64,000 nucleotides of DNA from an uncultured Rhizobium sp. (GTDB taxonomy: Bacteria > Pseudomonadota > Alphaproteobacteria > Rickettsiales > UBA1997). Every line of letters begins with the position of its first letter. Positions within the stretch are counted from its first letter, which is position 1. The stretch lies in contig CAYUHG010000004.1 in NCBI GenBank assembly GCA_964444545.1, forward strand, positions 4,021 through 68,020. The letters run 5' to 3'. A program made the position numbers and the translations under genes. Under the pieces are notes generated by a model, which did not search any database, was not told the origin of the DNA, and worked only from the letters and a program-made list of their open reading frames with translations. Below, one piece after another: positions 1-64,000 of this stretch.

Positions 1-159
1 ACTGATGGTGCGTTATTGATGGCTTCTCCATTGGATGGCAAAATTGAAAAAACCTTCGAAGTTGGTAAAAGAATTTATCACGAACCGGTTGTGGTGAATG
101 GCAAAATGTATTTCCACAACATGGGTAGATACGTGGTTAATGTGATTGAGATTGAGTAA
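1..159 (+). CDS. C-terminal fragment of a PQQ-like beta-propeller repeat protein (BamB-like?); the 5' end is outside the window
   Basis: Frame 1 is open from the window edge to TAA at 157-159. The translation ...DGALLMASPLDGKIEKTFEVGKRIYHEPVVVNGKMYFHNMGRYVVNVIEIE resembles a terminal propeller blade. The similarity is weak and by eye only. Confidence 0.3.
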   Translation, partial: TDGALLMASPLDGKIEKTFEVGKRIYHEPVVVNGKMYFHNMGRYVVNVIEIE

Positions 160-167
160 AAACTAGA

Positions 168-272
168 GAAACCCCGACTCGCTGCGCGAGCCACCCCCCT
201 TAACAGGGGGGCGATGGTTCGAGTCCTGCCCCCCTGTTAAGGGGGGTGGCCCCGCAAGGGGTCGGGGGGTTC
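168..272. repeat. Family A GC-rich nested palindromic element, copy 1 (left arm divergent)
   Basis: The sequence is gaaaccccgac..ccaccccccttaacagggggg..cccccctgttaaggggggtggccccgcaaggggtcggggggtt. It shares arms with the copies at 2961, 22283 and 32222. Confidence 0.9.
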
Positions 273-297
273 CTCGTCCAAAAATAATTCCTAAAAA

Positions 298-2934
298 ATG
301 TCTGACAAAAAAACCTTACAACAATACGACGCTAAAACACGCGAAAAATTCTGGCAAAACCATTGGAAAGAGCAGGGCGTTTTCACTTTTAAAAACGACA
401 AATCCAAAGCTGAAACTTTCGTAATCGATACTCCTCCGCCAACAGTTTCTGGCCTTTTGCACATGGGTCACGTTTTCTCTTACACTCAAGCAGATTTTGT
501 GGCGCGTTTCCAAAGAATGTCGGGCAAAGATGTTTTTTATCCGATGGGTTTTGATGATAACGGACTTCCAACCGAGCGTTTAGTTGAAAAAATTATCGGC
601 AAAAAAGCTGGAGTTTATGAAGCTGAAAATGGTCACGGATCTTTCGTAAAAAAATGTCGTGAAGAAGTTGAGGCAGCAGAATTAGAATTTGAAGCTTTGT
701 TCAACTCAATCGCGCTTTCAGTTGATTGGAACGAGAAATATCAAACGATCTCGCCAGAATCGCAAAAAATTTCGCAAGCCAGTTTTGTTGATTTGTGGAA
801 CAAAAAATTAGTTGAGAAAAAATTCGAACCAGTTTTTTGGGATATTTCTGACCGCACGGCTCTAGCACAGGCTGACTTGATCGACAAAGAAGTTGAAGGC
901 CAAATGAATTACATTTTCTTCGTAATCGAAGGTTCTGACGAAAAACTCGAAATCATGACTACGCGTCCCGAGCTGCTTCCAGCCTGCGTTGCGGTTATGG
1001 TTCACCCTGAAGATGAACGCTACAAACATCTTCACGGCAAAAATGCCATCACGCCACTTTTCGGCGTAAAAGTTAAAATTATCGCTGACGATTTAGTGCA
1101 ACTCGACAAAGGAACTGGCGCGGTAATGTGCTGTACTTTCGGTGATGAAACCGACATCCGTTGGTGGAAAAAACACAATCTTGAACTCAAAGTTATCGTT
1201 GGCAAAGACGGTAAAATAAATTTCGATCACGAATTAGTTGCTGGCAAAAACATCAAACAAGCTAAAGATGCCATTATCGAAGCCTTAAAAAATACTCCTT
1301 GCAAGATGGGGTCTGTGACCCCGTCTTCAGGTTCAGTTCAAGGACATGAAAGTGAGGACGGAGTTACAAACTCCGTCCTGCGTAAACAGGAAAAGATTAT
1401 TCGCGCGGTAAAATGTGCCGAGCGTTCGGGCGTGCCGATCGAGATTCTTGTGGTGCCTCAATGGTTCATCAAAGTTTTGGATAAAAAAGAATTGCTGAAG
1501 AGCAAAGCTGCTGAGTGCAATTGGTATCCTGATTACATGAAAGTGCGCATCGACCAATGGATTGATGGACTGCAATGGGATTGGTGTATTTCGCGCCAAC
1601 GTTTTTTTGGCGTAAAATTTCCGGTGTGGTATTCAAAAAGAGCGGGCGAAGAAGGTAAAATTTTAGTTGCAACCGCTGACCAACTTCCGTGCGATCCGAC
1701 AGTTGATTTACCGAAAGGTTACACTCGCGAAGAAGTGACTGCCGAAACCGACATCATGGATACTTGGGCGACTTCTTCAATTTCTCCGCAGCTTTCAAGC
1801 AAAGGAATTTCAAACGAAATTTCTTTCGATCGTGCGCGTCACGAAAAATTATTCCCAGCCGATTTGCGTCCACAAGCTCACGAAATTATTCGTACTTGGG
1901 CTTTCTACACCATTGTGAAAGCCGCACTTCATCAAAATTCAATTCCGTGGAAAAATTTGATGATCTCGGGTTGGTGCTTGGCAGCGGATAAAACCAAAAT
2001 GAGTAAATCGAAAGGCAACGTGGTTACTCCAACTTCTTTGATTGAAGAAAAAGGTTCAGACATTGTGCGTTACTGGGCGTCAACTTCGCATTTGGGAGCT
2101 GACACAGCTTACTCGGAAGAAGTGTTTAAAATTGGGCATAAATTGGTTACAAAACTCTTCAACGCGGCGAAATTTGCTTCGATGAATTTTGGTCTTTTGG
2201 ATAATTGTCATGTTGAGCGCAGCGAAACATCTCAGGAGTCTAAAGAGATCCTTCGCGATGCTCAGGATGACAAAATAAGTGCTCAGAATGACAAAATAAC
2301 CGAAAGCTCAGATCTGTGGATTCTTTCGCGTCTGCATCAAACTGTTGCCAAAGCAACTTCTGAGTTTGAACAATTCGAATATGCGCGCGCGCGTGAAGCG
2401 ATTGAACAATTTTTCTGGCACGATTTTTGCGACAATTATTTAGAAATTTGCAAAGTGCGTTCTTACGGACTTGCAGCGGAAAGGCTTGCGGGCGTTGAAT
2501 TGAGCGACTCTCAGAAAAAAGAAATCGAAGCACAACAACAAAGCGCGATTGTGACCTTACGTATTTGTTTGAATACACTTCTTAAACTATTCGCACCTTT
2601 CATTCCGCACATTTGTGACGAAATTTATTCCGTAATTTTTGAGGAAGAATTTGCTCAAACTAAGTCGATTAACGCGCGCGGAAATTGGCCGAAATTGTCA
2701 GAAAAATTCTTCAATCAAAAACATTTGGAAATTGGTGAAGCTGCGCTAGCCGTGATTTTCGAAGTGCGTAAGTTTAAATCGGAAAAAAATATTTCGATGA
2801 AAACTACTGTCGCGAAATTGGTGGTTAATTGCGAAAAAGATTTGTCGGAAATTGCTGGGGATTTGAAAAATGTTTGTAATGCGCAGGAGTTGGAGTTTGT
2901 GAAATCTGGTGCTTTGGTGGAAGTGATTCTTTAG
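298..2934 (+). CDS. valS: Valyl-tRNA synthetase, rickettsial/archaeal-like type
   Basis: 878-aa ORF with a class I HIGH-type motif (LHMGHVFSY) and KMSKS. The blocks DTPPPTVSG.LH.GHV.SYTQ.DF..RFQRM.GK..FYPMGFDDNGLPTE and CAERSG.P.EIL match my recollection of Rickettsia ValRS. Confidence 0.93.
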   Translation: MSDKKTLQQYDAKTREKFWQNHWKEQGVFTFKNDKSKAETFVIDTPPPTVSGLLHMGHVFSYTQADFVARFQRMSGKDVFYPMGFDDNGLPTERLVEKIIGKKAGVYEAENGHGSFVKKCREEVEAAELEFEALFNSIALSVDWNEKYQTISPESQKISQASFVDLWNKKLVEKKFEPVFWDISDRTALAQADLIDKEVEGQMNYIFFVIEGSDEKLEIMTTRPELLPACVAVMVHPEDERYKHLHGKNAITPLFGVKVKIIADDLVQLDKGTGAVMCCTFGDETDIRWWKKHNLELKVIVGKDGKINFDHELVAGKNIKQAKDAIIEALKNTPCKMGSVTPSSGSVQGHESEDGVTNSVLRKQEKIIRAVKCAERSGVPIEILVVPQWFIKVLDKKELLKSKAAECNWYPDYMKVRIDQWIDGLQWDWCISRQRFFGVKFPVWYSKRAGEEGKILVATADQLPCDPTVDLPKGYTREEVTAETDIMDTWATSSISPQLSSKGISNEISFDRARHEKLFPADLRPQAHEIIRTWAFYTIVKAALHQNSIPWKNLMISGWCLAADKTKMSKSKGNVVTPTSLIEEKGSDIVRYWASTSHLGADTAYSEEVFKIGHKLVTKLFNAAKFASMNFGLLDNCHVERSETSQESKEILRDAQDDKISAQNDKITESSDLWILSRLHQTVAKATSEFEQFEYARAREAIEQFFWHDFCDNYLEICKVRSYGLAAERLAGVELSDSQKKEIEAQQQSAIVTLRICLNTLLKLFAPFIPHICDEIYSVIFEEEFAQTKSINARGNWPKLSEKFFNQKHLEIGEAALAVIFEVRKFKSEKNISMKTTVAKLVVNCEKDLSEIAGDLKNVCNAQELEFVKSGALVEVIL
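1305..1378. repeat. Family C palindromic element inserted in frame inside valS
   Basis: gatggggtctgtgaccccgtc...ggacggagttacaaactccgtcc is an inverted version of the intergenic elements at 4957 and 9778. It encodes the extra peptide ~CKMGSVTPSSGSVQGHESEDGVTNSVL. Confidence 0.75.
2206..2298. repeat. Family B palindromic element, with a duplicated 3' tail, inserted in frame inside valS
   Basis: The sequence is tgtcatgttgagcgcagcgaaacatctc...gagatccttcgcgatgctcaggatgaca plus the tail aaataagtgctcagaatgacaaaata. The same architecture occurs at 6404-6513. It encodes ~HVERSETSQESKEILRDAQDDKISAQNDKI. Confidence 0.8.
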
Positions 2935-2960
2935 TTTTTTGGAGTTGAGGTCGGATTTAG

Positions 2961-3064
2961 AAACCCCCCGACCCCTGACGGGGCCACCCCCCTTAACAGG
3001 GGGGCGATGGTCTGAGTCCCGCCCCCCTGTCAAGGGGGGTGGCCCCGCAGGGGTCGGGGGGTTT
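2961..3064. repeat. Family A GC-rich nested palindromic element, copy 2
   Basis: The sequence is aaaccccccgacccctgacggggccaccccccttaacagggggg-loop-cccccctgtcaaggggggtggccccgcaggggtcggggggttt. It lies between the convergent valS and hxlR-like genes. Confidence 0.92.
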
Positions 3065-3083
3065 AGCGAGTCGAACTAATTAA

Positions 3084-3464
3084 CTACGAATTATACCACT
3101 TCTGCGCCAACTTGTTGATCTCATCTAAAATTTTATCTAATTCTTTGCCGCGTTTTGTCAGGCTGTAAGTAACTTTCGGTGGGATAGTTTCTTCTTGATA
3201 GCGATCGATGATTTTTTCTTCTTCCAACATTCTTAAGCGTTCAGTCAAAACTTTTGCGGAAATTTTCGGCATGTGTTTTTTGAGCTGGCCAAATCTTTGC
3301 GGGCCTTGCGAACGAATTAGCCACAAAATGTAAGTTGTCCACGGGCCTGTGAGAAGGCTAATCAAGCGATGCATTGGGCAACGAATTTTAGTGCTGCAAT
3401 CTGAACCAGCTGCTGGATTTTTCGCTGATTTTTTGTTGCTGGTTTTTAGTTTTTTTGTTGTCAT
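3084..3464 (-). CDS. HxlR-family (MarR-like) transcriptional regulator
   Basis: CPMHRLISLLTGPWTTYILWLI..GPQRFGQLKKHMPKISAKVLTERLRMLEEEKII.R....IPPKVTYSLTKRGKEL is the typical HxlR winged-helix pattern. The gene is divergent from a GST gene. Confidence 0.8.
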   Translation of the reverse strand: MTTKKLKTSNKKSAKNPAAGSDCSTKIRCPMHRLISLLTGPWTTYILWLIRSQGPQRFGQLKKHMPKISAKVLTERLRMLEEEKIIDRYQEETIPPKVTYSLTKRGKELDKILDEINKLAQKWYNS

Positions 3465-3576
3465 TCGAAATAAAAATTCAGTTACTTTAAGGTACCTACT
3501 TGATTAAAGTTACTATGTTTCTACTTTGCAAGAACGATTAGTGATTAGTCGTTTCCTCAACTAAAAAAATCAATTT

Positions 3577-4215
3577 ATGTACAAATTATATTACTCACCG
3601 GGAGCTTGCTCGATGGCTGTTCACGTTGCACTTAATGAAGTAGGTGCGAAGTTTGAATTGCAAAATGTTGCTGCTCCTGCTGGTCAGCCAAAATCACCGG
3701 AATATTTAAAAATCAATCCACGCGGTGCAGTTCCAACTTTGCAGATTAATGATTTTATTTTGCGTGAAGGTGCGGCGATTTTAATTTATCTTCTGGATGT
3801 TCACAACAGCGACTTGCTTCCAGCTACAGGTTTGGATCGTGCTGAAGCTTTGGAATGGTTGTGTTTCGCCAACTCAACTTTGCATCCAGCTTATTCGCGT
3901 TGTTTTGCGCAGCACAGAGTTTTGGGTGATGCAGCCAAAGATAATCCAATGTACAAGCCATCAATTGAATTAATCCAAAAATATTGGAATGAAATTGAAG
4001 AACGCTTGCAGACCAGAGATTACTTGTGCGGCGACAAATGTACCATTGCCGATATTTTAACTGCTGTTATTGCCAACTGGTCACCAAATATGAAAGAGCC
4101 GATTAACTTTGGACCAAAAACTAAAGCTTATTTCACTCGTGTAATTTCACGTCCATCTTACCAAAAAGCTTTGGCGGATGAGGGTGTAACTTACAAAGTG
4201 AATGTTGCGAATTAA
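3577..4215 (+). CDS. Glutathione S-transferase
   Basis: 212 aa. The N-terminal thioredoxin-like GST domain reads MYKLYYSPGACSMAVHVALNE...YLKINPRGAVPTL, followed by a C-terminal helical domain. Confidence 0.8.
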   Translation: MYKLYYSPGACSMAVHVALNEVGAKFELQNVAAPAGQPKSPEYLKINPRGAVPTLQINDFILREGAAILIYLLDVHNSDLLPATGLDRAEALEWLCFANSTLHPAYSRCFAQHRVLGDAAKDNPMYKPSIELIQKYWNEIEERLQTRDYLCGDKCTIADILTAVIANWSPNMKEPINFGPKTKAYFTRVISRPSYQKALADEGVTYKVNVAN

Positions 4216-4332
4216 TGAGTGAAAAAAACTGAATTTTTGGCGTACGGCGACAATTCAACTTCTTGCCATCACCAGACTTTACCAACACTAATCGCAAGCC
4301 CAATTTAAATTAACCTAAAATTTCTTAAAAAA

Positions 4333-4911
4333 ATGACAAAATTAAAACTATTTTCTGCAGCAGTTTTTGCTCTTACTTTTGCTAGCCAAACTTCTTTTGC
4401 TGCAGGTGAAAAATATCAAATCGAAAAAAATCACTCGCACGTAAATTGGACGGCAAATCATTTCGGATTTTCAAATCAAACCGGAAAATTTTCTGACATT
4501 TCTGGTGAAATTGTTTTTGACGAAAAAAAACCGCAAGATTCTTCAGTTGATGTAACCATCAAAATCGCGAGCTTAACTACTGGTTTATCTGGTTTTGATG
4601 CTCACTTGAAAAGCGAAGAACTTTTGGACGAGAAAAAATTTCCAACAGCAAAATTCGTTAGCAAAAAAATTAAAGTTACTGGCAAAAATACTGCTAAAAT
4701 TGAAGGTGAGTTGACTTTGCACGGCGTGACTAAACCAGTTACTTTGAATGCAAAATTCAACAAATCTGACGTAAGTGTGATTACACAAAAACCGACAGTT
4801 GGTTTCTCTGCAACTGCATCAATCAAACGTTCAGAATTTGGAGTTAATTACGCAGTTCCAGCTGTTTCAGATAAAATTGATTTAGTGATTGAAGTTGAAG
4901 CAAATAAATAA
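4333..4911 (+). CDS. YceI-family periplasmic polyisoprenoid-binding protein
   Basis: Signal peptide ending SFA-AGE. It also has the YceI pattern Y.I...HS.V.W...H.GFS...G.F....G.I.FD and LTLHGVTKPVTL. Confidence 0.8.
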   Translation: MTKLKLFSAAVFALTFASQTSFAAGEKYQIEKNHSHVNWTANHFGFSNQTGKFSDISGEIVFDEKKPQDSSVDVTIKIASLTTGLSGFDAHLKSEELLDEKKFPTAKFVSKKIKVTGKNTAKIEGELTLHGVTKPVTLNAKFNKSDVSVITQKPTVGFSATASIKRSEFGVNYAVPAVSDKIDLVIEVEANK

Positions 4912-4956
4912 TAGTTAATTGTTTAAGTTATCGCGAGTGACTGCAAAGTAACTCGA

Positions 4957-5047
4957 GGCTGGTCGGGGTTTGTAACCCCGATCGAAACTGTTCATATTAA
5001 AGCTTTAAGAATGAACGTGTGGACGGGGTTAAAAACCCCATCCAGCC
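4957..5047. repeat. Family C palindromic element
   Basis: ggctggtcggggtttgtaaccccgatc...gtggacggggttaaaaaccccatccagcc has terminal inverted repeats, each folding into a small hairpin. It lies upstream of the CIO-type cydA. Confidence 0.8.
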
Positions 5048-5067
5048 ATTTTATTTTGTGAATTATT

Positions 5068-6384
5068 ATGTTCTTCGATCCTCTGCTTTTAGCGCGTATT
5101 CAGTTCGCGTTTACGATTAGTTTTCACATCATTTTTCCCACTTTCACCATTGGTCTGGCAGGATATCTAACCTGCGTTGAAGCACTTTATCTCAAAACCA
5201 AAGACAAAACCTACAAAGAAATCTACAAATTCTGGGTTAAAATTTTCGCGATTATTTTCGGCATGGGCGTGGTTTCTGGAGTGGTGTTATCCTACGAAAT
5301 CGGCACTAATTGGTCGGGATTTTCACAACGTTTAGGCAATGTTTTAGGGCCATTGTTGGGCATGGAAGTGTTGACTGCCTTCTTTCTCGAAGCTTCTTTT
5401 TTAGGAATCATGCTTTTTGGTTGGAATCGTGTTTCGCCAAAAATTCATTTCTTCTCAACCTTGATGGTGGCGATTGGCACTTTGATGTCAGCATTCTGGG
5501 TAATATCTGCTAATAGCTGGATGCAAACTCCGTCTAATTTTTTGTCTTATAACATCACTTTTTATTCTACCGATTGGTTTAAAACGATTTTTAATCCGTC
5601 ATTTCTTTATCGCTTATCCCACATGGTGGTGGCGTCTTATTTGACTTGTGCTTTCGTGGTTTGCGGAGTTTCAGCATGGTTTTTGTCGAAGAAGAAAAAT
5701 ACCGAACATGCGCGTGTAATGTTCAAAATGGCGCTGGCTTTCATTGTGATTTTTATTCCGCTGCAAATTTTTATCGGTGATCTTCACGGTTTAAATACTC
5801 TCAAATATCAGCCGATGAAAGTGGCGGCGATGGAAGGAATTTGGGAAGATGAAGTTGGTGCACCGCTTACACTTTTCGGTATTCCTGATCAAGAAAGCGA
5901 AAGCACAAAATACGCCATTAAAATTCCGAAGTTGGCGAGTTTGATTTTAAAACACGATGCCAACGCAAAAATTTACGGTTTGAAATCAGCGCCGAAAGAA
6001 GATCGCCCGCCAGTTGCGCCAGTTTTCTTCAGCTTCCGCGTGATGGTGGCAATCGGCATGTTGATGTTAGCAACTGCTGTGATTGCTGTTTTTTTGATGT
6101 TTCGTAAAAAACTTTTTACCACCAAATGGTTTCAAAAATGGTGTATGTTGATGACGCCGAGTGGATTTATCGCGGTGCTTGCCGGTTGGTTTGTCACTGA
6201 AATTGGTCGTCAACCTTACGTGGTTTACGGTTTTGTGCGCACGGCTGATGTGGTTTCAAAAGGAATTGTCGCAGAAAAAATATTATTCTCGCTGACAGCT
6301 TTTGCTGTGACTTATTTCATAATTTTCGGCGCCGCAACTTACTACATTTTGCGTTTGATTGCGAAGGGTGTGCAGAAGTTGTAG
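5068..6384 (+). CDS. cydA: Cytochrome bd-type quinol oxidase subunit I, short Q-loop (CIO-like)
   Basis: 438-aa polytopic membrane protein. It has the conserved N-terminus ARIQFAFTISFHIIFPTFTIGLA and the motifs GWFVTEIGRQPYVV and MAAMEG.WE. Confidence 0.88.
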   Translation: MFFDPLLLARIQFAFTISFHIIFPTFTIGLAGYLTCVEALYLKTKDKTYKEIYKFWVKIFAIIFGMGVVSGVVLSYEIGTNWSGFSQRLGNVLGPLLGMEVLTAFFLEASFLGIMLFGWNRVSPKIHFFSTLMVAIGTLMSAFWVISANSWMQTPSNFLSYNITFYSTDWFKTIFNPSFLYRLSHMVVASYLTCAFVVCGVSAWFLSKKKNTEHARVMFKMALAFIVIFIPLQIFIGDLHGLNTLKYQPMKVAAMEGIWEDEVGAPLTLFGIPDQESESTKYAIKIPKLASLILKHDANAKIYGLKSAPKEDRPPVAPVFFSFRVMVAIGMLMLATAVIAVFLMFRKKLFTTKWFQKWCMLMTPSGFIAVLAGWFVTEIGRQPYVVYGFVRTADVVSKGIVAEKILFSLTAFAVTYFIIFGAATYYILRLIAKGVQKL

Positions 6385-6403
6385 TAACAAAATTGTCATC
6401 CTG

Positions 6404-6513
6404 AGCGTAGCGAAGGATCTCGTGAGCCGAGAGGAATTTCACGTAAAATCACTCTCGACTTACGAGATCCTTCGCTGCGCTCAGGATGACAAAAATAAAG
6501 TTCAGGATGACAA
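6404..6513. repeat. Family B palindromic element with a duplicated tail, lying between subunit I and II genes
   Basis: tgtcatcctgagcgtagcgaaggatctcgtga-loop-tacgagatccttcgctgcgctcaggatgaca plus the tail aaaataaagttcaggatgacaa. Confidence 0.9.
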
Positions 6514-6537
6514 TTCTAATTAACTAAAATTTTCCTT

Positions 6538-7566
6538 ATGTTCGACCTCTCCAACATGTTTGATCTCTCAGCTTACATCAACCTACCGTTGGCGTTTGTT
6601 GCGATCTTAGCCTTAGCAGTTTTCCTCTACGTTTTACTTGATGGCTTCGATCTTGGCGTTGGCATCTTGTTCCCTTTCGCACCTTCCAAAGAATGTCGCG
6701 ACAAAATGATGAACTCAATCACACCTTTTTGGGACGGTAACGAAACTTGGTTAGTTTTAGGAGGGATGGGTTTGTTCGCCGCTTTTCCAGTCGCTTACAC
6801 AATCATCATTCCGGCCTTTTACATTCCTATTATTATGATGCTTTTAGGCCTGATTTTTCGCGGGGTAGCGATTGAATTTCGTTCGAAAGCTGAAACTCCG
6901 CTAGAGCAAAAAATCTGGGATTATTCTTTTCATTTCGGATCTCTAATCGCCGCTTTTTCTCAAGGCGTAATGTTGGGATCGGTAGTGCAGGGTTTTTATT
7001 GCAACAACGCCACGTGCAACATCTGGTACAGCTTCTTCTCTTTCATGGTTGGAATTGCTCTAGTATTTGGTTACGCTCTTTTAGGAAGTACTTGGTTGAT
7101 TTTGAAAACTCACGGAAGAACTCAAGATTGGGCGCGCAAAATCACCAAATATATTGTGGCCTTCGTGGTATTTTTTATCTTAATGGTAAGCGTCTGGACG
7201 CCATTTTTAAACGAACAAATTTACGCCAGATGGTTTTCTAAACCGAATATCTTTTACCTTGCGCCGATTCCTCTTCTGACCTTGGCAACTTTGATTTTCC
7301 TGATTCGCAGCCTGAAAGCACAAAAAGAAAAGACACCATTTTGCCTAACAATTGTGCTGTTTATTTTATGTTATTTCGGAATTGCGGTGACGTTATTTCC
7401 TTACATCGTTCCTTATCAAGTTCCTTACCAAAACATGGCTGCAGCACCGCAGGCACTATCGTTTTTATTTGTTGGAATGGCCGTAACTTTGCCAGTAATT
7501 TTAGCTTACACTTTCTATTCTTATCGCGTTTTTCGTGGCAAATCTTCGCACGAAAAAATGTACTAA
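6538..7566 (+). CDS. cydB: Cytochrome bd-type quinol oxidase subunit II (CIO-like)
   Basis: 342-aa membrane protein with the CydB signature LDGFDLGVGILFPF...FWDGNETWLVLGG. It sits downstream of subunit I. Confidence 0.88.
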   Translation: MFDLSNMFDLSAYINLPLAFVAILALAVFLYVLLDGFDLGVGILFPFAPSKECRDKMMNSITPFWDGNETWLVLGGMGLFAAFPVAYTIIIPAFYIPIIMMLLGLIFRGVAIEFRSKAETPLEQKIWDYSFHFGSLIAAFSQGVMLGSVVQGFYCNNATCNIWYSFFSFMVGIALVFGYALLGSTWLILKTHGRTQDWARKITKYIVAFVVFFILMVSVWTPFLNEQIYARWFSKPNIFYLAPIPLLTLATLIFLIRSLKAQKEKTPFCLTIVLFILCYFGIAVTLFPYIVPYQVPYQNMAAAPQALSFLFVGMAVTLPVILAYTFYSYRVFRGKSSHEKMY

Positions 7567-7570
7567 TCTG

Positions 7571-8182
7571 CTAGTGTGAGAAAATATCAGAGCTACCGAA
7601 GCCTTGAATATCAAGCTTGGCGCGTGTTGGTAGGAATTTTACGCAAGCTTGAAAAATCTCCAGACGATTTTCACGTTTTAACATTTCATCCAATTTCACT
7701 TTTAACTTGTGTAAGTGCAAAACATCAGATGCTGCGTAATCAACTTGTTTGTCGGTGATTTCTTGATTTCCCCAATCAGAACTTTGCTGTTTTTTTGAGA
7801 TTTCAACATTCAACATTTCATCGCACAAAGCTTTAAGCCCGTGAGCGTCGGTGTAAGTACGAACCAACTTTGACGCGATTTTGGTGCAGTAAACATTTTG
7901 CACATCAACTTTCAGATAAAAGCTCAAAGCCGCTAAATCAAAGCGTGCGAAGTGGAAAATTTTTAACACTTTTTCGTCGGCTAAAAGTTTGCGCAAATTC
8001 GGTGCGTCGTATTTCCCTTGTTCAAATTGCACTAAATGAGCGTTACCATCACCGGAAGAAATTTGTACTACACAAAGACGATCGCGTAAAATATTCAGAC
8101 CCATGGTTTCGCAATCAATGGCGATTGAATCACCAAGATTAAGGTCAGCAGGTAAATCGTTTTTGTGTAAGTAGTTTGTCAT
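7571..8182 (-). CDS. rnd: Short RNase D-like 3'-5' exonuclease (DEDDy)
   Basis: 203 aa with the exo motifs IAIDCETMGL, HFARFDL and YAASDVLHLHKL. Confidence 0.75.
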   Translation of the reverse strand: MTNYLHKNDLPADLNLGDSIAIDCETMGLNILRDRLCVVQISSGDGNAHLVQFEQGKYDAPNLRKLLADEKVLKIFHFARFDLAALSFYLKVDVQNVYCTKIASKLVRTYTDAHGLKALCDEMLNVEISKKQQSSDWGNQEITDKQVDYAASDVLHLHKLKVKLDEMLKRENRLEIFQACVKFLPTRAKLDIQGFGSSDIFSH

Positions 8183-8183
8183 G

Positions 8184-9143
8184 TTATTTCGTAAAATTTT
8201 CCCAGAATTTGTCAGTCAAATTTGGTAAAGCAGAATTAATTTCAGTCATTTCTGACATCTGTCCGTTGCAATGTAGCACAAGGTCGCAGCCAGCGTTTAA
8301 AATAGCTTTGGTTTTTTCAGCGAAAGTTCCTTTCAACGCTTTCATCGAAACGTCGTCGCTCATCAAAATATTTTTAAAACCAAGTTCTTCGCGGATTAAT
8401 TTAATCGCGGTTTCAGAAACTGTGGCGCAATTATTTTTATCAATCGCATTGTACAAAATATGCGCCGTCATGGCGAATTTTTGGTCGTTTAATTTTTTGA
8501 ATGGAATGAAGTCTGTGGCGCGTAATTCTTCTAAAGAAGCATCAACAACTGGCAATTCTAAATGACTGTCAGAAGTGCCGCGGCCATGGCCGGGGATGTG
8601 TTTGATCACCGGATAAACTTCTTTGCTCAACAAACCTTCGCAAACTTTGCGGCCCAAATCGGCAACTTGATCTGGCGTTTTTCCGTAAGCGCGATCGCCA
8701 ATTACGGCGTGAGTTTTTTCGGTTAAAATGTCTAAAACCGGAGCGCAATCAACGTTCAAACCAACTTCGCGTAAGTCGCTAGCAATTTCTTGGAAGTTTT
8801 TAAACAAAGCTTGGCGCGCTTCTTCCGGATTTTTTTCGTAAATGTCGGCGAAATGTTGTCCGGCTGGATATTTTTTCCAATGCGGTTCTTTCATGCGGGC
8901 AACGCGTCCGCCTTCTTGGTCGACTAACATCAAAACTTCACCTTCCATTACTTCACGAATAGAATCGGTTAAGCTTTTGAGCTGAGTTTTGTCTTCGATG
9001 TTGCGAGCGAAAACGATGAAGCCAATCGCGCCGTTTTTCGAGAAAAAATATTTTTCTTCGTCAGTTAATTTAGTGCCAGAAACGCCGTAAATTACAGGTT
9101 TGGTAACTTTTTTATTTTGAGCAATTTTGTGCAGTAACGACAT
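8184..9143 (-). CDS. nagZ: Beta-N-acetylhexosaminidase (GH3)
   Basis: GH3 motifs VDQEGGRVARM and KHIPGHGRGTSDSH. I chose the ATG at 9143, one nt after the hisB stop, rather than the ORF maximum at 9206, which would overlap hisB by 62 nt. Confidence 0.8.
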   Translation of the reverse strand: MSLLHKIAQNKKVTKPVIYGVSGTKLTDEEKYFFSKNGAIGFIVFARNIEDKTQLKSLTDSIREVMEGEVLMLVDQEGGRVARMKEPHWKKYPAGQHFADIYEKNPEEARQALFKNFQEIASDLREVGLNVDCAPVLDILTEKTHAVIGDRAYGKTPDQVADLGRKVCEGLLSKEVYPVIKHIPGHGRGTSDSHLELPVVDASLEELRATDFIPFKKLNDQKFAMTAHILYNAIDKNNCATVSETAIKLIREELGFKNILMSDDVSMKALKGTFAEKTKAILNAGCDLVLHCNGQMSEMTEINSALPNLTDKFWENFTK

Positions 9144-9144
9144 T

Positions 9145-9732
9145 TTACAAAACACCTTTGGTTGAATTAATCGCGTCTTTTTTGCGTTCGTCAATTGTGA
9201 TGGCAACGCGAAGTGCGCGTGCCAAAGCTTTGAAGCAAGATTCGATGATGTGATGATTATTCACGCCGTAAAGATTTTCGATGTGCAGATTGCAACCAAC
9301 TGATTGAGCAAAAGCGAAGAACCATTCGCGGAAAAGTTCGCAATCCATTTCGCCAATTTTGTCGCGTTTAAATTCGCAATTGAAAAGAGGGTAGGCGCGA
9401 CCAGATAAATCAATAACGCAACGTGTCAAAGTTTCATCCATTGGCACGTAAGAATGGCCAAAACGAGTGATGCCTTTTTTGTCGCCCAAAGCTTGTTTAA
9501 CTGCTTCGCCGATGGCAAGAGCTGCATCTTCAGTTGTGTGATGGAAGTCGATGTGTAAGTCGCCTTGAACTTCTAAATTGATGTCGATCAGTGAGTGATG
9601 AGAAAGTTGCTCGATCATGTGATTCAAAAAACCGATGCCTGTGTTGACTTTGTATTGGCCGGTTCCGTCGAGGTTAATTTCAACTTTGATTTTGGTTTCT
9701 TTGGTGTTGCGTTGTATTGTTGCTGTGCGCAT
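9145..9732 (-). CDS. hisB: Imidazoleglycerol-phosphate dehydratase
   Basis: 195 aa. R.T.ET.I.V.I.LDG.G......TGI.F..HM..Q...H.......V.GDL.ID.HHT.ED is the classic IGPD pattern. Confidence 0.9.
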
Positions 9733-9777
9733 TTTTAAATTTTGACGATTTACAGATTAATGTCTTCTGGCTGGATT

Positions 9778-9873
9778 ATGGCTGGACGGGGTTTGTAACC
9801 ACGTCCACACGTTCATTTCAAATTTCAAACGAAACATGAATAATTAGATGGGGTTAAAAACCCCGTCCAGCCA
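9778..9873. repeat. Family C palindromic element
   Basis: tggctggacggggtttgtaaccacgtccacacgttcat...gatggggttaaaaaccccgtccagcca, between hisB and sodB. Confidence 0.85.
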
Positions 9874-9902
9874 TGAGTCAAGCCAAAGACCTATAATTTT
9901 TA

Positions 9903-10496
9903 TTACTTCAAATTTTCTGCTACGAAATCCCAGTTCACTAAGTGATTTAGGAAAGTGTCGATGTAAGTTGGACGAGCGTTTTGGAAATCTAAATAATAAG
10001 CATGTTCCCAAACGTCCATTGTCATTAAAGGTTTAGCGTTTGTAGTAAGCGGAGTTTCAGCGTTACCAGTTTTAGTAACTTTCAATTTTCCGTCTTCAAG
10101 AACTAACCAAGCCCAGCCTGAACCAAATTGAGTTGCACCAGCTTGTTTAAATTCAGCAACGAAATTTTCGTAAGAACCAAAATCAGCTTCGATTTTAGCA
10201 AGAACTGCGCCAGTAGGTTTGCCGCCGCCATTTGGTTTCATTGAATGCCAGTAGAAAGTGTGATTCCAAACTTGTGCAGCATTGTTGAAAATTCCAGCTT
10301 TAGTTTTGTCAGCAGCAGAAATTTTGATGATTTCTTCCAAAGATTTTCCAGCCAAGTCAGTGCTTGCGATCAAATTATTCAAATTAGTAACATAAGCTTG
10401 ATGATGTTTACCGTAGTGGTAGTTTAAAGTGTTCTCAGAGATGTGTGGGGTTAGAGCGTTTCTAGCGTAGGGAAGAGCTGGAAGTTCGAAAGACAT
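9903..10496 (-). CDS. sodB: Fe/Mn superoxide dismutase
   Basis: MSFELPALPYARNALTPHISENTLNYHYGKHHQAYV... and DVWEHAYYLD. The ATG at 10496 is preceded by AGGA 6 nt upstream. The longer ORF to 10721 is considered an artefact (see the rejected list). Confidence 0.9.
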   Translation of the reverse strand: MSFELPALPYARNALTPHISENTLNYHYGKHHQAYVTNLNNLIASTDLAGKSLEEIIKISAADKTKAGIFNNAAQVWNHTFYWHSMKPNGGGKPTGAVLAKIEADFGSYENFVAEFKQAGATQFGSGWAWLVLEDGKLKVTKTGNAETPLTTNAKPLMTMDVWEHAYYLDFQNARPTYIDTFLNHLVNWDFVAENLK

Positions 10497-10714
10497 AAAT
10501 GATCCTGTTTTGTTGTTAATTTTTGACGACGTCAAACCATCTTCATTTTTCTTGAACCTGAAAATTGTTGCATTGCAGGTGGTCACTAAAAATGCCGATG
10601 AGACTAACGCAGTCTTGATGAATTTTCTTTTTGACATTTGCATGGCGAAAAATTTATGTTTGGCGAATTGCCAAGTCAATTCACAAAAACTGCCACATAC
10701 CAAAAGGATCAAAC

Positions 10715-11488
10715 ATGACAAAAATCTCTGCCGTAATTGTTGCGCACAACGAGGAGAAAAAAATTGCTGAATGCCTAAAAAGTCTCTCTTTCGTTGATGA
10801 AATCGTTGTAGTGCTCGATAAATGCAGCGACAGAACCAAAGAAATTGTTTTGCAATTCACCGATAAAACTATCGAAGGTTCTTGGGCTATCGAAGGGATG
10901 CGTCGCAATGTTGCTGTAAATGCCGCAACTGGTGATTGGATTTTAGAAATGGACGCTGATGAAAGAATTTCTGAAGTTTTGGCCGAAGAAATTAAACAAG
11001 CAGTTGCTAACTCTGAGCCTTGTGCTTTCGTGATTCCAATCGCAAATTATATTGGTAAACGCTACGTCAGATATGGTTGGCTTCGAACTCTAGGTGTTTT
11101 GAGTCGTCAAACCATGCATTACAAAGGTTTGAAAAAATATAACGAAGACAAGGAAATTCATCCAACTGCCAAATTAGATGGTAAGATAAAATATCTAACC
11201 AACCCAATTATTCATTTGGTTGATGATGATATTGCTGACTTACTTAATCGTTTTAATCGTTACACTAATTGGCGCGCTGGTGATATGATTCGAACTGGCA
11301 AAACCAAAATTTCTTTAACCAAAGGAATGGTCACTTTTTTTTATAGAATGATCAAATCTTTCATCGGAAAAAAAGGCTACAAAGAAGGTCGTTTAGGATT
11401 CTTAATTGCAGTTCTGGCCGGTCTTTATCCAATGGTTTCTTATCTTAAGGCGACAGAAAAAATGCGTCGATCTGACCTAAAATTATGA
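10715..11488 (+). CDS. Family 2 glycosyltransferase (LPS core-type)
   Basis: ISAVIVAHNEEKKIAECLKSL.FVDEIVVVLDKCSDRT plus a DADE motif. The ATG at 10715 has an upstream AAGGA. Confidence 0.8.
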   Translation: MTKISAVIVAHNEEKKIAECLKSLSFVDEIVVVLDKCSDRTKEIVLQFTDKTIEGSWAIEGMRRNVAVNAATGDWILEMDADERISEVLAEEIKQAVANSEPCAFVIPIANYIGKRYVRYGWLRTLGVLSRQTMHYKGLKKYNEDKEIHPTAKLDGKIKYLTNPIIHLVDDDIADLLNRFNRYTNWRAGDMIRTGKTKISLTKGMVTFFYRMIKSFIGKKGYKEGRLGFLIAVLAGLYPMVSYLKATEKMRRSDLKL

Positions 11489-12567
11489 AGATTGTAAATA
11501 TCATTTTAACCTCACAAAACGGCGGTGCTGAGCAATCTTTTTGTGATTATCTCGCAGTTTTGAAAAACTTAGGTCATGAAGTTTTGGCAGTTGTAAAAGA
11601 TGATGCTCCTTACGTAAATCAAATTGAAAAGCTGGGAATTTCAGTAAAAAAAATCTCCAACAATCTTGGTGATCACGACATTTTTGCTGTAAATAATTTG
11701 CATAAAATTTTGCAGGAATTTGGCGCAAACCTCGTAATTGCTCATGTCGGCAGATCGGTAGTTTTGGCGAAAAGATCAATTAAAAAAATTTCTGATCGTA
11801 AAGTTTTTTTAATCGCGGTGAATCACAGCATGAACGTCAAACGCTCGATTGGTGCTGATTTAATCTTTTCGGTGAATCGCGAAATTTTCCATCGCACCGT
11901 TGATTTTGGCCAGCCGGAAGAATCTACTTTTGTGATTTCTAATGCGATCGATTTGACTGACGCCATCAATAATGCGCCGCGAGTAAATTTACAAAAACAA
12001 GATGTTATAACTTTGGGAATGATGGGGCGAATCGACGAATTTAAAGGCTTCGATCATTTAATTCGTGCGATTGCACTTTTGGAAAAAATGGTGCTAGAAA
12101 AAAATCTCAAACACAAATTTATCCTTAAAATTGCTGGAACAGGGCCAAATGAAAGAATTCTGCGTGAATTGACGAAAGTTCTAAAAGTGGAAGATAAAGT
12201 TGAATTTTGCGGTTGGGTTTCTGACAAAAAATCTTTTTTCCAAAGCATCGATATTTTTTGTAGCGCTTCCGACAACGAGACTTTTGGCCTTGTGCTGCTT
12301 GAGGCGATGAAATATCGCAAACCAATTATTGCTACCGACACCGACGGTTCAAAAGAAGTTTTACGCAACAAAGTTGATGGTTTGATCATTGCGCTTAATC
12401 CAATTGAAAATATCGAGCAACGCTTTGCTGATAATATCTTAGATTTGGTTGAACATCCGCAATTATTCGACACTTTAGTCGAAAATTCCTTCCTGCGTTT
12501 AAAGGATAAATTTTCTTACCAAATGCTCGAAACCAGAATGAAAGACATTATTGGTGTAGCGAAGTAG
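11485..12567 (+). CDS. Family 4 (GT-B) glycosyltransferase
   Basis: 360 aa with the E-X7-E region ETFGLVLLEAMKYRKPIIATDTDGSKEVL. There is a 4-nt overlap with the preceding GT2 gene. Confidence 0.8.
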   Translation: MKIVNIILTSQNGGAEQSFCDYLAVLKNLGHEVLAVVKDDAPYVNQIEKLGISVKKISNNLGDHDIFAVNNLHKILQEFGANLVIAHVGRSVVLAKRSIKKISDRKVFLIAVNHSMNVKRSIGADLIFSVNREIFHRTVDFGQPEESTFVISNAIDLTDAINNAPRVNLQKQDVITLGMMGRIDEFKGFDHLIRAIALLEKMVLEKNLKHKFILKIAGTGPNERILRELTKVLKVEDKVEFCGWVSDKKSFFQSIDIFCSASDNETFGLVLLEAMKYRKPIIATDTDGSKEVLRNKVDGLIIALNPIENIEQRFADNILDLVEHPQLFDTLVENSFLRLKDKFSYQMLETRMKDIIGVAK

Positions 12568-12571
12568 TGTA

Positions 12572-12613
12572 AAACTGGATTGCCGCGTTACTTCGTTTCT
12601 CGCAATCCAGTTT
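12572..12613. terminator. Hairpin between convergent genes (putative bidirectional terminator)
   Basis: aaactggattgc - 18-nt loop - gcaatccagttt is a perfect 12-bp stem, followed by T-rich sequence. Confidence 0.5.
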
Positions 12614-12615
12614 CT

Positions 12616-15600
12616 TCAAGCAATAATACAACTTTGTTGCTGTACAGTCTTAGTGGTTTCCTTCACGAATGTCTTTTTAATAATTTCTACAACAGCTTGC
12701 GCCGATTCATTTTCGCGATTCGGATCTACATTTTCTGCCATTGTTAAATATTTGTTAGCAAAATGATCAACCGTTACATCTCGCAGAGCAGATGATTCTC
12801 TGCTTCTAGTGATGCTTAGCGGCGATTCAATGTAAGGTTGTGACTCTGTGAGATCTCGTTTTTCGCAGATGGAACGCAGATCAAATTCGGCGATTAATTC
12901 TTTCAACATTTTTGGATTACTGCTTGTGATTGCTTCTTCAAAAAGTTGTTTCACGAAAGTTCCGATCTCGCCATTTTTAATTTCTTTCATCTTAGCCACA
13001 GCTGCTTTGCTTTCAGATTCTAGAGATTTTTTTAGTAAAGTATGACGTATTTCTGGTGATAAATTTCTGATTCTCTCAATCGCCAAATTCTCAATAAAAC
13101 TTTCGGTTAAAACTGCTTTATTGTTTTCTGGTCTAGTTAACTCTGCTACGGCGCTTTGAATGGTGTGATCTGAGAGCAAATCTTGTCTGTTAAATATCGC
13201 GGCCAAAGCTTTGGGATGGTGATGTCTGATTGCTAAAGTTGCTGCATCAGTTTCTACGCCATCTTCGATTGCCACAAGATTTGGATTGGCACCTTTTTGC
13301 ATTAAAAATTCAGCCATGGCAGCGTAGCCATTTTTAGAAATTGCGTAGTATAATGGTGATCTGTTGTTTTGATCGAAGGTGTTGATGTTGTCGGATAGTC
13401 GATATTCAGGATTAGCACGTAAAAAAGTTTTAAGAGTTTTTTCGCCATATTTTTCACAGATTTCGTAAATATTTTGGTTGGCAAAAGCTTGCCGTCTTTC
13501 TTCCGATGTTTTGTTTAAAACTTCGATCATTTGTGGATGAGTTCCATTCAAATAAGTTTTGAAAGACTCAGTAATAGCGAAGTCTTCTTGATCTGCTACT
13601 GCATCAAAAACTCGCTCTAATTCTTCGTCGTTTAGATCTCTTAAACTAAGTAAAAATTCAAAAGTTCCGGTGTGTCTACCTTTGATCGCAGTTGTTAAAT
13701 GTCGTGAGTGATTTCTGTTAAAATCCGCGCCATTGTTGATCAAAAATTCGATGTTGCCAGTGTAGGCATTTCCCTCGATGGCAAGAGTTAGTGCCGATTT
13801 AGTTTTGCCATCACGATCAACAAAAGTTTCTTGAATAAGTTCTTTCGCTACTTCTTCGCCGTATTTGTTTTTTATGGCTTCCAAATAAGGCGCTAAAGTT
13901 GCAGTACCTTGAGTTTTGCAGGCAATCGCAAAAACATTGGGAGTATTTTTTGGATGTTTGCGTGGGTCAAATCCAGCATTAATAAACATTTCAAAAGTTT
14001 TAACTAACTCATGATTAACTGCTAAAACTAAAGCCGGAGAATGGTCTTCCCATTTCTGTAAAAATTTATCGATTAGTGGACCACGCTGTTTTTTAACGGC
14101 TTTTAGATCAAGCGGTTCTTTTTTAGTTAAGATTTCGTTGAGCATCGCATCTGTTGTAGCGTCATTACTTCTGATGCAATAGCTGATATTGCTAAGCAAA
14201 ATGTCATCATCACCTTTGTCAAAACCTGCTGTTTTTAAATATTTTGAGAGCTCGGCTTTTTCTTTACGAGCATCTTCTGGTAAGGATCTGTCAGGTTGTT
14301 TTAACAGATAATCAACCAAAGTTATATCATCACGATATCGTAAAAAACTTTTGGCTAATTTACTGAAAGCTCGTCCATGAACCAAACGATCTTTCGTTAA
14401 CATGTGATCCATTTCATCTTGGGTTGGCAGCGGAATATTTTTTTGCACCATCAAATCAAAAGTGTGCGATATGTCAGGATCTGGTGCTATTGTATGGTCA
14501 AAAACCATTGTCATTAGCAGGTCGGGACGATTGCTTAAATCTCCACTGTTCTTTACTATTTCATCAACCAACACGATAGCAGAATGGCTGATTACTGCTG
14601 AAGTTAGTGAATAGAGAAGTGATCGTGATTTTAATTCTGCTGATTCTGCAGAAGTTGGATTGTTAGGATTTTGAACAGGATAAACTGGTAAAGTACCTTC
14701 GTTTCTACATAGTTCGGTGTCTTCACTAATAAATGATCGAATAATTTCGATTTCATGTGATGCTAGATCAGGTGATCTTTGAAAAGTACGAGAGCTTTCA
14801 GCAATTATTTCGTAGGCTTCTTCAATTCTTCGCGAAAGAGGGTGTTGATAATTTCCTTCTCGATCTTTTTGCCAGATTTCTTCCAATTGATCCATTCTAG
14901 TTCCTAAAATCCTATCCGAAATAACTTCGAATATTCGATCTTGGTAAAAGTTGGCATCTTCAGAAATTGTTGGTGCGATGATCTCGTATAAATCTTTTAC
15001 TTCGCCATTAGTTTTTCCGAAAAATTGTGATAAATCGACATGATTAGTTGATGTATCATCGTGATTTGATTGTTCGGTTAATTCATCCGTTTCGCTCTCA
15101 ACATCTATCCAAATACGATCTTGGAGTTTGGGAAAATATCCTCCCAAATATTCTTCAGCAAAGTGTTCGATAACGGCAGCTTCTTTTGCAATATGTTGAT
15201 TAGGAAAGTCTTTCTTTTGTGCAGAAAATATTGTGCTACCTTCTTTTATGACTGCGGTCAATTCAGCTTTTTGTTGCGGGTAAGAATCAATATTTTGTAA
15301 CCGTTCTTCAACAAGTTGCAGTATTCTGTCACTTAAGAAATCGGCAAATTGTAAATTATACTCGTTATTTGGTGTATTGTAAGTAAGAGCGAGAAGAGAA
15401 CGCAGCTTGGCAGTTGATTGATAAATTGAGGAATTACTTTCAATTAATGTTCTAACACCATTTAGCTCTGCAGCAGAATTTTTATCGAATTCGGGATAGC
15501 TGTATAAGCTACAACGTAAAATCTCCGAAATTTGTTCAAAAGTTGTATTCTCCAATGATGCGTCATTAACAATTTTTAATGTTTCTAGGGAATTTTCAGC

Positions 15601-16368
15601 TGTCCATCTAGAGCTTGCGATTAGTTCTTCGCCAAGATCAATATCTGCAGAAATAATCGCAGTTAAAGCTTGGCTCCTATCTTCTAAATTTGGCGCACTA
15701 AATTGTTCTAATAATTTTGATCCATAGTTTGGAAAGAGATGAGAATTTTTTGTAAAAAAATTTTGTAATAACTCGAGATTTTCTACAATCGCGTAGCTTA
15801 GTTGTTCATCAGTTGGGTTGCTAGATAATTTAGCATCTGGATTGATTGTAGTCTGTAGAAATTCTTTTATTTGGCGAATTTTAGCCGCTTTCGGAAGTTC
15901 TGAGTTTCCTTTAACAGTTTCAGTTATGAGGTTATAAAATCTCGTACCTTCAAGGGCTCTTGAAATAGAGAGTGTCGGAAGATTTTGTAAGTTATGTAAA
16001 CGCTGGATTGATTGAGATGCAGCTTTGTTGTGAGATACTGAAAACTGCTTTAAGCTGCTGTTAAGAGCATCAATTATTGTTCGATATTCACCACCTAATA
16101 TTATTCTAAAATCTTCTTCTGGATTGCTCAATTCTTGCAGAAGAAGAGCTAAATTTCGTGATTCTGGTCCTTTGAGATAATCAGTTTTTTCTGGAGCAGT
16201 TAGATAACCATTATTTTTTAAGAAATTTAATAGTTTATCTGGTTTGTGAGATTCTGGATCGCGAGGATTTTTGGCACTATGTCTCAGAATTATAGCCAGA
16301 TTCTTAATTTGAAAATCTTTGGGTTGTAGAGAAGATAAAATAGGTAAAACAGGTGAAACTGGTTTCAT
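12616..16368 (-). CDS. Large ankyrin-repeat protein with a C-terminal CaaX box; putative host-targeted effector
   Basis: 1250-aa ORF. ANK-like repeats lie at roughly 13150-14060, for example NNRSPLYYAISKNGYAAMAEFLMQKGANPN and LTLAIEGNAYTGNIEFLINNGADFN. The N-terminal ~750 aa have no motif I recognise. The protein ends ...QQSCIIA-stop. Confidence 0.85.
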   Translation of the reverse strand: MKPVSPVLPILSSLQPKDFQIKNLAIILRHSAKNPRDPESHKPDKLLNFLKNNGYLTAPEKTDYLKGPESRNLALLLQELSNPEEDFRIILGGEYRTIIDALNSSLKQFSVSHNKAASQSIQRLHNLQNLPTLSISRALEGTRFYNLITETVKGNSELPKAAKIRQIKEFLQTTINPDAKLSSNPTDEQLSYAIVENLELLQNFFTKNSHLFPNYGSKLLEQFSAPNLEDRSQALTAIISADIDLGEELIASSRWTAENSLETLKIVNDASLENTTFEQISEILRCSLYSYPEFDKNSAAELNGVRTLIESNSSIYQSTAKLRSLLALTYNTPNNEYNLQFADFLSDRILQLVEERLQNIDSYPQQKAELTAVIKEGSTIFSAQKKDFPNQHIAKEAAVIEHFAEEYLGGYFPKLQDRIWIDVESETDELTEQSNHDDTSTNHVDLSQFFGKTNGEVKDLYEIIAPTISEDANFYQDRIFEVISDRILGTRMDQLEEIWQKDREGNYQHPLSRRIEEAYEIIAESSRTFQRSPDLASHEIEIIRSFISEDTELCRNEGTLPVYPVQNPNNPTSAESAELKSRSLLYSLTSAVISHSAIVLVDEIVKNSGDLSNRPDLLMTMVFDHTIAPDPDISHTFDLMVQKNIPLPTQDEMDHMLTKDRLVHGRAFSKLAKSFLRYRDDITLVDYLLKQPDRSLPEDARKEKAELSKYLKTAGFDKGDDDILLSNISYCIRSNDATTDAMLNEILTKKEPLDLKAVKKQRGPLIDKFLQKWEDHSPALVLAVNHELVKTFEMFINAGFDPRKHPKNTPNVFAIACKTQGTATLAPYLEAIKNKYGEEVAKELIQETFVDRDGKTKSALTLAIEGNAYTGNIEFLINNGADFNRNHSRHLTTAIKGRHTGTFEFLLSLRDLNDEELERVFDAVADQEDFAITESFKTYLNGTHPQMIEVLNKTSEERRQAFANQNIYEICEKYGEKTLKTFLRANPEYRLSDNINTFDQNNRSPLYYAISKNGYAAMAEFLMQKGANPNLVAIEDGVETDAATLAIRHHHPKALAAIFNRQDLLSDHTIQSAVAELTRPENNKAVLTESFIENLAIERIRNLSPEIRHTLLKKSLESESKAAVAKMKEIKNGEIGTFVKQLFEEAITSSNPKMLKELIAEFDLRSICEKRDLTESQPYIESPLSITRSRESSALRDVTVDHFANKYLTMAENVDPNRENESAQAVVEIIKKTFVKETTKTVQQQSCIIA

Positions 16369-16557
16369 ATTTTGTAGACTTTGTTTTTAGTGCTCTCGGC
16401 TAATATTTGGCACTTTTACTTAGTCAACTTATTTGAGAAAAAATTTATCTTGGTAACAACCACAAGTAGTTTTTAAGGTTTTAAATTGTTGCATTAGCAA
16501 TCGAGTGCAAAACTACTTCTTGCTAATTTTCTCACGCTCTTAAAAAATCCTCCTCAA

Positions 16558-16645
16558 GGAAATAGTGTGGGCGGTTTGCTCATTAAACGGGTCAGGTTCG
16601 AAAGAAAGCAGCTCATAGTGCCACAGATCGGGTCATGCTATTTCC
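16558..16645 (+). ncRNA. ffs: Signal recognition particle RNA (4.5S RNA)
   Basis: The domain IV core gggtcaggttcgaaagaaagcagc matches the conserved GGUCAGGUCCGGAAGGAAGCAGC. The closing helix ggaaatag...ctatttcc is present. The gene is immediately upstream of dnaX, which is conserved synteny. The exact ends are uncertain by a few nt. Confidence 0.8.
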
Positions 16646-16685
16646 GCAAAATCTCGCCTTCTAATTTCTCAGTATTTCCAAGATA

Positions 16686-17990
16686 ATGACACAAAACTCT
16701 TACCTTGTACTTGCTCGCAAATATCGTCCGCAGAATTTCGATGAGCTTGTCGGTCAGGAAGTTTTGGTGACAACTCTCAGCAACGCGATCAAAAATAATA
16801 AACTGCATCACGCCTATGTTCTCACCGGAATTCGTGGCGTAGGAAAAACCACAACAGCGCGAATTATTGCTAAAACTATCAACTGCTTAAATCCTAATTC
16901 TGGCGCAGAAATTAAAGCTTGTGGAATTTGTGATAACTGCGTTGCGATCAGTGCTTCCAAGCATCAAGACGTTATTGAGATTGATGCGGCAAGTCGTACC
17001 GGTGTTGACGATATCCGCGAAATTATCGATTCCATCGCCTACGCTCCAGTAATGGCGAAGTACAAAATCTACATCATCGATGAAGTGCACATGCTTTCAA
17101 ATAGTGCATTCAATGCGCTTTTGAAAACTTTAGAAGAACCACCAGCTCACGTAAAATTTATTTTTGCCACAACTGAAATCAGAAAAGTTCCGATCACAAT
17201 TTTGTCGCGCTGTCAGCGTTTTGATTTGCGTCGTTTGGATGAATCGGAAATTGCGCTGCACTTAAAAAATATTCTCAAAAAAGAAAACCTCGAAGCTGAC
17301 GAGCAAGCTTTGGAATTGATTGCCAAAATGTCGGAAGGTTCGGTTCGTGATTCACTTTCAATGCTCGACCAAGCTTTGTCGAGCAATAATCATCAGCAAT
17401 TTTTGCCTTCAGATGTTGTCGAAAAAATGCTTGGACTTAACGACAAAGCTAAAGTTATCGAGCTTTTTGAAAGCTTGTTGATTGGTGATTTTACTGCCTC
17501 TCTGAATAAGTTCGCACAGTTTTATTCATATTCTTCTGACGTGGCGCAATTAATTGCCGACTTAATGGAAATTGTTGCCAAAACCACTTCCGTTAAATTG
17601 GTCAAAGACTACAAACTTGATGGATATTCTAAATTTCAGCAGGAAAAAATATCAGCGATTGCTGCAAAAATTTCACTCGCTGCATTGGCGCGAATTTGGC
17701 AAATGTTGCTGAAAGGTAACTCGGAAGTTAATTTTTCTAACTCGCCAAAAATGGCTTTCGAAATGCTGTTAGTGCGTATTTGTCACATGATTGCTTTGCC
17801 AGATTTGAAAGAAGTTTTGCTTGATTTGAATCAGTCGCAAAATTCTTCACCAAATGTAGTCGAAAAAATTGCGCCAATAGCAAAGATTCCCAATCCTGTT
17901 CCCGCTGAGAAAATCGGCGACACAAAAGAAATTAGCGACGAAGTTGTAAATGAAATTTTACGCAACTTCGAAGGCGCAAAAATAGTTTAA
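16686..17990 (+). CDS. dnaX: DNA polymerase III subunit gamma/tau (short form)
   Basis: LARKYRPQNFDELVGQE......L.NAI..NKLHHAYVLTGIRGVGKTTTARIIAK, with a Cys cluster (C.NC) and an SRC-like SRCQRF. Confidence 0.92.
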   Translation: MTQNSYLVLARKYRPQNFDELVGQEVLVTTLSNAIKNNKLHHAYVLTGIRGVGKTTTARIIAKTINCLNPNSGAEIKACGICDNCVAISASKHQDVIEIDAASRTGVDDIREIIDSIAYAPVMAKYKIYIIDEVHMLSNSAFNALLKTLEEPPAHVKFIFATTEIRKVPITILSRCQRFDLRRLDESEIALHLKNILKKENLEADEQALELIAKMSEGSVRDSLSMLDQALSSNNHQQFLPSDVVEKMLGLNDKAKVIELFESLLIGDFTASLNKFAQFYSYSSDVAQLIADLMEIVAKTTSVKLVKDYKLDGYSKFQQEKISAIAAKISLAALARIWQMLLKGNSEVNFSNSPKMAFEMLLVRICHMIALPDLKEVLLDLNQSQNSSPNVVEKIAPIAKIPNPVPAEKIGDTKEISDEVVNEILRNFEGAKIV

Positions 17991-18009
17991 CCAAATTTTT
18001 CGTAATTTT

Positions 18010-19062
18010 ATGGCCGAAGAAAGAAAATTAAGAATTCTGTGTGTTGAAGACGAAAACGAAATCCGTGAAAATATCGCCGAGATTTTGCGCGACGAAGGTT
18101 TCGAAGTTTTCGAAGCTGAAAATGGCAAAAAGGGTTTTGAAGTTTTTATGCAGGAAAAACCTGATTTGGTGATCTCAGACATTATGATGCCAGAAGTTGA
18201 TGGATACGGACTTCTCAAATTAATTCGCGAAGGAAAAAACGTCAAAAATAACACTACACCTTTCATTTTTCTAAGTGCTTTAGGACAAAAAGATAACGTG
18301 ATCAAAGGCGTTGGTTTATCGGCTAACGACTATTTGGTGAAGCCAATTGATTTCGATTTGATGTTGGCAAAAGTGAAAGAAAAAACGGCTAACGCTTTGA
18401 AGGTTCAAGAAGTGCATCAGCGCAGTATAGGTAATTTGAAAAGCCAAGTTGCCACAGTTTTACTAAGCGAGTTGCACGCTTATCTTGATATTATTGTTCA
18501 AACATCAGCAATTCTTAAAACCAGTCCTTATGGTGATTTTTTAAGCAATCGTACGTTAGATGATATTAATCGTATCTATCTCAACGCGGTGAAATTGAAA
18601 AGTGCGATTACTAACTCACTTGATGCTAAGGTGATTGAAGCCAAGTTAAATTCTGATGAAGAAGTTTTTTTGATAATTGATTTTATCAATGAATTTAACA
18701 GCAGTTTGAGCCAAAAAATCCGCGATAGAATTACTGTCGAACCTCCATTTGAAGCTGATAAAATGCCGAGAATTAAAGCTGATAAATCAGTTTTGATTGA
18801 TGCATTTAGAAGAATTTTTGCATCACTGTTGAAAATTGAAGCGGACGCAAAAGTTACAGTTAGCACGATGGTTGATCACTTGGATCAAATGGTGGTAATT
18901 TTTTATTTAAAAACCGCAGCAACAATTTCTGATTTTTCTTCGCGAATTGATGAAGCGCAAATCACTTCGATTTTAGATAAGCAAAATTGCATGTTCAGAG
19001 TTGTCGATGATAAAGAAAAAAGTGTGGTTGTCACGATCCCAAAACATCGTTTGACCAGATAA
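18010..19062 (+). CDS. Response regulator receiver fused to a degenerate histidine-kinase-like C-terminal domain
   Basis: The receiver has CVEDENE, the phospho-acceptor context DLVISDIMMPEVDG, and YLVKP. The C-terminal ~220 aa has an H-box-like SELHAYLDII and a kinase-fold-like tail that lacks an obvious N-box Asn. Confidence 0.65.
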   Translation: MAEERKLRILCVEDENEIRENIAEILRDEGFEVFEAENGKKGFEVFMQEKPDLVISDIMMPEVDGYGLLKLIREGKNVKNNTTPFIFLSALGQKDNVIKGVGLSANDYLVKPIDFDLMLAKVKEKTANALKVQEVHQRSIGNLKSQVATVLLSELHAYLDIIVQTSAILKTSPYGDFLSNRTLDDINRIYLNAVKLKSAITNSLDAKVIEAKLNSDEEVFLIIDFINEFNSSLSQKIRDRITVEPPFEADKMPRIKADKSVLIDAFRRIFASLLKIEADAKVTVSTMVDHLDQMVVIFYLKTAATISDFSSRIDEAQITSILDKQNCMFRVVDDKEKSVVVTIPKHRLTR

Positions 19063-19116
19063 ATCAGTTTAATTGAAAATCACCACCACTAAGGCCAGCT
19101 AGTTATATTCCAAAAA

Positions 19117-22100
19117 ATGTTTAGAAAAAAATTCCGTAAATCCAAAAAGCATTCCAAAAAAGATGAAAATCTGTTGCAGCAAATTGGATCTGGAATTGAA
19201 GAAGGTGTTAAAAATATTGGGCAGGGAATTGGTGATGGTGTAAAAAATATTGAGCAAAAAATTGAAGAAACACTCGAAGAAATTGGTAACGAGATCAATC
19301 GTGAAGTCAAAATTGTTACCAAAAAAATCAAAAAAAAGATCGACCTTTTTTACAAAATAAGTTTTACCATACTTCTTACTCTCTCAGTTGTTTTAGCCTA
19401 TTTCGTAATACTGGTTTCAACCACGCCAAAATCATTTCCTTTTGTTACCCAAAAAATTCGTGAATACATCAAACAAGATTATGGCGATGCGGTAACTTTA
19501 GAAAATACTTACATCAGCTTTACCAGATACGGTACGTTAAAAGTTGGCGTTAAGAATCTGAAAATTTCTCGTGATCTGCCTATCTCAGAAAAGATCGAAA
19601 CAAATTTTAGTAAAGCAGATAAACAAGAATTTCTGATTCCACGCCTTGATGCTGAATTCTCTTTGTTAAACTTACTTCATTCTAGTTTTATTCCCAGAAA
19701 AGTAAAAATTTCCGATCCCGAAATTATCCTAAATGATTTGTGGAATGCAAAACAGCAGGAGACGCAAGATTCTTCGAATCAAATCAACGCTGCAATTGAT
19801 GTTCTAGCACACATAAAAAAAGAGAAACTTCTTACCAAAAGTTTTGAAATCGAAAATGCCAAATTCATTCTCAGAACTCCTAACGGCAACAAAGAAATTC
19901 TGATTAAAAAGTCACAAATTCGTACCTTTGCCAAAGATGATGTTTTGTACCTTTCTTCAATAAATCAGCTCAGTTTCTCGAAAAATAGAAGTGATGTAAA
20001 TTTGAACAGCTCGTGTCAGCTGGCGCGTTACAATATTTTAAAATGCGATGTGTTTTTGGTGAATTTTATCACTAATTCAATTGCTGATTTACACCCTGAA
20101 TTAAAGCCTTTAGAGCAAATTGATGCTTCACTTAACACCGGAGTATCTTTCGTTGTTGATAACGGAAAAATTCACAACGTAACTTTTAAAGCTGATTCCA
20201 AAGCCGGCAATTTTTCTTTCCCTGAATTTTTCGGTCAAAAAATGTTTTTCTCGGATTTGGCGTTGAAAGGTGAATATGACAATGGTTTGGGAATTTTTAA
20301 TCTATCTGAAATTAAAGCCGATTTCAGAATGCATAATGATGCTGATATTGCTAATCCTCATTCGCTTAATCTGAAAACCCATCTCAACATGTCTTTGTTG
20401 ATTTCAAATTTGAAAGATTGGCCGAATCATCGCTCAGATTTTTACATCAAATTGCAAAATGCTCCAACCAATGAACTGGAAAAACTTTGGCCAGTTTATC
20501 TTCACGATTATGGCATCAGAGAATGGGTAATTACACATATAAGCGAAGGTCTGATTCGTGATGCTTATGCCAGATTTTCTTTGGTCAGAAATAATGAAGT
20601 TACTGAGTTGGAAAAAATTGATGCTGAGATGATTTTCGGTGGTTTGAAATTGAAATATAGCGAAGGTTTTCCAGAGATTTCTAAAATTAATGGTTCGGCA
20701 AAGTTCACACAAAAAGGCATGAATATTGCGGTGAATTCTGGCGATGTTTTGGGAAGTAAAATTTACGACTCTAGAGTTGTAATTGATGATTTTCATGCTC
20801 AGACAACGATGTTGAACATTCTTGGAAAATCCAAGGGTCATGCTTCTGATTCTCTAAAACACGCAGATGACAGTCCAAAATTTTCTTCAGAAGTAGAAAA
20901 ATATTTAAATGGAAATTCGCAAAATGTTTTTGATATCAGAATTCCACTTGATGGAGTTTTATCGCTTAAACGTGCTTATGTTTCAGTTAATTCTGACATC
21001 ACAAATCTGAAAAATGACTACGTTAAAGGAGCAGTAACAGCATCAGTAAAAAAAGATTTTGGCAGTGAAGATTTTAACACTTCACTAAATCTTACTAACT
21101 CTGAACTGGCGATCAAAGCCTTCAATATTGAGAAGAAATTGGGTGCGGAAGGCGGACTAAGTTTGGCAATTAATTTTCCGTCAGAAAAAGAAATTGCGCT
21201 GAAAAATATTTCTTTGTGGAAAAAAGAAGTTGTGGCGGTGGGTAAAAAATCACAAATAGTTAACGCTAAAATTAGCGGCGATTTTAAGGCTGATATCACT
21301 CCGTTCTCAATCACTTCCGCTAATATCAAAAACGAAAATTTCGGTCGTAATAGTTACGTAATTTCTTACACGACTGACAAAAAAACCTCGATGCAAAAAT
21401 TATTAATTCACGGCCAAGTTTTGGATTTAGCGCCGATGATTCAAAGTAAATTCGCCGGATTTTCTGGTGGCGGAAAAATTTACGGCAGCTCGATGGTACA
21501 AGTCGCGCTCGATAATCTTTTGCTGGCAAATTCCAAAGCGATAAAAAGTTTTTCACTTGGTTTAAAATGTGTGAATCAGTTTTGTTATTCTGGTGGTGCG
21601 ATCGGCAGCTACAATAAACGCGGCCAATCTTTGATGTTGCGATTATCCAAAAAACCGGAGGAAAAATTCTCAACAATTGAAGGACAAATTACCGACGTTG
21701 GCTATTTGGCGGAAGCTTTGGGAATTTCGAAAATTATTTCCGGCGGTAATGCGCAGGTAAAATTGCAGAATAAAATCGTGAATAAAAAATTGGTTTTGGA
21801 TGGTGAAATTGATTTGGATGACAGCATTACAATCTATGAAAATCCTACGGTGAAGCGTCTTGCCACCAATGATCTTTTCTCAAAAGTACGCGACAAAATT
21901 TTCTCGGAAGACAAAACAATTTTTAATTCGATGAAAATTCAATTTTCTTTAAGTGATGGTGTTCTCGATATCGCTTCATTAATCGCCAACAACTACAAAA
22001 TCGGCATTACCGCCAAAGGCCAAGTTGATTTGAAAAATGATGCTTACCAAATCAAAGGCATGATTGTTCCTGGCTTCATCATTAATAATCTTTTTGGTAT

Positions 22101-22281
22101 CGGTAACATTCCAATAATCGGTAACGTTGTTGGATTATTAACTGGCGGTGAGGGTGGTGGCGTATTCGGAATTCGTTATCAATACACCAAGAAAAAAACT
22201 GACAAGGAGCCAACTTTTGAAACTAACAAAGTTTCATCTTTCGTGCCGACGACGATTAAGAATTTGTTTGATTTGATTTAG
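19117..22281 (+). CDS. AsmA/YhdP-like large envelope protein
   Basis: 1054 aa. It has a Lys-rich N-terminus, one N-terminal TM helix (ISFTILLTLSVVLAYFVILV), a long beta-rich body, and a C-terminal Gly-rich amphipathic segment (GNIPIIGNVVGLLTGGEGGGVFGIRY) typical of AsmA-like C-termini. Confidence 0.55.
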   Translation: MFRKKFRKSKKHSKKDENLLQQIGSGIEEGVKNIGQGIGDGVKNIEQKIEETLEEIGNEINREVKIVTKKIKKKIDLFYKISFTILLTLSVVLAYFVILVSTTPKSFPFVTQKIREYIKQDYGDAVTLENTYISFTRYGTLKVGVKNLKISRDLPISEKIETNFSKADKQEFLIPRLDAEFSLLNLLHSSFIPRKVKISDPEIILNDLWNAKQQETQDSSNQINAAIDVLAHIKKEKLLTKSFEIENAKFILRTPNGNKEILIKKSQIRTFAKDDVLYLSSINQLSFSKNRSDVNLNSSCQLARYNILKCDVFLVNFITNSIADLHPELKPLEQIDASLNTGVSFVVDNGKIHNVTFKADSKAGNFSFPEFFGQKMFFSDLALKGEYDNGLGIFNLSEIKADFRMHNDADIANPHSLNLKTHLNMSLLISNLKDWPNHRSDFYIKLQNAPTNELEKLWPVYLHDYGIREWVITHISEGLIRDAYARFSLVRNNEVTELEKIDAEMIFGGLKLKYSEGFPEISKINGSAKFTQKGMNIAVNSGDVLGSKIYDSRVVIDDFHAQTTMLNILGKSKGHASDSLKHADDSPKFSSEVEKYLNGNSQNVFDIRIPLDGVLSLKRAYVSVNSDITNLKNDYVKGAVTASVKKDFGSEDFNTSLNLTNSELAIKAFNIEKKLGAEGGLSLAINFPSEKEIALKNISLWKKEVVAVGKKSQIVNAKISGDFKADITPFSITSANIKNENFGRNSYVISYTTDKKTSMQKLLIHGQVLDLAPMIQSKFAGFSGGGKIYGSSMVQVALDNLLLANSKAIKSFSLGLKCVNQFCYSGGAIGSYNKRGQSLMLRLSKKPEEKFSTIEGQITDVGYLAEALGISKIISGGNAQVKLQNKIVNKKLVLDGEIDLDDSITIYENPTVKRLATNDLFSKVRDKIFSEDKTIFNSMKIQFSLSDGVLDIASLIANNYKIGITAKGQVDLKNDAYQIKGMIVPGFIINNLFGIGNIPIIGNVVGLLTGGEGGGVFGIRYQYTKKKTDKEPTFETNKVSSFVPTTIKNLFDLI

Positions 22282-22282
22282 G

Positions 22283-22382
22283 AAAACCCCCGACCCCTGC
22301 GGGGCCACCCCCCTTGACAGGGGGGCAAGTTCGGCTAAGCCCCCCTGTCAAGGGGGGTGGCCCCGCAGGGGTCGGGGGGTTC
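22283..22382. repeat. Family A GC-rich nested palindromic element, copy 3
   Basis: aaaacccccgacccctgcggggccaccccccttgacaggggggcaagttcggctaagcccccctgtcaaggggggtggccccgcaggggtcggggggtt. Confidence 0.92.
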
Positions 22383-22445
22383 CGGTTCCTCCTTTAGTCG
22401 AAAATAAAATCCCACTCATCCAGTATAAAATAAAATTACTTCGTA

Positions 22446-23792
22446 ATGAAAAAAGTTAACATTATTGGCGCAGGTCTTGCTGGATCTGAAGCGGCTTGGC
22501 AATTAGCTTCACGTGGTATTGAGGTTGAAGTTTTCGAAATGCGCAACCAATCGCGCAAAACCTTCGCTCATCGTACCGACCATTTCGCCGAGTTAGTTTG
22601 CTCAAATTCACTTAGAAGTGACGACGTAAAAACGGCAGTTGGTTTGTTGCATCAAGAAATGCGCAATTTGAATTCTTTGATTATGCGTTCTGCTGACGCG
22701 AATTCTGTTCCAGCTGGATCGGCTTTGGCTGTTGATCGCGAAGGATTTTCAAAATTTATCGAAAACGAATTACTAGCGACTAAAAAAGTAAAAATTTCGC
22801 GTACTGAAATTTCAGAATTGCCGACTGAATCAAACGAAACTTGGATTGTCGCAACTGGCCCACTGACTTCTGACGCACTCAGCCAATCGATTTTAAAAAA
22901 TTCTGGCGAAGAACATTTGGCATTTTTTGACGCTATTGCTCCAATCATTTACAAAGATTCAATCGACTTTTCTAAAGCTTGGTTTCAGTCGCGCTATGAC
23001 AAAGGCAACGGTACTGATTACATCAACTGTCCGCTGACTCGCGAGCAATATTACGATTTTGTTGATGAACTTATTCGTGCTGAAAAAACTGAGTTCAAAG
23101 AATGGGAAAAAGATACGCCGTATTTTGACGGTTGTTTGCCAATTGAAGTAATGGCCGAGCGCGGAGTCGACACTTTGCGTCATGGGCCGATGAAGCCAAT
23201 CGGATTAACTAATCCGCATTTCCCGAAATCGCCGGAAGGAACAAAAAATAAAGATCGTCCAGAAAAAGCTTACGCCATTGTTCAACTGCGCCAAGACAAT
23301 AAAATAGGCACTTTGTATAATATGGTCGGTTTCCAAACTAAGATGAAATATGGCGAACAGCAACGCATTTTGAAAAAAATTCCTGGTCTTGAGAATGCTG
23401 ATTTCGCCCGTCTTGGCGGCATCCATCGCAACACTTTTATCAATTCACCAAAACTTTTGGATCAATTTTTACGTTTCAAAAAATCGCCAAATATTTTGTT
23501 TGCCGGTCAAGTTACTGGAGTTGAAGGTTACGTTGAATCAGCTTCTATGGGTCTTCTGGCGGGAATTTTTGTCGCGAGTGATTTTTCCGTTTCTGCACCA
23601 AATGCCAAAACTGCAATTGGATCATTGTTAAATCATATTACTGCTGGTCATGAAGGACTTGATTTTCAGCCGATGAATGTAAATTTCGGTTTGTTCGAAA
23701 ATTTGGAAGAAAAAACCAAAAAAACTGATCGCAAAGAAGCTTACTCGCAAAGGGCTTTGAATGAATTAGAAATATGGAGAAAAAAATTATGA
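22446..23792 (+). CDS. trmFO: Methylenetetrahydrofolate--tRNA-(uracil-5-)-methyltransferase
   Basis: 448 aa with the FAD-binding N-terminus [20 protein letters not shown]. The length and overall pattern fit TrmFO/Gid. Confidence 0.88.
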
Positions 23793-24487
23793 AAAAAATT
23801 GCCACCTTATTTTTGTTAATTGCTTTGAGTTCTTGTAGCAAAAGTTGGAATTATGAGGATGGAAGTAGCGGTCCAAAACATTGGGGCGATCGCGAGGAAA
23901 ATAAGTTTTGTAAAATTGGCTATAATCAATCGCCAATCGATATTACCGCAGAATTTAACAAAGGTGATCTAGAGTTTTTTTACACCAAATCGGATGTTGA
24001 AAAAAATCGCAAAAATCATGTTCTGCAAGTTGAGTTCGACAGTCGCGATTATGTGATGCGTGGTAAAAAAAAATATCTCGTTAGACGTTTTGAATTTCAT
24101 CACCCAAGCGAGCATTTAGTTAAAGGAAAGTCGCATTCCATGGAGATGCAAATTTATCACAAAAGTGAAGATGAACAATGGTTGACAGTGACAATTTTCT
24201 TGGAAGTTGGCAAAGAAAATCCTGATTTTAAACAGGTAATTGATGTGATGAATTCGAACAGAAAAGATCTAAAAATTGATCTTTCAAATATCGTAAAAGC
24301 AAAAGACCAAACTTTTTTTTATGATGGATCTTTAACAGTGCCACCTTGCCGTGAAGGGATAAAATGGTATGTAATGAAAACACCAGTTGAGATTTCAAAA
24401 GAGCAGATGAATCAACTAATCAAGCTGGGAATTTTTGTGAAATCAAACGCCCGTCCGGTGCAAAAATTTCATCCGGAGAAATATTAG
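23789..24487 (+). CDS. Alpha-class carbonic anhydrase, lipoprotein signal
   Basis: Lipobox LIALSSC. CA motifs are W.Y....GP..W, QSPIDI, FHHPSEH and MEMQIYH. ATG 23789 overlaps the trmFO stop (ATGA) and has GGAG 9 nt upstream. An alternative start is at 23774. Confidence 0.85.
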
Positions 24488-24524
24488 CGGCGCGGCGATC
24501 AATTAATTTAGCAGAAATTAATTT

Positions 24525-25877
24525 TTACAACGCTTTCGAAAATTGTTGGGCAGAGTTCTGAAAATATTGATCGAAAACGCTGGCGACAATTCTTGAGATT
24601 TGTGGTGCGGCGGTGTTGATTTTTAAGGTATTATTTTTGAAGCGTAGCAAGCCGTCTTTCTTTAAATTGGCTAATATTTGTGAATCTTCGACTAGGTTTT
24701 TTATTTCCTCTTCTGACAAAGCAAATTTCTTCAAATCAACTTCCAAATAGCACATAATTTCATCGATTATCGCTTTGCGAATTTTATCGGACTCGCTTAG
24801 TTCGATGCCTTTGATGACGGCTAAATTTTTGTCGAAAATCGCTTTTTTATATTGCTCAAAATCTGCTGTGTTTTGCACGTAACCAAAAGGTAAATAGCTG
24901 ATGGAAGATGCGCCAAAGCCAAGTAAAATATCGGCGTTGTCAGAGCTGTAACCTTGGAAATTACGTTTCAATTTTTCGTCCACAAATGCTTGAAACATCG
25001 AGTCGTTTTTCTTGACGAAGTGATCCAGACCAATTGGAAAAAATCCGACTTCCTCCAGTTTTTTTGAAGCTTCACGAAACGTCAAAATACGCTCTTTCTC
25101 GTTGGGTAAATCGGCTTCGTTGATCAAACGCATCTGTTTCTTTTTCCATTTTACGTGAGCGTAACCAAACAAAGCGATGCGATCAGGATTCATCAACAAG
25201 CTGATGTCGATATTTTTTTTCACCATCTCGACTGTTTGTTCGGGAAGGCCGTAAATCAAATCGAAATTGATGCTGGTGATGCCATTTTGGCGCAGCATTT
25301 TTACGCAATCATAAACCACATCGAAAGATTGTTCGCGATTAATCGCTTTTTGTACATCGACATTAAAATCCTGAACGCCAATGCTGGCGCGGTTTATGCC
25401 TTCACGAGCGTAAGTTTTAATTTTCTCTTCGTTAACGTTGCGCGGATCAATTTCGATGGCGATTTCAGCGTCACTAGTAATCACAAAATGCTGACGAATT
25501 TCTTGCATAATTTCCGCAAAATCTTGCGGCAGCAAAATAGTTGGCGAGCCGCCGCCAAAGTGAATGTGTGAAACTTGCAGATTTTTTTGTGCAACTAAAT
25601 CAGCTACCAAACGAAATTCGTCGATCAAAGTGCGAACGTAATTTTCGATGGGAGCGTAGCGTTTGGTGATTGTGGTGAAACAGCCGCAATACCAGCACAT
25701 TTGCTGGCAAAATGGGATGTGAAAATAAAGTGAAATGCGCTGATTTTCCGGCAAATTTTTCAGCCAATTTTGGTAAGTTTGGCTAGTTATTTTATCGGAA
25801 AAATGCGGTGCAGTTGGATAGCTGGTGTAGCGTGGATAATTGCCGTCATATTTGAGCAGCAAATCGACATCAATCAT
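24525..25877 (-). CDS. hemN: Oxygen-independent coproporphyrinogen III oxidase (radical SAM)
   Basis: YPRYTSYPTAPHF, plus the radical-SAM CQQMCWYCGC (CxxxCxxC). 450 aa. It starts 6 nt after the cydX stop. Confidence 0.9.
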   Translation of the reverse strand: MIDVDLLLKYDGNYPRYTSYPTAPHFSDKITSQTYQNWLKNLPENQRISLYFHIPFCQQMCWYCGCFTTITKRYAPIENYVRTLIDEFRLVADLVAQKNLQVSHIHFGGGSPTILLPQDFAEIMQEIRQHFVITSDAEIAIEIDPRNVNEEKIKTYAREGINRASIGVQDFNVDVQKAINREQSFDVVYDCVKMLRQNGITSINFDLIYGLPEQTVEMVKKNIDISLLMNPDRIALFGYAHVKWKKKQMRLINEADLPNEKERILTFREASKKLEEVGFFPIGLDHFVKKNDSMFQAFVDEKLKRNFQGYSSDNADILLGFGASSISYLPFGYVQNTADFEQYKKAIFDKNLAVIKGIELSESDKIRKAIIDEIMCYLEVDLKKFALSEEEIKNLVEDSQILANLKKDGLLRFKNNTLKINTAAPQISRIVASVFDQYFQNSAQQFSKAL

Positions 25878-25883
25878 TTTGCA

Positions 25884-26012
25884 CTAATGTTTGCCACAGG
25901 CGTTTCTGCAACCACCTTGTTGAGTTTCTTGATTTATTTCATGCCACAAAGCGTTGACAATGCCGAAAGTGACGGCCAAACCAGTTCCTAAAATCCAAGC
26001 GAAATACCACAT
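25884..26012 (-). CDS. cydX: Cytochrome bd oxidase small subunit CydX
   Basis: The internal ATG at 26012 gives MWYFAWILGTGLAVTFGIVNALWHE..., nearly identical at the N-terminus to E. coli CydX (MWYFAWILGT...). It lies directly downstream of cydB. Confidence 0.85.
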   Translation of the reverse strand: MWYFAWILGTGLAVTFGIVNALWHEINQETQQGGCRNACGKH

Positions 26013-26025
26013 ATTCAGTCTCCAA

Positions 26026-27171
26026 TTAGTATAAAAATTTCGAATCTTTTTCGATGGTTTTGTCGTTAACTTTGCCGCGCAAAACATAGAAAACCCAAGA
26101 AGTGTAAGCCAAAATGATCGGTACAAAAATCAAGGCAGCGATGAACATCACAATTAAAGTGAAGTGACTGCTTGATGAATCCCAAATCATCAAAGAAGAA
26201 TTCGGATCTAAACTTGATGGCAAAATGAACGGGAACAAAGTCAAACCAACTGTGGAAATGATGCCAAAAATTGCAGTTGAATGAGCGATGAAAGCTTTGC
26301 CGAAGTTTTTAGTACGGACAAACACTAGAGTTAAAAATTCACCCAAAAAACCAAGAGCAGGGGCGATTAACATCCATTTATGTTCGCTGTAATTATCATT
26401 CCAGCCGCCAATTTCGCGGATTACTTTTTTGTTTAGCGGATTTGATTCGCCCATTGTTCCGGCGAAATCGACTAATTTGTAAGACTCAAGTGAGTTCACA
26501 AAAAGTGCGCCGAGAGCAAAAAGTGCCATGATTAAAATCGGTGAAAAATCTAAGAAACGTAAAGTGCGTTTCAAAATTTTGCCTTCGGTTTTAATGGCCA
26601 AGAAACAAGCGCCGTGAGTTGTTAGCATGATAACGCAAAACACGCCGCAGAACAAAGTGAAAGGAGAAAATAAATCAAAGAAGCCGATTTTATTTTCGAT
26701 AATCATGAAGTCGTTAAAGCTGAAAGCGACACCTTGAAGCACGTTGCCAATTGCTACGCCGAAAACCAAAGATGGAACGAATCCAGACAAGAACAAACAG
26801 AAGTCCCAAGTTTTGCGCCAAGTTTTGTTTTGAATTTTGCTGCGATAATCAAAGCCAACAGGGCGTAAAATTAGCGTGAACAAAACCAATAACATGGCGA
26901 AGTAAAAGCCAGAAAAGCTGACGGCATAAACGTAAGGCCAAGCAGCGAAAATTGCGCCACCGCCCAAGATCAACCAAACTTGGTTGCCGTCCCAAACTGG
27001 GCCGACTGAGTTTAAAACGACGCGACGTTCGATGTCTTTTTTGGCGACAAAAGGCAATAAAGTTGCCACGCCAAGATCGAAGCCGTCCATGATGGCAAAG
27101 CCAATCAACAAAACGCCAAGTAAAACCCACCAAACAATACGTAAAACTTCGTAATTAAAAAATTCTGACAT
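26026..27171 (-). CDS. cydB: Cytochrome bd-I ubiquinol oxidase subunit II
   Basis: 381 aa with MDGFDLGV..LLPF and VWDGNQVWLILGGGAIFAAWP. There is a 1-nt overlap with cydA. Confidence 0.92.
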   Translation of the reverse strand: MSEFFNYEVLRIVWWVLLGVLLIGFAIMDGFDLGVATLLPFVAKKDIERRVVLNSVGPVWDGNQVWLILGGGAIFAAWPYVYAVSFSGFYFAMLLVLFTLILRPVGFDYRSKIQNKTWRKTWDFCLFLSGFVPSLVFGVAIGNVLQGVAFSFNDFMIIENKIGFFDLFSPFTLFCGVFCVIMLTTHGACFLAIKTEGKILKRTLRFLDFSPILIMALFALGALFVNSLESYKLVDFAGTMGESNPLNKKVIREIGGWNDNYSEHKWMLIAPALGFLGEFLTLVFVRTKNFGKAFIAHSTAIFGIISTVGLTLFPFILPSSLDPNSSLMIWDSSSSHFTLIVMFIAALIFVPIILAYTSWVFYVLRGKVNDKTIEKDSKFLY

Positions 27172-28709
27172 TAGTGATTTCCTCCTAAAACTTTTTCTGG
27201 ACCCATTTTGGCGAATTTGATCATCAAATAGAGATCAACTACCAAAAGTGAGCTGTAGAGAACAACAAATCCGATCAAGCTTGATAAAACTTGAGCGTGT
27301 GAAACTGAAGAAATGCCAAGGAAAGTTGGTAAAATTCCTTCAATTACCCAAGGTTGACGACCACATTCGGCAACAACCCAACCAACTTCGGCAGCAATCC
27401 AAGGCAGTGGTAATGACCACAAACAAATTTTGAGCAACCAAGTTTTATCGAAATTACGTTTGATGTTCATGTGGTAAAAAGCTGCGGCAAAAAGCACGAT
27501 AAAAAATATTCCCAGACCAACCATGACGCGGAAAGCGAAGAATAAAGGCGCAACGCGAGGTGCAGTGTCGGCAGCGGCTTTTTGGATTTCTTCGGCTGAA
27601 GCATTTTCAATGTCATCGCGATATTTTTTCAAAAGCAGCGCATAGCCAATATCTTGGAAATTTTCGCTCAAATAAGCTTTGTCGGCTTGAGGATTTTGGC
27701 TGGTTTTGTTGCGCAGATTTTTCAAAACCAAATATTGTGGAATACCGTTTTTGATGCGTTCTTCCGATTTTGCGACTAACTCTTTAATTCCCGGAATTTC
27801 TTTGTGAGTTGAACGAGTGGCAATCAAACCCAAAGCGTAAGGAATTTTAATTTCATATTCGTTGGTTTGTTTTTCCTGATTAGGAATAGCAAAAAGTGTT
27901 AAGTCAGCAGGCGCTTTTTCAGTTTCCCACATGCCTTCAATGGCAGCGAGTTTCATTTTTTGATTTTCGCCCGCAGCGTAACCGCTTTCATCACCCAAAA
28001 CTACAACTGAAAGTGCAGCCATTAAACCGAATGCTGAAGCAACAATCACCGAACGACGTGCAACTTCGATGTTGGTTTTTTTCAATAAATAATAGCAGCT
28101 AATTGCCAAAACGAACATTGCACCAGTAACATATCCTGCGCTGATCGTGTGTACAAATTTTGATTGAGCAACGTCGTTGAAAAAGATTTTTTGGAAGGAA
28201 TCCAATTCCATACGCATTGTTTCAGCGTTGAACTTTGCTCCAATTGGATGTTGCATCCAGCCGTTGGCAATCAAGATCCATAAAGCGGAAAGGTTGGTTC
28301 CAATCGCCATCAACCAAGTGACGAGTAAATGTTTAGCTTTCGACATTTTGTCCCAGCCGAACAGGAAAAGTCCGACGAAAGTTGATTCCAGGAAAAACGC
28401 CATCAAACCTTCAATTGCTAAAGGCACGCCGAAAATGTCGCCGACATAATGCGAATAATAAGCCCAGTTGGTGCCGAACTGAAATTCCATGGTAATCCCA
28501 GTTGCTACACCCATGGCGAAATTGATGGCAAAAAGTTTGCCCCAAAAACGCGTCATGTCGCGCCATATTTGTTTTCCGGTCATGACGTAAACGCTTTCCA
28601 TAATTCCCAAAATTACTGCCAGCCCAAGCGTCAGTGGCACAAACAAAAAGTGATAAATTGCAGTTGCGGCAAATTGTAAGCGGGAAATTTCGACGAGTCC
28701 GAGATCCAT
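27171..28709 (-). CDS. cydA: Cytochrome bd-I ubiquinol oxidase subunit I (long Q-loop)
   Basis: 512 aa with LSRLQFAATAIYHFLFVPLTLGL, KLAAIEGMWET and GWVVAECGRQPWVI. Confidence 0.92.
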   Translation of the reverse strand: MDLGLVEISRLQFAATAIYHFLFVPLTLGLAVILGIMESVYVMTGKQIWRDMTRFWGKLFAINFAMGVATGITMEFQFGTNWAYYSHYVGDIFGVPLAIEGLMAFFLESTFVGLFLFGWDKMSKAKHLLVTWLMAIGTNLSALWILIANGWMQHPIGAKFNAETMRMELDSFQKIFFNDVAQSKFVHTISAGYVTGAMFVLAISCYYLLKKTNIEVARRSVIVASAFGLMAALSVVVLGDESGYAAGENQKMKLAAIEGMWETEKAPADLTLFAIPNQEKQTNEYEIKIPYALGLIATRSTHKEIPGIKELVAKSEERIKNGIPQYLVLKNLRNKTSQNPQADKAYLSENFQDIGYALLLKKYRDDIENASAEEIQKAAADTAPRVAPLFFAFRVMVGLGIFFIVLFAAAFYHMNIKRNFDKTWLLKICLWSLPLPWIAAEVGWVVAECGRQPWVIEGILPTFLGISSVSHAQVLSSLIGFVVLYSSLLVVDLYLMIKFAKMGPEKVLGGNH

Positions 28710-28710
28710 A

Positions 28711-28926
28711 TTAGCTTTGATTGATGATGATAGATTGAATATGTTGCTGGCGTTCTTCTTTGGTCATTTTGTCGTTGAAGAAAGCCAGATAAATCGCGGT
28801 GATAAGTGCTAATTTTATGCCAAGAAGAATAGTGATTTTGCGGTATAAATTACTGCGATTCTTACAGCGAAAGAAGATCACCAGATAAATTATATAACCG
28901 AGATAAAGCGCTAAAATTCCGTACAT
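28711..28926 (-). CDS. Small two-TM membrane protein translationally coupled to cydA (unknown function)
   Basis: 71 aa with two hydrophobic helices. Its stop is 1 nt before the cydA start, on the same strand. I recognise no family. Confidence 0.5.
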   Translation of the reverse strand: MYGILALYLGYIIYLVIFFRCKNRSNLYRKITILLGIKLALITAIYLAFFNDKMTKEERQQHIQSIIINQS

Positions 28927-28982
28927 AAAATTAGCATTAATTAAGTTCTTGGTGTTTTAGTAAATTTGACAAAATGTCTCAC

Positions 28983-29615
28983 TTAGAAGTGATATCCAAT
29001 ACCTACACCAAACAACCAAGGGTTTAGCCTTACTTTAGCGGTATAAGAATCGTTAACTTGTACGTTGGTTTTTAGATAAATTTTCTTTACGTCAACGTTC
29101 ACACTCCAAGTGTCGTTTAGCATGTAATCAAAACCGGCTTGGAAGGCATATCCTAAATGATCTTGATATTTCACCGAAGTAACAGTTCCACCCGGTGCTT
29201 TAGCATTATAAAAGAAAGTATAGTTCAAACCAGCACCAGCATAAGGACGGAAAGTTCCAGTTGGATTGAAGTGATATTGTGCAGTCAAAGTTGGTGGTAA
29301 TAATCTTACTGAACCAAGATCAGTTTTGTTGCCAAGAACTGGTGAGCCACGTAAAGAAACATCATGTTTGCTAGTTCCTAAAATTAATTCAGCGGCGATA
29401 TTTGGAGTAAAAAAGCGAGTAAAATCCAACTCAGGAATTTGATCAGAATTGGTTGCAACAGCACCACCTAAAGTTGAAACTTTGCTAGTTACATCAGTTT
29501 GAACTTGTACAGCACGACCTCGGATTATCCAATCTTTACTAGCTTCTGCGAAAGCAGGTTGAGCTATGGTTGATAAAGAAATTGACAGTAACGCCAGTTT
29601 TAATTTTGCTTTCAT
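28983..29615 (-). CDS. ompW: OmpW-family outer membrane protein
   Basis: Signal peptide ...AFA-EAS and an 8-strand-sized beta pattern. The C-terminus NPWLFGVGIGYHF is typical of OmpW. Confidence 0.8.
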   Translation of the reverse strand: MKAKLKLALLSISLSTIAQPAFAEASKDWIIRGRAVQVQTDVTSKVSTLGGAVATNSDQIPELDFTRFFTPNIAAELILGTSKHDVSLRGSPVLGNKTDLGSVRLLPPTLTAQYHFNPTGTFRPYAGAGLNYTFFYNAKAPGGTVTSVKYQDHLGYAFQAGFDYMLNDTWSVNVDVKKIYLKTNVQVNDSYTAKVRLNPWLFGVGIGYHF

Positions 29616-29702
29616 ATTCTTTGAGTAGTTTTGCTTTTTATTATCTCTAAAAACTTACTTATAGAGACGTGGCACAATCTGTATGTCGCAAAAAATTTGT
29701 AA

Positions 29703-29716
29703 TTGATCTGGGTCAA
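29703..29716. promoter_or_regulatory. Candidate FNR/CRP-type box TTGATctggGTCAA
   Basis: 9 of 10 positions match the half-sites of TTGAT-N4-ATCAA. It lies in the divergent fnr/ompW intergenic region, 8 nt upstream of the fnr ATG. Confidence 0.5.
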
Positions 29717-29723
29717 GAATTTG

Positions 29724-30455
29724 ATGAAAAAATTTGTAAATGATGATTTGAAATTGGTGAGTGGTTTAAGTTTTTTTGCTAACTTTAAAAAAGAAGATCT
29801 AGCGGAAATATTAGGCTCGTCCCAGATTTCTAAATTTAAGAAATCCCAAAATATTTTTTTTGCTGAAGACAAAGCATTAAATTTTTATATGGTGATTGAT
29901 GGTGCGGTGAAACTAACAATTATCGATGAAGATGGTAATGAAGCTGTGTTGCAGATTGTAGAAGCTGGTGGTTTTTTAAATGATATATTTGGCGATGTTT
30001 TGCAAACCAGCGCGAAATCAATGTTGGACTGTACGTTATTAAGTTTTCCAATCGATCAGGCTAGAGATTTACTGCATAAATTTCCTACTTTTGGCTTGGC
30101 AATTTTGCAAGAAACTGCACGAAGAAATAAACTATTGGTGGATAAACTCTGTAGTTTGCGTATCAGCGATTCTAAACAGAAAGTTGGCCAATTTTTATTA
30201 GAAATGGCTTTTGATGGTGGGGAGAGAAAATCTAAAACATTCGATCTGAAATACGAAAAGTCTGTTATCGCATCTTATCTTGGAATTAACCCAGAGACCT
30301 TGTCTAGGACGTTACAGAAGCTGAAAGATTTAGAAGAAATTACAGTTGAGAAAAACAAAATCACCTTACTAAAAATCGATTCACTTTGTGATTATTGTAA
30401 TAGCGAAATTGCTGGTAAATGCGTGATGCACAAAGCTGATTTTTGTAAGTATTAG
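29724..30455 (+). CDS. fnr: Crp/Fnr-family transcriptional regulator with a C-terminal cysteine cluster
   Basis: It has a cNMP-binding-like beta-roll, an HTH with recognition helix ETLSRTLQKL (the E--SR motif of the FNR/FixK class), and a C-terminal CDYCNSEIAGKCVMHKADFC. The ATG at 29724 is preferred over the TTG at 29703. Confidence 0.8.
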   Translation: MKKFVNDDLKLVSGLSFFANFKKEDLAEILGSSQISKFKKSQNIFFAEDKALNFYMVIDGAVKLTIIDEDGNEAVLQIVEAGGFLNDIFGDVLQTSAKSMLDCTLLSFPIDQARDLLHKFPTFGLAILQETARRNKLLVDKLCSLRISDSKQKVGQFLLEMAFDGGERKSKTFDLKYEKSVIASYLGINPETLSRTLQKLKDLEEITVEKNKITLLKIDSLCDYCNSEIAGKCVMHKADFCKY

Positions 30456-31387
30456 CGTAGGGTCGCCTTAAAATAACTGCTTAGAAGATGTTGTTTATCG
30501 ATCTTAGTATAGCGTTGCGTTGTCGTTAAATTTTCATGTCCCAACAATTCTTGAATAACGCGTAAATCGCCGCCAGCTTCTAGCAAATGAGTAGCAAAAG
30601 AATGACGAAAAGCGTGTGGAGTAATTGTTTCTGGCAGATTTAAATTGGTACGAATTGTTTGTACCAAAGCACTAAAATCGCGGCGTGAAAGTGTTTTGCC
30701 TTTAGCTGTTAAAAAAATTGGTTGATCGAACAAAATTTCAAATGGACAGATTTTTAAATATTCGGCGATGCGTTGATGTACAATAGGAAGGAGCGGTACC
30801 ATTCGTTGTTTCTTGCCTTTGCCTTCTACAATCAAAGTTTGGTTATTTTGTAGCGATTTTTTGTTGACCGCCAAAGCTTCAGAAATACGCAATCCGCAAC
30901 CATAAATCAAAGTAAGTAGAGCCAAATCTCGTTTGGCTTGCCATTCGTTTTTACGAATTTTTGCGATCTCACTAGAAATTTTATCGATGTCGATTTTATC
31001 AACTGCTTTGGGAATTGGCTTAGCGACTTTCGGAGTTTTGATTTTTGCGATCTGATTATTATCGATTAATTTATTTTGATTGGCGAATTTGAATAAAGAG
31101 CGCAGCGAAGAAATTGCGCGAGCATTGGAGGAATTAACGTGATTGTTCAGGCGTTCACCAAGCCAGCGACGAAAATCATGAACCAGCAAATTTTCTAGAT
31201 CATTTTTGCTGATAATTTTGTCGTGAAATCTAGAAAGAAAATCCAAAAAATAGAAAATGTCGGTGCGATAAGAATTTAATGTGTGGCTGGAATATCTTTT
31301 TTCGACTTCCAAAAAGCGTAAAAATTTTTCAACAATCACAATAACTTCGCTGCTGCATTTATCTTGAATTGTGACGGCTTCGGGCAT
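30452..31387 (-). CDS. xerC: Tyrosine site-specific recombinase XerC/XerD family
   Basis: 311 aa with ...HAFRHSFATHLLEAGGDLRVIQELLGHENLTTTQRYTKI (R-H-R-Y catalytic signature). Whether it is XerC or XerD is not resolved. Confidence 0.8.
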   Translation of the reverse strand: MPEAVTIQDKCSSEVIVIVEKFLRFLEVEKRYSSHTLNSYRTDIFYFLDFLSRFHDKIISKNDLENLLVHDFRRWLGERLNNHVNSSNARAISSLRSLFKFANQNKLIDNNQIAKIKTPKVAKPIPKAVDKIDIDKISSEIAKIRKNEWQAKRDLALLTLIYGCGLRISEALAVNKKSLQNNQTLIVEGKGKKQRMVPLLPIVHQRIAEYLKICPFEILFDQPIFLTAKGKTLSRRDFSALVQTIRTNLNLPETITPHAFRHSFATHLLEAGGDLRVIQELLGHENLTTTQRYTKIDKQHLLSSYFKATLR

Positions 31388-31418
31388 TGTTTAGCTAATT
31401 ATTATTTGTGAATCAAAT

Positions 31419-32204
31419 ATGAGAAATTTTTCCAAAATATTTTCGGCGATTTTTATTATTATCATCGCTTTTTGCGGACAAAGTTTTGCCGCCGAAAATG
31501 AAAAATGGAATAGCGAAGAAGGCTTAAAAAGATTAGAAAGAAGTCAGGCAAAAAATGATTTTTATCAGCTGGTAAATTTTTACCAACCGCAGGTCAATCC
31601 GCTTTATTGTTCGGTTGCTACTGGTGTGATTTTGTTAAATGCGACAAGTGATCGCGAAAAAATTCCTAGCCAAAAAGAAAATCAAGTAAAGCGTCCGAAA
31701 GGTGCGGGTGGTGGAATTGCTGAATTTCACTCTTATTCCCAGCAGAGTTTTTTGAATGAAAAAACTGACAATATTAAAAAGCGTCAAATCATACAACTCA
31801 AAGCTCCAGCGCGTAAAAATGGTAAAGAAATTTATGATCCAGGAATGTCTATGGGTGATTTTTCGAAAGTTTTAAATCGTGTTTATGGTTTTCGTGTTGA
31901 AGAAAATCACGTAGCAAAAAATGGTGAAAATTCGCGACAAAAATTTCGTGAAGATTTGAAAAAATATTTAGTCGATAGCGATCATTTTGTGGTAGTGAAT
32001 TTTGATGGAAAAATTGTTGGAAATGGCACGAGAGGTCACTTTTCGCCAGTTGCGGCTTATGATGAAGTCAGTGATTCAATTTTAGTTCTTGATGTCGCGC
32101 TGCACAAAACTGGTTGGTATTGGGTGGATTTATCTAAACTTTTTGAAGCGATAAACACTGAGGATGGAGATACTTATCGAGGGTATCTGGTGGTTAAAAA
32201 ATAA
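31419..32204 (+). CDS. Phytochelatin synthase-like (peptidase C83) protein with a signal peptide
   Basis: Signal peptide ...SFA-AEN. The Cys motif is QVNPLYCSVATGVILLN. The His and Asp motifs are RGHFSPVAAYDEVSDSILVLDVA. This resembles prokaryotic half-PCS proteins of the Nostoc alr0975 type. Confidence 0.72.
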   Translation: MRNFSKIFSAIFIIIIAFCGQSFAAENEKWNSEEGLKRLERSQAKNDFYQLVNFYQPQVNPLYCSVATGVILLNATSDREKIPSQKENQVKRPKGAGGGIAEFHSYSQQSFLNEKTDNIKKRQIIQLKAPARKNGKEIYDPGMSMGDFSKVLNRVYGFRVEENHVAKNGENSRQKFREDLKKYLVDSDHFVVVNFDGKIVGNGTRGHFSPVAAYDEVSDSILVLDVALHKTGWYWVDLSKLFEAINTEDGDTYRGYLVVKK

Positions 32205-32221
32205 TTTAAGTTTGGCTAAAC

Positions 32222-32320
32222 AAACCCCCCGACCCCTAGCGGGGCCACCCCCCTTGACAGGGGGGCAAGTTCGGCTAAGCCCCCCTGTCAAGGGGGGTGG
32301 CCCGCAGGGTCGGGGGGTTT
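32222..32320. repeat. Family A GC-rich nested palindromic element, copy 4
   Basis: The arms match copy 3, with two 1-nt deletions in the right arm. The flanks extend the palindrome (tttggctaaa / tttagccaaa). Confidence 0.92.
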
Positions 32321-32361
32321 CTTTAGCCAAAGCTAGATACTAATTACGTAAAAAATATTAA

Positions 32362-34572
32362 ATGAATTTAAATTCTCCGCAAAACGAAGCAGTGCAAACC
32401 ACGCAAGGCCCAGTATTGGTACTGGCTGGAGCTGGCACGGGAAAAACTCGTGTTTTAACTTCGCGCATCATTCACATCGTAAATTCTTATCTCGCATCAC
32501 CTTATCAGATTTTGGCCGTAACCTTTACCAACAAGGCGGCGGCGGAGATGAAAAAAAGAATCGGCGAAACAATTGGCGATCAAGTCAACAATCTTTGGGT
32601 GGGAACTTTTCACTCGATTGCGGCGCGTATTTTGCGTCGTCATCCTGAAGTTGTAGGCCTACGCTCTGATTTCACGATCATTGACGACGACGATCAAACA
32701 CGTTTGCTAAAACAAATTATTTCTGATTTCGGCATCGATACTAAACAATTCGCGCCGAAACTTTATCTCAATAAAATCTCACGACTCAAAGATAAAGTGG
32801 TCAGCGCTGCTAGTTTAGAAAGTGGTTTTGACGTATCATTACCGCGCCTCAAGGAAGTTTACGAAACTTATCAATTTCGTTTGAAGTCGATGAATTCGGT
32901 GGATTTCGGTGATCTACTTTTGCTCAATTTAGAAATTTTCCGTCTAGCTCCCGATGTGCTGGCTTATTACCAAGACAAGTTCCGCTACATTTTGGTCGAT
33001 GAATATCAAGATACCAACAACGCCCAATATCAATGGCTTTTGAAGTTGGCTGATGCACATAAAAATATTTGCTGCGTGGGTGATGACGACCAATCGATCT
33101 ATAGCTGGCGTGGTGCGAATATCGCTAACATTTTACGTTTTGAAAAAGATTTCGCCGACGCCAAAGTTATTCGTTTGGAACAAAATTATCGTTCAACTTC
33201 GCGAATTTTAAAAGCCGCGGATTCGGTAATTTCCAACAATAAAGAACGTCACGGCAAAACTTTGTGGACCGATCAGAAGCAGGGCGAGAAGCTCAAAGTT
33301 GTGGCATTCCCTGATGATCGTATGGAAGCATCAAGCACGGCGCAGATGATTCGTGTTGCCATGTCTTCAGGAAAATATAAACCTTCCGAAATGGCAGTGT
33401 TAGTGCGCGCTGGCTATCAAACTCGCGCGTTTGAAGAAGCATTTATTCACAATTCTTTGCCGTACAAAGTTATCGGCGGCATGAAATTCTATGAACGAAT
33501 GGAGGTTCGTGACTCAATCGCTTATTTGCGAATTTGCGCTAATTTGGATGATGATTTGGCTTTGTCGCGTATTATCAACGTGCCGAAACGTGGTATTGGC
33601 GATGCAACAATTGCAGCAATTTACGAGAAATCTCGTGTTGAAAAAATTTCGTTTTTTAGCGCGATCAAAAAATCTCTCGAAGAAAATTCACTCAAAGGAA
33701 AAGCGCGCGATGCGTTGAAAAGTTTGGTGGAATCTATCGAAAAAACTCACGCCCAAGTTGGTACAGCGATGCTGGCAGACTTGGCCAAATCTTTGCTCAC
33801 AGAAGTTGGCTATATCGCAATGTGGAAATTAGAAAACACTTTGGAAGCGCAAGGACGATTGGAAAATATCGAAGAATTTATCAACAGCTTGGGTGATTTT
33901 TCCAGCATGGTTGAGTTCTTAGAATATGTTTCGTTGATTGAAGCGCGTGATGATAAAAATTTGACCGATGCGGTGACAGTAATGACGGTGCACGCTGCCA
34001 AAGGTTTGGAGTTTGATTTGGTTTTTGTTCCTGGACTTGAAGACGGATTATTTCCGAGCGCGCGATCAGTTGAAGAACGCAACGGGCTAGAAGAAGAAAG
34101 ACGTTTGATGTACGTGGCAATTACGCGCGCCAAAAAAGAGCTGATTTTATCTTATGCCAAATCGCGCTACGTTTTTGGTGATGTGCAAATGCAGATGCCA
34201 TCACGCTTCATCAAAGAATTGCCCGAAGATGAAGTTGATTTTGAAGAGATGGCTTATGGCGGTTATCAAGGCGGAAATTATCAAAAAACTTCTTTCCAAA
34301 AACATTATTCGCCCAACAGTTTTATTAAAAATTCGCCGCCGCAAAATTCTTTTGGTAGCAAAGGTTCGATATTAAATTCGTCTTACAAAGATGTGGTTAA
34401 AACTTCGTCATCAAATGCGGAAAATCCTAAAGATGCGATGTTTGGCAAAAGAGTTTTTCATCAAAAGTTTGGTTACGGAAAAGTTGTCAGTATGGATGGC
34501 AATAAACTTGAAATTATGTTCGAAAAAACTGGTGTGAAAACTGTTATGAAAGATTTCGTTACTGCCGCTTAG
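32362..34572 (+). CDS. uvrD: ATP-dependent DNA helicase II (UvrD/PcrA/Rep family)
   Basis: LNSPQNEAV......VLAGAGTGKTRVLT, VDEYQDTN, TVHAAKGLEF and YVAITRAK. Confidence 0.92.
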   Translation: MNLNSPQNEAVQTTQGPVLVLAGAGTGKTRVLTSRIIHIVNSYLASPYQILAVTFTNKAAAEMKKRIGETIGDQVNNLWVGTFHSIAARILRRHPEVVGLRSDFTIIDDDDQTRLLKQIISDFGIDTKQFAPKLYLNKISRLKDKVVSAASLESGFDVSLPRLKEVYETYQFRLKSMNSVDFGDLLLLNLEIFRLAPDVLAYYQDKFRYILVDEYQDTNNAQYQWLLKLADAHKNICCVGDDDQSIYSWRGANIANILRFEKDFADAKVIRLEQNYRSTSRILKAADSVISNNKERHGKTLWTDQKQGEKLKVVAFPDDRMEASSTAQMIRVAMSSGKYKPSEMAVLVRAGYQTRAFEEAFIHNSLPYKVIGGMKFYERMEVRDSIAYLRICANLDDDLALSRIINVPKRGIGDATIAAIYEKSRVEKISFFSAIKKSLEENSLKGKARDALKSLVESIEKTHAQVGTAMLADLAKSLLTEVGYIAMWKLENTLEAQGRLENIEEFINSLGDFSSMVEFLEYVSLIEARDDKNLTDAVTVMTVHAAKGLEFDLVFVPGLEDGLFPSARSVEERNGLEEERRLMYVAITRAKKELILSYAKSRYVFGDVQMQMPSRFIKELPEDEVDFEEMAYGGYQGGNYQKTSFQKHYSPNSFIKNSPPQNSFGSKGSILNSSYKDVVKTSSSNAENPKDAMFGKRVFHQKFGYGKVVSMDGNKLEIMFEKTGVKTVMKDFVTAA

Positions 34573-34593
34573 TTTAAATAAATTGGATTTGTT

Positions 34594-34743
34594 ATGGGAA
34601 CTGCCGCTAGTGTTATGACCTATAATTATGAAGAAGAGTTTACCGTATTCAGTGCCGCAAGGGCAGGTGATGTTGAGTTATTGAAATATTTTACTGATGA
34701 GCAATTAAATAGCAGAGATGATGAGGGGCATACGCCAATCTGA
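34594..34743 (+). pseudogene. 49-codon ankyrin-repeat gene remnant starting with an N-myristoylation consensus
   Basis: ATG at 34594. The translation is MGTAASVMTYNYEEEFTVFSAARAGDVELLKYFTDEQLNSRDDEGHTPI-stop. The ANK repeat core (AA..G....L..L......D..G.TP) is cut off mid-repeat. The ORF is too short for the ORF track. Confidence 0.4.
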
Positions 34744-34829
34744 AGATGAAGTTTCTCGTAGTTAAAGTTGCGATCTACTATTGTCTTACAGGGTAATCCA
34801 GTTTTCTTAAATCAGTTCTGATAAGATCT

Positions 34830-43204: not shown

Positions 43205-43858
43205 CTAGAAATTATAAAAAACTCCAAGTTTGATTAAATTTAATCTAGTTACGTAAGTACCATTGTAATCAGGGTTATTTACAACCGAAGTCTTAGCATT
43301 AAATTTTTGTGTGTTATATTCTAAAGCTAATGAAAAATCTTTATTAATTTTCGCTTTTAAACCAGCACCACAATACCAATCGCTGACAGTATTACTTTTT
43401 AAGGCTGATAAACCATTTCTAACGTTTTTTGCGATGTAACGAACTGATGAATATCCGCCAGTGAAATAAGGTGTGATGGTTTCTGTTACGTCATATCCTA
43501 AATCAAAAGATACGCCGTAACGATCTTTTATTGTCATTCGTGATAAGTAAGTATTTTCAGATCCTCTACCACCAGATGATGCGTTTGGTTTTTCGAAAAA
43601 CAAACCAGGAGCAATAGAAATTTTATCGAAATTCATCGTGTATTTGTAAGCCAATCCAGCACCAAGGTCGCTATCTGAGCTTCCAGCGTACAATCTAGGA
43701 TTGCCACCAAAAGTACTTTTAGTAGCAGTTTCATGATACGAAATACTTGATTGCATCACGTTAACACCAAATGAGTGTTTGCCTAATGATTCATCGGCAT
43801 GCGCCATTGAAGAGAAACAAAGTGCAGTAACAAAAATTGTCGCGGAAATTTTTTTCAT
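43205..43858 (-). CDS. Small beta-barrel outer membrane protein (OmpA-like/Opa-type 8-strand barrel)
   Basis: Signal peptide MKKISATIFVTALCFSSMAHA, alternating amphipathic strands, and the C-terminal GVFYNF. It lies directly upstream of, and co-oriented with, the FFAT ORF and giant gene. Confidence 0.7.
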   Translation of the reverse strand: MKKISATIFVTALCFSSMAHADESLGKHSFGVNVMQSSISYHETATKSTFGGNPRLYAGSSDSDLGAGLAYKYTMNFDKISIAPGLFFEKPNASSGGRGSENTYLSRMTIKDRYGVSFDLGYDVTETITPYFTGGYSSVRYIAKNVRNGLSALKSNTVSDWYCGAGLKAKINKDFSLALEYNTQKFNAKTSVVNNPDYNGTYVTRLNLIKLGVFYNF

Positions 43859-43985
43859 ATTTCGATTATGAATTTATTGAAAGGCGTGGGCAGATTGCTG
43901 TCCCGCGCTAGGACAAAATTTTCCGAAAAAAGAAGCAATAATATTTTTCAACCTAAGCTAGAATGACTCATTGTTGGAATTTTGT

Positions 43986-44072
43986 TGTCATCCTGAGCGT
44001 TAGCGAAGGATCTCTTTAGTTCGTCTTAAAATAATAAACTCACGAGATCCTTCGCTAACGCTCAGGATGACA
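43986..44072. repeat. Family B palindromic element
   Basis: tgtcatcctgagcgttagcgaaggatctc-loop-gagatccttcgctaacgctcaggatgaca, followed by a partial tail duplicate (caggataacagtaaaa). Confidence 0.9.
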
Positions 44073-44101
44073 GTAAAATCAGGATAACAGTAAAATTAAT
44101 T

Positions 44102-44836
44102 CTAGCTTATCGCTTTCTTCATTTTTTTAATCACCTTCTCCAATCCTTCAAATATTGCTTCTCCGATTATGAAGTGTCCGATGTTGAGTTCGACAATTTG
44201 CGGAATTTTAGCAATTATTTTGGCAGTTTCATAATTTAATCCATGTCCGGCGTGACACTCTAAACCAAGTTCTTCACAAAGTGCGGCGCAGTTTTTTATT
44301 CTGTTAAATTCTACCTCACGTTTTTTCCCTAAAGTATGGCAAAACTCGCCAGTATGAATCTCAACTATGTCAGCACCAATTTTCTTAGCGCAGCGAATTT
44401 GCGCTTCGTTGGCATCGACAAAAAGTGAAACTCTGATTTTTTTAGCGCGAATTTTTTTAATCATTTCCCGCAAAACCCTTTCATTTTTCACTACATCAAG
44501 TCCACCTTCAGTTGTAACTTCTTGTCTTTTTTCTGGTACGATACAAACAGCGTTTGGTTTGGTTTTTAGGGCAATTGCCAGCATTTCTTCGGTTGCTGCC
44601 ATTTCCAAATTGATCGGTAATTTTATTTCTTTTTTTAACCGTACCAAATCTTCATCGCGAATGTGACGACGATCTTCGCGTAGATGAATAGTAATTCCAT
44701 GCGCTTGAGATTTTTGTGCTAAAATTGCCGCATCAACCGGATCAGGATGAGAGCCACCGCGCGCGTTTCTGATTGTCGCAACGTGATCGATATTTACGCC
44801 CAAACGAATTGGAGATTTAGAGGATTTTTTTGTCAT
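44102..44836 (-). CDS. pdxJ: Pyridoxine 5'-phosphate synthase
   Basis: LGVNIDHVATIRNARGG.HPDPV, HLREDRRHI and EIHTG match the PdxJ TIM-barrel pattern. Confidence 0.9.
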   Translation of the reverse strand: MTKKSSKSPIRLGVNIDHVATIRNARGGSHPDPVDAAILAQKSQAHGITIHLREDRRHIRDEDLVRLKKEIKLPINLEMAATEEMLAIALKTKPNAVCIVPEKRQEVTTEGGLDVVKNERVLREMIKKIRAKKIRVSLFVDANEAQIRCAKKIGADIVEIHTGEFCHTLGKKREVEFNRIKNCAALCEELGLECHAGHGLNYETAKIIAKIPQIVELNIGHFIIGEAIFEGLEKVIKKMKKAIS

Positions 44837-46008
44837 TTCGATTTTTGAAAAGCAGTTACCAAAGATTGTTTTTTATTATAAAGTACCAAGAAACTTAGAT
44901 AAAAAATACAACATAAAACGATAGTAATGGGAAATCCGACTGCACCAAAAATATTGAACAAAATTCCGCCGATCAAGCTTCCACACAATGACCCGAGAGC
45001 ACCGATTAATTGAAAAGTTGAATTAGCTGCTACCAACTCATCGGGATCAAAATCGTCGTTACAAACTTTGAAAGCTGAAACGTAAATGCAGGCGACAAAA
45101 ATTCCGAAACAAAAATAGCAGAGTAATAAAAACTGATAATTATGAAAAAATATGATGAGCAAAAATGAAGATAAGCAGCCTAAAAATCCGAAATTAATTA
45201 GTTGGTAAGGATTCCATTTTTTTAAAAGAAAACCGACCATCAAATCGAAAAATCCGCTTGCCATGTAAGCACTGATTAAAAGGCCGGCGATCTCATAAGA
45301 TAATCCAATTTTTATGCCAAAAATTACAGTAAAAGTCAGCAAGACATAAGTTTGAAAATCGAGAAAAAATCGTGCCAAAAAAATCTGAGGGTTGGTTTTA
45401 AAAAATCTGATTAAAGCGATGCGCTGAGAATCTAATTGTGGCGCGGGTTTTTGTCCTAAGGGTAGTAAACATAAAAATGAAACGATGGTAAAAAAAGCGG
45501 CGATGACGAAAGAAAGATAATTTTGTGCTCCGCTAAATTTTATGATGACTGGCCCCAACGCGATGCCGGCAGAAATCAACATGCTAAAAATTCCTAGTCC
45601 GATGCCGCGCTGCTCATAGGTTAACAACATATTCATCCAAGCTTGGCGGGTGATTACATACATAAACCACAAATTTCCCATCGCAAAAGCGAAGAGAATC
45701 CACAAGAGAAAACCTTGGTAAAAATAAATTGCTAAAATGATGCAAGAATAAGTAATCGCAGCGATTGCCATTGTACGGATCATGGTAATCTTTCCGACAA
45801 TGCGGCTTAAAAAAAATGACATCACAATGCCGCCCAAACATTCGAACATAAAGGCAATTCCGATGTGAGCAGTATCAATATTATATTTATTCAAAACCGC
45901 TGGAAAGCTGACAGCGTTCATCCCAAGGGCGATAGCGAACAGAAAAATGCTCAAGAAAATCAGATTTAATTCGCGCGAAAAAATCAGTTGTCGAAGGAGA
46001 TTTGACAC
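44833..46008 (-). CDS. MFS-type transporter
   Basis: 391 aa with ~12 predicted hydrophobic helices. The substrate is unknown. GTG start. There is a 4-nt overlap with pdxJ. Confidence 0.65.
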   Translation of the reverse strand: MSNLLRQLIFSRELNLIFLSIFLFAIALGMNAVSFPAVLNKYNIDTAHIGIAFMFECLGGIVMSFFLSRIVGKITMIRTMAIAAITYSCIILAIYFYQGFLLWILFAFAMGNLWFMYVITRQAWMNMLLTYEQRGIGLGIFSMLISAGIALGPVIIKFSGAQNYLSFVIAAFFTIVSFLCLLPLGQKPAPQLDSQRIALIRFFKTNPQIFLARFFLDFQTYVLLTFTVIFGIKIGLSYEIAGLLISAYMASGFFDLMVGFLLKKWNPYQLINFGFLGCLSSFLLIIFFHNYQFLLLCYFCFGIFVACIYVSAFKVCNDDFDPDELVAANSTFQLIGALGSLCGSLIGGILFNIFGAVGFPITIVLCCIFYLSFLVLYNKKQSLVTAFQKSK

Positions 46009-46214
46009 TAAATTTACGAGGATTCCGTTTTTATTTACTTAATAAGTCTGGAGCGCCAGCGACTTAGCAACCCAGTAATTGATTAAACGCTTATTTAGTT
46101 TTGAAAAGAATTAAAATCATATTTCTTCCAAAATTTTGTAATGGAGTTGTTGAAAACTCTAAGCTGTAGATTAGTTTTTCAAAATCTTTCCTCCCTTACA
46201 AAATCACAACAAAA

Positions 46215-48134
46215 ATGTCTGAAGAAAAATCCAAAACTGCGTTACTCGATTTGGTAAAAATTCCAGCTGATTTGAAACAATTTTCGTTGCCGCAAATTAA
46301 ACAAATTTCTGACGAATTACGTTTTGAAACGATTGATGCAGTTTCGCAAACTGGCGGCCATCTTGGTGCGGGGCTTGGTGTTGTCGAAATTACCACAGCG
46401 TTGCATTATGTTTTTGACACGCCGCATGACAAAATAATTTGGGATGTTGGTCATCAAGCTTATCCGCATAAAATTTTGACTGGTCGTAGAGATCGTATGC
46501 GTACTATTCGTCAACCTCATGGTCTTGCCGGCTTTACCCGTCGCGCCGAAAGTGAATATGATCCGTTCGGGGCAGGGCATAGCTCTACATCTATCTCGGC
46601 AGCTCTCGGAATTTCAGTGGCAAAAAAATTTAAGAAAGAAAAATCGCACGTAATTGCCGTGATCGGCGATGGATCAATGTCAGCTGGGATGGCTTACGAA
46701 GCCATGAATAACGCTGGTGCGCTGGAAGATGAATTTTTTCACGACAACCGACTTGTAGTGATTTTAAACGACAACGACATGTCAATTGCACCGCCAACTG
46801 GTGCAATGTCGCATTATTTTTCACGTCTTGCTGCTTCCAAATCTTATCTAAAAATTCGTGATTTAGCAAAAAAAGTTACGCATAAATTACCAGATTCTTT
46901 GTCGCATTTTCCGCGTAAATTAGAGAAGGCAACCAAGGAATGGTGGATGGGAGGTAATATTTTTGAAGAGATGGGTTTTTATTATATCGGACCGATTGAT
47001 GGCCATGATTTGGATACGTTAGTGCCGATTTTGCAAAATATTCGTGACGATCATTCAACCGATCCAATCCTCATTCACTGCGTCACTGAAAAGGGTCGCG
47101 GTTATAATGAGGTGATGAAAACTTCGGATAAACTTCATGCGGTGGCAAAGTTTGACCCTGAAACTGGAGTGCAAGAAAAGGCCGCTATCGCGCATCCAAG
47201 CTATTCGAAAATTTTTGGCAAACGTTTGGCCGAATTGGCAAAAAAAGATGAAAAAATTCTGGCGATTACTGCGGCAATGCCTTCAGGAACTGGTTTGGAC
47301 GTTTTCGCTAAAGAACATCCTAATCGACTTTTTGATGTCGGAATTGCTGAACAACATGCAGTAACTTTTGCTGCTGGTCTTGCGACAGAAGGATTGAAAG
47401 CTTATGCCGCACTTTATTCAACTTTCTTGCAACGTGCTTACGATCAAGTTGTTCATGACGTTGCGGTGCAAAAATTACCGGTACGTTTTGCAATTGACAG
47501 AGCTGGTTTTGTCGGTGCTGATGGCCCAACTCACGCTGGTTCATTCGATATTGCTTACCTAATAAATCTTCCCGATTTTGTTTTGATGGCAGCCAGTGAT
47601 GGTCAAGAATTGGTGAAAATGATTAATACCGCCAACGCAATTGATGATCGTCCAAGTGCTTTCAGATTTCCGCGTGGTGAAGCTGACAAAGAAATCGATT
47701 TCAGCGATAACGAAATTTTAGAAATCGGCAAAGCTCGCATTATTGAAAGTGGCAGCAGAGTTGCGATAATTTCTTACGGTACAATTTTAGCTAATGCGTT
47801 GAAAGCAGCTCAAATTATTAAAGAATCACACGGCCTTGAAATTACAGTGATTGACGCCCGTTTTGCTAAACCATTTGATGAAAAATTATTCACCGAAATT
47901 GCCAAAACTCATGAATTAGTGATTACGATTGAAGAAGGTGCAATTGGTGGATTCGGTTCAGCTGTAGCACAGTTCTTGCTTTCGCAAGGATTGCTTGATG
48001 GAAAAGTTAAATTCCGTTCATTGTTTATGGCTGATAAATTTATCGAACAAAACAAAATTGATGCGATGCAGAACGAAGCCGGAATTGGTGTTAACGATGT
48101 AGTGCGGGTCATCAAAGATAGTGTCATTTTCTAA
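46215..48134 (+). CDS. dxs: 1-deoxy-D-xylulose-5-phosphate synthase
   Basis: [40 protein letters not shown], plus the ThDP motif [12 protein letters not shown]. Confidence 0.93.
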
Positions 48135-48155
48135 CAATAATTCGTTAAAAAAAAT

Positions 48156-49769
48156 ATGAAACCAGACAGGCCAGTGGCAACCAATAGTAGAGATTATGCT
48201 TATACCGCGGAAGACATCAATATAGTTAATGATGCTAGAAATAGGGAATGTGGTTATAGCCGTAGAAATTTTATTGGTCGAAATGCCAGTGGACAACCCT
48301 ATCAAGCTGAAACTTCTATTTTAGAGGGAGAACTACCTCCATCTACTTTTTCATCAATTATGGGAGGGCGTAGAAGAGGTATCCTAAAAGATGGAGAGGG
48401 AAGAATAGTATTACAATTACCAGCTGTTCATGGCGAAGGTTATCCTATTGGTAGTAATCTAAAACAAGAGTTCCATTACCTAGAAAATTTACAAAAAAAG
48501 GGTCAAGAAATTTACCCTCTAAAAATTCTTTTTCCGTACAAGACAGATGAATTACTTTGGAATGTTGGTGAAATTATTCTCAGTAAAGAAGACGATAAAG
48601 TAAAAATTGAAGGTAAGGCTTATAATGTTTTTGAAGGAACTGGAAAATTGTCTGTAGGAATTAAGGAAGATATCTTGGGGTTTTTTTTAAAATATTATGA
48701 GGATGAAATAAATTTAGGTTCTAAATCATACATATTTGATTTGGATCAAGAGTTTACAATATCTACATTTCGACCTACAAAAACTGCCTGTGGTGTTTAT
48801 GCAGCGATTGCTCTGCATAATTTAAAAACTAAATCAGCTGATCGAATTTGGGATGGTGTTGCAGGTATTACCGAAGATAGTTTGCGAAATGCAGATAATG
48901 TTTTGGTTGAAATGTATTGTGTTGATAAGGCTGGTTCTTTTTGTACTTCAAGAAATGTTCATAACTCACTATCTGTAAGTACATTTACTGCAGCAGCTGA
49001 ATCTAAACCAGAAGCTAAGTTTTCAGAAGAAGCTGCCGCTAAAAAAGAAGCTAAGGTTTTAGAAGAAACGGAAGTGGTTTTGGAAGAAACTGAAGTTGCG
49101 GAGGCAAAAAGTAAAACTCATAATGATAGCAGCAGAGCTAAAAGCTTTAGCATCATAAATAACCGTAATTTTGTGTGTGTTGGAATGAAATCAACTATAA
49201 AACCAGCTACCCGATATAGTACAGATGAGAGTTACGATACCATGCTGATGAGGAAGGTCTACAGCAAGATTCTTTCAAATCCTAATTTACCTGAAAATAA
49301 GCGCTTAACAATCGTTGATATTTGGGCTGATTTTACCAAGCCTGATAGAGAAGCTACTATTCGCAGATGTATTGAAGAAGAAGTCATAACTGAAGAAGAA
49401 TACGATAGTATGAAGTATCAACTCGATACTGGAATTAAGGTGGTTAGTGGCACGCAAAAAGCTGTGTCTCAGGGTTTGTCTCCTAAAGATTCAGAGATAC
49501 TTACGAAGATAACTAATTTTATGATCGGGCGAGCGAATGAGAGAGAAATTATTTTAGCTGAGCAAGAAGGAAGGGAATCAAGAGGTGAAATGTCAGTAGC
49601 TCTTCTTAAAGAACCAAGAAGTGATGGAATTCCAGTTGATATTGCAGCTCTTGCAAGAGAATTGGGAATAAAAGGAATCGAATCAAAAAAAACAGTTTCT
49701 CATTCTCAGTCTCAATCAAAGAGAGCAGAGGATAGAAAGGAAAGCAGTAGATATGGTAAATACTTCTAA
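48156..49769 (+). CDS. Hypothetical 537-aa protein; candidate effector with a weak papain/CE-clan-like Cys segment
   Basis: It has no signal peptide or TM helix. The segment ILFPYKTDELLWNVGEIIL....(~75 aa)....TKTACGVYAAIALHNL loosely parallels the Ulp1-type core, but the canonical His is absent. There is a central low-complexity EETEVVLEETEV stretch and a basic C-terminus. Confidence 0.6.
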   Translation: MKPDRPVATNSRDYAYTAEDINIVNDARNRECGYSRRNFIGRNASGQPYQAETSILEGELPPSTFSSIMGGRRRGILKDGEGRIVLQLPAVHGEGYPIGSNLKQEFHYLENLQKKGQEIYPLKILFPYKTDELLWNVGEIILSKEDDKVKIEGKAYNVFEGTGKLSVGIKEDILGFFLKYYEDEINLGSKSYIFDLDQEFTISTFRPTKTACGVYAAIALHNLKTKSADRIWDGVAGITEDSLRNADNVLVEMYCVDKAGSFCTSRNVHNSLSVSTFTAAAESKPEAKFSEEAAAKKEAKVLEETEVVLEETEVAEAKSKTHNDSSRAKSFSIINNRNFVCVGMKSTIKPATRYSTDESYDTMLMRKVYSKILSNPNLPENKRLTIVDIWADFTKPDREATIRRCIEEEVITEEEYDSMKYQLDTGIKVVSGTQKAVSQGLSPKDSEILTKITNFMIGRANEREIILAEQEGRESRGEMSVALLKEPRSDGIPVDIAALARELGIKGIESKKTVSHSQSQSKRAEDRKESSRYGKYF

Positions 49770-51051
49770 ACGCCCTCTTGCTGATTTAATTCGTCCTCAA
49801 AATCTGGAGGAAATCATCGGTCAAGATCATCTTTTTGGCGAAGTTGGAAGTCTATCTCTAATCGCACAGTCAAAGAATGTTCCATCAATGATTTTGTGGG
49901 GGCCGGCTGGAGTCGGCAAAACTACGATCGCTAAAGCTTTGGCAAAAATTTCTGATGCAAATTTTGTCGCAATTTCGGCGATTAATTCTGGTGTAGCTGA
50001 AATTCGTAAAGTGATCGATTCAATCAAATCTGGTCCGCTTTTACAAAGTGATAAAACTATTTTGATGATCGATGAAATTCATCATTTTAACAAAACCCAA
50101 CAAGATTTGTTTTTGCCAGCAATTGAAGATGGCACGATAATTCTAATTGGAACTACGACTGAAAATCCATCATTTGCACTTAACTCAGCTTTGTTGTCGC
50201 GTTGCAAAATAATTACGCTGAAAATTCTTGATGAAACTGCTTTGGAAAAAATTTTGCAGCGTGCTGAAAAAATTACCGAAAAAAAATTACCTTTAACTTC
50301 TGAAGCTCGTGAATCCTTAATTAATCTAGCTTGCGGCGATGCGCGATATTTGCTCAACGCTTGTGAAGAACTATTTTCGCTAAAGAAAGATGAAAAAATT
50401 TCGCTAGAAAAATTATCGGAGATTATTTCCAAACGTGCAGCGCATTTCGATAAAAAGGGTGATTTTCATTTTAATCTGATTAGTGCTTTTCATAAGTCGT
50501 TGCGAGGTTCAGACGTTAATGCTGCGCTTTATTATTTAGCACGCATGATGGAAGCAAAAGAAGATCCGTATTACATTTTGCGACGCTTGGCGCGTTTTGC
50601 GACGGAAGATGTCGGCTTAGCTGATCCTAACGCACTTTTGCAAGTGATGGCTGCAAAAGAAAATTATGATTTTTTGGGAAGTCCGGAAGGTGATTATGCT
50701 TTAAGTCATGCGACAATTTATTTAGCAACTGCGCCGAAATCAAACGCCAGCTATGTGGCGCACAAAGCTGCAATTGAAGCGGCGGCAAGTACTACAAAGT
50801 TAATGCCACCGAAAAATATTCTAAACGCACCAACTAAAATGATGAAAGATGAAGGATTCGGCGAAGGTTATATCTACGATCATGACACGCCGCATTGCTT
50901 TTCTGGCCAAGAATTCTTTCCGCCGGAATTAATTAAAAAATCGCGTCCAAAATTCTATCACCCTAACGAGAGAGGCTTTGAAAGAGATATCAAAAAGCGT
51001 TTAGAATATTGGGAAGATTTGCGCAAGAAACTCAACAATTGCCCAAGTTAA
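49753..51051 (+). CDS. rarA: Replication-associated recombination protein A (AAA+ ATPase)
   Basis: PLADLIRPQNLEEIIGQDHL, Walker A WGPAGVGKTTIAK, Walker B LMIDEIHHFNK, and the C-terminal MgsA domain (YYLARM...EDPYYILRRL). Confidence 0.9.
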   Translation: MVNTSKRPLADLIRPQNLEEIIGQDHLFGEVGSLSLIAQSKNVPSMILWGPAGVGKTTIAKALAKISDANFVAISAINSGVAEIRKVIDSIKSGPLLQSDKTILMIDEIHHFNKTQQDLFLPAIEDGTIILIGTTTENPSFALNSALLSRCKIITLKILDETALEKILQRAEKITEKKLPLTSEARESLINLACGDARYLLNACEELFSLKKDEKISLEKLSEIISKRAAHFDKKGDFHFNLISAFHKSLRGSDVNAALYYLARMMEAKEDPYYILRRLARFATEDVGLADPNALLQVMAAKENYDFLGSPEGDYALSHATIYLATAPKSNASYVAHKAAIEAAASTTKLMPPKNILNAPTKMMKDEGFGEGYIYDHDTPHCFSGQEFFPPELIKKSRPKFYHPNERGFERDIKKRLEYWEDLRKKLNNCPS

Positions 51052-51081
51052 AAGAATATCGTTTCTTTCAGTATAGTGCTC

Positions 51082-51148
51082 TTATCCTGAAAGAAGGATC
51101 TCATGAAATGTTAACTAATGAGATTATTCACTTCGTTCATGATAACAG
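51082..51148. repeat. Degenerate family B element
   Basis: ttatcctgaaagaaggatctcatga...aatgagattattcacttcgttcatgataa resembles the 58450 copy but is decayed. Confidence 0.45.
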
Positions 51149-51158
51149 GTATAAAAAA

Positions 51159-51186
51159 ACCGGCTTTGAATTTCTCCAAAGCCGGT
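51159..51186. terminator. Bidirectional rho-independent terminator hairpin
   Basis: accggctttg-aatttctc-caaagccggt is a 10-bp stem, flanked by an A-run on the 5' side and T-rich sequence on the 3' side. It lies between convergent rarA and the Gly/Gln-rich gene. Confidence 0.65.
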
Positions 51187-51210
51187 AGCTATTTTAATAT
51201 TTATAAAAAA

Positions 51211-51816
51211 TTAGCGTCTGCCGCCAGGTCCACCAGCACCGCCCATTGGACGACCGCCACCTTGTCCGCCACCTTGAGGTTGGCCACCGCCTTGTTGACC
51301 ACCGAATTGTTGTCCACCTTGAGGGCGTCCGCCACCTTGTGGTCCTCCTTGAGGTTGGCCACCGCCTTGTGGCCCACCGAATTGTTGACCACCTTGACCT
51401 TGTGGTCCACCTTGCTGACCACCGTTAGGGCCACCTTGACTACCTTGACGATTTTCCATTCTACGTTCGTGATTTTGCATCATCTGCTCTCTGCGATCAT
51501 GACGATTTTCTTGTCTTTGTTCACGATTTTCTGATCTTTGCTCTCTGCCTTGTTCACGATTTTCTTGTCTTTGTTCTTGGCGCTCTTGTTTTGCTTGTGC
51601 GCGATCTTGTCTTTGTTCCTGTTTAACTTCTTTGATTTCTGATCTTAATTCTTGAACTTTCTCTCTGCGGGCTTCCATTCTTTCTTTGCGAGCAGCAGCA
51701 TTAGAGTTAGTATTTGATGTAGAACCACCATTTGTTGACTCATTTTGAGCTAATGCTGGAAGAGACAAAGATGTTAAAACGGCAGAGAAAGCTGCAAGCT
51801 TTAATAAAGATTTCAT
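51211..51816 (-). CDS. Secreted low-complexity protein: Arg/Glu/Gln-rich helical segment followed by a Gly/Gln/Pro-rich repeat tail
   Basis: ATG at 51816 gives the signal peptide MKSLLKLAAFSAVLTSLSLPALA-QNE. This is followed by ERQEQRQENREQGREQRSENREQRQENR and then GGQQFGGPQGGGQPQGGPQGGGRP repeats. The longer start at 51864 is less likely. Confidence 0.7.
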   Translation of the reverse strand: MKSLLKLAAFSAVLTSLSLPALAQNESTNGGSTSNTNSNAAARKERMEARREKVQELRSEIKEVKQEQRQDRAQAKQERQEQRQENREQGREQRSENREQRQENRHDRREQMMQNHERRMENRQGSQGGPNGGQQGGPQGQGGQQFGGPQGGGQPQGGPQGGGRPQGGQQFGGQQGGGQPQGGGQGGGRPMGGAGGPGGRR

Positions 51817-51956
51817 ATTTTGAAGAATTGTTTGTTTGAGTTTGAAAACAATCACAGATTGCATTCAGGAAGCATCGTTATTTGTCGTTTTAGAGCAAGC
51901 AAGTGAAATTTATTGATTCAAAAATGCTGTGCCAAAAAGTCGCAAAAATCTTAATT

Positions 51957-53030
51957 TTATCTTAATTTGCGGGCTTTGTTCAATAAAACAAAATCAGCCA
52001 GAACACATGCCAGCATTGCTTCACCAACTGGAACTGCACGAATGCCGACGCATGGATCGTGACGACCTTTAGTAATAATTTCGCAATTATTTTTGTTCAC
52101 ATCGATCGTTTTGCGCGGAATTAAAATTGAGCTAGTTGGTTTTACGGCAAAACGCACGACAATATCTTGGCCAGAAGAAATTCCTCCTAAAACTCCGCCA
52201 GAGTGATTTGAGGCGAATTTGACTTGGCCATTTTCGCTCCACATTTCGTCAGCAAGTTCTGACCCTTTTTTCTCTGCCGCTTCAAAACCATCACCAATTT
52301 CAACAGCTTTAACGGCATTAATCGACATCATCGCCGCTGCAATTTGTGTATCTAATTTATTGTAGATCGGTTCACCCAAACCAACTGGAACATTTTTAGC
52401 AACAACTTCGATAACCGCGCCAACAGAGTCTCCAGCCTTTCTGATTTCAAGTAAATAATCTTCAAATTCTTTAGCTGCTTTTGCGTCAGGGCAGAAAAAA
52501 TCATTTTTGTCAATTTCGGAAAAATTGATGCGCGAGCGATCAATTTTTTTCTCGCCGATTTGTGTTAAATAGCCGGTGATTTGAATATTTTCTTGCTGAA
52601 GAATTTTTTGAGCTACTGCACCAGCAGCAACACGCATTGCGGTTTCGCGCGCTGAAGATCGTCCGCCGCCGCGATAATCACGAATGCCATATTTTTCGAA
52701 GTAAGTGTAATCAGCGTGAGATGGACGGAATTTTTCTTTAATGTCGCCGTAATCACCGCTTTTTTGATCTTGATTATAAATTACTAAACTGATTGGAGTG
52801 CCGGTAGTCTTGCCTTCAAACACGCCAGATAAAATTTTAACTTGGTCTGTTTCTTGTCTTTGAGTGGTAAATTTTGATTGGCCGGGACGACGTTTATCCA
52901 AATATTTTTGGATGTCATTTTCGTGCAATTCTAGCAGAGAAGGGCAACCATCAACTACACAGCCAATTGCTTCACCATGGCTTTCGCCCCAAGTTGTAAA
53001 TGAAAAAAGATTGCCAAATTTATTGCTCAT
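51957..53030 (-). CDS. aroC: Chorismate synthase
   Basis: [44 protein letters not shown] and GRHDPCV. Confidence 0.93.
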
Positions 53031-53475
53031 TTTTGTCGGTTTTTTTGTTGATTCCTTCGGTTCGATTTAAAATCAAAACCGGATTTTGAGTAAAAATTAA
53101 ATGATTGCCTTTGTCTTTAACTTCAAGCTCGCCAGCAGTGATGTTTCCGATGTTTCCAGTGGCAAAAACATCGTAAAGAATTACCTCATCTTGATCGAGG
53201 TGATGAGCTTTCTTGGCTTTGATATTGTAAAGTTGACCATCATCATGTTGAAAAATCATGCGTGGATTAGTCATGATTTTTTCGATTTTATAATTATCAG
53301 AATTCTCGTTGTATTGCTTAACTAATTTGACGACGTGATTGTTTTTACTCATCGCGTGAATCACATAAACAAAGATTCCGCTGATAATTGCGAAATAGCA
53401 CAATATGGTCAGATAGTTTTTTATCTTAGAGTGTGACTGAATCAGCTTTAGAACCTGCAGTGTACGCTCATCCAT
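53020..53475 (-). CDS. LptC-like membrane-anchored protein
   Basis: 151 aa with an N-terminal TM anchor. Next comes a beta-jellyroll-like pattern ([40 protein letters not shown]...[23 protein letters not shown]) resembling LptC. By eye only. Confidence 0.45.
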
Positions 53476-53825
53476 TATTTATTTTCCTGTTCAATAGTTA
53501 TGGAAAATGAATCGACATTTTCAACAACTCCAACTTTGTCGATTTCCAATTTGCATTTGCTAATTCTTTGATCTTCTAAAATTGCATCCATCAAAGTTTG
53601 TGCCATTTTTTCAACCAGCTTGAATCTGTTGTTTGCGACTAAATTTTTGATTTTAAGAATAATTTGATCGTAATCGATGGCGTCAGAAAGCTCATCGCTA
53701 TGCAGTGATTTCGTGAAGTTAGTAGTGATTTCTGCGTTAATGATGATTTCGCGGTCAATATTTTGTTCCCAGTCAAAAACTCCGATTATTGTGTATAGTC
53801 GCAGGTTTTTTATTTTTATTAACAT
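53475..53825 (-). CDS. folB: Dihydroneopterin aldolase
   Basis: 116 aa. I.I.NL.LYTIIGVFDWE......I.I........S..SD.L.D.IDY matches the FolB pattern. Confidence 0.8.
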   Translation of the reverse strand: MLIKIKNLRLYTIIGVFDWEQNIDREIIINAEITTNFTKSLHSDELSDAIDYDQIILKIKNLVANNRFKLVEKMAQTLMDAILEDQRISKCKLEIDKVGVVENVDSFSITIEQENK

Positions 53826-53935
53826 TGATTGATTTTGAAGAATTACTTGAGGATTATCCTCCCAAGTTACTCTAGCGGCATCTTTAAGATCAAGCCATTT
53901 CCCCCAAAATTTTAACTCAAAAATTTTCTTACGTT

Positions 53936-55060
53936 TTGCCGATTGGAAAAAAACTCAATAATAAAAGTGGCGACAAAATCAAACCCACCCAAAGCTTTGA
54001 AAAAGAGCAAAACACCAAATCAATTCAAGATGCTGATTTTAGCGCCGCAGAAAAAGGCAGTACTCTTGAAGATATCGCGCTGGAAACAGTCGGTTCTGAA
54101 GGTATCAAATTAGAGAATTCTGTTCTTGATTTCTCAGGTAAGAAGAAGGTGCACAAAGCTAAGAAAAATCAAGTTGCTCATAAAAAAATACAAAATTGCA
54201 CAATAAGCCAAGTTCAGCAGCACATTATTGATGGCACTTTTGAGCGGGTTGTCGATCAAGTGGCAAAGCCAAAATTTATTAAAGAATCTTACGAAAACGC
54301 TGATGCACAAGGCAAAGCCGACATAAAAGTTATGGCTGCGGTTGCGATTGCTTCGCACGGTGAAGAAATTGCCGACAGTTTGCGCAAAAACAAAAACATT
54401 GAAGAAATCAAAAATATTCCCGAGCACCACATTGCTGATGTAATGAAAATGAGTATGCAATTTGGTGCCAGTTCCAAAAGCATGAATGCTTTCATGAATA
54501 TTTTGCATGATGCGGGAAAATTGCCGAAAGTTATCGAGCATATTTTTAAAGACGTAAAATCTTCCGACCTGATTAACATTACTTCAAGTGTGATGCGTTT
54601 AGGTCTTGATCCAACTCCTCTCACCTGTGCTCAAACCGCATTTCGTTTGATGTCTTACGCTTTGGATCACAGCGGTGTACAAAAAAATCAGCAGCCAGTT
54701 TTGTTTAAATTTGTCAGCACAATGGCACGAGGATTTCAACTGGGAAGTAACGTTTTAGAAGCTGCCGGAAACGTTGCCGGAGCTGGTATGGTTAGTGGAG
54801 TTAGCAGTTTTTTAATTCACCGAGTTATTGATTATTCAATGCGTCAGAGTGTTGATGTAAAAGTAAAATATGATAATGAAGACGTGAAATTTTCTGATGC
54901 GATTGTTAAGTTGGAAGAAGAGTCTAAAAAAAGTCAGCAAGAACGCGAAGAGATTTCTAAAAAGCGTGAAGGTGAAAGAGAGGCCAAGCGTCAAGAGGTC
55001 AAAGAAGCTTTGAAAAAAAAGAGTTCGCAAAGCTTTAATAGTAATTTTGGAGAAAAATAA
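53936..55060 (+). CDS. Hypothetical protein (disordered N-terminus, helical core, Gly/Ala-rich hydrophobic segment, charged coiled-coil tail)
   Basis: 374-aa ORF from a TTG, so the true start is uncertain. I recognise no motif. It ends in a 1-nt overlap with the downstream thioredoxin-like gene. Confidence 0.55.
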   Translation: MPIGKKLNNKSGDKIKPTQSFEKEQNTKSIQDADFSAAEKGSTLEDIALETVGSEGIKLENSVLDFSGKKKVHKAKKNQVAHKKIQNCTISQVQQHIIDGTFERVVDQVAKPKFIKESYENADAQGKADIKVMAAVAIASHGEEIADSLRKNKNIEEIKNIPEHHIADVMKMSMQFGASSKSMNAFMNILHDAGKLPKVIEHIFKDVKSSDLINITSSVMRLGLDPTPLTCAQTAFRLMSYALDHSGVQKNQQPVLFKFVSTMARGFQLGSNVLEAAGNVAGAGMVSGVSSFLIHRVIDYSMRQSVDVKVKYDNEDVKFSDAIVKLEEESKKSQQEREEISKKREGEREAKRQEVKEALKKKSSQSFNSNFGEK

Positions 55061-55701
55061 TGTCGGAAAAAATTGTCTCGCTTGCGAAATATCGCAGAGC
55101 GCAGAATTTCAAAAATGTGATAAAAAAATTAGGAGAAAATAAAAAAATGTTTTTTGTAGTCATCATAGCTGGAGGATTATTAGGTGCGCTTTTGTGGGAT
55201 TTGTTTGTCGAAAATCCTAGCTATCTTGACGTGCAAATTCCTGAGTCAAAAAATATCACTTTTAATCAGCAGCAACCACAAGCAATGACTACAACTCAAA
55301 TTGCTAATGAGTTTGAGCATTTTGACGGTAAGCCAGTTCTCCTCTATATCTACACCACTTGGTGTTCAATTTGTTCGCAGCAATTTCCAGTGATTAATGA
55401 AATTGCTCGTGAATTTCAAAATACCGATTTGCAAGTTGTAACTCTAGCAACTGATCGCGACCTTAATCCGCAAGAATTACAGCAATATTTAAATCGTTAC
55501 GGCAATTTTTATTTCCCGCCGCGTTATCTAGCATTTAAAGAAGGATTTTTAGATTTTTTGAAAAAAAGAGGAATCAAATATCAAGGCCGTATTCCCTTTA
55601 CTGTATTGATCTCACGTCATGGCGAAGTGAAAGTAAAATATGTTGGCGTGAAGGGGAAAAATTATCTTCGTAACAAAGTTATCAAAGAACTTTATCTGTA
55701 A
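55060..55701 (+). CDS. Membrane-anchored thioredoxin-like thiol:disulfide oxidoreductase (TlpA/ResA-like)
   Basis: N-terminal TM helix and a thioredoxin fold with the active-site WCSIC (CxxC) in the context LLYIYTTWCSICSQQFP. Confidence 0.75.
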   Translation: MSEKIVSLAKYRRAQNFKNVIKKLGENKKMFFVVIIAGGLLGALLWDLFVENPSYLDVQIPESKNITFNQQQPQAMTTTQIANEFEHFDGKPVLLYIYTTWCSICSQQFPVINEIAREFQNTDLQVVTLATDRDLNPQELQQYLNRYGNFYFPPRYLAFKEGFLDFLKKRGIKYQGRIPFTVLISRHGEVKVKYVGVKGKNYLRNKVIKELYL

Positions 55702-55706
55702 TAGAA

Positions 55707-57086
55707 ATGACTCAAATGCAATTTTTTAACACACTTAGTAACAAGCTTGAAGTGTTTGCACCAAGGGATCCGCAGCATCTAAAAATGTATGTTTGTGGCC
55801 CGACTGTTTATGATCGTCCACATCTTGGCAACGCTCGTTCGATTGTAGTTTACGATTTATTTTATCGCTTTTTTCGCCAATCTTTCCCGCAAGTTACTTT
55901 TGTGCGCAACATTACAGATGTTGATGACAAGATCAACGCCGCTGCATTAGAACAAAAAATTTCTATCCAACAATTAACCCAAAAAATCACCGAGTTTTTT
56001 TATCAAGATATTGGTGCGTTGAATGTTTTGCGACCAACTTTTGAGCCACGAGCAACTGAGCACATTGCCGAAATGATTGTGATGATTGAACGTTTGATCG
56101 AAAACGGTTTTGCTTATAAAAATCAGGGTCACGTACTTTTTGATGTCGCAGCTTACAAAGATTATGGCAAGTTATCAAATCGTTCGCTTGATGAAATGGT
56201 TGCCGGTGCGCGAGTCGAAATTGCAACTTACAAAAAAAATCCCCTCGATTTCGTTTTGTGGAAACCAGCTGACGCTGAAGATGATGTTTCAAGTGTGTTT
56301 GAAAGCCCTTGGGGCAAAGGTCGTCCAGGTTGGCATATCGAATGTTCGGCGATGAGTTCGAAATATTTGGGTGAAAATTTTGACATTCACGGCGGTGGTG
56401 CTGATTTACAATTCCCACACCATGAAAATGAAATTGCTCAGAGCTGCTGCGCTAATCCCGGATCAACTTACGCGCATTTTTGGATTCACAACGGATTTTT
56501 GACGGTAAACGGCGAAAAAATGAGTAAATCGTTAAAGAATTTTTTCACCGTAAAAGATCTTTTAGAAAAGCAGATTCCAGGTATCGCAATTCGTTATTTG
56601 CTGCTTTCAACTCACTATCGCAAGCCTTTCGATTTCAATCAAAAAGCTTTGGACGATGCTAAAAAATCCGTCGAGAAATTTTACGCAATTTTCAGCGAAA
56701 ATGATCTAAAATTTTATACTGCTGCAGGGTATAAAGGTGAGCTATTTTCAGAAGTTATGCAGGAATTGGCTAACGATTTGAATGTGGCAAAAACTTTTGC
56801 TTTACTGCACGAAAAAGTGAAAGAAATCAAAGCTAGCAATGACGAAAATTTGAAACAGCAATTCTTGCAAGTTCTTGATTTTCTAGGTCTTTTTGACGCT
56901 AACTTTTTGGATAAGAAGTCACTTGGTGATGTTGATGAAGCGTACATCAATTCGCAAATTGAACTACGTGTTAAAGCGAAATTAGAAAAAAACTGGGCTT
57001 TGTCTGATCAAATTCGTGACGATTTATTGAAAATGGGAATTACGCTTAAAGACAGCAAAGATGGGACTTCGTGGCACAGATCTTAA
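55707..57086 (+). CDS. cysS: Cysteinyl-tRNA synthetase
   Basis: MYVCGPTVYDRPHLGNARS, GWHIECSAM and KMSKSL. Confidence 0.93.
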   Translation: MTQMQFFNTLSNKLEVFAPRDPQHLKMYVCGPTVYDRPHLGNARSIVVYDLFYRFFRQSFPQVTFVRNITDVDDKINAAALEQKISIQQLTQKITEFFYQDIGALNVLRPTFEPRATEHIAEMIVMIERLIENGFAYKNQGHVLFDVAAYKDYGKLSNRSLDEMVAGARVEIATYKKNPLDFVLWKPADAEDDVSSVFESPWGKGRPGWHIECSAMSSKYLGENFDIHGGGADLQFPHHENEIAQSCCANPGSTYAHFWIHNGFLTVNGEKMSKSLKNFFTVKDLLEKQIPGIAIRYLLLSTHYRKPFDFNQKALDDAKKSVEKFYAIFSENDLKFYTAAGYKGELFSEVMQELANDLNVAKTFALLHEKVKEIKASNDENLKQQFLQVLDFLGLFDANFLDKKSLGDVDEAYINSQIELRVKAKLEKNWALSDQIRDDLLKMGITLKDSKDGTSWHRS

Positions 57087-57110
57087 AATATATTCTGATC
57101 TGTGAGTTTT
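57075..57110 (+). terminator. Rho-independent terminator of cysS
   Basis: cacagatc-14-nt loop-gatctgtg, followed by agttttt. It overlaps the cysS stop codon. Confidence 0.6.
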
Positions 57111-57113
57111 TCT

Positions 57114-57149
57114 AAATAAACCCCCCGACCCCTGGCGGGGGGTTTATTT
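57114..57149. repeat. Minimal family A-related hairpin (outer arms only)
   Basis: aaataaaccccccg-acccctgg-cggggggtttattt is a perfect 14-bp stem. It shares the aaaccccccgacccct terminus of family A. It lies between convergent cysS and the Cox11-like gene. Confidence 0.7.
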
Positions 57150-57173
57150 ATCCGACCTCACATAGAAAAGATT

Positions 57174-57674
57174 CTAGTTTTTAGCAGTATAAACTAAGCG
57201 TATCATCAAACCCGGCTTGATTGTCTGATCTTGATCAATTTTAGATTTCAGACGGAAAGAAACTGGTAAAATAATTTCCTCGCCTTTTTTGATTTTATAT
57301 TCTCTGAAACAAAGACATTGATCTCGAGATATGTACTTAGACATTTCTTTAGGTTCGATAGTAAATTCTGGACGAAATTTTACAGTTTGATCACTCAAAT
57401 TTTTTACGCGATAAGTAGTCGAGTTTTTTCTGCCAGAAACTGTAAGAAATAATTTCGGATCTATTGCTTCGAATTCAATATCAGAGCGTTGGTTTATCGC
57501 TTCCATAACAACTGTGATTTGTCTATTTCCTTCAACAGTAGGTAGTATATTTGATAGAATAATTTCATTACATTTGCCGCTCATTCTGCAAATCCAGTTG
57601 TAGGGATTAAGTAATGCCAAAAGTAAAAAGCAGGCTAGTGTTACGTAAAGAAGTCGGCGCAGAATAGGACTCAT
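57174..57674 (-). CDS. ctaG: Cox11/CtaG-like cytochrome c oxidase assembly protein
   Basis: N-terminal TM anchor and an Ig-like beta domain with Y.VKN.S...V......I.P......Y....CLCF.E..I..GEEI.LPV.F. This is close to the Cox11 CFCF-containing pattern. By eye only. Confidence 0.5.
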   Translation of the reverse strand: MSPILRRLLYVTLACFLLLALLNPYNWICRMSGKCNEIILSNILPTVEGNRQITVVMEAINQRSDIEFEAIDPKLFLTVSGRKNSTTYRVKNLSDQTVKFRPEFTIEPKEMSKYISRDQCLCFREYKIKKGEEIILPVSFRLKSKIDQDQTIKPGLMIRLVYTAKN

Positions 57675-57846
57675 AATTTGTCTGATTAAAATTTAATTTT
57701 TTTGTAACTTAATTGTCTAAAATTTCGCCTTCAATAATTTTGAATTGCCGCGTTTCAACATTTAAAAATTATTGGTGAATCAAGTTGATTTGATTAATCT
57801 GAAAGAGATATTGGCAAAACTAATTCTAACCAAAATTTACTAAAAA

Positions 57847-58443
57847 ATGACTGTCGAATTTGATCAACCTTTCAAAAAATTTCAGGAATGGTTTAACAAA
57901 GCTCAATCTAACTCTGCAATTATTGAGCCTACGGCAATGTGCCTTGCAACTATTGATGAAGAAAATCGTCCTTCTTCAAGAATGATTCTGTTGAAAAGTT
58001 TCGATGAAAGAGGGTTTTGTTTTTTTACCAATTTAACCAGCCGCAAAGGTAAAGAAATATTGCATAATCCTAATGTTGCTTTGTGTTTTTATTGGGGAGT
58101 TTTGGGTTATCAAATTCGTATTGAAGGCGAGGTTGAAAAAGTTTCTGCCAAAGAAGCTGATGATTATTTTGCATCGCGCCGACGTGGTAGCCAAATTGGT
58201 GCTTGGGCTTCAAAGCAATCTTGCGAGATGAAAAGTTGGGAAGAATTTCAAGAAAGAATTTCTACCGTTACCCAAGATTTCGCTGGGCAAGATGTGCCTC
58301 GACCTCCTTTTTGGTCAGGCTTTAGAGTAGTTCCAAGAAGAATTGAATTTTGGGAAGAAGGTGAGTTCCGTATTCACAGAAGAGAAATTTTTGAAAGAAA
58401 AACAGAAGTGCGTTCGTGGGAAGTTAAGAAGCTTTATCCGTAA
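57847..58443 (+). CDS. pdxH: Pyridoxamine 5'-phosphate oxidase
   Basis: P.SRM.LLK.FDERGF.FFTN..S.KG.E...NP.VALCFYW......IRIEG, and the C-terminal EFW.....R.H.R. Confidence 0.9.
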   Translation: MTVEFDQPFKKFQEWFNKAQSNSAIIEPTAMCLATIDEENRPSSRMILLKSFDERGFCFFTNLTSRKGKEILHNPNVALCFYWGVLGYQIRIEGEVEKVSAKEADDYFASRRRGSQIGAWASKQSCEMKSWEEFQERISTVTQDFAGQDVPRPPFWSGFRVVPRRIEFWEEGEFRIHRREIFERKTEVRSWEVKKLYP

Positions 58444-58449
58444 GTATTA

Positions 58450-58533
58450 TGTCATCGTGAGCGAAGTGAAGGATCTTGTGAAATTATTTTGAAAGCCAAA
58501 CTCATGAGATGCTTCACTTTGTTCAGGATGACA
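58450..58533. repeat. Family B palindromic element (divergent copy)
   Basis: tgtcatcgtgagcgaagtgaaggatcttgtga-loop-ctcatgagatgcttcactttgttcaggatgaca. Confidence 0.85.
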
Positions 58534-58655
58534 GGAAGAGGGGATTAATAATCAAAGGCTTAGGGCAATTTTTTGTTGTCAAAAAAATATCATCAGCAAT
58601 AGTGTCTGGAGCCACGATTTTGCTAAATTTTATTAAACTTTTTTGAGGTCACTCC

Positions 58656-59135
58656 ATGTTGAAAAAAATACTACTTTTATCTGCCGTCGTTTCTTTAGCT
58701 TCTTGCAGCAAAACTTTGCAAAATTCTTCAGAAGAAGTTGCTAAACCAGTTGTTGTGCAAGATGCAAAAGTTGTTGCTCAAAAAGAAGATGGAAAACATT
58801 TGGTTTTCTTCGATACCAATAAATCAGAATTAACCTCTGAAGCGCAAGCAAGCCTTGAAAGCAAAGCTTTACCAATGGTTAAAGAAGTTTTGAAATATTC
58901 TAACGGTAAAGTTGTAATCGAAGGATATTGCGATGAAAGAGGTTCAGTTTCTTACAACAAAAAATTGGGTAAAAAACGTGCTGAAGCAGTTAAAGCTTTC
59001 CTAGTTAAAAATGGTGTAAAAGCTAAGAAAATTTCTGTAAAATCTTATGGCAAAGCAATGCCAGTTGATGCAGGTCACAACGAAGAAGCTTGGGCTAAGA
59101 ATCGTCGTGCAGTTACAATCACAATCAAAATGTAA
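58656..59135 (+). CDS. pal: Peptidoglycan-associated lipoprotein
   Basis: Lipobox SLASC. The OmpA-like C-terminal domain reads VFFDTNKSELT...IEGYCDERGS..YN..LG.KRAEAVK..L...GV......SYG...P........NRRAV. Confidence 0.88.
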   Translation: MLKKILLLSAVVSLASCSKTLQNSSEEVAKPVVVQDAKVVAQKEDGKHLVFFDTNKSELTSEAQASLESKALPMVKEVLKYSNGKVVIEGYCDERGSVSYNKKLGKKRAEAVKAFLVKNGVKAKKISVKSYGKAMPVDAGHNEEAWAKNRRAVTITIKM

Positions 59136-59218
59136 TTTGATCTGAAAAAATTATTTAAAGTAGCGTCAGATTTTTAAAAATTCTGGCGCTATTTTTTTGG
59201 CAAAAATCTTCAAATAAT

Positions 59219-59527
59219 ATGTTAGAAAAAGATTTTATTAAACTTTGCGAAACTGCTTTATCTGATCTTTTCGATATGATCGAAAACGCGGATAAAAATT
59301 CTAAACTCGATGTTGAATATTCGGATGGAATCCTAGAAATTGTAGTTGTTGCAACTAAGCAAACTTACATCATTAATCGCAATTCAGGAAACCAAAAAAT
59401 CTGGTATTCTTCGCCATTTACTGGTGCGGATTATTTTTCTTTTGATGGCCAATCTCAAAAATGGCTTGATGAAAAAGGAATCGAGTTGACGAACAAATTA
59501 TTCTCTGAACTTAACACTTTAATCTAA
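59219..59527 (+). CDS. cyaY: Frataxin homologue (iron-sulfur cluster assembly)
   Basis: 102 aa. It has an acidic N-terminal helix, DVEYSDGILEI, YIINRNSGNQKIWYSSP and ...W. Confidence 0.8.
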   Translation: MLEKDFIKLCETALSDLFDMIENADKNSKLDVEYSDGILEIVVVATKQTYIINRNSGNQKIWYSSPFTGADYFSFDGQSQKWLDEKGIELTNKLFSELNTLI

Positions 59528-59533
59528 ATCAAA

Positions 59534-60637
59534 ATGACTAAAAAAATTCTCTTAATTGAAGGCGACGGCATTGGTCCAGAAGTTGTTGGACAAGCTAAAA
59601 AAATCATCGAATTTTTTAACCAAAATACCGACAAAAAATTTGAAACAGAAAATGCTCTTCTTGGTGGAATTGCTTACGATAAAGTTGGAACGCCTTTCCC
59701 AAAAGAAACGGTTGATATGGCAAAACAATCTGACGCAATTTTGCTTGGTGCGGTTGGTGGATTAAAATGGGAATCTTTACCGTACAAAGATCGTCCAGAA
59801 CGTGGGCTTCTTGGTATTCGCAAAGAATTAGAATTATTCGCTAACTTACGTCCGGCGAAAGTTTTCAGCGCTTTGGCTGATGCTTCAACTTTGAAACGCG
59901 AAGTCGTAGAAAATCTCGACATTATGATTGTGCGCGAACTTACTGGTGACCTTTATTTCGGTGAACCGCGTTCTGTCACAACCTTGCCAGACGGCTCTCG
60001 TCAAGGCATCAACACCATGACTTACAACTCAAAAGAAGTTGAAAGAATCGCGCGCGTTTCTTTCGATTTGGCGAAAATTCGTGGTAAAAAACTTTGCTCA
60101 ATCGACAAAGCAAACGTGATCGAAACTACAGAAATGTGGCGCGAAGTTGTGACTGAAATCGGTCAAAAAGAATATCCAGACGTGGCGCTTTCTCACATGT
60201 ATGTTGATAACGCTTCGATGCAATTGGTACGTAATCCAAAGCAATTTGACGTGATGCTTACTGGAAATATGTTCGGCGATATTTTGTCGGATACTGCTTC
60301 AATGTTGACTGGATCGTTGGGCATGTTGCCATCAGCTTCACTTGGTGCGAAACAAGCAAATGGTAAACAATTTGCGCTTTATGAACCAATTCACGGTTCA
60401 GCTCCAGACATTGCGGGAAAAGATATTGCCAATCCGATCGCAACAATTTTAAGTTTGGCAATGATGTTTAGATATTCTTTCGGATACGCAGCGGAGGCCG
60501 ATAAAATTGAGGCGGCAGTTGAAAAAGTACTCGAAAAAAATATCAGAACTGCCGATATCGCAATCGCTTCTTCGACTCGTGTTTCTTGTACACAAATGGG
60601 TGAAGCGATTTTGGAAGAGCTAAAAAAATCACTCTAA
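59534..60637 (+). CDS. leuB: 3-isopropylmalate dehydrogenase (isocitrate/isopropylmalate DH family)
   Basis: [28 protein letters not shown], the NMFGDILSD motif and [18 protein letters not shown]. Confidence 0.85.
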
Positions 60638-60647
60638 TTTTTTGTAA

Positions 60648-61577
60648 ATGAGACAATTCGCTGCAGCGCTAATTTTCTTTTTGATTGCTTCTCCTTCTTT
60701 TGCCGAGTTCGGTCGTTCCACTTCTTTTGATGATCGTGAAATTTGCGATCGTGACAAAGGAGTGTGGCGTGAATTTGGCAATAGCGCAGCAGATAATTGT
60801 GAATCAAAAATGGATAAATTTGCTATTGCAGCTCAGGCTTTAACTTATGCTTGTGATTGCGGCAAAGGTAGATGCTGGAATGGTGATCGTTGTGTTTTGA
60901 TGTCGGACTACAAAAAGCAATATGACGAGTTGCAGGAAAAACAAAGTAAGAAAATTGCTGAAGCGAGAAAAAATCGCCAAGATGAATATCATGACAATTC
61001 TAATAAACGTCTGAGAGAGTTGATCAAAAAATCAACTGGAGGAGGCCAAGATGGAAAAGGTGGAGCTATTACAGGAAACAACTTAGCACAATTTGCTGAT
61101 AAAATTCCTCAAGATGATCAGCCGACAAAAACTTCGCTTACCGATAATGTCATCAATCAAGATGTGATGAATAATAATGTTATGAATGATGTAGGAAATG
61201 CGGTAAGTCAGAATACGCAAAATATTTTAGACACGGGCAAAGAATCGGCAAAACAAGTTGAGCAGGGGCCTTTGGGCAAGATTTTTGCTTTACCTAAAAG
61301 TGAAGATAAAACTGATACGCAATCTACACCTCAAACTCCAACTACACCTCAAACAGCTGTACAGAGTACTCCAGATCCAGCACTCAGCGCTCCAACTCCT
61401 TTCTTCTTAGAACAACAAGCTAAAGCAAAAGCAGAAGCTGATGCGGCGGCGGCTGCAGCTTTATCTAAAGCTGGAATAACGGTTTTTGATCCGACCAAGC
61501 CTACAACTCCGACAACATCTAAAAGTTCTGATAGTTCAGAATTACCTGGATTGCCACAAATTCCTCTACCGCAATAA
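60648..61577 (+). CDS. Secreted hypothetical protein (Cys-rich N-domain, Asn/Gln-rich middle, Pro/Thr-rich C-terminus)
   Basis: Signal peptide ...SPSFA-EFG. There are eight Cys in the first ~70 mature residues. The tail reads TQSTPQTPTTPQTAVQSTPDP...PTKPTTPTTS. The stop overlaps the ftsK ATG by 1 nt. Confidence 0.65.
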   Translation: MRQFAAALIFFLIASPSFAEFGRSTSFDDREICDRDKGVWREFGNSAADNCESKMDKFAIAAQALTYACDCGKGRCWNGDRCVLMSDYKKQYDELQEKQSKKIAEARKNRQDEYHDNSNKRLRELIKKSTGGGQDGKGGAITGNNLAQFADKIPQDDQPTKTSLTDNVINQDVMNNNVMNDVGNAVSQNTQNILDTGKESAKQVEQGPLGKIFALPKSEDKTDTQSTPQTPTTPQTAVQSTPDPALSAPTPFFLEQQAKAKAEADAAAAAALSKAGITVFDPTKPTTPTTSKSSDSSELPGLPQIPLPQ

Positions 61578-63883
61578 TGCAAGAAAGAACGACTCACATA
61601 ATTTTAATATTGCTCAAACGCTTGTTCGGCTTGTGTTTGACGGTTTTTGCACTGATTTTTATTTTAGCGCTTTGCAGCTTTAATTCGTCTGATCCTTCAT
61701 TTAACACCGTTTCAACCGAGGACCAAATTAATAATTGGGTTGGTTCTTTTGGTTCGCATATTTCCGATTTGTCGTTTCAGCTCATCGGCATGTCGTCATT
61801 TTTCCTTTGCCTAATTATTTTTGCGATCGGCAGCAGAATGGCGGGGCGTTTCGGTAATTCTTATTTACCGCAAAAAATTATTCTCACGCCTTTTGCAATA
61901 CTTTGTCTCTCGACTTTTTTCGCCAGTATTCCTCAACCAGCTTGGTGGGATTTTAATAGTTTAGGCGGCGTAAATGGCAGTTTTATTTTAGCACAGTTAG
62001 CAAAATTTCCGCAGCCTTTGGTATCAATATTTTCGCTGTTTTTCTCGCTATTAACTTTGTCGATAATTTTGGAAGTTACCTTTGCTGATTGGGTTTATTT
62101 CTTCCGCTACACTTACGTAACTTTGTGTTTCTTGGGCAGAAAAATTGCCGAAAAATTTGCCAAAACTTCATCAGGTGAGCCGTTATCAAAGCCTAAAAAA
62201 ATCTCAGAAGAGCGCACGCCGCTAAAAATATTTAAACAAATGCCGGCAGAAGAAATTCCAGCTGAAGAAGAATTTGAAGAGGCTGAAGAAGAGGAAGAAA
62301 CCAGAGAACAATTAGTCAAAAAATTACAAGTTACCAAAACTAAAAAACCGACAAAATCACGTGTTTCTAGGTATAAACTACCAGAATCGACACTTCTTAT
62401 TGATCGTTCAAACGAAAATAAAGATAAAAAAATCAGCCGTGAATTAGTCGAAAATCAGTCGAAAATGTTGATCAAAGTTTTGGAAGATTTCGGCGTTTAC
62501 GGAACTTCGCTTGGTGCAAAAGTTGGGCCTTTGGTTACTTTACATGAATTTGAACCAGCTGCTGGTACCAAGGCTTCGCGCGTGATTGGCTTGGCTGATG
62601 ATATCGCTCGTTCAATGAGTGCAGTTTCGGCGCGTATTGCTGTTGTGTCGGGAAAAACTTCGATTGGTATCGAATTACCAAATCCGAAACGCGAAATGAT
62701 TTTCCTGCGCGAACTGATCGAAAATAAAGAATATCGCTTCTCACAAAACGCTTTGCCAGTGATTTTGGGTAAAGATATTTCAGGCGAAATGATGATTGCT
62801 GACTTGTCAAAAATGCCGCATTTATTGATTGCAGGAACTACAGGTTCGGGAAAGTCGGTAGGCCTGAACGTAATTATTTTGTCGCTGCTTTTCAAACTTC
62901 GTCCTGACGAATGTAAATTTATTATGATCGATCCGAAGATGTTGGAGTTGTCGATTTACGACGGCATTCCGCATCTTTTAGCACCAGTTGTGACCGAACC
63001 GGGAAAAGCTGTGACGTCGCTAAAATGGGTGGTTGCCGAGATGGAAGAGCGTTACCGTTTGATGTCGAGTTTGGCCGTGCGCAACATTGCTGGTTACAAC
63101 GAAAAAGTGGAAAAAGCGATTTTGACTGGTGAAAAAATGAGTCGCAAAGTGCAAACCGGATTTGAGCCGACAACCGGCAAACCAATCATCGAAGAGATTG
63201 AATATGAAGCGAAAAAATTACCGTTCATCGTGGTGATCGTCGATGAAATGGCTGATTTGATGATGGTTGCGGGTAAAGAAATTGAAAACTCGGTACAGCG
63301 TTTGGCGCAAATGGCGCGTGCGGCGGGAATCCATTTAATTATGGCGACACAACGTCCATCAGTTGACGTGATTACTGGTGTGATCAAAGCCAATTTTCCG
63401 ACGCGAATTTCTTTCCAAGTTACTTCACGCATTGACAGTCGCACAATTTTAGGAACCCAAGGCGCTGAGCAATTATTGGGACAAGGCGATATGATTTACA
63501 TGTCGGGCGGCAGCAAAATGACTCGCGTTCATGGGCCTTTCTGCTCGGATGCTGAAATCGAAAAAATTGTTCAGACCATTAAAGATCAAGATTTAAGTGA
63601 GTTCGACGAAGATGAAAAAATTTCTTTCGAAGTTCCAATTCCAAATTTAAATAATTCTGGCGGCGAAGTTGATTCTGATTTTGCTGAAAGCGGCAGTGAT
63701 GCCGATTTATACACGAAAGCTGTGATGATTGTTCGTCGTGATAAAAAAGCGTCGATCAGCTATGTACAGCGTCAACTGCGTATTGGCTATAACCGTGCTG
63801 CGACCTTGATTGAAAAAATGGAAGCAGAAGGAATTATCACCCCTCCGAATATTTCGGGTAAACGTGAGATTATTGAAGAATAA
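61577..63883 (+). CDS. ftsK: DNA translocase FtsK
   Basis: It has N-terminal TM helices, an acidic linker, a motor domain with Walker A GTTGSGKSV and Walker B VVIVDEMADLMM, and a C-terminal gamma winged helix (SISYVQRQLRIGYNRAA.LIE.ME). Confidence 0.93.
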   Translation: MQERTTHIILILLKRLFGLCLTVFALIFILALCSFNSSDPSFNTVSTEDQINNWVGSFGSHISDLSFQLIGMSSFFLCLIIFAIGSRMAGRFGNSYLPQKIILTPFAILCLSTFFASIPQPAWWDFNSLGGVNGSFILAQLAKFPQPLVSIFSLFFSLLTLSIILEVTFADWVYFFRYTYVTLCFLGRKIAEKFAKTSSGEPLSKPKKISEERTPLKIFKQMPAEEIPAEEEFEEAEEEEETREQLVKKLQVTKTKKPTKSRVSRYKLPESTLLIDRSNENKDKKISRELVENQSKMLIKVLEDFGVYGTSLGAKVGPLVTLHEFEPAAGTKASRVIGLADDIARSMSAVSARIAVVSGKTSIGIELPNPKREMIFLRELIENKEYRFSQNALPVILGKDISGEMMIADLSKMPHLLIAGTTGSGKSVGLNVIILSLLFKLRPDECKFIMIDPKMLELSIYDGIPHLLAPVVTEPGKAVTSLKWVVAEMEERYRLMSSLAVRNIAGYNEKVEKAILTGEKMSRKVQTGFEPTTGKPIIEEIEYEAKKLPFIVVIVDEMADLMMVAGKEIENSVQRLAQMARAAGIHLIMATQRPSVDVITGVIKANFPTRISFQVTSRIDSRTILGTQGAEQLLGQGDMIYMSGGSKMTRVHGPFCSDAEIEKIVQTIKDQDLSEFDEDEKISFEVPIPNLNNSGGEVDSDFAESGSDADLYTKAVMIVRRDKKASISYVQRQLRIGYNRAATLIEKMEAEGIITPPNISGKREIIEE

Positions 63884-64000: not shown

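What the first reader, a model, noticed from the sequence alone, without database searches (positions are those of the whole stretch)
1305..1378. Family C palindromic element inserted in frame in valS
valS contains gatggggtctgtgaccccgtc...ggacggagttacaaactccgtcc. This is the reverse orientation of the intergenic elements at 4957-5047 and 9778-9873 (ggacggggtttgtaacc...gatggggttaaaaaccccgtcc).

It adds roughly 25 residues (..CKMGSVTPSSGSVQGHESEDGVTNSVL..) just before the conserved VKCAERSG block. As far as I recall, Rickettsia ValRS has no such segment there. The reading frame is preserved.

This mirrors the Rickettsia palindromic element (RPE) phenomenon, in which selfish repeats colonise essential genes and are tolerated as surface loops.
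Basis: partly seen in the sequence, partly recalled or inferred. Interest (0 to 1): 0.65.

Follow-up and report, generated by a model that had tools for sequence, protein, structure and literature searches.

The report
In-frame REP-type palindrome inside valS
An 86-base mobile palindromic repeat, of a family whose relatives flank a dedicated transposase gene, sits in frame in the essential valS gene of an uncultured freshwater alphaproteobacterium and adds about 25 dispensable residues, which is a new example of a phenomenon already known from Rickettsia and other bacteria.

Summary
Window 1298-1383, inside valS (298-2934, +), is a copy of the repeat also found between genes at 4956-5048 and 9779-9874. 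A profile built only from 62 foreign intergenic copies hits exactly these three places (E = 2e-15 to 3e-20).

The copy is in frame. It gives a net +25 residues (aa 332-359), which 70 of 120 close ValRS homologues lack.

The element is two 10-bp hairpins around nearly invariant TTCAT...ATGAA motifs. The hairpins covary strongly.

The new result is that this is a REP/REPIN-type family with its own transposase. In related contigs a REP-associated tyrosine transposase gene (RAYT; NCBIfam NF047646, 96 bits) lies between the two halves of the element, and hairpins flanked the gene in every RAYT locus examined.

In a metagenome sample 104 of 112 copies are not in long ORFs. The other eight lie in valS, mnmG and a FAD-oxidase gene.

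The same ValRS loop carries three other repeat families in other lineages, so it is an insertion-tolerant hot spot.

Verdict: a new member of a known kind (intragenic REPs, Rickettsia palindromic elements). Surface exposure and translation were not shown.

The parts
298..2934 (+). valS, valine--tRNA ligase, 878 aa. It is the host gene and is intact.
   Evidence: It is a single ORF with HMGH and KMSKS motifs in the translation. The homologues are all ValRS. The best PDB match is 1GAX ValRS.
1298..1383 (.). Family C palindromic element (a REPIN-like dimer of two REP hairpins), read in frame as aa 334-362. The net insertion relative to empty alleles is aa 332-359.
   Evidence: The independent profile gives E = 2e-15. 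The element aligns with the intergenic copies. The segment is absent from 70 of 120 homologues.
1305..1325 (.). Hairpin a: GATGGGGTC-tgt-GACCCCGTC, a 9-bp stem with one G-T pair.
   Evidence: Sequence; DNA fold; covariation of this helix across copies.
1332..1336 (.). TTCAG, a degenerate copy of the family's nearly invariant inner pentamer. It reads CTGAA on the other strand; the family consensus is ATGAA.
   Evidence: Alignments A5 and A7. This pair is broken in 4 of the 15 distinct coding copies.
1346..1350 (.). ATGAA, the intact inner pentamer (TTCAT on the other strand).
   Evidence: Alignments A5 and A7. The motif is invariant or nearly so in 78 distinct copies.
1356..1378 (.). Hairpin b: GGACGGAGTT-aca-AACTCCGTCC, a perfect 10-bp stem. 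Relative to the family consensus GGGG/CCCC it carries a compensatory G>A / C>T pair.
   Evidence: The A-T variant of this pair is seen in other copies as well.
4956..5048 (+). Intergenic Family C copy between the yceI-like gene (4333-4911) and cydA (5068-6384), both on the + strand.
   Evidence: E = 1e-18. Folds with z = -7.5.
9779..9874 (+). Intergenic Family C copy between the superoxide dismutase gene (9903-10496, -) and hisB (9145-9732, -).
   Evidence: E = 3e-20. Folds with z = -8.4.

Best explanation
Window 1298-1383 is a copy of a REP/REPIN-type mobile palindrome, here called Family C.

Anatomy of the element:
- two inverted 10-bp stem-loops (GGACGGGGTT-TGT-AACCCCGTCC and its mirror);
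- nearly invariant TTCAT and ATGAA motifs on the inner sides of the hairpins;
- a variable spacer between those motifs.

How it spreads. Families of this type are spread in trans by a single-copy HUH/Y1 REP-associated tyrosine transposase (RAYT), which acts on the hairpins in single-stranded DNA. In related genomes that gene sits between the two halves of a Family C element.

How it came to be in valS. One copy landed in valS, at the turn between the last helix of the well-modelled block (residues about 198-332, read here as the editing domain) and the strand that leads back to the catalytic core. For the short-spacer form only one reading frame is free of stop codons, and it is the same frame on either strand. 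Copies that survive in valS therefore encode the same ..TGFVTPS..GHE.EDGV.NPV.. peptide.

What the insert does. It is not needed for ValRS function, because most close orthologues lack it. It is tolerated as an extra stretch of about 25 residues, probably disordered. The same loop has independently accepted at least three other repeat families, so the position is an insertion-tolerant hot spot and not a functional innovation.

Shown here:
- repeat identity;
- in-frame state;
- absence from orthologues;
- covariation of the hairpins;
- RAYT association in relatives;
- predominance of intergenic copies.

Inferred:
- that the RAYT moves the element;
- that the insert is translated;
- that it lies on the protein surface.
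For: - Repeat identity.
- Insert delimited, and absent from 70 of 120 homologues at 63-85% identity.
- Hairpins across 80 copies: 95.8% of cells paired, 18 of 25 pairs changed on both sides, covariation 0.314 against 0.111 in shuffles, and at most 0.075 when the partners are slid.
- The 16 coding copies alone: 96.5% paired, covariation 0.206 against 0.086.
- RAYT in L149: a 166-aa ORF (405-902) lies exactly between hairpin1-TTCAT (338-382) and ATGAAC-hairpin2 (897-939). It matches NCBIfam NF047646 'REP-associated tyrosine transposase' at E = 1.7e-27 and 96.1 bits (cut-off 80). The best PDB hit is 4ER8, E. coli TnpArep.
- Unbiased check: three RAYT loci chosen by protein homology alone (L193, L194/195, L196/197) all have C-type hairpins on both sides of the gene.
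- Linkage: RAYT P0144 is on the same contig as the C-bearing valS of L007.
- Census: 112 copies in 72 metagenome loci, of which 8 lie in long ORFs (4 in valS, 2 in a FAD-oxidase/Fe-S gene, 2 in mnmG).
- Only one stop-free frame for the short-spacer dimer.
- The AlphaFold2 model puts the insert as coil 333-360 with pLDDT below 50, between helix 319-332 and strand 361-370.
- The same allele was assembled independently in several samples.
Against: - No RAYT gene lies in the 64-kb window, and the rest of the source genome could not be read. A cognate transposase in this organism is therefore inferred from relatives with 81% ValRS identity.
- The family lacks the GTAG tag of the classical REPs handled by E. 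coli-type RAYTs.
- Pfam did not recognise the transposase at E <= 1e-3.
- Transposition, transcription through the insert and translation were not tested, and no RNA runs were available.
- The structure model is poor overall (mean pLDDT 61.7), so surface exposure is not established.
- In the valS copy one of the two inner pentamers is degenerate (CTGAA), so this copy may no longer be mobile.
- Covariation between copies may partly reflect different source subfamilies at the time of insertion, and not compensation in place.
Confidence: 0.8

Rival explanations
1. The peptide or the mRNA hairpins have been co-opted. Either the insert now contributes to ValRS function (for example tRNA or partner binding near the hinge of the editing domain), or it acts as an RNA structure that modulates translation of valS.
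For: - Similar peptides sit at the same site in many ValRS lineages of 72-85% identity.
- The hairpins stay 96.5% paired in coding copies, with compensatory changes that cost amino-acid replacements such as P>S, D>E and V>F.
- The allele is the only one seen for this strain in several samples.
Against: - Of 120 close homologues, 70 have nothing at the site, and others carry unrelated repeats (Family B, Family A, or Family A with a DUF559 domain) at exactly the same place.
- Peptide conservation is what nucleotide-level constraint on the hairpins would produce anyway.
- The same element occurs in unrelated genes, read in other frames.
- The insert is predicted to be disordered.
Confidence: 0.1
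2. The segment is an ancestral part of this ValRS clade that most lineages lost, and the intergenic copies derive from it or resemble it by chance.
For: The insert co-occurs with a characteristic upstream flank (GKTIKQAKEAIIEALK-NT) in most carriers. That pattern could indicate vertical inheritance of one old allele.
Against: - More than 100 intergenic copies occur in many contigs, and copies flank a transposase gene.
- The same element occurs at two other ValRS positions and in mnmG and a FAD-oxidase gene.
- The insert states are scattered over the ValRS tree.
- ValRS of named Rickettsiales (about 800 aa matched) and 1GAX have no such segment.
Confidence: 0.03
3. Metagenome assembly artefact: a repeat collapsed or chimerically joined into valS.
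For: The window comes from a metagenome assembly. In run X1 the first hairpin (1301-1335) has higher word depth (25.7 against about 8), as expected for a multi-copy sequence.
Against: - The identical 878-aa protein was called on 11 contigs, from three NCBI assemblies and from Logan assemblies of six samples.
- Contigs from other studies span the insert with 0 to 2 differences.
- The frame is preserved.
- Independent MAGs have the element at the same codon position.
Confidence: 0.02
4. The element is a conventional MITE or an RPE proper. In that case it is moved by a DDE transposase or by an unknown Rickettsia-type mechanism, and the RAYT association is coincidental.
For: - In-frame palindromes are the hallmark of RPEs (PMC10969869).
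- A DDE transposase gene lies next to the RAYT in L193.
- No dedicated transposase was found for the CGTC-type REPs of alphaproteobacteria (PMC3733652).
Against: - RAYT genes are flanked by C hairpins in 4 of 4 loci. The hairpin sequences differ from locus to locus but always pair.
- In L149, and similarly in L196, the RAYT ORF sits between hairpin 1 and hairpin 2. In L149 it exactly replaces the variable spacer.
- The peptides encoded by Family C do not match the RPE-4 and RPE-6 (CGTC) peptides listed in PMC3733652.
Confidence: 0.05

Closest known systems
REPIN/REP elements with REP-associated tyrosine transposases (RAYTs). Sources: Nunvar 2010; Bertels & Rainey 2011, PMC3116915; Ton-Hoang 2012; Bertels 2017, PMC5581495.
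   Same: - Short hairpin units are arranged as inverted doublets around a spacer.
- There are many copies, mostly between genes and just downstream of genes.
- The stems covary.
- A small HUH/Tyr transposase gene is flanked by the same hairpins, and it passes the NCBIfam RAYT equivalog cut-off.
   Different: - There is no GTAG tag. The conserved unpaired motifs are TTCAT/ATGAA on the inner side of the hairpins.
- Covariation supports the two local hairpins, not the long arm-to-arm REPIN hairpin.
- This copy and a few others lie inside genes and in frame.
- The host is an uncultured freshwater alphaproteobacterium.
Rickettsia palindromic elements, RPE-1 to RPE-10 (Ogata et al. 2000; summarised in PMC10969869).
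   Same: - Palindromic repeats are inserted in frame in unrelated housekeeping genes.
- They encode a family-specific peptide.
- They are tolerated without destroying the gene.
- Several families coexist, and some genes are hit twice.
   Different: - The element is shorter (85-100 nt, against about 100-150).
- Sequence homology to RPE families was not shown, and the peptides differ from RPE-4 and RPE-6.
- The host is not Rickettsia.
- In the sample only about 7% of copies are in genes.
- A candidate transposase is identified here, whereas none was reported for RPEs in the papers read.
Intragenic GTAG/CGTC-tagged REPs (Di Nocera et al. 2013, PMC3733652).
   Same: - REP monomers and dimers encoding 20-30 residues lie inside known genes, including aminoacyl-tRNA synthetase genes (Erythrobacter IleRS and GlyRS beta).
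- Such elements are predominant in alphaproteobacteria.
- Head-to-head dimers are the usual arrangement.
   Different: - In Family C the stem is 10 bp and the loop 3 nt, against 8-9 bp and 4-5 nt.
- The CGTC string is present but paired inside the stem, not an unpaired tag.
- None of the Family C peptides is found in that paper's list.
- That paper concluded that CGTC REPs lack a dedicated transposase.
IS200/IS605 insertion sequences and their miniature derivatives.
   Same: - They have a Y1 HUH transposase.
- Subterminal hairpins are recognised in single-stranded DNA.
- Short conserved penta- or tetranucleotides lie next to the hairpins.
   Different: The protein here scores as a RAYT, not as IS200 TnpA. 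Whether the transposase gene is multicopy in a genome could not be checked. The two ends are mirror images.

Membership tests
REP/REPIN-RAYT system | A short palindromic hairpin unit repeated many times in the genome. | tested here: met
   There are 5 hairpin sites in the window against 0 expected. Three full elements lie in the window, 14 in the window plus the valS loci, and 112 in the metagenome loci.
REP/REPIN-RAYT system | Units arranged as inverted doublets separated by a spacer (REPIN). | tested here: met
   Alignment A5 of 80 copies shows hairpin - TTCAT - spacer of variable length - ATGAA - mirror hairpin.
REP/REPIN-RAYT system | The doublet forms one long hairpin, arm against arm. 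| tested here: not met
   Arm-to-arm pairing reaches only 82% and shows no more double-sided changes than shuffles (9 against 11.8). The local hairpins are supported instead. The window's intergenic copies can still fold that way.
REP/REPIN-RAYT system | A cognate RAYT gene flanked by the same REP hairpins. | tested here: met
   Seen in L149 and in three loci chosen by RAYT homology alone. This holds in relatives only; no RAYT lies in the 64-kb window.
REP/REPIN-RAYT system | The transposase is a RAYT, with an HUH motif and a catalytic Tyr. | tested here: met
   NCBIfam NF047646 at 96.1 bits, above the cut-off of 80, E = 1.7e-27. The motifs NHLHMIV and VDYIHDNPV align to E. coli TnpArep 4ER8. 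Pfam gave no hit at 1e-3.
REP/REPIN-RAYT system | A conserved GTAG tetranucleotide at the foot of the hairpin (classical REPs). | tested here: not met
   The consensus of A5 has no GTAG. The conserved unpaired motifs are TTCAT and ATGAA.
REP/REPIN-RAYT system | Copies lie predominantly between genes. | tested here: met
   104 of 112 sampled copies are not in long ORFs. The copy under study is one of the intragenic exceptions.
REP/REPIN-RAYT system | RAYT-dependent mobilisation of the element. | not testable with these tools
   This needs a biochemical or genetic assay.
Rickettsia palindromic elements (RPE) | A palindromic repeat inserted in frame in protein-coding genes, leaving the gene intact. 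| tested here: met
   Seen in valS, and also in mnmG and a FAD-oxidase gene.
Rickettsia palindromic elements (RPE) | Sequence homology to one of RPE-1 to RPE-10. | tested here: inconclusive
   No RPE consensus sequences were on hand. The Family C peptides are absent from the list of R. conorii RPE-4 and RPE-6 (CGTC) peptides in PMC3733652. The other RPE families were not tested.
Rickettsia palindromic elements (RPE) | The host belongs to the genus Rickettsia. | tested here: not met
   The source is a freshwater metagenome. The nearest genomes are uncultured lake MAGs at up to 85% ValRS identity. Named Rickettsiales reach about 50% (Aquarickettsia, Midichloriaceae).
Rickettsia palindromic elements (RPE) | The insert lies on the protein surface, away from active sites. 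| tested here: inconclusive
   The AlphaFold2 model shows a coil at 333-360 with pLDDT below 50 between helix 319-332 and strand 361-370. The model as a whole is poor (pLDDT 61.7) and no coordinates were available to measure exposure. HMMER leaves aa 312-361 unaligned to 1GAX.
CGTC-tagged REPs (Di Nocera 2013) | An unpaired CGTC tag at one end, an 8-9 bp stem, a 4-5 nt loop and a CCA tail. | tested here: inconclusive
   CGTC is present (..CCCCGTCCAGC) but pairs with GACG inside a 10-bp stem, and the loop is 3 nt. The family consensus figures of the paper could not be read.
MITE derived from a DDE-type insertion sequence | Terminal inverted repeats plus a target-site duplication. | tested here: inconclusive
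   Comparing filled and empty valS alleles showed no clear duplication. The junction is blurred by nested elements and by small deletions.

The most novel reading that the evidence does not exclude
The in-frame palindromes of Rickettsiales-like bacteria may be REPINs that a RAYT still acts on even when they lie inside genes. Three observations point that way.

- Coding copies keep their hairpins at the expense of amino-acid changes.
- One ValRS loop serves as a shared 'safe harbour' for at least four selfish families, one of which carries a DUF559 endonuclease-like domain read in frame.
- The insert and its upstream flank appear to travel together between lineages.

If this holds, it would supply a mobilisation mechanism for RPE-like protein-coding repeats. 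It would also show that a protein loop can act as a long-lived landing pad for mobile DNA.
Probability: 0.25. Interest if true: 0.7.

Novelty: new member of a known kind. Interest (0 to 1): 0.5.

Why it matters
In-frame palindromic repeats in essential genes are a classic oddity of Rickettsia, and the papers read here name no transposase that moves them. Here the same behaviour appears in a free-living-looking freshwater relative, and the repeat family can be tied to a specific transposase type (RAYT). That link suggests concrete experiments on how such repeats enter genes.

The ValRS loop that has accepted four different repeat families is also a natural map of where a class I synthetase tolerates 25-230 extra residues. 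This is useful for protein engineering and for annotation, because these inserts inflate protein lengths and can look like errors.

Tried and rejected
- **Peptide census in the protein database.** The doubled alignment found only 4 weak hits and not even the ValRS proteins, so the census was done at the DNA level instead.
- **Rfam.** No family matched the window or the insert.
- **RNA runs.** None holds valS, so transcription through the insert could not be tested.
- **Pfam on the L149 ORF.** No hit at 1e-3. NCBIfam and the PDB search settled its identity.
- **Long arm-to-arm hairpin model.** Rejected on covariation.
- **Loose loop-only pattern TTTGYAA..TTACAAA.** It gave chance hits such as window 46135-46202, which is not an element.
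- **Target-site duplication.** Not resolvable from filled against empty alleles.
- **AlphaFold2 of the whole ValRS with 74 close homologues.** The model was weak (pLDDT 61.7). I did not run a fold search on it.
- **Literature search for ValRS domain limits.** Nothing usable.
- **ValRS neighbour-joining tree.** It is star-like, so the number of independent gains cannot be read from it.
Full report
**Observation.** valS is a single ORF, 298-2934 (+), of 878 aa with intact HMGH and KMSKS motifs. The intergenic elements at 4957-5047 and 9778-9873 are as described.

The hairpin pattern, allowing 3 mismatches, hits five sites in the window against none in 100 shuffles. A stricter test used an nhmmer profile built from 62 intergenic copies taken from other contigs, with no window copy and no genic copy. 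It finds exactly three places in the window:
- 9779-9874, E = 3e-20;
- 4957-5048, E = 1e-18;
- 1298-1383, E = 2e-15.

The similarity is therefore far beyond chance, and the element spans 1298-1383. The two strands of the valS copy score 52.8 and 50.1 bits. The element is so nearly palindromic that 'reverse orientation' carries no information.

**The insertion in the protein.** The 120 best ValRS homologues (63-85% identity) range from 764 to 1059 aa. In a MAFFT alignment, residues 332-359 (NTPCKMGSVTPSSGSVQGHESEDGVTNS) fall in a block where 70 homologues have only three residues (K-EKN-LLLK or K-AQG-ILQK). The net gain is 25 residues, ending 12 residues before VKCAERSG.

HMMER leaves aa 312-361 unaligned to T. 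thermophilus ValRS 1GAX. An AlphaFold2 model is weak overall (mean pLDDT 61.7). It models residues 198-332 reasonably well (pLDDT about 66-90, apart from a dip near 281-290). It puts the insert as coil 333-360 with pLDDT below 50, between helix 319-332 and strand 361-370. My reading is that this is the turn where the editing-domain block returns to the catalytic core. That reading is an inference, and exposure was not measured.

**Source organism.** The exact protein is on contigs of several very large NCBI assemblies (millions of contigs, presumably metagenomes) and on Logan assemblies of sequencing runs. The runs that hold the stretch completely are freshwater metagenomes, and partial matches come from soil and other samples. 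The nearest species-level genomes are uncultured lake MAGs labelled Alphaproteobacteria or Rickettsiales, at 85% ValRS identity or less. Named Rickettsiales (Aquarickettsia, Midichloriaceae) reach about 50%. This is not Rickettsia.

**Anatomy of the element.** Iterated nhmmer found 14 full copies in the window plus the valS-centred loci. A pattern scan of the metagenome collection gave 109 stretches, in which nhmmer finds 112 copies in 72 loci. The alignment of 80 copies shows, in order:
- an outer GC(A/T)GG;
- a 10-bp stem with a 3-nt loop (GGACGGGGTT-TGT-AACCCCGTCC);
- a nearly invariant TTCAT;
- a spacer of variable length;
- a nearly invariant ATGAA(C);
- the mirror hairpin, then CC(A/T)GC.

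Pair counts strongly support the two local hairpins. 95.8% of cells are paired and 18 of 25 pairs change on both sides. The covariation score is 0.314 against 0.111 in shuffles (0 of 500 reach it), and at most 0.075 when the partners are slid. The alternative, one long arm-to-arm hairpin, is not supported: the long helix is 82% paired and shows 9 double-sided pairs against 11.8 in shuffles.

The 16 coding copies alone are 96.5% paired, with covariation 0.206 against 0.086. In the window copy, hairpin b carries a compensatory G>A / C>T pair. One change is silent (GGG>GGA) and the other replaces Pro with Ser. One inner pentamer is degenerate (CTGAA).

**What it is.** In metagenome locus L149 a 166-aa ORF (405-902) lies exactly between hairpin1-TTCAT (338-382) and ATGAAC-hairpin2 (897-939), with further full copies on both sides. 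The protein passes the NCBIfam equivalog model 'REP-associated tyrosine transposase' (NF047646, 96.1 bits, cut-off 80, E = 1.7e-27). Its only credible PDB match is E. coli TnpArep 4ER8, with the HUH (NHLHMIV) and Tyr (VDYIHDNPV) motifs aligned.

As an unbiased test I took homologues found by protein search and read their loci. All three (L193, L194/195, L196/197) have C-type hairpins on both sides of the gene. The stems differ from locus to locus but always pair. P0144 is on the same contig as the C-bearing valS of MAG REEB439 (L007, 81% ValRS identity to the window). P0169 is listed with the same longest-contig length (79182) as ValRS P0013, which carries a C element, so probably on the same contig.

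Family C thus meets the operational definition of a REP/REPIN family with a cognate RAYT. It lacks the GTAG tag of the classical families. No RAYT lies in the 64-kb window, and the rest of the source genome could not be read.

**Census.** In the metagenome sample 104 of 112 copies are not in long ORFs, and many are clustered. Eight lie in long ORFs with at least 40 codons on each side:
- four in valS;
- two in one FAD-oxidase/Fe-S gene;
- two in mnmG (gidA), at different positions.

In the valS-centred loci the element occurs at three ValRS positions: about aa 333, about aa 630-660 and about aa 215. For the short-spacer dimer only one frame is free of stops, and it is the same on either strand (TGFVTPS..DGVTNPV). 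This explains why all valS copies encode the same peptide. Copies with other spacer lengths in other genes use other frame combinations. The two intergenic window copies lie just downstream of yceI-like and sod genes, between genes on the same strand. That is the usual place for REPs (PMC3733652).

**Hot spot.** At the same ValRS position other homologues carry other inserts:
- Family B (..CHPERSEGS..);
- Family A (..RSNHxPLEGG...STLPQGEG..);
- a fourth family (..PSPLxGEGWGEGE..);
- Family A with a nested DUF559 (PF04480) domain read in frame;
- C nested inside A.

A related strain in the same sample has Family A at the same junction. The insert states are scattered over a star-like ValRS tree, and most carriers share a characteristic upstream flank. 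I read this as repeated gain, loss and replacement, with some cassette-like recombination, at a position where the enzyme tolerates extra residues. The number of independent events cannot be given.

**Comparison with what is known.** In-frame palindromic repeats are the hallmark of Rickettsia RPEs (review PMC10969869). Di Nocera et al. (PMC3733652) described intragenic REPs in many species, including dimers in Erythrobacter IleRS and GlyRS genes. They equated RPE-4 and RPE-6 with CGTC-tagged REPs, for which they found no dedicated transposase.

The Family C peptides are not in their list, and its hairpin geometry differs from their CGTC description. The finding is therefore a new member of a known kind. 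Its added value is the RAYT link in a Rickettsiales-like lineage and the multi-family hot spot.

**Rivals.**
- Co-option of the peptide or of the mRNA hairpins cannot be excluded (about 0.1). It is made unlikely by the many insert-free orthologues and by unrelated repeats at the same site.
- An ancestral segment lost elsewhere is contradicted by the census and by the spread of the element to other genes.
- An assembly artefact is contradicted by independent assemblies of the same allele.

**Limits.** Translation of the insert, its exposure on the protein, RAYT activity on this family and the presence of a RAYT in the source genome are all inferred, not shown.

Noticed in passing
window 2207-2296 (valS aa 632-657): A second in-frame palindromic insert lies in the same valS. 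It is a Family B element (TGTCATGTTGAGCGCAGCGAA...GAGATCCTTCGCGATGCTCAGGATGACAA) followed by a 21-nt tandem duplication. It aligns with the intergenic B copies at 6393-6492 and 43979-44079, and is shared only with P0002 among 120 homologues.
   Followed up: partly
ValRS site after ..IIEALK (window about 1290); loci L012, L023, L055, L061, L062, L064, L071; proteins P0023, P0067, P0083, P0099, P0100, P0102: The same loop carries Family A, Family B, a fourth family, or Family A with a nested DUF559/PF04480 (+PF18741) endonuclease-like domain of about 120-150 aa read in frame with ValRS, giving proteins of 1019-1059 aa. This suggests that Family A is the miniature form of an endonuclease-carrying element.
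   Followed up: partly
L062:7135-7860: Inside the Family A/DUF559 insert of this valS there is a perfect threefold tandem repeat encoding NLKFALQADASPQGEG.
   Followed up: no
window 170-280, 2961-3064, 22284-22381, 32204-32338, 57101-57162: Family A palindromes, rich in C and G runs (AAACCCCCGACCCCTGCGGGGCCACCCCCCTTGACAGGGGGGC and its mirror), flank valS on both sides and recur through the window.
   Followed up: no
run X1, loose end at window 1297: A co-occurring related strain (16 differences over 124 nt) continues with Family A sequence (GGTCTAATCACTCCCCCCTTGAGGGGG) exactly where the window continues with Family C. The site is therefore polymorphic for repeat family within one sample.
   Followed up: partly
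ValRS alignment columns 548-704 (window aa 308-314): 69 of 120 homologues carry extra residues just upstream of the hot spot, up to about 46 aa and not palindromic (for example SSCYQSFKFADDFTELEF... in L012). The window has only 7 extra residues there.
   Followed up: no
ValRS homologues, flank upstream of site 1: Filled alleles almost always have the flank GKTIKQAKEAIIEALK-NT, and empty ones GLPLKQFKEKVIEDLK. This holds regardless of position in the core tree, which hints at cassette-like recombination of this region between lineages.
   Followed up: partly
L190:244-451: A degraded RAYT remnant (two fragments, 68% and 44% identical to the L149 protein) lies next to a Family C half-copy at 527-568.
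   Followed up: no
L085, L134, L143, L144, L149: Some metagenome contigs carry arrays of 3-6 Family C copies at spacings of about 170-260 nt, so the family forms clusters as well as isolated copies.
   Followed up: no
window 1-64000: No Rfam family reaches its gathering score anywhere in the 64 kb, not even a tRNA.
   Followed up: no

What the first reader, a model, noticed from the sequence alone, without database searches (positions are those of the whole stretch)
2206..2298. Second, unrelated palindromic element (family B) also inserted in frame in valS
A complete family B element lies inside valS: tgtcatgttgagcgcagcgaaacatctc...gagatccttcgcgatgctcaggatgaca. It carries the same duplicated tail seen at 6478-6513 (gctcaggatgacaaaataagt / gctcagaatgacaaaataacc).

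It encodes ~30 extra residues (HVERSETSQESKEILRDAQDDKISAQNDKI) in the C-terminal half of the enzyme.

Two different repeat families inside one essential aminoacyl-tRNA synthetase is striking. It implies either a very high element load or a permissive protein.
Basis: seen in the sequence. Interest (0 to 1): 0.65.

Follow-up and report, generated by a model that had tools for sequence, protein, structure and literature searches.

The report
Palindromic repeat inserted in-frame in valS
A short selfish hairpin repeat, of a kind found across many bacterial phyla and linked elsewhere to a small GIY-YIG nuclease, sits in frame in a linker of the essential valyl-tRNA synthetase and adds about 27 apparently tolerated residues; this is real, but it is a known kind of event.

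Summary
Window 2206-2293 is a repeat copy inside valS (298-2934).

A covariance model built only from other genomes finds both valS units at E about 5e-10. It also finds four intergenic doublets in the window.

Insert-free orthologues, and an empty allele in a 93-98% identical relative, read FDKLQENA(E/V)IT here. The net gain is 81 nt, or 27 codons. It lies in the linker between the catalytic domain and the anticodon-binding domain.

Each unit is a (T/C)GTC-tagged hairpin: GTCAT, a 5-bp stem, tandem G.A, then a GCGNAGC mini-hairpin. Six of its seven pairs covary.

The exact 24-mer occurs in at least 120 species genomes from more than 12 phyla. In three of them, inverted units bracket a roughly 100-aa GIY-YIG gene.

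It therefore belongs with the CGTC-tagged REPs, which include Rickettsia RPE-4 and RPE-6 (Di Nocera 2013), and with the Ssn-related motifs (Chenal 2025). It matches neither paper's listed families exactly.

The ValRS site is a hot spot: 25 of 120 homologues carry inserts there. How the element moves is inferred, not shown.

Verdict: a new member of a known kind, of moderate interest.

The parts
298..2934 (+). valS, valyl-tRNA synthetase, 878 aa. It is the host gene. Pfam tRNA-synt_1 covers residues 19-604 and Anticodon_1 covers 672-838.
2190..2301 (+). Block with no counterpart in the empty alleles, which hold 31 nt here (CGACAAGTTGCAAGAAAATGCCGAGATTACT in X5). Net gain is 81 nt, or 27 codons.
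2206..2233 (+). Left hairpin unit, TGTCATGTTGAGCGCAGCGAAACATCTC. Its stem is the ATGTT/AACAT variant of the usual ATCCT/AGGAT. It encodes CHVERSETS.
   Evidence: 41.0 bits, E 4e-10. The same variant occurs in L089 and L093 and on other contigs of the same metagenomes.
2234..2244 (+). Spacer between the two units (AGGAGTCTAAA).
   Evidence: Spacers run from 1 to about 100 nt in other copies.
2245..2272 (-). Right hairpin unit, GAGATCCTTCGCGATGCTCAGGATGACA on the + strand. The unit itself reads on the - strand. It encodes EILRDAQDD.
   Evidence: 40.6 bits, E 5e-10
2281..2293 (-). Outer half-unit, the "tail": GCTCAGAATGACA. With 2273-2280 it makes a 21-nt direct repeat of the right unit's outer end. 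In an about 88% identical relative, the right unit itself ends exactly here.
6394..6512 (+). Best-preserved doublet of the family. It has a tail and lies between cydA and cydB. As single-stranded DNA the long hairpin folds at -46.9 kcal/mol (z -13.8).
43986..44089 (+). Intergenic doublet with a 17-nt-period tail. It lies between an outer-membrane beta-barrel gene and pdxJ.
51082..51147 (+). Degenerate intergenic doublet downstream of an mgsA/rarA-like gene.
58450..58533 (+). Intergenic doublet without a tail. It starts 7 nt after the stop codon of pdxH.

Best explanation
Window 2206-2293 is a non-autonomous palindromic repeat: a head-to-head dimer of two about 28-nt hairpin units, plus a relic outer half-unit.

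**The unit.** It consists of a (T/C)GTC tag, A-T, a 5-bp stem, tandem G.A, and a GCGNAGC mini-hairpin.

**The family.** It belongs to the CGTC/TGTC-tagged REP superfamily, the same broad kind as Neisseria dRS3/NTS, Rickettsia RPE-4 and RPE-6, and the Ssn-related motifs. In its full form, two inverted units bracket a roughly 100-aa single-domain GIY-YIG gene. Characterised relatives of that protein (Ssn) bind such hairpins as single-stranded DNA and cut just upstream.

**The insertion.** A copy landed in the inter-domain linker of ValRS. It replaced or displaced about 5 native codons, for a net gain of 27. It survives because the insert is a multiple of three, is open in this frame, and codes for a hydrophilic stretch predicted to be disordered. 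It is read through as part of the enzyme and drifts as a neutral passenger.

**Shown:** the identity of the repeat, the unit hairpin (by covariation), the insertion relative to empty alleles, the linker position, the hot spot, and the GIY-YIG-bracketed forms in other phyla.

**Inferred:** that an Ssn-type nuclease is what spreads the units, that spread goes through single-stranded DNA, that the peptide is kept in the mature protein, and that it has no function.
For: **Repeat identity**
- A covariance model built without window sequences hits both valS units at E about 5e-10, plus four intergenic doublets.

**Unit hairpin**
- Across 83 units, 98.1% of cells are paired.
- 6 of 7 pairs show compensatory changes, in 51 cells.
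- 0 of 500 shuffles reach this, and slid controls give 20-46% pairing.
- The valS left unit keeps the stem through ATGTT/AACAT.

**Spread**
- It is also in 42 IMG/VR contigs.

**GIY-YIG link**
- L055, L128 and L071 have a 96-110-aa PF01541-only ORF exactly between inverted units.
- Its nearest solved structure is 1zg2, a UPF0213 protein.
- In L124 this unit is paired with a canonical NTS-like unit, CGTCATCCCCGCGCAGGCGGGGATCCAGG.

**Literature**
- NTS is CGTCATTCCCGCGMAVGCGGGAATCYRG. Ssn cuts ssDNA upstream of it, and SRM-ssnA-SRM looks like an insertion sequence (PMC11893778).
- CGTC repeats often carry TGTC instead, have A-T at the first two stem positions, and occur mostly as head-to-head dimers encoding 20-30 aa inside genes. 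CGTC-1 corresponds to dRS3 and RPE-6, and CGTC-4 to RPE-4. tRNA synthetase genes are among those hit (PMC3733652).

**Insertion**
- Insert-free orthologues and empty alleles in runs X5 and X16 lack it.
- Pfam places it between tRNA-synt_1 (ends at residue 604) and Anticodon_1 (starts at 672). The linker is 27 residues longer than in P0005.
- In the AlphaFold2 model, residues 636-665 have pLDDT below 50 and sit between helices 607-628 and 670-691.

**Neutral drift**
- P0001 and P0002 are 91% identical over conserved columns, but only about 40% identical over the insert.
- The long hairpin has decayed to -17.8 kcal/mol, against -46.9 for the intergenic copy.

**Stability and transcription**
- The identical 878-aa protein is on 11 contigs from several samples.
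- Contigs from RNA-seq-labelled runs, belonging to an about 88% identical relative, run from valS into the left unit.
Against: - No GIY-YIG or Ssn-like ORF was found in the 64-kb window or on the other contigs of this organism. The mobilising enzyme for this genome is therefore unseen.
- Only 4 of 120 fetched loci had such a gene.
- The published degenerate SRM search string does not match this unit.
- The unit's peptides are absent from the intragenic CGTC list of PMC3733652.
- The unit's 3' tail is CTC, not the CCA consensus.
- No enzyme of this family has been shown to insert DNA; only cleavage is documented.
- The AlphaFold2 model is poor overall (mean pLDDT 56.8), so the surface-loop reading rests mainly on the domain boundaries.
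- The RNA evidence comes from assembled contigs of runs whose RNA label is only guessed, and those runs may contain DNA.
Confidence: 0.8

Rival explanations
1. The same element, but spread by something other than an Ssn-type nuclease. Candidates are homologous recombination or gene conversion between copies, template switching at the very stable hairpin during replication, or borrowing of another transposase.
For: - No nuclease gene was found in the window.
- Di Nocera et al. found no dedicated transposase for CGTC repeats.
- There is no target-site duplication: 0 of 77 doublets at k=4.
- Native codons appear replaced rather than simply interrupted.
- Half-unit tandem copies with a period of 17-21 nt flank 12 of 217 units, against 2 of 217 in a control region. 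This looks like slippage or conversion.
- The window's right unit is of the ATCCT/AGGAT type, while the tail and the 88% relative's right unit are of the ATTCT/AGAAT type. This fits a later conversion or re-insertion.
Against: - The unit-GIY-YIG-unit architecture appears in three distant phyla.
- The published statistics point the same way: 71% of Ssn homologues have flanking SRMs, and 81% of SRM-rich genomes encode an Ssn.
- Recombination alone does not explain arrival at new, unrelated sites.
Confidence: 0.3
2. The insert has been co-opted. On this view the 27 extra residues give this ValRS a useful property, such as tRNA contact, partner binding or regulation, and are kept by selection.
For: - The insert is kept in frame in P0001, P0002, P0011 and an about 88% identical relative.
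- It sits at the hinge between the catalytic and anticodon-binding domains.
Against: - The insert evolves far faster than the host protein, at about 40% against 91% identity.
- Its length varies among relatives: net +13, +26 and +27 residues.
- Very close relatives do without it.
- The same site holds unrelated inserts in other lineages.
- It is predicted to be disordered.
Confidence: 0.08
3. The segment is a native, fast-evolving ValRS loop, or an assembly artefact, and resembles the repeat only by chance.
For: The site is naturally variable in length among homologues.
Against: - E is about 5e-10 for both units with an independent model.
- The doublet architecture and the tail are identical to those of the intergenic copies.
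- Empty alleles exist.
- The same protein appears on 11 contigs from independent assemblies.
Confidence: 0.01
4. The element is removed before or after translation, in the manner of an intron, an intein or a translational bypass, so the mature enzyme lacks it.
For: None beyond the fact that the element can fold into a hairpin.
Against: - No Rfam family matches anywhere in the window.
- There are no intein motifs: Pfam finds only synthetase domains.
- The reading frame is open and continuous.
- Contigs from RNA-labelled runs keep the left unit joined to valS.
- Rickettsia RPEs are the precedent for read-through inserts (PMC10969869).
Confidence: 0.03

Closest known systems
CGTC/TGTC-tagged REP superfamily (Di Nocera, De Gregorio and Rocco 2013, PMC3733652). 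It includes Neisseria dRS3 (CGTC-1) and Rickettsia conorii RPE-6 and RPE-4 (CGTC-1 and CGTC-4).
   Same: - An unpaired (C/T)GTC tag sits at one end.
- The stem starts with complementary A and T.
- The loop is short.
- Units occur mostly as head-to-head dimers with variable 20-100 nt spacers.
- Some dimers sit in frame in known genes, including tRNA synthetase genes, and encode 20-30 aa.
- The family is commonest in Alphaproteobacteria.
- No DDE or tyrosine transposase is associated.
   Different: - The stem is interrupted by a tandem G.A pair, with a 2-bp GC clamp and a GNA triloop.
- The 3' tail is CTC, not CCA.
- Its peptides (CHPERSEGS, VILSAAKDL, EILRCAQDD) are not among those listed for families CGTC-1 to CGTC-4.
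- It therefore looks like a further family of that superfamily.
NTS / Ssn-related motifs with Ssn GIY-YIG single-strand nucleases (Chenal et al. 2025, PMC11893778).
   Same: - The layout is the same: a GTCAT tag, a hairpin with a GCG-N-GC core, then TC.
- Inverted units bracket a roughly 100-aa single-domain GIY-YIG gene (L055, L128, L071).
- One doublet, in L124, pairs this unit with an NTS-like unit.
- The motifs are enriched in symbiont-like Alphaproteobacteria.
   Different: - The published degenerate search string gives no match.
[quoted passage not shown]
- No ssn gene is seen in this window.
- Cleavage of this particular unit has not been tested.
Rickettsia palindromic elements in protein-coding genes (Ogata et al. 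2000 and 2002, as summarised in PMC10969869 and PMC3733652).
   Same: - Palindromic repeats are inserted in frame into housekeeping genes of a Rickettsiales-like alphaproteobacterium.
- They are read through and appear compatible with protein function.
   Different: - RPE-1 is longer, at about 150 bp.
- Direct sequence comparison with RPE consensus sequences could not be made here.
- This organism is an uncultured freshwater lineage.
REP/REPIN elements with RAYT transposases.
   Same: Each unit is a short imperfect palindrome, the units form inverted doublets (REPIN-like), a single-copy mobiliser is supposed to act on ssDNA hairpins, and BIME-like arrays occur (L151).
   Different: The tag is (T/C)GTC, not GTAG. 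The associated gene is GIY-YIG, not a HUH tyrosine transposase.
Bacterial MITEs.
   Same: The element is small and non-coding, with inverted ends. It is derived from a gene-carrying form and is mostly intergenic.
   Different: There is no target-site duplication and no DDE transposase parent. Each "terminal repeat" is itself a structured hairpin.

Membership tests
CGTC/TGTC-tagged REP superfamily | Unpaired (C/T)GTC tetranucleotide at one end of the hairpin | tested here: met
   GTC is invariant in A3. The base before it is T in 68 of 77 doublets and C in 6 of 77. In the valS copy both units carry TGTC.
CGTC/TGTC-tagged REP superfamily | Stem whose first two positions are complementary A and T; stem 8-9 bp; loop 4-5 nt | tested here: inconclusive
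   The first two pairs are A-T in 70 of 83 units and T-A in 80 of 83. However, the 9-position stem holds two G.A mismatches, and the loop is 3-4 nt.
CGTC/TGTC-tagged REP superfamily | Short 3' tail fitting CCA | tested here: not met
   The consensus tail is CTC.
CGTC/TGTC-tagged REP superfamily | Mostly head-to-head dimers with variable spacers | tested here: met
   94 of 139 exact units have an inverted partner within 160 nt. Spacers run from 1 to about 100 nt. All 5 window copies are such dimers.
Ssn-related motif (SRM) | Matches the published degenerate string HGTCWYN(0-2)YYVSBRHN(0-5)WNVSBRGN(0-2)RNCYNB | tested here: not met
   The window has 0 matches and the unit consensus does not match. 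The NTS control does match.
Ssn-related motif (SRM) | Units flank a single-domain, roughly 100-aa GIY-YIG (Ssn, cd10448) gene on both sides | tested here: met
   This is met in L055, L128 and L071, where the ORF hits PF01541 only and is 96-110 aa. Assignment to cd10448 itself could not be checked. No such gene lies in the window.
Ssn-related motif (SRM) | Bound as ssDNA and cut upstream by its cognate Ssn | not testable with these tools
   This needs purified protein and oligonucleotides.
Rickettsia palindromic elements | Palindromic repeat inserted in frame in a functional gene and read through | tested here: met
Rickettsia palindromic elements | Sequence similarity to a named RPE family | not tested
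The peptides listed for R. conorii CGTC-1 and CGTC-4 differ from those here.
REP/RAYT | GTAG tag and a RAYT gene | tested here: not met
   The tag is TGTC. Clustering of ORFs near the units gave GIY-YIG, and no Y1 transposase cluster.
MITE | Target-site duplication flanking terminal inverted repeats | tested here: not met
   Direct flank matches are at chance: 0 of 77 at k=4.
Intein or self-splicing intron | Splicing motifs or ribozyme structure; absence from mature RNA or protein | tested here: not met
   There is no Rfam hit, Pfam finds only synthetase domains, and the element is retained in contigs of RNA-labelled runs.

The most novel reading that the evidence does not exclude
This unit may be an unlisted fifth family of the CGTC/Ssn-motif superfamily. 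Its 24-nt core is identical in more than 12 phyla, which would imply recent inter-phylum spread of a GIY-YIG/hairpin module.

Its copies may also home to existing unit ends. On that reading the ValRS linker is a self-reinforcing landing pad, where repeated one-ended insertion or conversion events keep remodelling an essential enzyme in frame. The evidence for this is threefold:
- The tail is the relic end of an older unit.
- Unrelated lineages all place the element end flush with ...QDDK|ITE.
- Filled and empty alleles coexist within a few per cent divergence.
Probability: 0.25. Interest if true: 0.6.

Novelty: new member of a known kind. Interest (0 to 1): 0.4.

Why it matters
It extends the Rickettsia picture, selfish palindromes written into essential proteins, to an uncultured freshwater alphaproteobacterial lineage.

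It also connects three literatures that are rarely joined:
- RPEs.
- CGTC-tagged REPs.
- Ssn nuclease motifs.

It gives a natural map of where ValRS tolerates 10-50 extra residues.

The presence/absence polymorphism among near-identical relatives, together with the relic half-units, offers a tractable case for asking how these hairpin repeats actually move. That question is still open for the whole superfamily.

Tried and rejected
**No result or not available**
- Rfam at gathering threshold found nothing in the window. No tRNA genes were found either.
- A literature search by sequence and peptide strings returned only unrelated primer hits.
- The supplements of PMC11893778 are not held, and PMC186582 is not held.

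**Ideas tested and dropped**
- The published SRM regular expression does not match the unit.
- I first read the CC>GT and GG>AC changes in the valS left unit as compensatory mutations that arose in place. I dropped this because the same ATGTT/AACAT variant occurs in other genomes and on other contigs of the same metagenomes, and at this site in the about 88% relative. It is a subfamily, although it still supports the unit hairpin.
- I considered that native codons Q-N/D-D-A-K mimic the unit end and attract insertion. Native DNA is CAAAATGATGCTAAA or CAAGAAAACGCTGTG, only 6-7 of 9 matches to CAGRATGAC. This is weak, so I kept it only as a minor possibility. The relic-unit reading of the tail is better.
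- A test for target-site duplication was negative.

**Left unresolved or limited**
- Single old insertion or several independent ones? The neighbour-joining tree pairs P0001 with P0002 but puts P0011 elsewhere. The closest relatives are empty. This is unresolved.
- The AlphaFold2 model from 33 close homologues was poor (mean pLDDT 56.8). I did not use it for fold searches.
Full report
**1. Observation**

The ORF at 298-2934 (+) encodes an 878-aa class I synthetase.
- It is valyl-tRNA synthetase by its best PDB match, 1gax (E 8e-67).
- Pfam gives tRNA-synt_1 over residues 19-604 and Anticodon_1 over 672-838.

Related copies lie at four other places:
- 6394-6491, with a tail reaching 6512.
- 43986-44072, with a tail reaching 44089.
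- 58450-58533.
- 51082-51147, which is degenerate.

To avoid circularity I built a covariance model from 71 units of other genomes only, leaving out the rare GT/AC variants.
- With filters off, it finds the valS left unit at 41.0 bits (E 4e-10).
- It finds the right unit at 40.6 bits (E 5e-10).
- It also finds the eight units of the four intergenic doublets. Nothing else scores below E 0.04.
- The similarity is therefore far above chance, although the E-values are rough.

**2. Anatomy**

The element is a doublet:
- Left unit, 2206-2233.
- Spacer of 11 nt.
- Right unit in inverse orientation, 2245-2272.
- Eight further bases.
- An extra copy of the right unit's outer 13 nt, at 2281-2293.

Each unit is itself a hairpin, not merely half of a long one. 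Its layout is TGTC, then A-T-C-C-T, G-A, G-C, a G-N-A loop, G-C, G-A, and A-G-G-A-T, followed by CTC.

On 83 units (74 from other genomes and 9 from the window), the seven proposed pairs hold up:
- They are standard pairs in 98.1% of cells.
- Six of seven pairs show changes on both sides, in 51 cells.
- None of 500 shuffles reaches these values.
- Sliding the partner by 1-3 columns drops pairing to 20-46%.
- Stem variants seen are ATTCT/AGAAT, ATGCT/AGCAT, GTCCT/AGGAC, ACCCT/AGGGT and ATGTT/AACAT. The inner G-C pair changes to A-T.

The valS left unit carries ATGTT/AACAT, so it keeps its own stem while mismatching the right unit.

The core GCGNAGC is, from my own knowledge of Hirao and colleagues' work on d(GCGAAGC), a very stable DNA mini-hairpin with a sheared G.A pair. 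Nearest-neighbour folding does not capture this: it gives -2.7 kcal/mol per unit.

As single-stranded DNA the whole valS doublet folds at -17.8 kcal/mol (z -3.75). The intergenic copy at 6390-6515 folds at -46.9 kcal/mol (z -13.8). The genic copy is therefore decayed.

**3. The family outside the window**

They include:
- Acidobacteriota, Chloroflexota and Omnitrophota.
- Saccharibacteria and other candidate-phyla-radiation lineages.
- Clostridia, Planctomycetota and Verrucomicrobiota.
- Cyanobacteria and Bacteroidota.
- Alpha- and Gammaproteobacteria.
- Nitrospirota and Gemmatimonadota.

It also occurs in 42 IMG/VR contigs. Most copies are inverted doublets with unrelated spacers of 1 to about 100 nt.

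I clustered the ORFs lying within 400 nt of the units. The only recurrent gene was a roughly 100-aa GIY-YIG protein.
- In L055 (Chloroflexota), L128 and L071 (Pedobacter) that gene lies exactly between a left and a right unit.
- The proteins hit only PF01541.
- Their nearest solved structure is a UPF0213 protein, 1zg2.
- In L124 this unit is paired with CGTCATCCCCGCGCAGGCGGGGATCCAGG, which is a canonical NTS-like unit.

**4. What is known**

*Chenal et al. 2025 (PMC11893778).* They describe Ssn, a family of about 94-aa single-domain GIY-YIG nucleases.
- Ssn binds the hairpin repeat NTS (CGTCATTCCCGCGMAVGCGGGAATCYRG) only as single-stranded DNA and cuts just upstream.
- "Ssn-related motifs" flank 71% of ssn homologues.
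- The motif-gene-motif layout looks like an insertion sequence.
- Motif-rich genomes include Rickettsia and Wolbachia.

*Di Nocera et al. 2013 (PMC3733652).* They defined the CGTC-tagged REP superfamily.
- The tag is often TGTC.
- Stems start with A-T.
- Head-to-head dimers predominate.
- CGTC-1 corresponds to Neisseria dRS3 and to R. conorii RPE-6. CGTC-4 corresponds to RPE-4.
- Intragenic dimers encode 20-30 aa, and tRNA synthetase genes are among the targets.
- No transposase was found.

The unit studied here has the same plan and the same companion gene, but it differs in detail:
- The published degenerate string does not match it.
- Its tail is CTC rather than CCA.
- Its peptides are not in their intragenic list.

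I therefore file it as a further family of a known superfamily.

**5. The insertion in ValRS**

Among 120 homologues at 63-85% identity (listed BLASTP values), lengths range from 764 to 1059 aa.
- Insert-free proteins (P0005, P0006, P0007) read NF-DKLQENAV-ITE.
- The window reads NF-GLLDNCHVERSETSQESKEILRDAQDDKISAQNDK-ITE.

Contigs of close relatives carry an empty site, with 31 nt in place of window 2190-2301:
- Soil run X5, 98% identical upstream and 93% downstream, holds CGACAAGTTGCAAGAAAATGCCGAGATTACT.
- Run X16, about 88% identical, also holds an empty allele.
- The net gain in the window is 81 nt.

For comparison, the valS genes of P0002, P0011 and P0005 are only 83-85% identical to the window at the DNA level. 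The element is therefore polymorphic at short evolutionary distance.

The insert falls in the linker between the two Pfam domains. That linker is 67 residues here and 40 in P0005. In the 1gax alignment the insert falls between residues 591 and 604. The AlphaFold2 model is poor overall, but it predicts residues 636-665 as low-confidence coil between two helices.

The identical protein occurs on 11 contigs from several samples, so this is not an assembly accident.

**6. A hot spot**

- 25 of 120 homologues have 5 or more extra residues at this site.
- 11 of these are inserts of this hairpin kind, of several subtypes and both orientations. Their peptides include CHPERSE, CHSERSE, VTLSLSKG, VMLSLSKH and LRQAQGD.
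- 8 are of the window's family C kind.
- 6 are something else.

Peptides of this hairpin kind also cluster at query positions about 210 and about 333-340.

At the DNA level, the left-to-right oriented inserts examined here (window, L006, L008, L173) end with GCTCA[GA][GA]ATGACAA[AG] directly before the Ile-Thr/Ser-Glu codons. In L174 one extra Leu codon intervenes.

**7. The tail**

- Read on the minus strand, the tail region is TTATTTTGTCATTCTGAGCAC followed by TTATTTTGTCATCCTGAGCAT. That is a half-unit upstream of the full unit.
- Such outward half-units, with a period of 17-21 nt, flank 12 of 217 full units in many phyla, against 2 of 217 in a control region. They can be multiple, as in L017, L027 and L102.
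- In runs X15 and X16, an about 88% identical relative has the same GT/AC-type left unit at the same site. Its right unit (GAGATTCTTCGCCTTCG|GCTCAGAATGACA) ends exactly where the window's tail lies.
- The tail is therefore best read as the outer end of an older right unit, displaced by a later insertion, conversion or 21-nt duplication. It is not a target-site duplication. A formal test finds none: 0 of 77 doublets at k=4.

**8. History**

- A rough neighbour-joining tree pairs P0001 with P0002. The insert-free P0005-P0007 come next, and P0011 sits in a neighbouring clade.
- Together with the near-identical empty alleles, this needs either several insertions at one site or one old insertion followed by allele exchange. 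I could not decide between these.
- The insert is about 40% identical between P0001 and P0002, against 91% for conserved columns. It drifts freely.

**9. Mechanism**

*Shown:*
- The element is a structured-unit dimer of a pan-bacterial family.
- It is an insertion.
- It lies in a linker.
- It is kept in frame.
- The family's gene-carrying form encodes a GIY-YIG protein.

*Inferred:*
- The units are recognised as ssDNA hairpins by an Ssn-type nuclease, and nicking upstream of the GTCAT tag starts copying or recombination into new sites.
- Only in-frame, stop-free landings in tolerant loops of essential genes survive. Two of three frames are open in each unit orientation.
- The peptide is a neutral passenger.

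The weakest link is the insertion chemistry, which nobody has shown for this superfamily.

**10. Verdict**

It is an instance of a known phenomenon, with three modest additions:
- A probably unlisted unit family.
- A documented ValRS hot spot.
- Relic half-units.

Noticed in passing
window 169-271 and 2962-3064; also 22270-22363, 32209-32303, 57105-57140: GC-rich "family A" palindromes (ACCCCCCGACCCC...CCACCCCCCTTAACAGGGGGG...) in an AT-rich genome. Two copies, 82% alike, bracket valS on both sides (D9, D10 and D12).
   Followed up: no
window 1300-1384 (inside valS), 4957-5049, 9774-9874: Family C hairpin repeat. Its peptide (GHESEDGVTNSVL) recurs at the family B site of other ValRS homologues, such as P0024, P0113 and P0065. 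Both ValRS loops therefore accept both families.
   Followed up: partly
ValRS homologues P0023, P0067, P0083, P0099, P0100, P0102 (P0083 residues 394-501): Six ValRS homologues of 1019-1059 aa carry a whole DUF559/Vsr-like endonuclease domain (PF04480, E 1e-42, with PF18741) in frame inside the synthetase. It lies near the family C site.
   Followed up: partly
window 6394-6512: The best-preserved family B doublet lies inside the cydAB operon, between the cydA stop codon (6384) and the cydB start codon (6538). As ssDNA it can form a -46.9 kcal/mol hairpin.
   Followed up: no
window 34830-42842 (- strand), repeats 40290-41900: A giant 2670-aa ORF containing about 1.6 kb of degenerate 12-nt periodic repeats (families D1-D4).
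   Followed up: no
window 51248-51397, within ORF 51211-51864 (-): A 15-nt periodic repeat (GGTTGGCCACCGCCTTG...) inside a 217-aa ORF that has no Pfam match.
   Followed up: no
L151 8560-8980 (IMG/VR contig): Five or more complete doublets arranged head to tail with an 87-nt period, joined by T-rich linkers. This is a BIME-like array, and it ends in another half-unit tail.
   Followed up: partly
L011-L130 (GTDB genomes): The 24-nt core of the unit is letter-for-letter identical in genomes of more than 12 phyla, while the spacers and flanks are unrelated. REP-type repeats are usually lineage-specific.
   Followed up: partly
L055 3290-3730: The unit-GIY-YIG-unit element is embedded in a longer perfect inverted repeat (GAACCAAACACCCCCCT ... 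AGGGGGGTGTTTGGTTC). Either its ends extend beyond the units or it landed in a palindrome.
   Followed up: no
L008 8146-8909: In the P0011 relative, an IS5-like DDE transposase (DUF4096 + DDE_Tnp_1) lies about 1 kb downstream of valS, after an intervening cation-efflux gene.
   Followed up: no

Follow-up and report, generated by a model that had tools for sequence, protein, structure and literature searches.

Protein prenylation at a C-terminal CaaX box is, to our knowledge, a eukaryote-only reaction, and for this reason a CaaX box that selection maintains in a family of bacterial proteins would mark work done inside a eukaryotic cell. Farnesyltransferase (FTase) takes boxes with an aliphatic a2 residue (I/V/L/M) and A, S, M, Q or C as X, with L or F at X diverting the protein to GGTase-I instead; classical farnesylated ends are CAIM of lamin B, CVIA of yeast a-factor and CIIS of yeast Ras2, and the CLCCFL motif of SifA (X = L) is of the GGTase type. 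Ivanov et al. 2010 reportedly described CaaX boxes on a set of Legionella Dot/Icm effectors, the 'Pel' proteins. Host enzymes prenylate Legionella AnkB, LseA and further type IV secretion system (T4SS) effectors (PMC7542358), and a CaaX box is an accepted predictor of T4SS effectors in alpha- and gammaproteobacteria (S4TE, PMC3814349). In Rickettsiales, Anaplasma AnkA, Rickettsia RARP-2 and the Orientia Anks are ankyrin-repeat (ANK) proteins that are delivered, or thought to be delivered, into their hosts (PMC9352585). The evolution of host association in this order is actively debated (PMC9352585, PMC10847448), with no mention of prenylation motifs in either paper.

The locus described here lies in a window of 64,000 nucleotides, the whole stretch of DNA that was analysed. 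Like Legionella pneumophila AnkB (Lpg2144/LegAU13), it encodes a bacterial protein that combines eukaryote-like ANK repeats with a C-terminal CaaX box; the AnkB box is lipidated by host farnesyltransferase, protease and methyltransferase to form a membrane anchor (PMC7542358), whereas lipidation of the window box is putative. The preliminary description proposed that a CaaX box on this ANK protein marks a host-lipidated, membrane-targeted effector, a proposal that is supported at the level of sequence.

The ANK/CaaX gene and its end

The ANK/CaaX gene occupies 12616..16368 on the minus strand as a complete single ORF, from an ATG at 16366-16368 to a TGA at 12616-12618, and thus encodes the 1250 aa originally assigned to it. 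At 12616-12633 the minus strand reads caa agt tgt att att gct tga, that is Q-S-C-I-I-A-stop, so that the protein ends in ...TVQQQS-C-I-I-A-stop. We read TGA as a stop because the window's housekeeping ORFs are intact under table 11. Directly 3' of this stop lies a terminator-like hairpin (12570..12614, no strand assigned; a 13-bp perfect stem, an 18-nt loop and then TTTT) that occupies the whole 48-bp gap between the convergent ANK and glycosyltransferase genes and folds at -18.5 kcal/mol (z = -4.09; none of 200 shuffles was equally stable). A scan of consensus promoters and terminators gave background-level results and missed the hairpin, the scan's loop limit being 8 nt against the 18 nt present. 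The position of the hairpin marks the 12616 side as a genuine gene end, and together with the letters themselves it upholds the reading of the terminus first proposed.

Twenty-three metagenome contigs encode the same protein (P0002), and one further contig encodes a variant that differs at three amino acids (P0001), with CIIA intact in 24/24 contigs and both alleles. GC3 of the gene is 0.257, compared with 0.325-0.395 for neighbouring genes. Neither a signal peptide nor a TM segment was found in the window protein, and we rejected a Sec-exported or membrane protein on these grounds.

The box itself, Cys1247-Ile-Ile-Ala1250 (12619..12630, minus strand), is of the farnesyltransferase type. Its Cys stands exactly at -4 from the free C-terminus, an end backed by the hairpin and by the aligned family termini, and with Ile at a2 and Ala at X it fits the FTase rule; CIIA is a near-ideal FTase end that resembles the CVIA of yeast a-factor and the CIIS of Ras2. 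It is borne on a C-terminal tail (aa 1237-1250; 12619..12660, minus strand) that the AF2 model and the family alignment indicate to be disordered: in the model of aa 501-1250 (mean pLDDT 82.9), the last 14 residues (model residues 737-750) have pLDDT < 50. The lysines of the last 20 aa that were initially taken to strengthen the case (KKTFVKETTK) are present, but the argument for a second signal is weak, the net charge from -19 to -5 being only +2, and a K-Ras-like polybasic second signal was rejected for that reason. The window copy lacks an upstream Cys and its tail is weakly basic; in Ras proteins, a net +2 tail gives only weak endomembrane binding.

A divergent family with a shared architecture

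An exhaustive HMMER search with aa 1-790 as the query against 1.84 billion representatives recovered a family of 18 representatives at 28-38% identity, with matches spanning query aa 504-790 and family homology extending from aa ~505 through the C-terminus. Word-indexed searches returned far less: the full protein found only itself among 5.8 billion proteins, the family profile retrieved three family entries plus generic ANK matches, and the N-domain profile returned nothing. This 'orphan' result is misleading because the index is swamped by ANK words. Single-protein scans of genome contigs and metagenome contigs found no relative; the full N-domain alignment was too diverse for pattern design, and a trimmed alignment led to two loci.

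Four regions, all on the minus strand, precede the disordered tail. A lineage-specific N-terminal extension (aa 1-504; 14857..16368), in which no HMMER match starts short of aa 504, had no homologue outside this organism among the 1.84 billion representatives. It is followed by a family-specific all-helical N-domain (aa ~505-752; 14113..14856), delimited by HMMER, alignments and the AF2 model; by an ANK solenoid (aa ~765-1060; 13189..14076), recognized by Pfam, PDB sequence search, Foldseek and AF2; and by a C-terminal helical region (aa 1061-1236; 12661..13188) that is conserved across the family alignment and modelled by AF2, with a disordered linker at about aa 1171-1201.

Pfam places ANK repeats at aa 831-913 and 994-1055 (window 13204-13878), with Ank_2 at E = 2.7e-12 and 47.5 bits (cut-off 27.3), Ank at 29.2 (21.1) and Ank_3 at 26.0 (22.3), all assessed at curated thresholds within the ankyrin-repeat clan CL0465. 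The AF2 model widens the ANK-like region to about aa 765-1060, and this extent agrees with the eukaryote-like repeats originally noted at ~13150-14060. ANK matches occur in 16/16 aligned family members, and Pfam found ANK only across all members, the F-box and every other non-ANK family being absent. An NCBIfam search of the window protein gave no match, a PDB sequence search returned ANK and DARPins only, and Foldseek matched the 750-aa model solely to ANK solenoids (ankyrin-1, AnkB repeats, DARPins and Legionella AnkX).

The N-terminal ~750 aa had at first seemed unrecognizable, a view that holds for the lineage-specific aa 1-504 but not for aa ~505-752, the helical domain conserved in the family. 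This N-domain carries the motifs SLL..L, LS.R.DL, ISSDPDMS.TFDLL..KG.P.P and SR..SG.NA.KLA.SF and is modelled at pLDDT 86.5 and pTM 0.85. It matched no Pfam or NCBIfam family, and in isolation it gave nothing below E = 0.1 in Foldseek against the PDB, with only a weak ARM/PUF-like alpha-solenoid resemblance. Given these structural matches, we propose no catalytic domain; the protein is a soluble, acidic solenoid, predicted to be all-helical and to have no catalytic fold. A helical module at aa 454-530 (window 14779-15009) recurs within the extension at aa 299-383 (window 15220-15474), as shown by the N-terminal module of the relative P0021, which matches the query twice (second match E = 6e-6). 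Self-BLAST for internal repeats of the window protein did not detect this duplication.

The terminal box across the family

A farnesyltransferase-type CaaX box stands at the exact C-terminus, in the same position as in the window protein, in 12/17 complete family proteins, a count drawn from phylogenetically non-independent members. The boxes are CIIA, CAIM (twice), CVIS (twice), CRVM, CAIS, CTIA, CTIS, CSIS, CAMM and CAIA: Cys is invariant at -4, position -2 is I in ten, V in one and M in one, and position -1 is only ever A, S or M. Upstream, at positions -30 to -5, pairwise identity is 0.23 or lower at every position. The terminal C-a-a-X is thus the sole conserved tail feature across this clade-restricted family. 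In one syntenic slot, flanked by genes for an E2 acyltransferase and a permease, the box is retained while its letters vary (CTIA, CAIA, CAMM). Nine of the 12 CaaX members have extra Cys within -20 to -5, at a distance of 2-8 residues before that of the box; in the window copy and in P0020 the terminal Cys is the only one, which leaves no pair. P0008 (..ECTTIC), P0014 and P0016 have non-canonical ends. Across the family, the last 30 residues have net charges between -2 and +3, values that are not diagnostic of a translocation signal.

The conserved terminal Cys motif could instead function in or on the bacterium, the resemblance to CaaX being coincidental. We regard this as unlikely; its candidate forms are metal or Fe-S binding by C-x(3-8)-C, a disulfide tether, a secretion or sorting tag, or bacterial lipidation of a new kind. 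Many members do carry two or three Cys in their last 12 residues, which could suit a metal-binding or redox motif, Cys-containing tails outside the CaaX pattern exist (ECTTIC, NCFR, CFRPMFYPRS), and the secretion system and the host are only putative here. However, the constraint follows the FTase rule exactly: Cys is fixed at -4, position -2 is aliphatic or beta-branched, and position -1 is limited to A, S or M, none of which a metal site or a disulfide needs. The single Cys of the window copy and of P0020 offers no pair, the tail is predicted to be disordered and is otherwise unconserved, and we know of no bacterial system that reads a C-terminal C-a-a-X.

The two closest complete members, P0021 (36% identity; its terminus is a clean double stop confirmed in the DNA) and P0004, end without a Cys motif and keep the rest of the family architecture. 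Conservation of the box, the check first proposed, thus largely holds: 12 complete family proteins have it but the nearest two do not, so the family does not depend on it throughout. Their endings also lend something to a reading in which the window protein is a translocated ANK effector whose CIIA is unused or vestigial, with other parts serving targeting or function. So do the missing upstream Cys, present as a second signal in nine other members, and the existence of Legionella AnkB alleles with and without CaaX (PMC7542358). We nevertheless find this reading quite improbable: CIIA is close to ideal for FTase and is intact in every contig and both alleles, whereas an unused four-residue motif at a disordered end should decay fast, as the residues just upstream have.

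Chance deserves the same scrutiny, in that the motif was spotted by eye and an ordinary, non-secreted bacterial repeat protein might end in Cys and two aliphatics by accident; by extrapolated rates, a genome of ~1,500 genes is expected to hold roughly 0.4-3 CaaX-like ends. Across 428 ORFs of the clade, the strict tetrapeptide C[VILM][VILM][ASMQCLF] occurs at 2.6e-4 per position, so that only about 0.01-0.02 strict CaaX C-termini are expected among the 46 window ORFs that are 150 aa or longer; among window ORFs of at least 100 aa, a Cys at -4 is unique to the ANK/CaaX ORF. Two strict ends were observed in the 428 ORFs against 0.11 expected, an enrichment that we treat as suggestive only, since one of the two is the window protein itself. 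The recurrence of the motif at the exact terminus of 12/17 complete homologues at 25-38% identity, with random flanks, makes an accident very unlikely. Finally, although ANK repeats with a CaaX box are a eukaryote-like combination and the source assemblies run to more than a million contigs, eukaryotic DNA from contamination or chimeric assembly, bearing an ordinary eukaryotic box, is effectively refuted by the gene's constant position, with bacterial dnaX on one side and a bacterial glycosyltransferase gene on the other, in contigs from independent samples (23 read), its single uninterrupted ORF with a bacterial intrinsic-type hairpin terminator, the bacterial genes that flank its relatives at other loci and on contigs of metagenome-assembled genomes (MAGs), and the lack of any eukaryotic homologue beyond generic ANK among 1.84 billion representatives.

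Genomic context and source clade

Four related MAG loci have nothing in the slot between the GT4 gene and dnaX, and two others have unrelated genes there; the ANK/CaaX gene is probably an accessory gene. DnaX shares 82% identity with its counterpart in MAG UBA2645, and synteny with this MAG extends over seven neighbouring genes including dnaX (hisB, sodB, GT2, GT4, response regulator and yhdP at 66-91% identity). UBA2645 is placed in the Gamibacteraceae, a family counted among the 'classical' host-associated Rickettsiales, with 16S hints of a ciliate and of Hydra (Schön et al. 2022). From one marker and synteny, we infer that the source clade is 'Candidatus Gamibacteraceae'. At least one family member is on a contig of the same clade as the window. 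P0020, on the same MAG contig as L013, adjoins an LRR protein and an RRM-domain protein.

Gamibacteraceae are known from MAGs only, and the window organism is from freshwater. The family lacks the ATP/ADP translocase and retains most amino-acid biosynthesis pathways, features that make an intracellular lifestyle tentative. Deianiraea, the closest relative that has been characterised, lives as an extracellular symbiont. No secretion-system gene, T4SS genes included, was found in the 64-kb window; the rvh T4SS is reported to be conserved throughout Rickettsiales (PMC9352585).

Discussion

We consider it reasonably probable that the window protein is an accessory, secreted, scaffold-type effector that is farnesylated by a eukaryotic host and anchored to membranes through CIIA. 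The protein would be translocated into the host cytosol, the likeliest route being the rvh T4SS reported for Rickettsiales. There, host farnesyltransferase would place a C15 farnesyl on Cys1247, a host Rce1/Ste24-type protease would cut off -IIA, and Icmt would methylate the new C-terminus. The lipid tail could then hold the ANK solenoid at the host's plasma membrane or at an endomembrane, where the repeat surfaces may bind one or more host proteins. In most paralogues, the one or two extra Cys 2-8 residues upstream may be palmitoylated, which would give the kind of second membrane signal known from H-Ras, N-Ras and SifA. For the undescribed family as a whole, spanning Gamibacteraceae and freshwater relatives and uniting a helical domain, ANK repeats and a farnesylation box, we put the chance that its members act as host-lipidated, membrane-anchored effectors at slightly better than even.

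If this is true, the family would provide direct evidence at the molecular level that a lineage known only from MAGs injects proteins into eukaryotic cells, would settle the debated host-associated lifestyle of Gamibacteraceae, and would add Rickettsiales to Legionella and Salmonella as bacteria that mimic host prenylation signals. It also offers a concrete effector candidate that can be approached without culturing the bacterium.

The family resembles AnkB further in that the presence of CaaX varies among AnkB alleles, as it does among the homologues here. It differs in showing no homology to AnkB beyond generic ANK in PDB and profile searches, in lacking the F-box by Pfam and in its organism, a Rickettsiales alphaproteobacterium that would have an rvh (VirB/D4-type) T4SS at most, and not Dot/Icm; AnkB is, moreover, far smaller than 1250 aa. 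In nine relatives, the Cys of the CaaX box is preceded by one or two others at a distance of 2-8 residues (for example, KCCPTSCAIM and DCCDISCAMM), the arrangement for prenylation plus S-acylation seen in H-Ras, N-Ras, RhoB and SifA, which the window copy, without an upstream Cys, does not share. SifA has a GGTase-type box, unlike the FTase-type boxes found throughout this family, and neither SifA nor Ras is related to the family in fold or sequence. The Rickettsiales Ank effectors are lineage-specific and fast-evolving (PMC9352585), as is this family, to which they show no detected homology outside ANK (generic ANK matches and no NCBIfam match). The family tetrapeptides (CIIA, CAIM, CVIS, CAIS, CTIA and others) are identical to the ends of lamin B, a-factor and Ras2 or one residue off, but a four-residue linear motif is all that is shared, which points to mimicry and not homology. 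We know of no CaaX boxes in AnkA, RARP-2 or the Orientia Anks, and the Orientia Anks carry F-box-like domains that the window family lacks. Mechanistically, then, this would be a further case of an established effector strategy, and we claim no new principle: it is credible that the trick is the known one of AnkB-style host prenylation, and that what is new is the protein family and the lineage that would use it.

A divergent ankyrin-repeat protein family

The 1250-aa ankyrin-repeat (ANK) protein of the window (12616-16368, minus strand) matched nothing but itself in word-indexed protein searches, and pattern scans found no relatives. Exhaustive HMMER searching of aa 1-790 against 1.84 billion representatives recovered 18 homologues (28-38% identity), and by this homology the window protein is not an orphan. 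All 18 matches begin from aa ~504 onward and the alignment spans aa ~505 to the C-terminus. Members share, from N to C, a conserved helical N-domain (motifs LS.R.DL, ISSDPDMS.TFDLL..KG.P.P and SR..SG.NA.KLA.SF), an ANK region, a helical C-region and a variable tail. The N-terminal ~750 aa, in which the preliminary description recognised nothing, are thus partly explained by the family N-domain from ~505 and by a second copy of the aa 454-530 module at aa 299-383, within an extension (aa 1-504) additional to the family. The eukaryote-like ANK repeats that it proposed are borne out by Pfam matches above curated thresholds at aa 831-913 and 994-1055; no other Pfam family and no NCBIfam match was found in the window protein.

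AF2 modelling of aa 501-1250 with the family alignment predicted an all-helical fold (mean pLDDT 82.9, pTM 0.76), with a disordered linker at ~aa 1171-1201 and disorder in the last 14 residues (pLDDT <50). Foldseek against the PDB returned ANK solenoids only (ankyrin-1, AnkB repeats, DARPins and Legionella AnkX). Modelled alone, the N-domain reached pLDDT 86.5 and pTM 0.85 and matched nothing in the PDB below E = 0.1, with a weak ARM/PUF-like solenoid resemblance. The protein is acidic (net -44), contains 7 Cys in 1250 aa and has no TM segment or signal peptide. In its predicted anatomy the protein resembles a repeat-based scaffold or adaptor carrying a lipid-anchor signal rather than an enzyme.

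Family members come from the same bacterial clade or close neighbours. Homologue P0020 lies on contig JAGKWR010000006.1, also the source of related locus L013 (DnaX 81%), and a MiaB-like protein is 83% identical between this contig and the P0003/P0021 locus. Two more copies occupy a common slot between E2 acyltransferase and permease genes, one of them from an assembly series that also includes the window source. Further eukaryote-like genes cluster with the family: ~1.8-3 kb downstream of P0020, beyond two other genes, lie genes for an LRR protein (322 aa) and an 81-aa protein with RRM_1, a eukaryotic RNA-recognition motif (L074:9944-12382). The P0021 orthologue in L071:2255-4795 has an in-frame stop (..TLQY*LKTRPDY..) and the P0018 copy in L077:3883-6388 falls into two overlapping ORFs of 208 aa and 653 aa; these disruptions could reflect pseudogenisation or assembly error.

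A conserved CaaX box at a genuine gene end

The window ORF closes with the codons caa agt tgt att att gct tga (12616-12633, minus strand), as first described: Q-S-C-I-I-A-stop. Directly 3' of the stop, a perfect 13-bp stem plus TTTT (12570-12614) occupies the 48-bp gap before the convergent glycosyltransferase gene and folds at -18.5 kcal/mol (z = -4.1; equally stable shuffles, 0/200). Because of this hairpin, and because homologue C-termini fall in one alignment column with its own, the stop marks a genuine gene end. The lysines near the C-terminus, also put forward as support, are present, but the polybasic argument is weak, with a net charge of only +2 from -19 to -5.

A C-a-a-X sequence stands at the exact terminus in 12 of 17 complete family C-termini: CIIA (window), CAIM and CVIS (two each), CRVM, CAIS, CTIA, CTIS, CSIS, CAMM and CAIA. 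All 12 have Cys at -4; position -2 is I in ten, V in one and M in one, and -1 is A, S or M only, against pairwise identity of ≤0.23 at each position from -30 to -5 (aligned from the C-terminus). Copies in the E2/permease slot keep the box with varying letters (CTIA, CAIA, CAMM). Judged from the sequences, such a pattern marks a short linear motif maintained by selection, and its constraints read as exactly those of farnesyltransferase (FTase); no geranylgeranyl-type X (L or F) occurs among the 12 boxes.

We weighed a functional host-prenylation motif on the window protein, which we consider probable, against other readings. In 9 of the 12 boxed members, one or two further Cys precede the box Cys by 2-8 residues (for example, KCCPTSCAIM), and neither the window protein nor P0020 has an upstream Cys. 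A bacterial role for the terminal Cys motif (metal binding, redox or sorting, for instance) is unlikely: the -2 and -1 constraints fit FTase, and two members have a single Cys. Conservation does not extend to the two complete members nearest the window protein, P0021 and P0004, whose C-terminal ends lack Cys (in P0021 the DNA carries a clean double stop, with no hidden frame); the ends of P0008, P0014 and P0016 contain Cys but are non-canonical. Less probable again is that the protein acts as an effector but makes no use of its box in the window copy.

Strict CaaX tetrapeptides occur at 2.6e-4 per position (428 ORFs of the clade), from which ~0.01-0.02 chance CaaX C-termini are expected among the 46 window ORFs of at least 150 aa; among those of at least 100 aa, the window protein alone has Cys at -4. 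Pure chance is a distinctly improbable source of the box. Across the 428 ORFs, two strict boxes, one of them that of the window protein itself, were observed versus 0.11 expected. Two other orphans, encoded near dnaX in more distantly related MAG loci, of 169 aa (L022:3179-3688, ending ...SAKSDRCCIVS) and 836 aa (L028:7250-9760, ending ...KATKNQKSAFCSLQ), carry CaaX-like boxes after flexible tails and have no significant Pfam match (sub-threshold E = 0.008 for the former), hinting that these bacteria may have CaaX ends on a number of unrelated proteins.

A variable slot in a Rickettsiales chromosome

The ANK/CaaX gene occupies a slot (12568-16685) between GT4 (11485-12567) and dnaX (16686-17990). 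The slot is empty in four related MAG loci (L011-L014; genes ~250 bp apart), holds LysR and DabA/DabB-like genes in UBA2645 (L015:5254-9734) and, in L033 (7938-9812), an unrelated 624-aa orphan. GC3 is 0.257 versus 0.325-0.395 in six neighbouring housekeeping genes, a clear difference that either recent acquisition or low expression could explain. Given the variable slot and low GC3, the gene is therefore a lineage-specific accessory gene.

The surroundings are an ordinary bacterial chromosome segment (~39% GC) including leuS, hisB, sodB, dnaX, yhdP, trmFO, xerC/D, uvrD, dxs, aroC, cysS and ftsK. The identical protein occurs on 23 contigs (several very large NCBI assemblies and SRA runs SRR10036024-45) and a 3-aa variant on one further contig, the two alleles differing at 3 synonymous and 3 non-synonymous sites; the gene's bacterial neighbours are the same among the contigs listed, and eukaryotic contamination is exceedingly improbable. 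The 64-kb window is gene-dense, with no tRNA genes (ARAGORN) and no Rfam families at gathering threshold. Two separate cytochrome bd oxidase operons (5068-7566 and 26026-28709), a eukaryotic-type (alpha) carbonic anhydrase (23774-24487) and a phytochelatin-synthase-like gene (31419-32204) form an unusual respiratory and metal-handling set for a Rickettsiales genome. A giant 2670-aa ORF (34830-42842, minus strand), which explains a GC-skew spike at 40-42 kb, carries a 'PT repeat' tract of ~600 aa rich in Pro, Ser, Thr and Gln (Pfam PT, E = 1e-75; no DNA-level tandem repeat by TRF), followed by a hydrophobic TM-like segment, and may encode a surface or adhesin-like protein.

The neighbouring DnaX shares 61-88% identity with its counterparts in freshwater 'Rickettsiales bacterium' MAGs, six of whose loci share the order hisB-sodB-GT2-GT4-[slot]-dnaX-RR-yhdP. 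This single marker (82% identity to UBA2645) and synteny suggest that the organism belongs to 'Candidatus Gamibacteraceae', in which UBA2645 has been placed (Schön et al. 2022). This MAG-only family, sister to the Paramecium ectosymbiont Deianiraea and counted among the classical host-associated Rickettsiales, keeps 18 amino-acid pathways, lacks the ATP/ADP translocase and has host hints from 16S only (a ciliate, Hydra) (Schön et al. 2022); the window's biosynthetic genes agree with this picture.

Proposed mechanism and comparison with known effectors

The interpretation of the protein as a CaaX-bearing host-membrane effector is supported computationally, with corrections. The protein would be exported into the eukaryotic host cytosol, most plausibly through the Rickettsiales type IV secretion system (rvh T4SS), reported to be conserved across the order; no rvh genes lie within the 64-kb window. 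Host FTase would then farnesylate Cys1247, -IIA would be removed and carboxymethylation would follow, tethering the solenoid to a membrane where it could bind host proteins.

By analogy, the window protein may act in the manner of Legionella AnkB and further CaaX effectors. It falls outside the AnkB family, however, lacking an F-box and sharing homology only in ANK. AnkB too shows presence/absence polymorphism of its box (PMC7542358), as does the present family. The Cys-rich paralogues match the prenylation plus S-acylation arrangement of SifA and H-Ras, whereas the window copy and P0020 do not. CaaX boxes already serve S4TE as a generic type IV effector predictor in alpha- and gamma-proteobacteria (PMC3814349), and the principle is therefore known; the two main genomic papers on these Rickettsiales (PMC9352585, PMC10847448) say nothing of prenylation motifs. 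The novelty lies in the family itself, which is unannotated, has a novel N-domain and is confined to an uncultured lineage. With the mechanism established elsewhere, this conserved, eukaryote-only motif offers a useful, testable indicator of protein delivery by Gamibacteraceae into eukaryotic cells.
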